The notes under the pieces were generated by a model that saw only the letters and a program-made list of their open reading frames with translations, did no database searches and was not told the DNA's origin. From Lytechinus pictus (Eukaryota), in assembly GCF_037042905.1 (NCBI RefSeq), contig NC_087257.1, forward strand, positions 28,768,001 through 28,832,000: a stretch of DNA of 64,000 nucleotides, in the 5' to 3' direction. The stretch's first letter is position 1, and each line of letters opens with the position of its first letter. This document shows positions 1-64,000 of the stretch, piece by piece. The translations under genes and the position numbers were made by a program.

Positions 1-199
1 CATCTTTTCACTGGTAATTTTTGTTGGGGGAGGAGGGTAAAATGTATGTGCTGTAATAAGTGCTAAATGGTCACGCGAGATCTACTTGTATGGCTAATGT
101 AAGAAAAAAATTGTATAGTATGTACAGTGTATTAACCTGCAACATGCACTGGATTTCAGGTATTTCACAACAGAATGATAACATGTTAATAGGTGTAGA

Positions 200-483
200 G
201 GTGTTGCACAGTGGATAAGTATTCAGACTTTGAACCACAATGTCCGGGGTTCGAATCCCACCGCGAAACTTGCATCATTTGCCACTTGAGGCATTTATCT
301 GCATTTGCCACTCTCCACCCAGGTGTAGTAAATGGGTACCCAGAAGGAATTCCTTGAATGCTCAAGCACCTAATCAGGGTAGCTGTGTTAAAGCTTGGGT
401 AATGTTATGCAGACGGCAGTGCTTAAAAACATTGTATAAAGCACTATAGGCCTACATGTAAATGTTGCATATTAATTATTATT
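200..483 (+). mobile_element. tRNA-derived SINE with Deu/Nin-like core
   Basis: tRNA-like head (CAGTGGATAAG A-box-like; GGTTCGAATCCC B-box), core CCACTCTCCACCCAGGTG...AAATGGGTACC, AT-rich TATT tail. The tail recurs at ~61555-61655. Confidence 0.8.
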
Positions 484-1673
484 AATGATCTAAGTATGCC
501 TGTAATAATAAACTGGAATAAGCACTGTGTCATTATGCAATTGATTATATTTTCTTGTACTTGTTTTGTAAAATATTCTGCAATTCAGCCTTTGGCTGTG
601 AATAAATTTTCAATAAACCATTACCATTACTAATTATTCTATGAGCATGCATCTGTGCTTTATTGATATCTCCTAGAGGCATAGCCGTGGCCAAATGCAC
701 AATTATTTACTATCAACATTTCCCTTTTAATGACAGTAAGATTAATATCTTACTGACCGGGATCTTGTGGAACTGCAGTGCAATCTGCCCCAATTGATGT
801 ACATGTACGTTAGCAGTACATTGATTTTAGACTCGTTGAGCTGACTTAACTAAACTGGCTTGTTTTCAAGTTAATCCCCTACATGAAAGGTGGAGGCACG
901 CACCCTGTAGAACTTTGTGATGACCTTTTAAAGCACCCTTCATTTTTTCGTACTATATTTTTTAGTCATCATTTATGCCCTTTTTTTCCTTGTCAATTTT
1001 TTTCTGTAGACCAAACGCCCAAAATTTTTGAGTAACAACTTTTTTTTTTGCTTGCTTGTCATATATTTGGAACAAAACACAACCCCTTCTAAATATCCTG
1101 GAACCGTGCCTATACTTTATCAAAAGCACTCTACAACATAGCAGCATGAGTACCTTTATTTTATTAGCAGAGTATCTTTTTTTTATACACACATTGCATT
1201 TCAATGAATGAACATCTGGTAGGTCCCCATTTACTCCACCGATGTGGAAAAAATTAAAACCGGTACCTGAAGTATGATTTATAGCCATACCCCTCTGATT
1301 GAGAGACAGGATTCAGAACCACCATGTCATGATGATTCCATGTTTTTTGTTAATGAAAAAGTCTAATTCATACATGGACTGGACATTTCACATCACCCTG
1401 GTATGGTGCCTCTTTCATAAAACTTAAACAAATTTGCAATAACAGTGTAAAGCTACTGAAAACATTCAATTTGATTGGCTGATATTGAACTTGTTAAATA
1501 AGGAGATGATATTATAATTAAAAATAAACAGTCTTTATGAAATGGAACTCTGGACAATATCTTTAGTTTTATATCTTATTAGAAATTTAAAGCCACCATA
1601 TCCTGGTTAGTTTTGCCCTGATGAGTGCTGAAGCACAAGACCAAGTAAAAGGGTTTATTTTCGATTGGTCTAA

Positions 1674-2059
1674 TGTCAATTCCTCCGATTCCCAACTCAC
1701 CTACTATCATTTGGTCTACTATCAGTTCGTCCACTATCTACATGGTCTAATTGCTATTTCGTCCACTTACCACAACCACTTGGTCAAATAGCCATTTAGT
1801 CCAATAGCATTTGGTCTAATTGGACTAAGTGTTAATCAGGCGAAATGAATGAAAATGAAATGGGTATTAGACCAACCGGTTAAAAGACGAAATGGTCATA
1901 GACGAACTGGTGATTAGACAAAGTGATAATTGGACCAAATGGTTATTAGACTGAATTGCTGCTGGACTTAATGTTGATGGACGGATTGGCATTAGACTAA
2001 ATGAAGGTAGACCATGTGATGAGTGGACGAATTGGCAATAGACGAATCGGCAGTTTACC
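1674..2059. repeat. Foldback-type non-autonomous element with ~15-17 bp internal subrepeats
   Basis: Left half has repeated TTGGTCTAA/TTCGTCCA units; right half has the reverse-complement TTAGACCAA/TGGACGAA units. Confidence 0.65.
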
Positions 2060-2162
2060 AAAAATAAGAAATGGTTGATCTGGACTTGTATTGTGCAATT
2101 TTATCTGACATGTAGGAATGAATTTTAATTACTTAGATAATTTTATCTTTGGTCTTTTTTAG

Positions 2163-3404
2163 AACCTTTGAGGCTCTGTTAAACAAGCTGACAGCATCAG
2201 AAGTCAAGACTGTCCATGCCATGTTTGATGCCCATATCAGTGCACAGAAAGGATCAACCTCACCACAGATAATGAACTCACATTCAAGTTCGCCCATTAT
2301 GGTATGTATGAACCATCAGGAAAGCGCAAAGAATTAATAATAATAATAATATGTTCCATTTCTATAGCGCAGATACTATAATTGCATACACTCTACTGCG
2401 CTTGATACTTGGTATCATCTTATTACCCCAGCTGTAGAATTGCAAGAGATTCACTTCAAACTCAAACTAGGATTGCTCTAGATTTGTGTAACTTGTTTAA
2501 TTTATAGCAATCTCAGTATGAGATTAATTTGATAATCAGCCTGTCATAAATGATCTGAAAAAATATTATCATATCAATTTATTGCAACTCTTTGTGTTAA
2601 ATTAAGGGCTAGATAATCTTCATGTAAACATAGTCAAGAACAGGCTAGATAGTAAGATCCACTTGTCACATGATCCAAGATTCAGCATACACATGCCAAA
2701 TGCTTCCCATTAAAGACACAACCAAGACCAAGTTTAATTTTCCAATAGGTTAAGGGTTCGCCTGCCCCCCCCCCCCCCCTTCTTTCACAGTGATAACACT
2801 TGTCTGTAAGAAAATTCTTTGGAGGTCAGAGGTTTATGTACCCCTTCTTTTTTGGTGAATATGAATGTGCCGTTGCATCCAAGATTTAACACCTTATTGA
2901 TAACCTACAAAAATATTGCATATTCAGACATGGATGGATCATGACTGAATCCTCTCCATCGTTTAATGCTAAAGAATAATACTTCTATCTTAGCAGGGGA
3001 AGAGGGTATTGTTCAGATAAGGAGATATTCCAATCTTAATAGTGTCATAGATTAACCAACATCCAAACCTTTCAAACAAATCTCATCTGTTGATCATGTG
3101 ACTGCAGAAGCGACACGAGTTTGAGCTGACCCCGAGGGCGGTGTCCGGTATCGTGGTGGTGATCATCCTCATCTCCCTGAGCATCTTGGTAGCATCATGG
3201 GCCATCTACCAGAAGGTCCAGTCTTGGAGACATCCCAGGAACCACATCCAGTACGCTCCTATCGTCATGCAGGATGATTTCCTGGATGTAGGCAGCCAGG
3301 AGGAGATGGAGACCATTGGTTCTTGGAGCAGGGTAGAGGACCTAGGACCTGACTCGGATACAGAGGCGGGCCGCTGGGGTCGTGGAGAAGGTGGGACAGG
3401 GTGA
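2163..3404 (+). CDS. Last two coding exons of an unidentified single-pass (type I-like) membrane protein; 5' part lies outside the window
   Basis: Exon 2163-2301 (tttttttag|A ACC...ATG|gtatgt) ends in phase 0. Exon 3108-3404 (tgcag|AAG...TGA) continues in frame: ...PIM/KRHEFELTPRAVSGIVVVIILISLSILVASWAIYQKVQSWRHPRNHIQYAPIVMQDDFLD...GTG*. It has a clear TM helix and a cytoplasmic tail with YAPI, then a long AT-rich 3' UTR with AATAAA near 7375/7395. Confidence 0.75.
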
Positions 3405-4150
3405 TGATGAATCCATTCGGATTGATGTCATTTTTTATCCCTTTTTATCTCTTTCTTTTTTTAGCGATTTTGTACTTATTTATTCAAAAATGTTTTTTCT
3501 AAAACATACTGCTTAGCCCTGTGGCATAAGAGATACCATTATTGTTCAATAAAGCAGAGCTGAGGTCTATGGCCAACTATGTACAAAAAGTTACATTGAG
3601 TTATACATGTAAGTTTATACTTCAGCATATCTCTTAATTATCGTTCCTCCCTCCCCCCCAAAAAAATTATATATATATATATATATGTTTGTATATACAT
3701 TTTGCTACACATACATGTACATGGCATGAAAAGTGGAATCCCCCCTCACCCTGACAGTACAATGCCAATGAGATAATTGGCATCTCTGTGAAAGTGCAAT
3801 ATTATTCTTTTTGTTTCAACTATTAATTTAACATTGACACCAATGATGTATACTTTAGCTGTGGAAGTTCTGAGTAATGTAAACATTCTAGCTACATGTA
3901 GGTGGTAGAGTAACTGCCTAGCAAGTAGAAGATGTCATGTTCTGCAAAACGAACTGGTTCCATCAATTTTTATATGACCTATTTTTTGATCGAACATGCC
4001 ATCTCATTACAAGGAGCAAGACAGAAATTACAATATTAAAAATCTCACAAGCAAGCCTCTAACATTCCATTTTATTGTCCATGAAGGAATAATTATACAT
4101 AAGCTCAGAGGAGCTAAGTTATTTGATCCTGACTGCCATTGACAATTGAA

Positions 4151-4328
4151 GGTGTTTTATAAAGCTGGTTCTACGTAACGAGTGACTTAACAAATGACTG
4201 GTGATCCTTTCTTAGGGCTAAAATCAACATCTTTTGAAATTTGGTGTATATCATTTACCACAAAAAAGGATCAATAGTTCTTTTAAGTCGGTTCATAATT
4301 TACAAACAGATTTCTGAAACACACCCAC
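4151..4328. mobile_element. Hairpin MITE, family A (GTGGGTGTTTCATAAAGC termini), degenerate copy
   Basis: Similar to the clean copy at 63178-63348. Confidence 0.7.
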
Positions 4329-6199
4329 CAGGTGATACATTCAAACAGTATAGGACAGGGCGTACATCCGGGCATTTTTAATCTCAAGCCCTAGCAACTG
4401 ACCGGCCGATGAAAACGATGCACTAGCAACCTGTACAGCAGCGGGGTGTTTTGGCATGCCTACAATGCATAATACACAAACATCGCATTCACACTTTGTG
4501 CTGAACGTCATGATAATCGAGTTTACCCATTTCGTTATCTGGAAGTTTACAAATCTTTCTGAAATTTTCAGTGCTGTTTCTTACATTGTGTTTCTTATAC
4601 TTTTTCATCACACTAAGGTCAGTGCTGTCGTCACTCCGCCCCCGCCTATTATGACAGGTTCAATTTTGATTGGTTCTAATGCTTGTTATCTGGTTTGTTC
4701 TGTTTTTAAGGATTGAGCATTCTTTCAATCGCATTTGCTGGGTGCAATTCAAGAGTGTGTTTACTACATTCCTATGTTGTGTAATGTTTTGGTAAATTTG
4801 CTATTGAGAAAAGAAGTTTAATGAAATGGGGCAGGGCCTTAATTCCAGAAGAGTTGAAATTAAAGTAAATGTCTTCAAATGTTATTTCAATTTGAACCAT
4901 TATGCTATTTATGCAATCTGATTGTTAATGAATGTATGCAAGTGATTTTCTGAAATGGAATTTATTCAAAATGTTTCTAATTGCAGCAGTATATATCATA
5001 CTGATAAAAAACCTTTCACACATGTACTTAAGGCACATTATCGTCAGTTTCATTGAAAATGTGATACCGTTTTTAGTGTGTTTAGTATATTCTCAGTGCT
5101 TTTCACAAAGTTTGGGGTCAGCAAATAATACACATTCCATGAACGCTGATGCCCATATGAATTTAAAAGAATTGTTCTATCAGAAATTAAGTATTTTGTT
5201 CCATGGAATATTTTGCAAGAGTTGTGAAATGGGACAGCTTCTAATTGTATGTCATGCAAGATATATGAAATAAAAATAGATTTTTCTACCCCAAATCCAC
5301 CTTCTAAAAAAAAATTCAAATTGTTCTTTGGGCCTGATGTTGCCATCATAAAATTATGAAAAGTGGCCCATGACTGCCACGTAATAAACCATAATAAATT
5401 AAAAGTACAAGGTTTTACAACAAGCTAATTAAATATGTATTAACACTATTTTTTTAAATCCAACTGAATCCAATACAATGGTTTTAATGGCCACAGGTAA
5501 ACAACGAGCTCAAATTCTTTTTCAATCATACTCTAATAGAATGTCGGTATTGATGAAATTTCATTTTTTTTATTGCTTCAAAGTTTTATTTCAGCTATGA
5601 AAATTATCATCAGGCGTTCTTGCCAACACAATATTACATGTATTCGTAATACCTTTGTGGTGACATTGATAGGAAATTTTCTTAAACGTTGAAGAAGTTG
5701 ATAGGTTTGGATGTTGTTTTCCTTCTCAGGTTCAATATATGAACGGAATGCAGTTTTCTAAACCTCCCTACAGTTTCATTTAGAAAAGTATTGATGAATG
5801 TTTTGTACGATATCCTGTTGGCGATTGTATTCCTTTGCAATATGTGCAATTTCAAATGATTTTCCTTGATATATGTACATCCAGGCGTTGTAAATTATTT
5901 AATGGTTTGATATGATATATATGAGGCTGAAGTACTCAATAGCTGGTATTCATAAAAGTGTATTCAATCAATTCATGGCTTAAATCTATGGTCTTTGTAT
6001 CATGGATACAACCAGACACACATGAGGGGAATACTCATGCAGTGTATAGTGTCATGTAACCTATTTTAAAAATATTTCCCTTCATTTTAACACTATGTTA
6101 GTACTTTATTATGGTGCGTTTCAGTTTTAAAAGGTTGAATTGTTCGGACATTCAGTATTTATGAACTAATAGATGTGCAATAGACAGTGGAAACTCAGT

Positions 6200-6495
6200 G
6201 GCCCTATTCTGACGTCTGGTTTAACTTAAGCCATGGTCTAACCCTGTGCTAGAATTATTGGAAGCCAAAAATGTCAAAATCTTGTTGATTTTGTATGTTT
6301 CTTATGTTCAATGTGCTCTTTCATCAATCTATCACTGCAAAGAAAATTTATTTGGTAATTATTCCCAGACAGTTATGGATGATCTGAGTAACGGATGAGC
6401 TGATGAATCGAACTTGTAGCGTGGAAGATTTGTGTCGCAAATGGCTGTCCATCATTAAATCACATATGTTTATACCATTTTAAATATTAGACTGA
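6200..6495. mobile_element. MITE family C, degenerate copy
   Basis: Similar to 41520-41815 and 55023-55333 (CCATGGTCTAAC.CTGTGCTA...GGAAGCCAA). Confidence 0.65.
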
Positions 6496-7571
6496 CTTAT
6501 ATTTTCCTGAAAATTGCTGACCATACAAATGAGCTATCATTTCCTGCATATACTGTACATGCGTGTTTTTTTTTAAACCAGTGGTGAGAAATTACATGTA
6601 TGTTTGCTAGTTAATTGAATAATCATACTTTTCTAGCTCAAACTTTGATGTTTATGAAAAGTACTGTTTTGTATGAAATTCATTTATCTATGTATATAAT
6701 TTTGTAACAGTTGATACCCAGTTGTTTGAATACAATTTAAATGATAAAACATTTATAAAATTTGTAATCAGTCAAAAAAAAGTATTGGTAAATGCGTATA
6801 TATGTATCGTGCAAGAATAAAAATTATTATTCACATGTATTGAGCAATCTTTAGGCCATTTTGATAGTTTATGCTTACTTATTCGGTTCATATAAATTTT
6901 TCTTACAATTTGTGCCAAAAAAGTCGAATTTGTGCATAATTATTAGTTTGTACCTACAGCCCTATATGAGAAACAAGAACGTAAACATGTAGCTGATCTT
7001 ACATGTATGAAGTAAAGACAATTGCATGTCACACAAAATAATTATCCCTGCTGGTTATTCTCTTAGATTTAATTCAGCACTTTTATTTAGTTCTTGCCAG
7101 CATAAAATACTCTTATTTCATTTAAAATACTCTTATTTGACTTTGATTTCTATGATTAGAATATAACGCTCAATAACTTTAAAATTGAGGTCATAGTATT
7201 TGAACATTTACATAAATTATAAATGCATGTCACTGGTATCAATGATAGCCTTGTGTAATATTTGATTGTGTGCTACCAGATGTAATACTGTATATTCAAC
7301 CTGTTCTTCAATGAATCGAATGGAAATGTAATATGTATATAGTTTGTAAGTATTGTACTCCTTTCTATAGAACGAATAAAGACAACTTGCCGTGAATAAA
7401 GTGATATTTACTGTTGATCTGATGATGTACCAATGTTAATGTACCCTTGATATGAGTAACTTTTAACAGAATAATCACATAACTTCAAAAATATTCTGTA
7501 AATTCATCAAATCTTCAGACACATTGTTTGTCAAGAAAGTTTCTCTTATTTTAGTCTGATTATTTGATATC

Positions 7572-8159
7572 CAGGGCCCTGTCTTACAAATATTTGCGAT
7601 TGATCCGATTTGCTATTGATCTGATCAATCACAACTATGGAAAGCCAGCAACACCGACACATAAAATACATGTTCAAAATGTTTCCTAGCAATAATAATA
7701 ACGCAGTTCTTGTATAGCACATATCACATGTCATAACGTCCCTATGCGCTTCCAAAGGACTTGGATATTATTACCCTGGCTTTAGCCCTGCAGCCTTTTA
7801 CAGCGTGGTGGCATTGCAAGGAATAAATTCCTGCCGGGTACCCATTCATCTCACCTGGGTTGAGTGCAGCACAACGTGCATTAACTTCTTGCTGAAGGAA
7901 ATTACGCCATGGCCGGGATTCGAACCCACGACCCTCTGTTTCAAAGTCAGAAGACTAATCCACTGGGCCACAACGCTCCACATATGGAGATATGGTGTGT
8001 GTTCTCACATTTATCATTGTCTTGACAATTTTAGTGTGCTCTCTCTTTGTTTACAAGGGACACTGCAAATTTCAGGTGGGAAAACTTATGGCAATGATGC
8101 ATTTCCATATAGTTGTGATTGATCAAATCAATTGTAACTCTTTGTAAGATGGGACCCTG
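7572..8159. mobile_element. MITE family B (GGCCCYGTCTTACAAAGAGTT termini) interrupted by a SINE
   Basis: Both termini are present. The internal sequence matches 43604-43874 and 52123-52397 on either side of the SINE. Confidence 0.75.
7691..7980 (-). mobile_element. tRNA-derived SINE (TTG anticodon-like loop), Deu/Nin-like core, L2-like tail
   Basis: Minus strand reads TGGAGCGTTGTGGCCCAGTGGATTAG...GGGTTCGAATCCCGGCC...CACTCAACCCAGGTGAGATGAATGGGTACCC...GCTATACAAGAACTGCG(TTA)n. Close sister copy at 61670-61964. Confidence 0.85.
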
Positions 8160-9271
8160 ATGTCCATCATACCATTCCATTCATATAACTATGTTTTAAT
8201 TGTTACATGTATCCATATTGAAAAGACTGATTTTTACGATGTAGAGATTGATTTGACGTTTATTAATAGTGATCACAATCAAATAAAAGAAATTAACAGA
8301 GTACGTGAAAGTTATTGTGAAAAATTATAGAGATTAAGATAAGCCAATGTAGTATATGATAGAAGTGATTGATACATTATGCATGGAAGCTAGGCTATAA
8401 TACATTTATATCTTTAACAGGAATACGTGAAAGATAAATAATCAGCCACAGTACTTATATGTATTTTTTTAAAGTTATGTACACTAAGCATAAACAATTA
8501 TTGCAGATTATCCCAAGGGAGTGGTTGTTCAAATATCACTACTTGTCAAATATTGGTGGTTTCATTGCCCAAAGCACAGATAAAAAACCATGGATGATTA
8601 CGACCACAATATTGAAAATTTATGAACGTACGTTTTGTACTTGTTAGTACACATTATTCGGATAAACACCAATATGCATTTTTATTTATATACTCAAAAA
8701 TAAGAAATAATCCTTAATTAAGTGTAGTTTTCATAACTGCCCGGAAGAATCTTGAGAATTGGAAGGTAATTTTGCAAGGTATCTGTCCAACTCCCGCTAA
8801 TGATTTTTCTGGTGTCCTTTCAAAAAGCCTGCACACTTAAAATGTTGAGCAACATGTACTGTCCACTGTGTTGGGTAATGTATGTTTGTTGGTAATATGG
8901 GCAATTATTATCCAATTGAGCGAATTTATTACCCTATTATTAGTTTTTATTACCCAATTTGGACAGATTATAGTTGTGTGGACAGACTGTTGCCCAGGGC
9001 TTGTTAAAAGTTGGGCATTTTTTGCCCAACTATTTTAAGAGTGTGTGATATGGTTTAACTTTGATGTCTTCAAATCCAAAAGCCTCTAATAGGGGGGTCA
9101 AACCCATCCTTAAAGGGGGTATCTTTCAGAAATCCAGAATACGTAAATGGTCTTGGCATCCGGCTGAGTGAGGGGCGATTATAATATGACCTTTTTAAAA
9201 TTCTTGTATTTTATTCTGTTCGTCAGACTTTCTTTTGAAACGCAAGGGACGCATCAAGCCACGTGACTTGT

Positions 9272-11167
9272 TTATTCGTCGAGAACACCTATAGTAACAT
9301 TATTCAAAAGGAAGTCGTAGACCAGCATATCCCCCGGTTTGACATAGTGGATACTAATGAGTGATTCCGAGCAGCAATATTTCCCCTGTGTAAAAAAAAA
9401 AGGAAAGAAGAATTGCTGCAATAATTAATATATTCCTCTTACCATTTTTATCAATATGAACATGATGAATGTTATGTCCGGTTGTGTTTTTCATCGATCT
9501 TGTTTCACTCATTGGTAGCTTATATAAGAGTAATCTACTCATTAAGTGCTTCTCAACCTCTTACTGTCTCCCTGAGGCCGTCCGCCATTGGACCTGCATA
9601 TTATTTGTTCAGGAGGTGACGGAATACGCGAGGGAGGTAAGCGACCGAGCAGAAACCCTTTATCATGTAATCAACGCTTGTGGTGCAAACTGCGGTTGGA
9701 GAGTTTTTGTGAAATTTTCAAAAAAAGCAGGAAATAATTGAGATAGCAATAACGAGGAGGCTTTGATTGGTAATTATTCGTCCGAACAAAGCAGCAATGA
9801 TGCAACTATACATACCCTTGTGATGCCGTACGTAGACTGACCGTGTAACCATTCAAGAGGCGCTGAACCATCATCCAAGAAATACTTAAGTGCTATCGGC
9901 AGGAAGCGAAACCGTCCAAACTGATCGCGATGATCTTCTGAACGAACCCCAACGCTTTCCATACACAATCCCAAGCACATGTCTTCCGGCCAGTCACTGT
10001 AACCACCTGGACAACACCCTGTCCGATTCTTGAGTCCTACCTCCACAAAGCGCTTGAGTGCCTCTCTGCTGATCACATACCCAGCTCCACCGCTGGGATA
10101 ATCTATCTTCTTCGATTTGGATTTGAGATATGGCAATGTCGTATTAAAATCAAACCCATAATAGACCGGTTCAGCTGGATCTCGGTTGGATAAAAACGCC
10201 ATCAAGTTCTCGACGACAACGTAGGTGTCATCATCGGCTTTGAGAAACCAATCAGCATCGTTGAAATGGTGTTTGTAAATGTACTCTAAGGACTTTCTCG
10301 TCTTGTTCCAGAGGGCAGGTCGCCCATCCGCTACTTCTAGCCCAATGACGGTGCCGGGAAAATTTGTACTATTTCGAGAACTCATGTATAGCGTGTGATG
10401 ACATTTCTTTGACCATGTCCTAGCAATCGTGGAGGCTTTGGTTTCTAACGTCATGGGTGAAGTCATGATCCAGCAAAGCAAGCGGGTTTTATTCAGCCGT
10501 CCCTGTTGTGTCACACCTGGAAGATTATAATTAACCGAGAGCTAAATTAATCTTTGGAAACCGACATCAAGTTATTATAATATAATGTCTCAAACGTATG
10601 AATAACGAAGAGCTTCACAAGATATTTACTGGAAACAGTGAATTTTTCAGCGTCTTGCTTGGTGAATTATACTCTTTCTGTTCAATTGTAATTATTTTCA
10701 GCCCAGGTGCTCCGCCTTAACGACTCCGATTTAATCATACAGGTTATAGGATATATCTTTTAAACCGACCCAGAAGTTGGTTAAAATATGTACCGACTAC
10801 CTGATGGTTAAAAAAGAAAATCCAAATTCATTTACGTGCAACTTTGTTATTAACCATCAGCCAGTCGGATCATAATCTAACAAACTTGTAGGTTGGTTTA
10901 ATAATTCTGCAAAGGCACTCTGTACCTTCTCAAATTCTCGACAGTAACTGTTATTGAGTTCATCACGTCTAGCTTCAATATCATGATTAGAAAGTTTGTC
11001 TTACCTGCCAAAATCTCTCTAGAAATTCCAGTTTCGGTACGTGATTGATGATGTCTTTGATAAATCAACATGTGCTGTGTTATGACGGTCAAAGCACACC
11101 ACATTGATATAGCACCAGAGATGAAAACCAGGATGAACGTGATGAATCTGAACCGTGATGAACCCAT
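9272..11167 (-). CDS. C1GALT1: Glycoprotein-N-acetylgalactosamine 3-beta-galactosyltransferase 1-like (core 1 T-synthase, GT31), 3 coding exons, 325 aa
   Basis: Exons 11167-11005, 10516-9816 and 9385-9272, all GT-AG, phases 1 and 0, total 978 nt. N-terminal type II TM, LLCWIMTSP, TWSKKC, LWNKT, ADWFLKADDDTYVVVENL, SGGAGYVISREAL, EDMCLGLCM. Final exon GKYCCSESLISIHYV matches the C1GALT1 CCSxxxxSFHYV block. May be a paralogue rather than the 1:1 orthologue. Confidence 0.93.
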
Positions 11168-13262
11168 CTCTGCAGGAATACCTTCTGATCAACGTATATA
11201 TAGGAGCTAGAGTGAACAATCCTCTACGAACGATTGCAGAATGATATATGTGTTAGATTGTAAACCAGACAATGCTCTGATACAATTGAAAACTTAATAT
11301 GGCCATGCGTTTTATACTCGCCCTTAAGCATATTTTAGGCCTACTTTTTTTTCGGGGGGGGGGGGGAGTCGTTCGCCGTCACGGTTAAATGGAGATATAT
11401 TGTCATGAAATTGTTTTATTTTGTAAAATGGTGCCTTTTAAAAACCGAATATAGACCATTTTTATGAAAATAATATGAGCGCATTAATTAGCAGGTGATA
11501 TTCACTACGGCGATTGATAGGAATCTTTATTGGTGAGGGTGGTTGAAGTTGGCAAACGGGAGCAGTTTACACAAAATATTGGAGGCTCATGTTCATACGT
11601 TACACATGAATGACTTGGTATTCAGGGGGATAGAGATTTAATTTTGATCTTATAAGAAATAATAACTTATGACCATTCCGAGACCAATATAAGCGCGCTA
11701 TTCGGGCGCTATCATTAGATTTGGATGCCTGTAACACAAATGGGCGAGTTAAAGATGCAGATATAACCACTCGAAACTGGGGCTTCCACGATTGGATATC
11801 TTTGAAGAATGAAAACAATTTTCAAAAAGGACCTTTTTTTTACTAGATGACTGTGTTCCAAGTAGCAGGTACGGTATTCGTACATTGGATTATGTACAGT
11901 TTGATGTCAGTGGCTTCGGTCCAACATGTTACCCATGCTGTGTTAAACACGGTTTTTGCGAATGTACGTGTCTCTCAACGTGATGTCCAACCGAATAGAA
12001 ATACCGCATTCCCTTTTCTTGATTTCATGATATCATCTAGAACTGACATGTATAGAGGCGGCTCTCCTGACCATTTGCAGAGAACATTCCACTGGTGCAT
12101 TCCTTGGTTATAGATTACTATAGTGTCGATTAGTATTGTCACAAAGGATCATAGGATAAACTCCTACAAAGACGTGGAAGGACTTTAAAGACTCCAAGCA
12201 CTCCCTCTCCATCTGTAGTATCCTAAAAAATGTAGAATCGCAGAGAAATTCAGACCAACGGTATCTCTGAAAGTTTAAGGGGACAAAGTTCGAGCAGTTT
12301 GTGTTGAAGGTCGATCAATATCACTCAACAGCTGAGAAGCTAGTTATTTACTCAAAATGGTGACAGATGGTGAACATGGTCAACGTATCTGGAAAAAACT
12401 TTGCTATATTCCGATCGATATCATATGCACTATGAATTTTAATTGTTTGTGATTTCGTTTTTTTAATATTCTTATGTAGTTTGTTTCGGTTCTCTAACTG
12501 GTTGCTTGCTTTCAAGTATTCATGCTTTCTTAGCAATCAGGTAAAAAATCATCACCATCACCATCATGTACACTGTTTAAAATAAAACTGTAAAAAAAAA
12601 CAGTAAATATTACTGGCAGCTAGGACTCCAAAACATCCTGTAAATTTACCATTTTTCTTTGTAAAATTACCAGTATTTTTAACATAGTACAATTTCTGTT
12701 TAAAATCAATGGTTTCGTTTGTGAATATTTTAAATTATAGAAATACAGATGGAGTGAATTGAGAAACGTCTTTCTGTAATACTTGGTAACTAGAGGTACA
12801 CATTCGCGGACTGGGAAATCCCTCAAGTTAATTTGATACCGACATTATTCCACGCCAGGGGTATCTCCCCCTTTCACTCTATCCTTCTTTCTTTCTCCCT
12901 TTTCATACTTTCTGTTCATTCGCCTTGTAGTCGTCTCTTTCGCATATAACATATTGTTGAATCTATGCTGTTTTGTGTCACATGTTCTGAATACATGCAC
13001 TTTGTATAACATATGTATAACGAATTATTTTCAATTGTTCTTTGGGCCTGGTGTTGCCATGGTAAAATGATGAAAGTGGCCCATAATTCCCACATAGTAC
13101 ACCATAATTAAATTAAATAGAAAGTTTTTCATCATGCTATTTAAATACGAATTTAAGTAGCGTGATGATTGCGGAAATGAATGAAAAGTAAAATGGTGGT
13201 CGAAAAGGTTGACGATGGATAGCGCCATGACGAGATGCAAGACGTATTAACTTACTTTAGAA

Positions 13263-13817
13263 CCCGGGGGGGGGGGCCACTTACATTGACGAGTGGATAC
13301 CATGCGCGACCAAAAAAACACGTAAAAAGGATGTCTTTTTCACGATAGGGCACGTTACGTACGTAACGTGATAAGGGTGTCAAAAACGCAATAATAATGA
13401 AAAAAGGGTATCTATTTCGCTAGGACAATTACGTGTTTAGGGTCGAATTTGCGGGGATGATAAAACAAAATTAAAATGTTTTATAAAGGATGTCCTTTTT
13501 TCCCCAACACTTCGTGTTTAGAGTCGGCGATTTGCGCGAGGTGTAGAAGGTGGGGTCGTACTAAACCAAATAAGGTAAAGCCGACGACCGAAGGACCCGT
13601 AACAATAAAACATTCCTGTACTTGTTTAGCGGTTCATTTCAGGGAATATTTGCCATGATCTCGTTTTGTTTCCAATACTTGTTAAGGGTAGGGATTCACA
13701 CGCCAATACTTGTTAAGGGGTGCATTTTCAGATTATGGAAATTACGTGTTTAGGGTGCTTTTTGAGACCCCATGGTCGCGCATGGTATCCACTCGTGAAT
13801 GGAAGTGGCCCCCCGGG
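13263..13817. mobile_element. Non-autonomous DNA transposon with ~45 bp TIRs and an 8-bp TSD
   Basis: CCCGGGG..GCCACTT.CATT.ACGAGTGGATACCATGCGCGACC matches its reverse complement at the right end. Perfect TSD CTTTAGAA at 13255-13262 and 13818-13825. Confidence 0.88.
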
Positions 13818-36661: not shown

Positions 36662-37395
36662 GGATTTTATGATAGGGATTGTAGATATATCAGAGATTAT
36701 TATGTTTGAAAGTCTTTCTCTGTTTTGTTTTGTTTTTAATTTGCTACATGTATATTGTTCTTTTGGTTCACAATTTTTTGGTTCTCAAACTTTGATATTA
36801 TCTCCATTATTATGTAAAGATGCTCCATGTCACTCTAATGGCTCCAGCATATATCGTATTGAGTAATGGAGTTCTCTTTGATAATTAAACAGTTGAAGCA
36901 ATGAAATTTTTCCTGTTTACTTTTCTGCAACGACTAAATGGGACCAATAAAGGGAGTTCTAAAACATACTTGAGGAAGTTCAGGACTCATCTGGTTATCT
37001 TTGGTTCAAGCCACACCTTAAGTCATGTCTTACAGATTGTTTATTTTGTTTTATTTTGATTTCAAACTTCACTATATCAGAAATTGTACAGGAACAATAA
37101 GTCATATTATTCACCACCTTAACTGTATTTTGTTACAATCTCTGTTCCAGGCTACTAGTATCGGAACAGCACATAAAATGCTATAAGCTGCACAGCGTGG
37201 GGTCATATCAATTCTTTCACACTTTTTTTCAGTTTGCTATTAGCAACTCTTTTCATTCTGGGTTTTCAGATATTACAAACTGATTCCTAACTTTGGCTAT
37301 TTTTTGTAAATCCTTCAACAAAAGTGAGTATGATGTAACACCGTAATATGATGGAGGCATAAATTTCATCTGCCAACAGTAGAGAATCCATCTAA

Positions 37396-37800
37396 AGCCC
37401 AGCGCTCACTATGCGATTCATTGCGATCGGAATTTCAAAGAAATTGTAATAATATTTAATGTGAAGATAGCAACCAATAAAATCTTAGCAATCTGAGATC
37501 AGAATAGTGGTAGGACTACTGAAATCAAAATTCATTCTAGTTCAAGCCTCCCTGAATTAATAAAAACAAATTCAATTCCAAATCGTAATGATGTCTTCAT
37601 CGGGTGCGACTTGAAGCCGATATGGACTTTACTCTGACCACATGGCTTGTCGCAAGTAGAATTATGATTTTATTTGTATTCCTAACATTATTCCGAACTT
37701 CAAAGAAAATAAATTGCTTGTTGGAATTTTCAAATTTGATGCAAAATGCGATTTATTTTAAAAATTGCGTCCTATCTGATCGCATAGTGTGCACTTGGCT
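37396..37800. mobile_element. PIF/Harbinger-like MITE, TAA TSD
   Basis: AGCCCAGCGCTCACTATGCGAT...ATCGCATAGTGTGCACTTGGCT flanked by TAA on both sides. Confidence 0.75.
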
Positions 37801-38054
37801 TAATTCTTTATGAATTTATGTAAATAACATGTATATACAAAGAGTGTAAATACTTCTATGATGTTTGTTTGTGCTTCAGACTTTATTCGATAAAGTTCAC
37901 ATTGTAAATAATTATTTATTACAAGCCTCCAGTTTGGGTAATTGATGTTTGTCTGGAGAAAAATGTATTCATCACCTTGATAATGGGACTACAGGTACCT
38001 TAAGACCACTGCACACCCTACGACTGGACTGCGACTAAATTTTGGAATAAAACG

Positions 38055-38283
38055 TTAAAGGGGAATCCAGCCTTGGCCATAAAATGTTGTGTTGGGAAGG
38101 AGAAAAATTAATTAAAACAGAATGGTGAAAGTTTGAAAGAAATCTGACAAGCAATAAGAAAGTTATAGCTGTTTTAAAATTGAGATCACTAATACTATGT
38201 AGATTTCAAATTGGCAACTGGGTAAGTAAAATATGACAAGAGGCAAGGACAACTTTCCCATAGGCCATGAACTTTATTATCAG
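38055..38283 (+). mobile_element. Terminal fragment of a Kolobok-like element (TTAA-AGGGGAATCC)
   Basis: Highly similar in reverse to 60853-61080. Confidence 0.7.
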
Positions 38284-38629
38284 TAGCTGTAGAATAGTTG
38301 GTATGGAATAATAGAAAGTGGTCTCATATTGTCTTAATTCCGTCCATGCATTTGCTAGATACATATATCTTTTGGCATTCCATCTATGTAATTTGGAGAC
38401 CTTCTGGTAATAAAATTAAAATGCCACATATCGATAACCATAGTCTCTTCAACATCCATAATTTTTTGGGGAGAACTTCCTGCATAGAGTGTGCACACAC
38501 ACTGCACACATAGGCCTGTCTTTTGAACCCCGGTTGGACTTAAACCATGGTCTAACTAAGTCTGGGCAAAAATTATGAGAAGATTGAATTAATGAGAATC
38601 TGTTTACATTGTAATTCTTGTTGTATTTA

Positions 38630-38770
38630 CTGGGCCCTGTTGCATGAAAGTTACTTCGCCATCCAATGGTATCTTTCCTGAAATCCTTGATTCTGATTGG
38701 CTAATTAGCATTGTTACCATGGTAGTTACCATTGAATCGCAAAGTTACACTTTCATGCAACGGGACCCTG
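38630..38770. mobile_element. Short MITE (GGCCCTGTTGCATGAAAG...CTTTCATGCAACGGGACC)
   Basis: Terminal inverted repeats with CTG flanks. Confidence 0.65.
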
Positions 38771-39710
38771 GGACCCTTCCCATGTTTTGATGGTAAAAAA
38801 ACTATTGTATTTATTATTTCATTTTTTAATGCTTTGAGTAAGGAGAACTCGTAAACTTACTCACTTTTCAGCATTCAATTAACAAAGATGTGGCAGATCT
38901 ATGAAGTTCATGAAGTTGTGCTTGATTTTACCAATGACTGGAACATTCCTTTGTTCAATGGCATACTTTAAATTTCCCTGCTGTTTTTAAACAAAGTGGG
39001 ATTGACTCTGTTTAAACACTTCAAATTTTGACAATTAGAAAGGTTTGCTTTCAAAAGCTTGTTAACAACCACAAATTCTATCTACCAAGATATGTAAATA
39101 TAGCCTGTGGGAATTAAGAGTATAATTTTGTAACCAAGAACATGTCCTAGTCATTTGTAAAGTTATGCTTAAAGTAAAGAACAGCAATGTTTAACAGACC
39201 GCTAATAATCTTTTTAAGGACAACAGACGCCAATGCCATACTCATAATGCCATTCATGCAGGCAGCCAGCATTTGTATTTCCATTTTCTCTCTGCCATTA
39301 TTGTACTTATAACTGCCAATAGTGAATCCTTTCCGTCCATATTTATATTCTTAATGAAATAAATCAAATATTTTATATCTTGTCTTTTGAAATGACTAGA
39401 GTTTCATTGATTCTGCATCAGGTAAGTCACATTTCAATGATCAAAATGACTTAATGAAGTGGGGCTGTATTAACCGATTGTGATGAGTGACATGTTCTGT
39501 TAAATCACTTTACTTTGGAGGGAATAGATATTTAATATATTGATGGCTTTATTTCATGGAATATTTAATACCAGACATATTGCACTATTGCCCTCATCTT
39601 TGATTCATGCAATATTCACCATAACGCTTGAATATCAATGGTATCCTATCCTGAGCCATCCAGTATAATATAAATATCATTTCGTGCAACCCCTACTCGG
39701 ATATTTATAT

Positions 39711-39850
39711 AATATTGACTGGCCTTGAGGGGAACATCAAATATATTGCCAGCAAAAGAATCATATTGCCCGAGTCTTTAGACAAGGGCAATATGGGTCT
39801 TTTAAGGGCAATATATTTGATGTTCCCCGAAAGAAGAGCCAGTCAATATT
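39711..39850. repeat. 140-bp imperfect palindrome
   Basis: AATATTGACTGGC..GGGGAACATCAAATATATTGCC..CATATTGCCC / GGGCAATATG..GGCAATATATTTGATGTTCCCC..GCCAGTCAATATT. Confidence 0.85.
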
Positions 39851-40406
39851 TTTATTATCATCCAAATCAGATATCTAGAGCAAAAATCATGATAATGGGG
39901 ATATTTCTTTTAAAAATAAAGTTCTATTGTGTCATGTTAATATCGGTAAAGGCTCTGCACTTTACCATTATGACGTACTTGCAAGCGCTCGGATCCAGCG
40001 TTGTCTTTATTATGACGTATATTGTTGGTGCGCGGTTCCTTATGAAGCGTATCTTTTTATACGCATCCACAAATGCCCGGATGTGAGACCAGGGAAAATA
40101 CAAAGGTATATTTTGCGTCGTCTCTGCATGCAAAGTAGATACATGCATTGAGACCGAGGAAAATACAAACAATATACCTACCCTTCCCGATATTAAGAAA
40201 ATGTAGGGCAATACGGTTTTGTAAATGACCAGCTCAGATGTCTGATACGGGTGATATTATTTAATAGATTGTCATCAAATCTTCAATGGTCATTCTATAA
40301 ACAAGTTCATTTGGTCATGAATTAAGGTAAGCTTGGTTGTCTTTATTCCTATTCTAAAGAAAAAGGGGGTAATTGAGTAATTTAGATACAAATACAACCT
40401 CAAAAA

Positions 40407-40942
40407 TGAAATGGACCTGGTGGATGTTTCATAACGCTGTTCGTAATTTACATACAACTTTACAAACGACTGCCGATCCTTTCTTAGGAGCTAAATCCAT
40501 ACCAATGATAATTGGCGGCAAGAATTTACCTCAAGGATCACCATTCGTAAAGTCGCTCATAATTTGAAAACAGGTGGGTGTTTCATAAAGCTGTTCATAA
40601 GTTAAGAACAACGACTGGTGAACCTTATGCGCTAAACCATCGCCAATGAACATTTTGGTGTATACCATTTACCACAAGACAGGATCACTTAAAGTTCGCT
40701 CATAATTCAAGAACAGCTTTCTGAAACACCCACCTGATAGTTGTTTTCTAAAGCTGTTTGTAAGTTAAAGGACATGTTCCCGGGGGGAGGAAGCTGTTTA
40801 GTAGATATTAACTTTAAGAACGACTGGTGATTTATTTCTTGTGGTAAATGATATTCACCATTAAATGTTCATTGGTGATTTAGAGCGCAAGAAAGGTTCA
40901 CCAGTCGCTGTTAACTTACGAACTGCTTAATGAAACGACCCA
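40407..40942. mobile_element. Three adjacent copies of MITE family A
   Basis: Copies at ~40407-40565, ~40571-40735 and ~40740-40942, each with TTTCATAAAGCTGTT / ACGACTGGTGA / TCACCAGTCG motifs. Confidence 0.8.
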
Positions 40943-40986
40943 CTGATTGAACCCTAAAATACAATGGATGGCATTCTGATAGACAT

Positions 40987-41225
40987 GGCATGGTGGCTCT
41001 GTGGTAGAGCAACCGTCTCATGAGCGGGAGGTCGTGGGTTTGATCCCGGCAGAGTAATTTCAAAGACTTTAAAACTGGGACCTTATACCTCCTGTCAGGC
41101 GCTCAATGTATGAGAATGGAGAAGGGTAGTAATTACATATTATGTAATGCAGGGCCCGCTGTAAGAACAGATTACAGCTGATGGTGGGTACCCTAGGTAA
41201 ATAAGAGGTACTTGTATTAATTAAT
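40987..41225 (+). mobile_element. tRNA-derived SINE (CAT anticodon-like loop) with Meta-domain-like core
   Basis: GGTGGCTCTGTGGTAGAGC...CTCATGA...GGGTTTGATCCCGGC then CAAAGACTTTAAAACTGGGACC...CCTGTCAGGCGCTCA. Confidence 0.7.
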
Positions 41226-41519
41226 ATCCTTATTGTAGTTAATTCTGGATTAAGTTAGACCACATTATATAAAGTGCCAGTCATCAACTCGTTCACCAAT
41301 TATAAATTATTCTCATCCTGCTGTAAAAAATGTCAAAAATTAATGAGTCCTAAAATGGGGAAAAAAAAGAAAATACCCCCAAAATATAATTAATTTTTAA
41401 GAATTTATTGATACAGCATAACTGCCATGAAAATGGAAGAATTATTATAAAGCTTAGCATTCCATAGAAGTATGGTTTAAACTTTAGTTTAGGCTAGGTT
41501 CAAGACTTATCAGAAGACC

Positions 41520-41815
41520 ACCTAATTCTGAAGTCAGGTTTACCATGGTCTAACTCTGTGCTAAATTCATGGGAAGCCAAGTGTCAAAATTATTAAGTTG
41601 TATGTTTCTTATTATCACTGCTCTTTCCTGATTCATCGATGGTGAAGACAATCATTTATTTATACTTCCTACACAATTATGAATGATTTGAGAGCCAAAT
41701 GAGCTGAAATATGATTGTTGATATCTCTACTGTTAGTGATTTATGTAACAATTGGCTATCCATACTTAAACCACAACATTCAACCTGAGTTTAAGTTAAA
41801 CCCGAATTCAGAGTA
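41520..41815. mobile_element. MITE family C
   Basis: TTCTGAAGTCAGGTTTA...TAAACCCGAATTCAGA; close to 55023-55333. Confidence 0.8.
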
Positions 41816-43603
41816 CTATCCAATGTGTCCAGCCCCCTTCCGTCAAAGATGCAAGTGATAGTGAGCATTCCATTTCAAGAAAAGAAATAAAACACAGTTA
41901 AACCAGGTTTCAAGAATCATAACCATTTTTTATTATCTTTTTATACCCCAAACATAATAATAACTAGATGAAGAAAGTTTTATATATATATATTTATAAT
42001 GTACACCTTTTCTAAATGAAGCAAAGGAAATTGATATAAAACAATCTCCTGCACATGTTTTCATTACATACATGTACATGATAGAAATTCAATTATACAT
42101 ATGCACGAAAATGAGAGAATTTAAATAAAAAATTTATGTCATTAAATCTTTCATATAGAGCAACTCATAATACAAGGACATATCTATGGTTAGTAAATTC
42201 TTTACAAAAACGTGAGGTTAAATAAACAGTAAGGATTTGATACACAACAATTTACAAAGATTTCTAATTTCTCATATTTTTTGGTACAAAATATTTTTCA
42301 TCATAAATTTCTCAGTATTGCAACTCATTCCTCACAACGAATGACCTTACAAAAAATATAATTGAACAGTAAAAAATACAAAGGCGTACACAATTGCTAC
42401 ATACAAACATGATCCAAAATGGATCTGGGTTAATAGTATTTTCTAATTTTATTTCTGTGTATCCATATTTGATAAATTAGTAGAACATTATTCACCCTCC
42501 AAGGGCTGAGAAATTACCTCAAACGAAATCAGAAAAATAACAAAGACAAAATTACTGGTATAATATGGTTCATTATTCCTTGCGTTGAAGGACTTTATGA
42601 TAGTGCCATTAAAACTCTTGTCTCTTCGCAAGACCAAATGATATATAATACTTCATCATCTATGGATTATCAGAGTTATATTGGGTCTGAATATCTGCAT
42701 ATTGAAAATTAGGAACAATTACCAGGAAATTAATAAAAACCTCTTACTTTTAGAGGTGAATTTAGGACTTTCATGCAACAACTTACTGTAAGTCGTCAGA
42801 AACTATACATTACTGCTCAAGTCTATTTGTTACTTAATTCATAAGGCTATTCGTATTCTGTGTCCATACACATATTTGCCTTATTACAAAGTAATATCAT
42901 ATTCTTGCAGTAGAATTATTATTATAATTATTGATCTATAATAAAAAAGACATATTATACAGTGACTCACAAACAGGTGTTGGAATGATTTTAAGATCTT
43001 GCTCATAGCCAGTTGAATGCTTGTCACCAAATTAAATAGATGGGCCTATATGCTTTCTGGTACCTCTAAATCCTCACGTTTTATGTTGGGGTTTTCCATT
43101 TTGCACATAACATACAAAGTATCCTGGGCTGAAGGAGAACTGAATATATATATTTTTAAGTAGGACTTTAATTTTGGGGTAAAATACAACTAACTATTAA
43201 TTGTGAAAGGCCTGTACTTCAATTATATACATGGAAAGTTAAATAAATCACAAAGTCATTGACCTTGCATGCTAAATGGCCTTGTACTGTGCTTGGAAGA
43301 TAAACCCTATAATATAATAATCTGAAATTTGGATAATAATCTATATTAGAAAAAGACAGAAAGGGGGAGCTACAAGTAAAAATGAAATAAAAAATATCAC
43401 AAAAATTGAGAAAAAAATGTGTGCACTACATTACATGTATCTCATAATGTTACAATTACAAACATTATTATGCAACATGCTATTCCTTCCAAAAAGGAAC
43501 ATTAATATACTAAATATTTTCTTAGAAAAAATACAATCATAAAAAATTCAATCTTTTTAATTTTTTTTAATTCTTCAAATGATGGAGAATAGCATAAAGC
43601 AAG

Positions 43604-43874
43604 GGCCTCGTCTTACAAAGAGTTATGATTAATCTGATCAAGCGCAACTATGGAAAGCCAGCAACGTCAACATCTAAAATACATGTCTGTTCAAAATATT
43701 TTCTAGAAATGACGTATGTTCATACATTAACTGTTTTCTTGACAATTCACTATGGTTCTCTTTGTTTTCAAAGGACATTGAGCAAAATTCCTAAAGAAAA
43801 AAATATGATATTGATGGATTTCCATATACCTGGGATTGATTGGATCAATAGTAATTCTTTGTAAGACAGGGACC
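43604..43874. mobile_element. MITE family B
   Basis: GGCCTCGTCTTACAAAGAGTT...ATTCTTTGTAAGACAGGGACC. Confidence 0.85.
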
Positions 43875-46800
43875 AGATCACAGACTTTGACTGATCTGAG
43901 AATCACTCACAAAATGATTCAATATCATATCTACACATTGTCATACAAACTCACTGATACAAGAAAAAAAATATTAAGAAATTGATGGAAAGCCCAGGTT
44001 TTCTTCCTATGCTTTTTATGTTTTTCTTACTTTTCATCTCAAATCTTTCCAACACTGCTATATTCACTTTCTTTAGTAATTTTACAAAGAGATGACTTAT
44101 AAAATATAAAGAATTATGCATCTCTTTGTATATAAAGCTGTGATATACATGTAGCACCCCTAAAATATCAAAACGATATTCAAACGATTGGCCACAACTT
44201 TTATGTGCATCCCAAAATCACTTCACACAAAGTGATCTTGAATATCTTTATAAGGGGGGGGGAGGTACTTTGATATTCTTCAAATATACTCCACGGGCAT
44301 TTGAAATATCACATTCAGGGCTAAAGTCTCTCATTCACCGAGTGCAAATCTCATGCCCATTTGGACCTTTTTTGCAATACTTTGTTTTTTATGAATTTCT
44401 ATTGATCACACTTCTTTGGATGCACCCAGATTGAGGTTTAACACTCAAAGTTTGGGGTCTATTTTGTGATGTGGCATCAAGGTTTAATTACTCATAAAAA
44501 AATCCATCAAGTTTTGTTTTATTGATGGCTGCCTTCTCTTTTTATCTTTATTTGATAAATGACTTTCTGTGTACAAAGCTATCCACATATATATGATGCA
44601 CCACTATCATCTAAGCGCCATCTCAAGCTGAATAGATGTTGGAACATAATGGTGTGAGCTGTATTGTTCATTTGCATTAATCATGCAAGCTTCATTCAAA
44701 ATGAGATTTGGATGTTACAGCATAATGAGGTTTGTACACTGTACTATAGCTACCTTTTTGCCAAAATCCTGTTTCTTACATTAAAGTCTTTACCTATTAC
44801 ATTACATGTAATGTAGCTTACGAGATGTGAACATTTCAATAGGTCTAGGAAACAAAATATGATTTGTAATCCTCACATAAACACAAGCTTTTGGTAACTT
44901 AGAGGGGTAAGTTATAAAATTGTGTTTGACACACAAAGCTTATACAACAACGCAACAATTTTTTCAACAAATCGGCTCCACGCAGTAAAGACATGTATTT
45001 GATTTTTCATCCTACACTCAGTGGTAAGTTTTGTGTAAACTGGTCCCAATGACAAGAAAATTACAAAACAAAATAACCTGATAAGGCATTCCAAAAGCAG
45101 CACTTTTCATTTCAGACTCATGAAAATATGACGTCTAATGATAACAGACTATGCATGGGAGTAAACAGGGAATACATGTTCTTGTCAAACCATGTAAAAT
45201 TCCTGAAATTAACCTTCAAAATTCTTGACCCAGACAGGTTTACATTTAATGAGTCAATTTTATTCAAACGTTCACCAACTTCCTTTTCTGATATTTTCTC
45301 TTTTCATTTCAACCAACTTTCCACTTGGATTAGATTCCCCTTTTTCAATTTAACCAGGGCTCCCAAACACATTTTTTTCCCATCAATTGCTAAAATAGCA
45401 ATGGCCAATCAAGATCATTGTTGGATAACCAGGAACCAATCAGAATTGCTCATTCATATTTAAAATCCATAGCAAACCTCTGTGTTACAGGTCCAGAGCT
45501 GTGTATAAAAGCCTTTGAGTGTGTCCACAATAATCATGGCATCTTAGGAATGTAGAACTAACTTTGCTTTCTTGTATTTTCAGTTTTAATCTCCTTCAAA
45601 AGAAAGCATTTTGTTAAGTTTAAACCAAAGATTATTAAACTCTTTGCATTTACTTGGAAGACAAAATAGAAATTAAGCAGCAAATCTTTTTTGAGTGACA
45701 TTCTATTTTAGTGCAGAAACAATATTTGAACCTTGTCAAGACCTAATAATTTGTACACGGATTGGTTTAATGAGGGTGTCTTTTTCAGAAAAAAAATAGC
45801 CCTTTTATATTCCTGATAATTAAGTAGCTTTATAGCTGAAGAAAAGGATAGTCAGTGGTTTTACATCATCTTCCCTATTCATGGTTGTGGGGGTGGGGAT
45901 TGCACTGATATTTATGGTAGGAGAAGAAGGGTTGAGATGTTGAGTATTCCTGCCGAGAAGTGCAACCCTATTAATAGCCTGGAATATTCTTGGTAAGGGT
46001 GTTAGGACTTGGGAGCTATCTATTCCCCTTCATTTTACAAATTTTATACCTCCATTCTTTAGTTTATATCTATCAGATTTCATTATTGTTAGATCCTATA
46101 CATTGCATTAGAATGTTCCAGTATTCTATACATGGGTGGCTTTGCAAATATATCAACCATCAGGCTTACATGTATATCAAAATGGCATCTGTATGCATTT
46201 TCCAAAGTGTTATACAGTATGCCTAAAATAGTGGATTCCCATGAATACACCACTTCAATAGCATGAACAGGAGGTTTGAGTTTGAAGTCAATCTTTAAGA
46301 ACAACTCATCACATTGGTTAGATCATGCTAGGGCGGTGCCCAATACTGACTAATCTACCAATGAGATTATTTGTTAAATATCACATGTGCATTGGGACTC
46401 ATGCAAGATGACTTTGAGTCACATTGAACCCTTCATGAAAAATCTCCTAGGACTCGTTCCCTTCGGTCTCAATTACTGATTTGCTGGGAGTTTGGAACCA
46501 GTGGGCCTACAATGAAGCCGTATACTATCCGAGAATGTCGCAGAATAAGTGAACAACGTTACATTCACCGCATCACCTGCATAGCATTCGGTTCTTCTTG
46601 GATTCTTCTTTTAAGACACATCATCGGAATATTGCAAGATAAATAATTGAACTTCTTCTGAGTATTAGAAAGATTCAAATATAGTAGTAGTATATGCTCT
46701 TGCTGACTTGACGCACCTCCAATGTATATATACATGAAGACTATAAAATATTCTTGTCATAAGTTTCTTTTTGGCTGTCTTCCACCAGAAAGGCCTACAG

Positions 46801-46946
46801 CAGGCATAAATTCTCCAAATGGACCCTTGCCAAGTGCTTCCTTCATGTTTTTTTTTACCAGCTTAGGTGGTACTGCATTGTTAGGATGGTTGGGCAAGGC
46901 AAGGACTGGTCCTTTCTGTCAATGGAGAGCCAGTGCATCAATATCC

Positions 46947-49900
46947 CTAAGCTACAGAAAAAAAGTGAAGATCCTATTGTCTTGGGGGTGCTGGGGGTTG
47001 CCCTCTCTTTGTACCTAATTTAAGAGATAGGAAAGAAAAGAAAATAGGCTCTTAAAATTAACAAATAAAAATAAAATGGATATTTATTTATTGATATCAA
47101 AGCAACAAACAAAAGCAAAGACAGATGCCATACTTCAAACCAAAACCAAAATGCAATTAGATTATAGTTGATGATTGATAGGTTAATGTATATATATGGG
47201 CAATCACACATCGACAGTTTAGATGGCGATTCAATGCAGTTTTTCCTCGACGTTGGATGCCATCAGAAATTGTGGAGTTTGGCCAATATGTATTCAATAG
47301 ATGACCACAAGGCTTGCATTGCTTTGTTAGGCAAGCACAATTCAAAAGATATCTGGAAATGTTGTTACCAACTGAAAGTGAATTGACCAAACTCTATAAA
47401 AAAAGAGCTGCATCTAACTTCAGGGCAAACCGCCATAAAACGGGCAATCGCCCCTTTAAGGGATGTGGAAACCCACTTTCAATACCTCGTCAGTTTGAGG
47501 ACTCTTCTTGTCAGTGCAGGAACACCCTTGGCAAAACATTTTCGCGCACCCCATCAGTGCAGAAACGCCTTTACACAATGCAATTTCATAATATACATGC
47601 TGCTAAGGGCGTTTTGCACCCATGCAATGCACTAAAGTGTGATGTTAAGGGCGTTCTTGCACCAACACGATGAACTGATGGATGTTCACCCTAATACCAT
47701 GTTGGTTCAATCAAAAGCGGTAAGAAGAATGGAAAGTATTAATCAACTCATCAAAGAATAAAGGATTTTCAATTTCCCAAACCATAACTGATAATAAAAT
47801 ATATTTCTGCTTTTTTTTTTAAACTCAACTTGACTTTAATAAGGGTGAGCTTTCATTTTAATTCTCTCAATTATCCAAGAGATAAATTGTGGTTTCTAAC
47901 TGGGTCCTAACATGCTCATTGCAATCGGTTACATCGTAATTGCAATAAATGGAGAAAAAAACTTCAAAAATAATGCAAATAATATTGGTGTATTTCTTGT
48001 TTCAATGTATTCATGGCTTTCATGCATACATGCAAGATACTTTAGCATACATGTTTCTTGGCTAGAAAATGGGAGGAAAAGAACAGATAGTACACTGAAT
48101 CTTCTAAACATGCATGGAAAATTCAGTATACATGCCCACTCTATAAACTTAAATGCTCTGTGGGTAGAAATCTTTTGCTGCAATATCAGACGCAAAAAAA
48201 ATGGCACATTTGCAATTGGTTTATTGTTGGTCATATCACCAGACTACTAAATGATGGATGTTTATAATAAGCAACTAAAGGACTGGCTGCTTTAAGTCCT
48301 TTCCGAGGGACCTTCATGTACCTGGTCATCATTATTGACATTAGTAAAGGGCACCTGGCACCAGCATTAGTTATTGAAAATACATGTATCAAACAAGGTC
48401 ACAGTGTTTCAACACCACTGCTTACAAATTACAGGTAGCTCAATCTTTCAAGTTTGCAGAGTTTAAAATGGATGAGGGTTCATATGGCTGCATTTCGAAA
48501 TATCTCTTTTGAGTCATGCAAAATTTGCCCATTAAAGCATTTTCTTTTTCCCTTGTTTAACTGAAATTAAATCACACCACATCAGGTGAATCATGCAAAT
48601 GAAAGTGTGCAGTTGAGGGGGGGAGGGGGGGTAGGGGGGGGCAGGCAGGGAGAGGCAGTCAGAAATTAAACATCATTCCAAATTCTGTTGCAGCTGCACT
48701 CACCGTTGGAATGTGCATTCGCTTGATCAGATGTAAAGTACATAGCGGAGTCTGATAGCGAAAGGGGCGGGGTGCAAAGAGGGTGCAAGAGAGAAGTACG
48801 ATCAAATCATATCAGGGAATTTTCAGTTTTACATGTAGATGTCGACATAGTGGACCATGGCAATACCGATACCATTGATAAAATTTACATTTACACTTTG
48901 TTATTCAAATGAGGAAGGACAACGTGACACTTCATTTGTAGTCCACAATGTTTTTGTTCTGAACTCATTTGGCAGGGAATGGGAACAGTTAAGAAATTAC
49001 AGCAACAATGAGAAAAAGATAAAAAGCATTCAATATCCATGACTTGAGAATAACAGTGCCCCAACAAACCGCTATGAAGAGTACTTTAAGTAAATTGTTT
49101 ATGGCAAGCATGGTCGTGAATTGTCAAAGCCAACTTGAACATTCAACATTTTTGTTCAAACCAAGTTACATGTACATAAGAATCAATAATATCAATACCT
49201 TTATAATAATAATTAAAAATATTAATAATTATAATAAATAATAATGATAATAATGATAATAACAATAATAATAACAATAATAAATGATAACAATAATGAT
49301 AAAAATAATAAAACAGTATAAATTTAAAATGATCATTAAACAAAACAAAATAAAATGTTTATGTAAAAGCGTTCAATGTTTCAAATGGTGCAATGAGATT
49401 GAATATATACAAGGTAAAGTGGCCAAGAGATAAAAAGGGAAGGATCTGGCCACATGAAGATTTGGACATATCCTGCCAATCTGAACATGAGCAACCTGTA
49501 AAGAACCTTTAGAATAATATTTTTTTCAAAAAAAAAATGTGGAGAACATTATATTTGAGCTATAATCTTTGTATTACGCGTACTTGCTTTTTACCTTATA
49601 CATGTATTCTGCATTTTTTTCTTTTATACATAAAGTCATCATGCTTTTGCTTCGATAACTTTTGTTACTGTATATGAAAACTTTTGTTTTCTGAAAGGTC
49701 AATATCAAACAATAGAAAATGAAATCAACCCAAATCAAGAAACAGAGTAAGCTATAAAATATTAATCATTTCACCACATTCCAGTCAAGGCTTTCACTAA
49801 TTCTTGATATTGATTGCAAAATGCCTTTCGTTTTCCCTTCTTTCTCTTTGTGCTTAAGAATTTGATATTTGTAACTCACATCACCAGTATTTCTGTTTTT

Positions 49901-52900
49901 TCTACCAAGTGGGTAAGATCATACCTGTATGTCAAATAGTCAGTGCAGAGACCAATTACATGTAATTCACTTTTTTTATAAATAATTATCAATTGAAATA
50001 ACATGTTTTGGAAAGGAACAATAAATTTCAACATTGTATGATTTACTGAAAGGAAAAGTCAAGCTAAAAAAAGGTCCAATTTACACTGTACAAAAGAGAG
50101 TGTTTAGCAAAGGATTGTAAACTTATGGTTAAGTACTTAATGAAAATACCATATTGAGCATTCTTTAGAGTGGATACGAGCACTTTAATAGATTTCATAT
50201 TCCATTTAAAAAAATCAATATTATTTAAAATCTAGCCAATAACATCAGCACTCTTTGCAAAAACTGAGATAGAGAGATTCATTCTTGAATCTTGCTACTA
50301 ATTTGAGTTTCTTGTGAAATTAATACACTTTATGAAAAATTGTTTAAAATATCTTGCAGGAATAGAGTTACGGTACTGAAGAAATCAAATTCAGATTTTC
50401 ATAAAATACACTGAAAGGAAAACAAGCAGAGAAAGAAGTTTGTTTCATAATTTTTTGACGTTCTATTAATATACAGGTCTGATTTTAATCAATAACAATA
50501 AATTAGATCAATGTATATAGAAAGTGATTTTATTCAAAACCAAATGTGTGCTCTTTAATAGTGGTCACACAATTTCCTTGCTGCATACACACTAGAATAA
50601 TGTGATGTCAAAAAACCTTTGTAGAAAATGAATGGTATACAAATTGCTTTTGAAGCCAGACTGTTTCCTTGTTAAGGAGTGGAATTACCCAAGGCATGAA
50701 TTTAAACATACTATTGAATCAATTGAACATAAAAACCTATACAATTCAACCAACAAATGTATATGTTGTCTCACATTTACTACAGGGGTAGCACCAGTGC
50801 ATTTCATATGGGGGGGGGGGGACTTTTATTTTCAAATCAGTAAAAAAAACTCAGGTACTAATAATATTGCATTATACATGTATAACCCGATCCTCTCCCG
50901 TCTCTCTTCGCCATTCCTTTTCTTCTTCATTTCTTTGTACCCCCCCCCCTCTTCTTATACCACTATTTGAAAATCAATTCCCCCAATAATACTGCCCTAG
51001 TTTGCTAAAATTCATGATACCTTTATTAGGCCAAACATCGATGACACATTTGTGAACTGTATTCTGTCATCCCATCACAAAAGGAAGCAACTCTGCTTAT
51101 TTTATTTCTTCAATATTAACCTTTTTTTCTTGATTTGGAATATTGCCTGTTTGCTCTACATACATAAAAGGCATTGGAGTCCCACAGTCACCAATTTCTG
51201 AAATGAAGTTGTTTCAAAATCAAGTAACTCTATATATTTCCACATAAAATGACAAATTTTCCTCATTTATTAAGAATCTCATTCCACGGAGTTGCTTCCT
51301 TTTGTCATTGGACGGCACTATTATGATAACAAAGGAACACAAATAATCCCAGTGAATGGGGAAAGGAGGAAGTGAAAACAGCAAAGTGTCTAGAAGTTGA
51401 GACGTTGCATTATAAGACATACATGAATATATATTAATAGAGTCTGGTCTTATAGTACAATAATATGATCTTTGGTCATGTGTAAATGAAATCATAAAGG
51501 AGGGGGGGGGGTTCTGTGAATACATTACAAGTTTGAAGAAAAAAAAATGTGGTGAATACATTAACATATGTATGTACATGTATTGTATCCAATAATAGTG
51601 AGATAAAGATATAATGGTGTATCATATACACTGGAAATGTTAATTGAATAGAAAAGTATTCATAAGTATTCATTGAATGGTGTATAATATAAATCAAGCC
51701 TTATTGCCCACTCCCCATTAAAAATTGAAATTGAAAAAAAAAATTAAATCTTAAAAATCATTAAAAGTACTCTAAATGAATTTGGATTCAAAGTTGTAGT
51801 TGAATGTACATGTATGGCATATATATTAAAAATGCTTTGACATTTTCAATGTTCTGATACAGCCCAAGTTGCCGAACAAAAACGTAGAATTACAGTTCAT
51901 GAACACACATTGCACATAATTATTTGAAGATGATTTTCTAGATGCCCACATGAACTCCTTTCATTATAATTTGTGCTATTCTTAAGCATTTCATGGCTCC
52001 ACAACTACTTTCATCCCAGCGGATGAGACAGCAAAAAAGACTCCTGAAATAACAACTTTTTGCTGCCTCATAACCAATTGGATTTGCTCAGAAACAAGTC
52101 AGAAGGTGGCTGCATGTCATACCTGGGCCCCGTCTTACAAAGAGTTATGAATGATCCAATCAACCACAACTATGGAAAGCCAGCAATGTCAACATATAAA
52201 ATACATGCTTCTTCAAAATATTTTCTAGTTATGAGGTATATTCATACACTGTTTTCTTGACAATTCAGTATGCTTCTCTTTGTTTTCAAAAGAAATTGTG
52301 CAAATTACCTAAAGAAAAAAATTATGACATTGATGGATTTCCATATATATTTCAGATTGATCAGATAAATCGTAACTCTTTGTAAGACGGGGCCCAGGGC
52401 GTCATCTAACACTGGGCCCCGTCTTACAAAGAGTTACGATTTATTCGATCAACCTCAACTGTATGGAAATCCATCAATGTCACAATTTTTTTACAGAAAA
52501 TTAGCGCAATATCCTTCGTAAGCAAAGAGAAGCACACTGAATTTTCACAAAAAAACATGAATGTATGAATATACAGCATATCAAGAAATATTTGGAACAT
52601 GCATTTTAGATGTTGATGCTGTTGGCCATCCATAGTTGTGGTTGATCGGATCAATTGCAATTCTATGTAAGACGAGGCCCAGGCCTCCAGACTCCTCCTT
52701 TAGTTCGTGTGTTCAGCCTCTGTCTCTCAATGACAACATTCATGATTGACTTGGATACTTACTTTGTCTATTTGGTTGTTTGCTTGGATATGTCTTTTGT
52801 GTCTTCTTGAAAGATGGTGGATTAGGGAAGCGTGAGGATGACTTAAAATTGAACCGACCTTCAAAATCATCTGAGAGAGAGAGAGGGGGGGGGGGAGAGA

Positions 52901-55900
52901 AAAAATGGAAATAAATAAAATGTCCATCTGATTATTTGGTATACAATTCAGCTTTTTTGTAATGGTGGAAATACAACAAATTCATATAGCATGCAAGAAT
53001 TGAATAATATTGGTCCATTGAAATAAAACAACTAAAAAATATTGAACGCAGCTCAAAATATAAAAAGCATTCCATAAAATAGTTTTACTCTTGGAATTGC
53101 AATTCTTCCTAAAAATAAAATACCATACTTATTTAAAAAATCATTTGCCATGTATAGAAGAAAGCAAAATAAACCTTGATAAAATGAACATGTGGACACT
53201 TCATACTGTGGGCTCCAGTGTACCACTGAGGTCTTATTAATTATGAACTGGTGCTTCACAAGTGGTTCCATGACAATTGCTCTGCTCTAAATTCCACACA
53301 CCAATCAAATGACCAACTTCAACCCTGGGCTTAACACTATACCCTACCCTTAACCATTAAACATAGAACCCTATGGCAACCCTCACCCAAATCCTACATC
53401 TTAGACAAAATTAAGCCTGGAGCAATTGTCGCAGGAGCAAATGTCGTGTCACTACACAACCAATCCCATTTTAGAAGCATTTTAAAGAACAAAGAATTGT
53501 TATCTGCCAGGTATCCACCTCACCTGGGTATAGTGTGGCAATTACCAAAAACAATTTAGTTATTTCTACAAAATTTGAACCCGCACCTTGGGAACAAACT
53601 ACAGAACCTAAGATTTTTTTTCCTAATAATTATCTGCCCATTTGAATTAATATTGTTTCGGTGTTGGGTACGCTATTAAACAATGTATGCAATCTTCACA
53701 GTTCGGTATTTAATATATCTGAATATTGAAACACCTGTATATTTGACCTTGGGTGGGAACAGTCAAACGACTATTAATTAATACTTGGATACCACTTTGT
53801 TTGCTACCATTCGTATACACTGACGGTACATGTACACGTATATACAATAGAAATTAATATTCACAGTGCTGCATTGTTTTCTTTTAATTTTGCATATGTG
53901 ATTGACAATACAGACCTTTTATATGCAATAATATTGCATATTTGGTCCGTTATCATATCCATGTACATGTAGATGCACGGAAATACCTCCTTGCTTCTAC
54001 AGTACAGTTTAAAAAACGTTTATTAAAACACATTGCTTGGAAACTTCTCTTGATAATTCCCTTAATTTTTAAATTCAATAACATGCATGACTAACAAAAT
54101 AAAAACACACATTTGAAATAAGCAATAATCAATAAACCATGAGTTAGTAATTAGTATAGATTAGAAATATTTTTATTCTGAATATTAAGATCATAGCTGT
54201 AAAAATGTACAACCTTTGCAGTTTGAGATCCTTGAACTATTGATAATCAATGCTAAATATTCAAAAAATATTGACGCAATCACAAAAAGAAACAGAAGAG
54301 ATTTATTCAAAGGATAACACTGTATTGAGGAGAGAAAAAAAAACTATTGTTGTGATGCACAATGTTACCTAATTCCTGTAATTCAAACAGAAAATTTCAT
54401 TTGAACTCAATGAAAATACATGGGGACTCTTCTCATTTGTTATAAATTTCTAATTTATCGGGGGGGGGGGGGGGGAGGGGTCATCCGTGATATCTGGCAC
54501 CCTTCTCAATGAGTTGACTAGATTAATACACCAGCCTGATACATGTACACAGTATTTCTGGCACTTTCACAAAAAAGGGATTACAAATGATCACAATGGA
54601 CGGTGATAACCAATGTAAAAAGGGGTAGTAGGAAACTGATATAGACGAAATGACTCATTTATTCCATTGTTCATGTACATGTACTTATTAAGTATTTCCT
54701 CGAGGTGTTAATGCACATTGGCAAAAGTCCTGCATCTGACTTTATGTGAATGTGGCAATAATGACTACATTAATGCCACATATATCACTTCAATTGAACT
54801 GAGGTAGCCTCAATAGGGAAAAAATCTGAGTATTATGTTGTAAGAGTACTTGCCATAAAATGTATTTATAGGCCTGTAACAGAATTGGATTATAACCCTT
54901 TCCTACCCCCCCCCCCCTCCCACAATTTGAGTGACTGGGGAAACGTAAAGCAGCTACATATACAAATAAAAGTTGCATCAAACTTGCTTTTTTTTTAGTA
55001 CTGTGTACTGCCTAAACTGCCTGGCCTGTATTCTTAAGTCAGGTTTAACTTATACCATGGTCTAACTCTGTGCTAAAATTATGGGAAGCCAAAAGTGTCA
55101 GAATTCTTATTCAGTTGTATGTTTCTTATGTTTTCTGTGCTCTTTCCCGATTCATCGATGGTGAAGAAAATCATCTTTTTATACTTTCTAGACAATTATG
55201 AATGATTTGAGAGCCAAATGAGCTGAAATATGGTATTTCTACTGTTAGTTATTTATGTAACAATTGGCTATCCATACTTAAACCACAACTTTAAACTTGA
55301 GTTTAAGTTAAACCCGACTACAGAATAAGGGCCTCTGTGTTATAGTTGTTTTCTTTAATTTTCAGAAGGGAATATCTTGTGTTTTAAATAATCATACCAA
55401 TTTTAGTAATATTTTTCTTAATAGCATTTGGCAAAGTAATAGTAATAAAATTAGTTTATGATACCATGTGAGGCTGCCTAACACAGCAAACGCATCTGGC
55501 ATCAGGCTACAGGATTTTTCCTGACAAAGTTAAAGCCTTCAAAGGGTTCAAATGGATCTAATGTATGGCAAACCCCTTCCACTGTAAGGCTAACCAGTAC
55601 ACTGCAAACAATTGCATTTTTTTTAATGGGAAAATAGTTTGGGCAAGGTAGTCAGAATTTTGCTAAAGATAAAATAAGTTCATACTGATCGAGTATTTTA
55701 GCCAGGTAAGCCAGTCAATGAAAGTAAATTAGGTCGGTGCCAAAAGTAAACAACAGGATATACAAGAAAATTTTAGTCTTTCAAATATTTCACTTTGTAA
55801 AAATCATTTGACTTTTTGACCTAATTTCTACACTTGTGAGGAAAAAGAAACAAAAAAACATTGCAAAATACACTCGCATGTACAGGTGCCTGTAAAATCA

Positions 55901-56685
55901 AAATGATTTGGGGGAAACCCTTTTTTTTTTCTTTTTCAAATCATGCTTTGCATAATTCTACTTCCCGAGGGTGTTTACAGTACATACATGTACTCTCCAC
56001 TCATTACACAATGGTATTCTTTTGGGTTACCATTATTCATCCAAGTCTTGTGAGTCTAAAGTTCATAATATGCAAACATTTCAAAGTTTAACATATTTTG
56101 CAATGGCCTTGGCTATAAACAGAGACTACTTCCACTCTAAATTCCAAGGATTTAAAATAAATCCAAATCAGATGCGGATAGTGACCAGCCAAATGTTGGA
56201 TTTATTCTAAATCTTTAGGATTAACTTTCAAATCTCAAAAGATTTATATTCAAATCGACAAGGATTGTAGTAAACTAAATCTAATATTCAGCTGGTCACT
56301 ATATTCACAGCCGATCTAGATTTTAAATCCTTGGAAATTGGAGTGTATGCCTCCGCTTATTAAATTAAATGATAATTTTTTTTCTATATTGAAAATTTTT
56401 TATTTCAATAATTATGTAGATGTTATACTTCAAATATTCATGACTGCATTATGTATTTCATAGGCGCTAAAATCAACATCAGTGATAATCTGGTGTACAT
56501 ATCACTACCCACAAAAAAGGATACCCAGTCATTCCTAAAGTTGCATCTTACAAATAGTTTTATAAAACACCTAGCCGTACGATGAACCTACCTGAGCTGC
56601 TGGCGGAAGATGCCTGCGCAACACCGTACATATTGCCATACCCATTGTACCCGTTGAAACCCCATCGTCGATTCCCACTTGTCAT
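46947..56685 (-). CDS. WIPF: WAS/WASL-interacting protein family (WIP/verprolin) gene, 3' exons; includes an ATG-bearing candidate alternative first exon
   Basis: Core exon 52870-52763 (tctctctcag|AT...A|gtaagt, phase 1-1) encodes (D)DFEGRFNFKSSSRFPNPPSFKKTQKTYPSKQPNRQ, matching the WIP WASP-binding domain (human [31 protein letters not shown]). Phase-compatible exons: 56685-56592 (ATG...G|gtaggt), 48751-48704 (48 nt) and a terminal exon from 46951 (ttttttctgtag|CT TAG) with a long AT-rich 3' UTR. The core exon is confident; the flanking exons are less so. Confidence 0.7.
49200..49312. repeat. (AAT)n-rich microsatellite
   Basis: Direct reading. Confidence 0.85.
52123..52682. mobile_element. 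Two MITE family B copies in opposite orientation, 14 bp apart
   Basis: Copy 1 at 52123-52397 and copy 2 at 52412-52682, each bounded by CTGGGCCCCGTCTTACA / TGTAAGACG.GGCCCAG. Internal sequences are reverse complements of each other. Confidence 0.9.
52763..52870 (-). CDS. WIPF: WIP WASP-binding-domain exon
   Basis: Strong acceptor and GTAAGT donor; FE.RF.F and KTYPSK motifs. The ORF track shows a different frame over this exon. Confidence 0.88.
55023..55333. mobile_element. MITE family C, most intact copy
   Basis: GGCCTGTATTCTTAAGTCAGGTTTAACTTA...TAAGTTAAACCCGACTACAGAATAAGGGCC. Confidence 0.85.
56133..56345. mobile_element. CACT-terminated MITE
   Basis: CACTCTAAATTCCAAGGATTTAAAAT...ATTTTAAATCCTTGGAAATTGGAGTG. 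Confidence 0.7.
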
Positions 56686-56689
56686 GGTG

Positions 56690-57250
56690 CCCAACTCTGT
56701 ACAACCTTGTCAAGACCAGAGGATTCAGTCACTGCTCCAAACCAAAAACAAACCCCTCCACTTCAATATTAATCCACTAATTCCAGAATATCATGGGGAC
56801 TTCAGAAAGCAAAGCCCGAACTCTTTTTCACGGTGCGATGCAGAGGATCAGAAATTTTCCTTGTGAGATACCTTGACATGCAAGGAGCAATCACTATGAG
56901 AGGTTACGAAACGGTCTTCTGCAGTGCCGTCTGATGCTGTAGTGTAGGATCATTAGTGTTTCCTAGAACGTACAGTACATGTCCAATCAACCCAGGCTGA
57001 CCTAACAGGAAGTGCAAGGGGGACAGCATGACGTGTAGCTGGGGGCGACTCAACCGACCCACGCAAGGATTGGATGGGAGTTTGTGCCAGCTGACATCGA
57101 CGTTCAGAGCTGACAGCTGCTAATTAGACGGCGTTAGGCTTGTCACACAACAAGTGTCTCAATTCAGATACAATGCATTTGCCGCGATACCCGATGGCAC
57201 AGAGTCACAATACAAGCAAACCTGTATGGATGCACGCTCCCCAAGGTGAA
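56690..57250 (-). promoter_or_regulatory. Candidate internal promoter/5' UTR for the short WIP isoform
   Basis: Local CpG/GC-richer island in an otherwise CpG-poor intron. CCAAT boxes (~56983, ~57069), ETS-like CAGGAAGT (~57006) and TGACGT (~57029), directly upstream of the ATG exon. Confidence 0.45.
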
Positions 57251-58181
57251 TTGTTTTCTTGGGTGCCTTGTATGAGGAAAGCCCACTAATTAGTGCAAAT
57301 AAACGATGCCATGTGTTGGCTGTTTAAGGTCAAGTACAGAGGGATCGCTCTGAACAAAAGTGTGAAAGCGTAGTAACTGACACTGTTCATCTACATGTCC
57401 ATCAAAAATTGGCCAGTCATCAATAATTGTATCATTTTTCAAACTGAAAAAAAAAAAAGTTATTTCTGCTAATTTGGCCTTCTGTATTATAAAGTCAAAT
57501 AATCGCGTAAAACGTCATAGCAGTTTCCAAGACCAGTAGCCTGTTCCAATACAACAATGGTATTACACTTTAATACTATCATAGCTACAATAGAATCCTA
57601 GATTGTGATTGGCTGCGGATCCCTGATACCATGGGACGTTGCTATGATAGCAATTAGCAAAGTTACCACACTTGTAACTCTTTTTCAGCAAAGCATCGTT
57701 ATTCAAACTCGAGTTTTACCCAATCCTAAGTATCAATTTGGTAAAAATGAAAAAGTGGCCCAAATCAACTAAAACTCAAGTACATTTTAAGCCAATAATT
57801 GGGTTGTTCCAGAATTAACAACCAAACTTGGGAGTGGACATTTTGATGAGTCTGAGAATGGATTTTATCCTTCTAATGAGCACTTTTCTCATCAAAAGCT
57901 ATATTTTCAATTAAAGTCAAAGGTACCGTATTAAACTCAAACTATATTCATAAATGTGACTTATGTGACAAATATTTAAATGGGAATAGTATTAGTGATA
58001 GTTCCAAAAAAAAGTTTGTACTTTGCAAATAACCCAAAAGTTTGCAACTGAGTCCCTGAGCATAAGTGAAGTACCCCCTCTTTAGCCAGAGTCACTATAG
58101 TCTATAAAGGGAAAGGTCATGCTTTTCATAAAGGAACACCACAAATACAATGCAAATACAAATCATTGAGAATAATAGAAG

Positions 58182-58920
58182 CATGGACCTATGAAGAGAT
58201 GGACGATTAACGCGAGCATTTCTTTGACCCAATGATAGTCACCGTCACCTGGTTATGCGCATCTTAATGAGAACATACAGGTGTTGTAACAATAGCAATT
58301 ACCATGACTACCAAGGGTATCTGATCACTCAAAGACGGAACAGTTTCCCGGTCTTGACTTTTGTTGGCTGATCCCCTGTTTCAGTATGTGCCTTTCAGTC
58401 AATTTGCTTCATATATGGATCAGCAAACTTGAGAAGCAGACGATTTTTATGATATAAAATATGATATTATTCGATCCGCTAACTACCGCTCACACATAAG
58501 GACCTCAATAACATTGAAAGATACACGATCTACACATGTTATGTGCCACGTATATCTGGAATATTATGGAGAAACTTGGGAAAATTGAATTTTAAATGGT
58601 AAACAATCAATCACAATATTGCCTCTATATCAAAATATGCAGACATTTCCCCAAATAAAACACATGGAACTAAGATTAACAAAGGTAAACAAAAACTGCA
58701 CATCGATTATCCATTATTTCATTGATTTTCTATCAACTGCGCATATAATTTGTGAAATATAAATGTCCAATAACGAACTAATTCAGTCCCTTCTCACGGT
58801 GACGATCATAGGACCAAAGAAGACTAGTATGAAGAGAATGTTATTCAGATGACAATTACCGTCACCTGTTAGTGAATTCATTATCTAAGCGATGAATGTC
58901 CATCTCTTCATAGGTCCATG
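58182..58920. mobile_element. Non-autonomous P-element-like DNA transposon, perfect 23-bp TIR, 7-bp TSD
   Basis: CATGGACCTATGAAGAGATGGAC at both ends (inverted). ATAGAAG at 58175-58181 and 58921-58927. Confidence 0.88.
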
Positions 58921-59744
58921 ATAGAAGGGATTGCTGTTCAATAAATTGCATAAGAGCAAAACTTTCTTTATGAATTTACAATAATTTGTGTGCAGTGTAC
59001 AAAATCCAAACAACGTACTGTACACTGCATATTACATGTGCGTTTTGATATTAAAATGAAAATACAGAGTACAGTATACACATCTATGTGTGTTTGTTTA
59101 TCATTTTTTGTTTTCATGTGATTGTTGTTGTTTTTACATTGATAATGGGATTTCTTTTGTTCTTGATAATATAGTTGCCTATTTATTACACTTCCTTATT
59201 GCCTGTCTCCATGGTCTGTTGATTCTCTGTCAAAATAAATTTGATTACAGTTTTGCGACAATACAAAACATAAGGAATAAAAATAAGGAAGATAGCATTG
59301 TGGAACAGATATAATGGCATTGCAAATTGGTCTGAAATCAAGAATGACAAAGTGACATCACTACTATGAGCTATTGTCAGGAGTTTAACGGTGCATACCC
59401 TCAGTAAAAACATTCTATGATAATCTGAATTATCAGTCTACCACAGGTTAAAGGAAAATATGTAATGTAATGTACTGTACATGGAGCAAACTTGGAACAA
59501 AATGTTGAAACTTCTAAAAGACTTCTCTAATAACCAACTTATTGATCAAATCAAAGTAACACTGAAACATGTATGACCTGTCCTTGAGACGACGTTGTGA
59601 CAACCTCACACATTAAAATCTTTTAACAGATTTTCAAGTTCAACTTAAGCTTGTATCTACCATGATACTGACAGAGTGTGAAGCTGGAAAAGGTGAAAAC
59701 AATGAGTTGCTGTTGTGGCTGGGGGCAATGTTTTCTCCAGACTT

Positions 59745-59930
59745 GGTGGAATGTTTCATAAAGCTGTTGGTAAGTTAAGAGAGACTTTAAAAATGACTGG
59801 TAAACCTTTCTTACGTGCTAAATAATCAACAATGAACATTTAATGGTCAATATCATTTACCACAAGAAAGGATCACCAGTCGTTCTTAAAGACACTCTCA
59901 ACTTACGAACAGCTTTATGAAACAGCCCCC
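59745..59930. mobile_element. MITE family A
   Basis: Long TIR as in 63178-63348. Confidence 0.85.
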
Positions 59931-60379
59931 AGTTCATTCCATTGAATCCTTTATAACTTTGAATAAAGGTGATTTCACACTTCATGAATAACAGAATCAG
60001 TCAAATAATATTTCACATAGAAAGAGGAAGAGTGAAACATTGATGCAATTACATGGGTATTTAAACAAAACAGCTTTATTTCTTAGGTGGACTTGGTCAT
60101 TTTAAAGATACTACAATTTTAAGTACAGTATAAACTTAAGGCCTGAGTACTTCAAAAAAAGTTCTTACCATGAAAATAATACCAACTTTATTGCTACTTT
60201 TCAGTGGTCCAAAGTTCAACAGGTTAATAAAAAATGTAGTACAATATCATTTCTTGGGTATTCAATAACTACTGTACATGTACATACATATACACTGTAC
60301 AGTGATGTATATGTACATGTATACAACACTCAGCTTTTCGGAACGAGCCCTCGCTTTATTGAAGTAAAATTTGCAACGC

Positions 60380-61080
60380 ACTATAAAAGTGGTCTAAATT
60401 TAAAGCCTTCCCGGAATGCAACTTCATTGTATTCTGTGTAGCTTGTATTATACTGTAGTTTTCTTGTTGTTCCTTGTTGTTTAATGGGGAATCCAACCCA
60501 AATAAATACTTGTTTTTATAAGGAAAAAATAAATCAGACAAGTTGATAGGTGAAAGTTTGAACAATATTGGACAAACAACAAGAAAGTTATGAATTCTTA
60601 AAAGTTGTAAATATTGGTAATCACTATACCCATGGAGACTACAAATTGGCCGCATATAAGATGTCATTGTGATGTAAGGCAAGGAATACTCTTCCATGTA
60701 CTCCAATACATATTATGACTAAAATGTCATTTTTCCCAAAAGTTTTATTTCAAATTTTTCTTTCATGAGGACATTAAACAGTATACAACCTGGGTTATAT
60801 TTAGATTACTGCCCCAGGGGAATGGGTACTTTATAGGAGAAAACCACAAATCCCTGATAATAAAGTACAGGCCTATGGGAAAGTTGTCCTTGCCCCTTGT
60901 CATAATTTACTTACCCAGTTGCCAATTTGAAATCTCCATAGTATTAGTGATCTCAATTCTAAAGCAGCTATAACTTTTTTATTGCTTGTCTGATTTCTTT
61001 CAAACTTTCACCATTCTGTTTAATTTATTTTTCTCCTTCCCAACACAATATTCCATGGCCAAGGCCGGATTCCCCTTTAA
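60380..61080 (-). mobile_element. Kolobok-like non-autonomous element
   Basis: Ends GGATTCCCCT-TTAA; homologous to 38055-38283. The left boundary is uncertain. Confidence 0.65.
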
Positions 61081-61669
61081 GTTTCAATAGGGTCTGTGGC
61101 CGCAGACTACGAATATGACTCCTTGTTCCAGCAGAAGAAGCATTCATTTTTCAATGCAGCAAAGACATTGTCTCTTTGACACAAAAATACATCCATGGGC
61201 AATCATTCAAGGTCGCATCTCTTTCAATTCAATGATCCTTAATATCAGACATGCATTCAATGCAAATTCTACATAGAATTCACCCTTTTCACAGTCATAT
61301 GTTGAGCTTATTATTATCATTACATGCAAAGCATGGGTGTCTGCATCTTTGTTATGTTGACAATATTGACTTGTTAAAGTAAAGTGTATAGTGCCATGTC
61401 TGTAAACTATACATACTGTACATTACATGTACATGTACTGAGCACAGAATAAGTGTTTGTTAATTCAAAAATATAAAAAATAAAAGCAATTACAAACAAT
61501 GCACATAAAATAAGGAAAAAAGTTTTGACGATGTGAAATGATTATTTTGGCTGCCCTAATAGGGTAGTCATGCTAAAGCCGGGGTAATAGTATGCAACGC
61601 TCAGAAACATTTGTATTACAGTAAGTGCTATATAAATGTTGCATATCATTATTAATTATAATTTTATGT

Positions 61670-61964
61670 AATAATAATAATAGTCAGTTCTTGTACAGTG
61701 CATAACATATTTTGAATAACGTCTCTATGTGGTTCCAAAGGACTTGGATATTATTACCCTGGCTGTAGATCAAGCAGTTAGCTTCCAGCGCTCGGCATTT
61801 CAAGGAATAAATTCCTGCCAGGTACCCATTCACCTCACCTGGGTTGAGTGCAGCACAATGTGGATAAATTTCTTGCTGAAGGAAACTACGCCATGGCTGG
61901 GATTTGAACCCACGACCCTCTCCTTCAAAGTCCAGAGACTAATCCACTGGGCCACAAAACTCCA
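61670..61964 (-). mobile_element. tRNA-derived SINE, same family as 7691-7980
   Basis: Shared head, core and tail; the spurious ORFs at 7805 and 61729 translate almost identically. Confidence 0.85.
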
Positions 61965-62039
61965 TGTAATAAGATGAAAGTGAGGACATGACATCATTTA
62001 TACCCATGACGACATGCAACTCATGCATACCACGGAAAA

Positions 62040-62580
62040 ATGTTAATCTGAACCAATAGGGAAAAATCCAACAAGCATAACACTGACAATTTTATCAAAA
62101 TCGGATGTAAAATAAGAAAGTTATGACATTCTAAAGTTTCCCTTATTTTTCACAAAATAGTTATATGCACAAATCAGTGACATCGAAATGAATTATACAA
62201 TATTTCAATTTTTACAAATTTGACAAGATGCACCAAGTTGACTGAACCATAAAATGTTAAAATGTTAAATGGTAATTTCCGATGTTCAGGGAGGAATAAA
62301 GCTTTCCTTCACATGATGAGGGGAAATTTACATGTGGAATATTTCGTATTTCTATGAATAAAATACAAAAGAAATAGTGAGTGGGTGACATCATCAGTCC
62401 CCACATTAACATAAAGACCAGGATGTGCATATAACTGTTTTGTGAAATTAAGCGAAATTTGAAAATGTCATGAATTTCTTATTTCACATCCGATTTTGAT
62501 GAAATTTTCAGCGTTATGCTAGTTGGATTTTGCTCTTTTTATTCAAATCAACTTTTTGTTGGGATGAACTTGTCCTTTAA
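62040..62580. mobile_element. Kolobok-like MITE with long imperfect TIRs
   Basis: 62060-62170 is the reverse complement of ~62425-62532. The right end is TTGTCCT-TTAA. Confidence 0.7.
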
Positions 62581-63177
62581 AATTCAATGACTTTGTTTAT
62601 TTGTTTTCACATTGTGATGTATTTTTCAGTGTTTACTCAGTAAATTTCACCCTAATATCATTTTCAGCCCGGATTACCCCTTTTTCACTTACTGTGAAAA
62701 TGTCACATATAAATTTGTATGCAACATATCCCACTTTTAATATCAGAGATTCAAGAGAAAAGTACTGACTCTAACATATTCATTGTTTTTAAAATTATCA
62801 TACATGTACATGTATGTATCTAAAATGAAGTCATGAAGAATCTTCATGTTGGCTAGCTCTCCTTCCATTCAAAAAGATGATCTGTTCTACGGCAGGATAG
62901 CCACGTTAATTCAATTTTGCTGGAGAAAAATGTAATGAAATCCCCATCATTTTTCCAGATATATCTCTTTTTGGATAGCTTTCAAGAAGCAGGCTGACTG
63001 GCTTTTGACCTTTTGGTTATTACATTCAGGTAGGGGTTGGATGTAACAGAGCTTGCATCTTTGCACTTTTGCAGACAGGTAGTTTCAAGACACAAACATA
63101 TATATGGTTTTGCATATTTTCTTGTTGAAGTGTCAAATCCGAGTCTGTGCTTGCAGACTAGACCTTTTATTACCCTG

Positions 63178-63348
63178 GTGGGTGTTTCATAAAGCTGTTC
63201 GTAAGTTAAGAGAGACTTTAAGAATGACTGGTGACCCTTTCTTACACGCAAAACCATCGCTAATGAATATACCATTTGCCATAAGAAAGGATCACCAGTC
63301 GTTCTTAAAGTCACTCTTAACTTACGAACAGCTTTATGAAACACCCAC
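63178..63348. mobile_element. MITE family A, intact hairpin copy with CTG TSD (Harbinger-like)
   Basis: ~65-bp near-perfect TIR beginning GTGGGTGTTTCATAAAGCTGTTCGTAAGTTAAGAG; CTG at 63175-63177 and 63349-63351. Confidence 0.9.
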
Positions 63349-64000
63349 CTGGTGTAATACAGTGTATTGAAAAGGAGACCTTTATTAAAAAAAACTGAGA
63401 GGAAAAAAATGAAATTAATGAAAATTTCATCATGATATATATTTATCAGATAAATTTATCAGCAAAAATAGTGTATAACATTGAGAAATGTTTATATAAT
63501 ATAGTGTACATAATCTTTTTGCATGTACATATACATGGAACCCTACAATATGCACCTGCACTTTATAATTTGTAGCTGAATTCCAGGGCTGCCACGCAGT
63601 TAAGTTTACACAGTGTGTTATAGAAAATATAACTTTATTCTTTGTTTTGACAGATATTTCATGTACTCTTGTATTTTATTTGTTATGGAAACGTTGCATA
63701 AATCATGAAATTAAATTTCATAGAAACAAAAGAATATTGTTGCCATTTCATGGCCTATAAAGGAAGTTTGTCTGAAGTAGAATGCACACCTTAAAAAACC
63801 TTTCATGGTTGCCCGGATCTGGCAACCAATACAATTTTCAGGTGGTTTGAAGCATGAACAAGTCGTTATAATTCACTTTTTATTTTGAATGGGTCAATAT
63901 GAAATTACCGAACAAGATCTTTTCATTGTGGGTCTTGTTTCTGGTTTTAAATACAAAAACTTTTTTCTTCCCAAGTCAGATGTGAATATTTGCAAGGATA

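Follow-up and report, generated by a model that had tools for sequence, protein, structure and literature searches.

A weak alternative first exon in the WIP gene of Lytechinus pictus opens a candidate reading frame for the WASP-binding tail

Introduction

WIP governs how stable and active WASP and N-WASP are and where they are located, and its modules (WH2, poly-proline and the WASP-binding tail) have been separated experimentally. A 64,000-nt stretch of the sea urchin Lytechinus pictus genome (the window) raises the question of whether a WIP gene also separates them naturally. The initial annotation had proposed that an internal promoter here makes a hidden microprotein consisting of the WASP-binding domain behind a new leader. 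Our analysis makes it likely that this WIP gene contains a weak intronic promoter, whose transcripts begin with an alternative first exon (e1) and encode an 80- or 96-residue open reading frame carrying the WASP-binding tail, which would bind the WASP WH1 domain.

Results

The window contains the 3′ part of a WIP gene

This stretch holds the 3′ part of the single WIP/WIPF (verprolin-family) gene of the urchin (Table 1), whose upstream exons lie at 75.5–79.0 kb in extended coordinates. The N-terminal exon has a poly-proline run before its WH2 motif, scores 45.9 bits against PF02205 WH2 (cut-off 23.1) and is the best match to this profile in the whole genome, on the same strand as e1 and ~22 kb upstream of it. 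The 867-nt exon is 31% proline with many PPPPP runs; it matched no Pfam family, as its low complexity would suggest. The gene combines an N-terminal WH2 and poly-proline segment, a proline-rich centre and a C-terminal WASP-binding segment, as in the WIP family. All WIP junctions are phase 1 and every joined isoform is open, with a predicted full-length protein of 400 residues. Contig arithmetic indicates that the proline-rich exon most probably splices straight to 52870–52763 and then to 47014 onward; e1 lies inside the ~19-kb intron between the proline-rich and WASP-binding exons. In a search of 57–64 kb we likewise found no WH2 or poly-proline exon, as the initial annotation had noted. Their absence is an effect of the window edge and not a feature of the gene: the exons sit 11.5–15 kb past position 64000 on the same strand, in the direction in which that annotation had advised looking.

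Table 1. Features of the WIP gene and of its short isoforms. A slash marks an exon boundary.
Feature	Position	Strand	Details
Putative intronic promoter and/or further leader (G+C-richer island)	56944..57250	-	G+C 0.46-0.53
Alternative first exon e1, minimum extent	56592..56943	-	RNA contigs X17 record 4, X4 record 11
e1 coding part	56685-56592	-	31 codons + 1 nt (MTSGNRRWGFNGYNGYGNMYGVAQASSASSS); rest of e1 is 5′ leader
WASP-binding (WH1/EVH1-binding) exon of WIP	52763..52870	-	DDFEGRFNFKSSSRFPNPPSFKKTQKTYPSKQPNRQ; phase 1 both ends
48-nt cassette exon	48704..48751	-	(N)SAMYFTSDQANAHSN; acceptor tatcag/, donor /gtgagt; phase 1 both ends
Terminal exon, coding part	46974..47014	-	(G/S)TKRGQPPAPPRQ + stop; acceptor aaattag/GTACAAAG; stop 46976-46974
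WIP ATG/poly-Pro/WH2 exon	L004:4970-4784	-	~14.8 kb past window end; encodes MPPPPPPPPPGPPPPP...GALLGDIHKGMKLKKT
WIP proline-rich exon, 867 nt	L004:2386-1520	-	~11.5 kb past window end; 288 residues

The short isoforms match existing RefSeq models

The reading frame of e1 opens at ATG 56685 in a good Kozak context (GCACC-ATG, A at −3), follows an in-frame TGA nine codons upstream and runs to a phase-1 donor (G/GTAGGT) directly after 56592, all as initially read from the sequence. The proposed in-frame joining of e1, the WASP-binding exon and the 48-nt exon also holds. The WASP-binding exon, the sole such exon in the whole genome by genome search, is common to the full-length and short isoforms. 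The main RNA contigs skip the 48-nt exon, and their match is consistent with this: it extends 3 nt beyond the WASP-binding exon donor (genomic gta, equal to the GTA with which the last exon begins). Below 46974 the 3′ UTR extends at least as far as ~46070, with 943 nt beyond the WASP-binding piece in both main contigs, and probably reaches past 45500; 99% of the sampled words of 45500–47020 are present in run X1.

The spliced products are 80 aa without the 48-nt exon and 96 aa with it, and not 68 and 84 aa as first predicted. That prediction had placed the last exon at 46951 (ctgtag/CTTAGG, with a C-terminus in HSNA), a 3′ UTR position 23 nt downstream of the real stop, and had dropped the conserved KRGxPPxPP tail. 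The corrected products are identical to the L. pictus RefSeq proteins XP_054767936.1 (80 aa) and XP_054767935.1 (96 aa), residues 1–31 of both being the e1 reading frame. These RefSeq entries are automatic predictions with no function described. Since RefSeq already carries both proteins, the isoform is not hidden. The statement that the ORF track missed it may hold for a prokaryote-style list of ORFs.

RNA contigs identify e1 as a first exon

Two RNA contigs from two different studies stop at the 56592 donor. X17 record 4 follows the genome colinearly from 56943 to 56592 and ends exactly at the donor; X4 record 11 spans 56592–56773 and has 7 letters beyond 56592 that are unlike the genome. 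Because these contigs end at the donor and run unspliced through the upstream candidate acceptor (56697/56696), up to 56943, e1 is an alternative first exon and not a cassette exon: it is colinear with upstream DNA, its donor is used and it lies inside an intron of a longer transcript. RNA depth is zero in the non-repeat intron flanking the e1 contigs. The proposed internal promoter and first exon have support at the level of transcript (RNA contigs) and annotation (RefSeq).

The WASP-binding exon is found in the high-depth spliced contigs X17 record 1 and X4 record 9 (depths 133.5 and 33.6, against 4.5 and 2.3 for the e1 contigs). The e1 depth is ~3–7% of that of the main transcript, contig depth being a poor measure of expression. 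The main contigs carry no piece of e1, and their 82 and 1019 further upstream letters fall outside 52600–58599. No read or contig directly displays the 56592→52870 joint, the X4 contig reaching just 7 letters beyond the donor; support for this junction comes from the RefSeq model, the frame and the acceptor strength. Run X1 has no e1 words, though the 3′ UTR is present in it, and neither of two raw-read RNA runs covered the WIP gene. At 56680 the RNA shows one synonymous variant (T>C on the + strand, ACA>ACG); a single variant is too little to judge selection.

As initially noted, e1 is associated with a CpG-richer island. Positions 56500–57499 have 44–45% G+C compared with 30–35% in the flanks, with a peak of 53% and a CpG observed/expected ratio of 0.79 at 57000–57199 (whole window, 0.35 G+C and 0.55). 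The island region is single copy in the genome and thus not repeat-derived. A low-depth RNA contig, X4 record 12, lies over 57014–57167, and the contigs gave no RNA coverage of 57200–57999. The number of upstream ATGs in the leader depends on where transcripts start: two for a start at or beyond 56943, six for one at or beyond 57167, and none only for one near 56773.

The tail resembles human WIP bound to N-WASP

Residues 29–69 of XP_054767936.1 form a gap-free alignment with human WIPF1 of PDB 9s9x_B (E 0.0011), and residues 35–68 with the WIP part of the WIP–N-WASP fusion 2ifs_A (E 0.56). Against human WIPF1 ~448–485 (N-WASP EVH1 complex, PDB 2IFS; 9S9X chain B) the alignment thus covers 34–41 residues, at modest identity. 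The WIP epitopes for WASP binding are DEWE, FYF, poly-Pro and KSYPSK (PMC7407642); human DEWE, FYF, LPPPEPY and KSYPSK occupy the positions of urchin DDFE, FNF, FPNPPSF and KTYPSK. This WH1/EVH1-binding segment (FxF, poly-Pro, K-x-Y-P-S-K) is C-terminal in both the full-length and the short isoform. The human segment is the tail of a 503-residue WIP, whereas the urchin tail is also encoded behind only an unrelated 31-residue leader. A WASP orthologue at C3:47.725–47.753 Mb has a WH1 domain, split over several exons, and two WH2 motifs. Since the tail aligns with human WIP from solved complexes without a gap, the short protein, if translated, would be expected to bind the WH1 domain of urchin WASP in the manner of the WIP tail.

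The leader peptide is low-complexity and rich in G, N, Y and S. Searches of 5.8 billion and 1.8 billion proteins returned no homologue of it, so nothing points to selection on the ATG or the frame, and protein searches found no short WASP-binding-only protein (53–168 aa) from other species.

Discussion

In the reading that we favour, the G+C-richer single-copy island at ~56.8–57.2 kb would act as a weak alternative promoter, and its transcripts would start with a first exon ending at the 56592 donor. This exon would be spliced to the WASP-binding exon and then, directly or via the 48-nt exon, to the last exon of the main transcript. ATG 56685 would open a reading frame of 80 or 96 residues, the 31-residue leader plus the complete WIP WASP-binding tail. 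The small protein, if translated, may occupy or shield WASP without its actin (WH2) or SH3 (poly-Pro) partners and compete with full-length WIP.

The transcript may nevertheless be real and the protein not, a possible but unlikely case in which a weak intronic promoter yields a low-level by-product RNA whose leader is crowded with upstream reading frames. Any exon that has an ATG and a phase-1 donor would continue in frame into the WIP tail; little or no protein would be made, and it would have no selected function. The low e1 depth, the lack of e1 in run X1, the two to six upstream ATGs, the low-complexity leader peptide and its want of homologues or of WASP-binding-only relatives all fit such a by-product. 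However, the ATG lies in a good context with an in-frame stop just upstream, one contig starts at 56773 and would so have no upstream ATG, and the island is both G+C-rich and single copy. By the exon-junction rule the transcript would not be a target of nonsense-mediated decay, since its reading frame terminates in the last exon. The lack of orthologues is weak evidence, because echinoderm annotations are scarce in protein databases.

Two further readings concern the transcript itself. That e1 is an internal 105-nt cassette exon of full-length WIP (56696–56592, phase 1 at both ends), placing ELGTMTSGNRRWGFNGYNGYGNMYGVAQASSASSS after the proline-rich region and before the WASP-binding motif, is very unlikely. 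An AG is present at 56698–56697, the exon would be symmetrical, since all WIP introns are phase 1, and the joined model is open over 435 aa. Yet splicing at this site (TGTACAG/AG), which the initial annotation had named as the outcome that would undo its proposal, is not seen: both e1 contigs read colinearly through the AG for 77 and 247 bases further, the main contigs skip the exon and the RefSeq models begin at the ATG. Pyrimidines make up 0.5 of positions −20 to −3, compared with 0.78–1.0 for four other WIP coding-exon acceptors. An artefact, in which the contigs broke off at 56592 by chance in unspliced or genomic material and the RefSeq model came from ab initio prediction without support, is extremely unlikely. 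Contig depth is low (2.3–4.5) and the runs were labelled RNA by guess only, but two runs from two studies end at one base that is a consensus donor, clearly spliced WIP contigs in those runs indicate that RNA is present, depth is zero in the surrounding unique intron, and RefSeq lists one isoform with and one without the 48-nt exon.

For the intronic-promoter transcripts, a tentative and rather doubtful extension is that they supply a natural WASP-binding-domain-only WIP, which would occupy WH1, protect or sequester WASP and uncouple it from the actin and SH3 parts. The G/N/Y-rich leader, which is lineage-specific, might contribute a further property, for example self-association. An engineered WIP-derived peptide, attributed to Massaad and colleagues in 2011, reportedly restores the WASP level in patient lymphocytes. 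In that man-made human case a WASP-binding WIP fragment alone reportedly stabilises WASP, an activity that for the urchin product is a proposal by analogy. According to PMC3397550, mini-WIP (Koduru et al., 2007) is a 403-aa human and mouse WIP isoform without the WASP-binding region. Like the urchin isoform, it is a natural form that parts the actin/SH3 module from the WASP-binding module, but reciprocally: mini-WIP retains WH2 and poly-Pro but has no tail, whereas the urchin isoform is the tail only. If the extension is true, the urchin protein would be the counterpart of the engineered peptide and the reciprocal of mammalian mini-WIP.

As a minor isoform that is already an automatic RefSeq model, with no detected conservation and a putative protein product, the short form is for now a modest lead and not a discovery. 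The gain here is a corrected gene structure, with the true C-terminal exon, the positions of the full-length WIP exons past the window end and the assignment of e1 as a first, not a cassette, exon. The sea-urchin embryo is a tractable system (morpholinos, mRNA injection). If the proposal is true, a natural tail-only isoform would be a built-in competitor or chaperone and could tune the share of WASP that is coupled to actin and SH3 adaptors.

Exons and reading frame of the short isoform

An alternative first exon, e1, sits on the minus strand in a ~19-kb intron of the WIP gene and opens with GCACC-ATG at 56685; A occupies position –3, and an in-frame TGA lies nine codons 5' of the ATG. The open frame of e1, MTSGNRRWGFNGYNGYGNMYGVAQASSASSS, comprises 94 nt and ends at a phase 1 donor, G/GTAGGT (slashes in splice sites mark exon boundaries), with 56592 as the final exon base. 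The WASP-binding (WBD) exon, 52870-52763 on the same strand, is preceded by a long C/CT-rich pyrimidine tract, reads in phase 1 as DDFEGRFNFKSSSRFPNPPSFKKTQKTYPSKQPNRQ, and ends in A/GTAAGT. These two exons, with their frame, had been proposed in the initial annotation and are borne out by the sequence, as is the optional 48-nt exon, now placed exactly. The annotation was largely right apart from the C-terminus: it had used an acceptor at 46951, yielding 'A*' and products of 84 and 68 residues. This site falls in the 3' UTR of the exon that begins at 47014, for which a better acceptor exists at 47016-47015 (aaattag/GTACAAAG). With the true last exon at 47014, the products are 96 and 80 residues long.

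Coordinates of exons and transcript contigs (L004, DNA of the same contig past the window end; X4 and X17, contig runs)
Feature	Position	Strand	Remarks
e1 contig, X17 record 4	56592-56943	-	352 nt, depth 2.3
e1 contig, X4 record 11	56592-56773	-	189 nt, depth 4.5; 7 letters beyond 56592 unlike genome
48-nt exon	48751-48704	-	splice sites and joined translation
Last exon, coding part	from 47014, stop 46976-46974	-	encodes (G/S)TKRGQPPAPPRQ
WH2 exon	L004:4970-4784	-	opens with ATG, encodes MPPPPPPPPPGPPPPPTLSQANTAKPNLSKNAQKSRGALLGDIHKGMKLKK..., 45.9 bits for WH2, phase 1 donor
Pro exon	L004:2386-1520	-	867 nt, 31% proline, phase 1 at both ends

Contrary to the initial annotation, this isoform is already on record. 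A protein search using the open reading frame that surrounds the ATG exon returned one protein, XP_054767936.1 (80 aa), which consists of exactly e1, the WBD exon and the 47014 exon. Its 90% cluster has one other member, XP_054767935.1 (96 aa), made of exactly the same exons plus the 48-nt exon. Both products are thus already RefSeq proteins, and the short isoform is an automatic RefSeq prediction; no description of a natural tail-only WIP isoform was found in the literature library searched.

e1 is the first exon of a minor transcript

Two contig runs from separate studies, X4 and X17, were picked because both hold e1 words, and the raw-read RNA runs X19 and X20 were added. The latter, read to ~6% each, gave zero coverage of e1 and of the WBD bin 52800-52999 and are uninformative. 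Two deeply covered contigs carry the WBD exon in the contig runs: record 9 of X4 (1132 nt at depth 133.5) and record 1 of X17 (2069 nt at depth 33.6). Both stop short of the flanking introns and are therefore spliced, so X4 and X17 contain RNA. e1 is not represented in either contig. X17 record 1 has 1019 extra upstream letters from outside 52600-58599, a length that the Pro exon together with some of the WH2 exon would fit. Both contigs match three bases past the WBD donor, where the intron reads gta and the 47014 exon begins GTA, and the same 943 nt follow in both; this fits direct splicing of the WBD exon to the last exon, with the 48-nt exon skipped, in the main contigs.

The e1 contigs of X17 and X4 are separate from these, and both end at the predicted donor base; another contig covers 57014-57167 at depth 3.1, and depth is essentially zero in the unique intron sequence to both sides (55400-55999 and 57200-57999). 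Because their shared end is a GT donor on the minus strand only, a plus-strand origin of the e1 contigs is ruled out. The initial annotation had also considered that e1 might always be spliced at a weak upstream acceptor, TGTACAG/AG at 56698-56697, as an internal cassette exon (56696-56592) of full-length WIP. This was not seen: both contigs continue unspliced through the site, so the cassette reading is rejected, and the pyrimidine fraction there is 0.5, versus 0.78-1.0 at four other acceptors flanking WIP coding exons. In a further run, X1, 99% of the 3' UTR words are present and e1 words number 0. The separate low-depth contigs, their end at the donor, the read-through of the acceptor and the absence from X1 together show that e1 is the 5'-terminal exon of a minor transcript. 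A transposable-element source of its putative promoter or of the exon is excluded, since 56571-57400 is single copy in the genome and similarity to a dispersed repeat is confined to the intronic 56500-56570. Nor is there a second WIP-tail locus or partial gene duplicate, as the genome holds a single copy each of e1 and the WBD exon.

By contig depth, which is a crude measure, the e1 contigs reach ~3-7% of the main ones. Their transcript starts somewhere at or beyond 56773 to 57167. That 56592 joins 52870 is deduced from the RefSeq models, the reading frame and the strength of the acceptor rather than read from a contig. At position 56680 an X4 transcript contig has C for T (plus strand), which turns the second codon of the short ORF from ACA into the synonymous ACG, and two more transcript variants lie in the e1 leader, at 57097 and 57099.

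The putative promoter region has 44-45% G+C in 56500-57499 versus 30-35% nearby and a CpG o/e maximum of 0.79 in 57000-57199 versus 0.55 window-wide. A start near 56773 would give a leader without upstream ATGs; a start at or beyond 56943 brings in ATGs at 56794 and 56879, and one at or beyond 57167 four more (56953, 56980, 57029 and 57097). Every upstream ORF ends before 56685. No Rfam families were found in 46000-64000. An internal promoter and a WBD-only ORF, as initially proposed, are supported at the level of RNA and annotation; the proposed function and hidden status are not supported.

In the window, a dispersed ~315-bp MITE-like repeat with ~70-nt terminal inverted repeats occupies 55020-55340 and has >2000 first-look genome candidates at 90-94% identity; its summed RNA contig depth of ~60,000 in X4 reflects these many copies, not this locus. 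Another high-copy repeat, ~180 bp long, at 63172-63360, has dozens of matching loci at 92-97% identity, all of which it also matches in the opposite orientation at ~83%; it is therefore largely palindromic and MITE-like. Raw RNA reads, 10-11 in each of two runs, link 52660 to 58182 with 13 letters between, and many loose read ends pile up at 58182 (regions 52600-52660 and 58182-58600). This pattern resembles reads drawn from other repeat copies and does not look like a splice of WIP.

The full-length gene continues beyond the window

The absence of WH2 and polyproline exons from 57-64 kb, noted initially, is real; its cause is the window edge, not gene structure. The window corresponds to C13:28768001-28832000. 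Genome-wide (812 Mb), the best WH2 (PF02205) match is at C13:28846794-28846871, on the same strand and 14.8 kb past the window end, and the Pro exon follows ~2.4 kb downstream of the WH2 exon; no further proline-rich frames were found between the Pro and WBD exons. Joined, the WH2, Pro, WBD and last exons form an open frame of 400 aa, or 416 aa with the 48-nt exon. The three features that define the WIP/verprolin family by sequence are all present in the gene (a WH2 motif, a proline-rich region and a tail that binds WASP), and because the WBD exon is single copy, this tail must serve full-length WIP. A search with the Pro exon for full-length urchin WIP proteins gave 8000 candidates, mostly low-complexity matches, none of which scored.

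In L004:5086-4971 the WH2/ATG exon is preceded by an acceptor, tttcag/ATACC, so at least one non-coding 5' exon must lie farther upstream, beyond 79.1 kb in extended coordinates. Elsewhere in the genome, C3:29474323-29493804 (minus strand) holds three WH2-motif exons with the same scores at 9.7-kb spacing. The arrangement suggests that a WH2-bearing gene was recently triplicated in tandem, or possibly that the assembly is duplicated here.

Predicted activity of the short product

The 80-aa protein gives gapless alignments with human WIPF1 in PDB 9s9x_B (41 residues, E 0.0011) and with the WIP portion of 2ifs_A, a fusion of WIP and N-WASP EVH1 (34 residues, E 0.56). WIP epitopes required for WASP binding and protection from degradation are DEWE 448-451, FYF 454-456, a poly-Pro motif and KSYPSK (PMC7407642). 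The urchin tail has counterparts of all of these: DDFE, FNF, FPNPPSF and KTYPSK. An exon boundary splits the codon for the first D of DDFE; as G is the last base of e1 and of the Pro exon alike, either one yields D. A likely WASP/N-WASP orthologue, the presumed partner of the WIP tail, is located at C3:47725176-47752891 (minus strand), where the WH1 exons span 47.751-47.753 Mb and two WH2 motifs sit side by side at 47.725 Mb. On grounds of homology, the predicted 80/96-aa product would be expected to bind the WH1 domain of WASP. With neither the WH2 nor the poly-Pro module, it has no means of linking WASP to actin or SH3 partners, and it would compete with full-length WIP.

Conservation and comparison with known WIP forms

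The 31-residue leader had no relatives besides the window's own RefSeq proteins in a word search of 5.8 billion proteins, and none when HMMER was run exhaustively against 1.84 billion cluster representatives; two weak matches in that scan are unrelated repeat proteins that resemble the leader in G/Y/N composition. No short WBD-only proteins of other species were found. These are weak negatives, because there are few echinoderm annotations and any orthologue sharing more than 50% identity would be merged into the same representative. From the sequences compared, the short isoform is apparently lineage-specific.

Mini-WIP is a 403-aa isoform without the WASP-binding region (PMC3397550). The urchin short isoform is its reciprocal, a tail without the remainder. 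Massaad et al. (2011) reportedly restored the WASP level with an engineered WIP peptide, a molecule that the urchin isoform resembles in concept. The urchin isoform is minor, apparently confined to its lineage and already in RefSeq.
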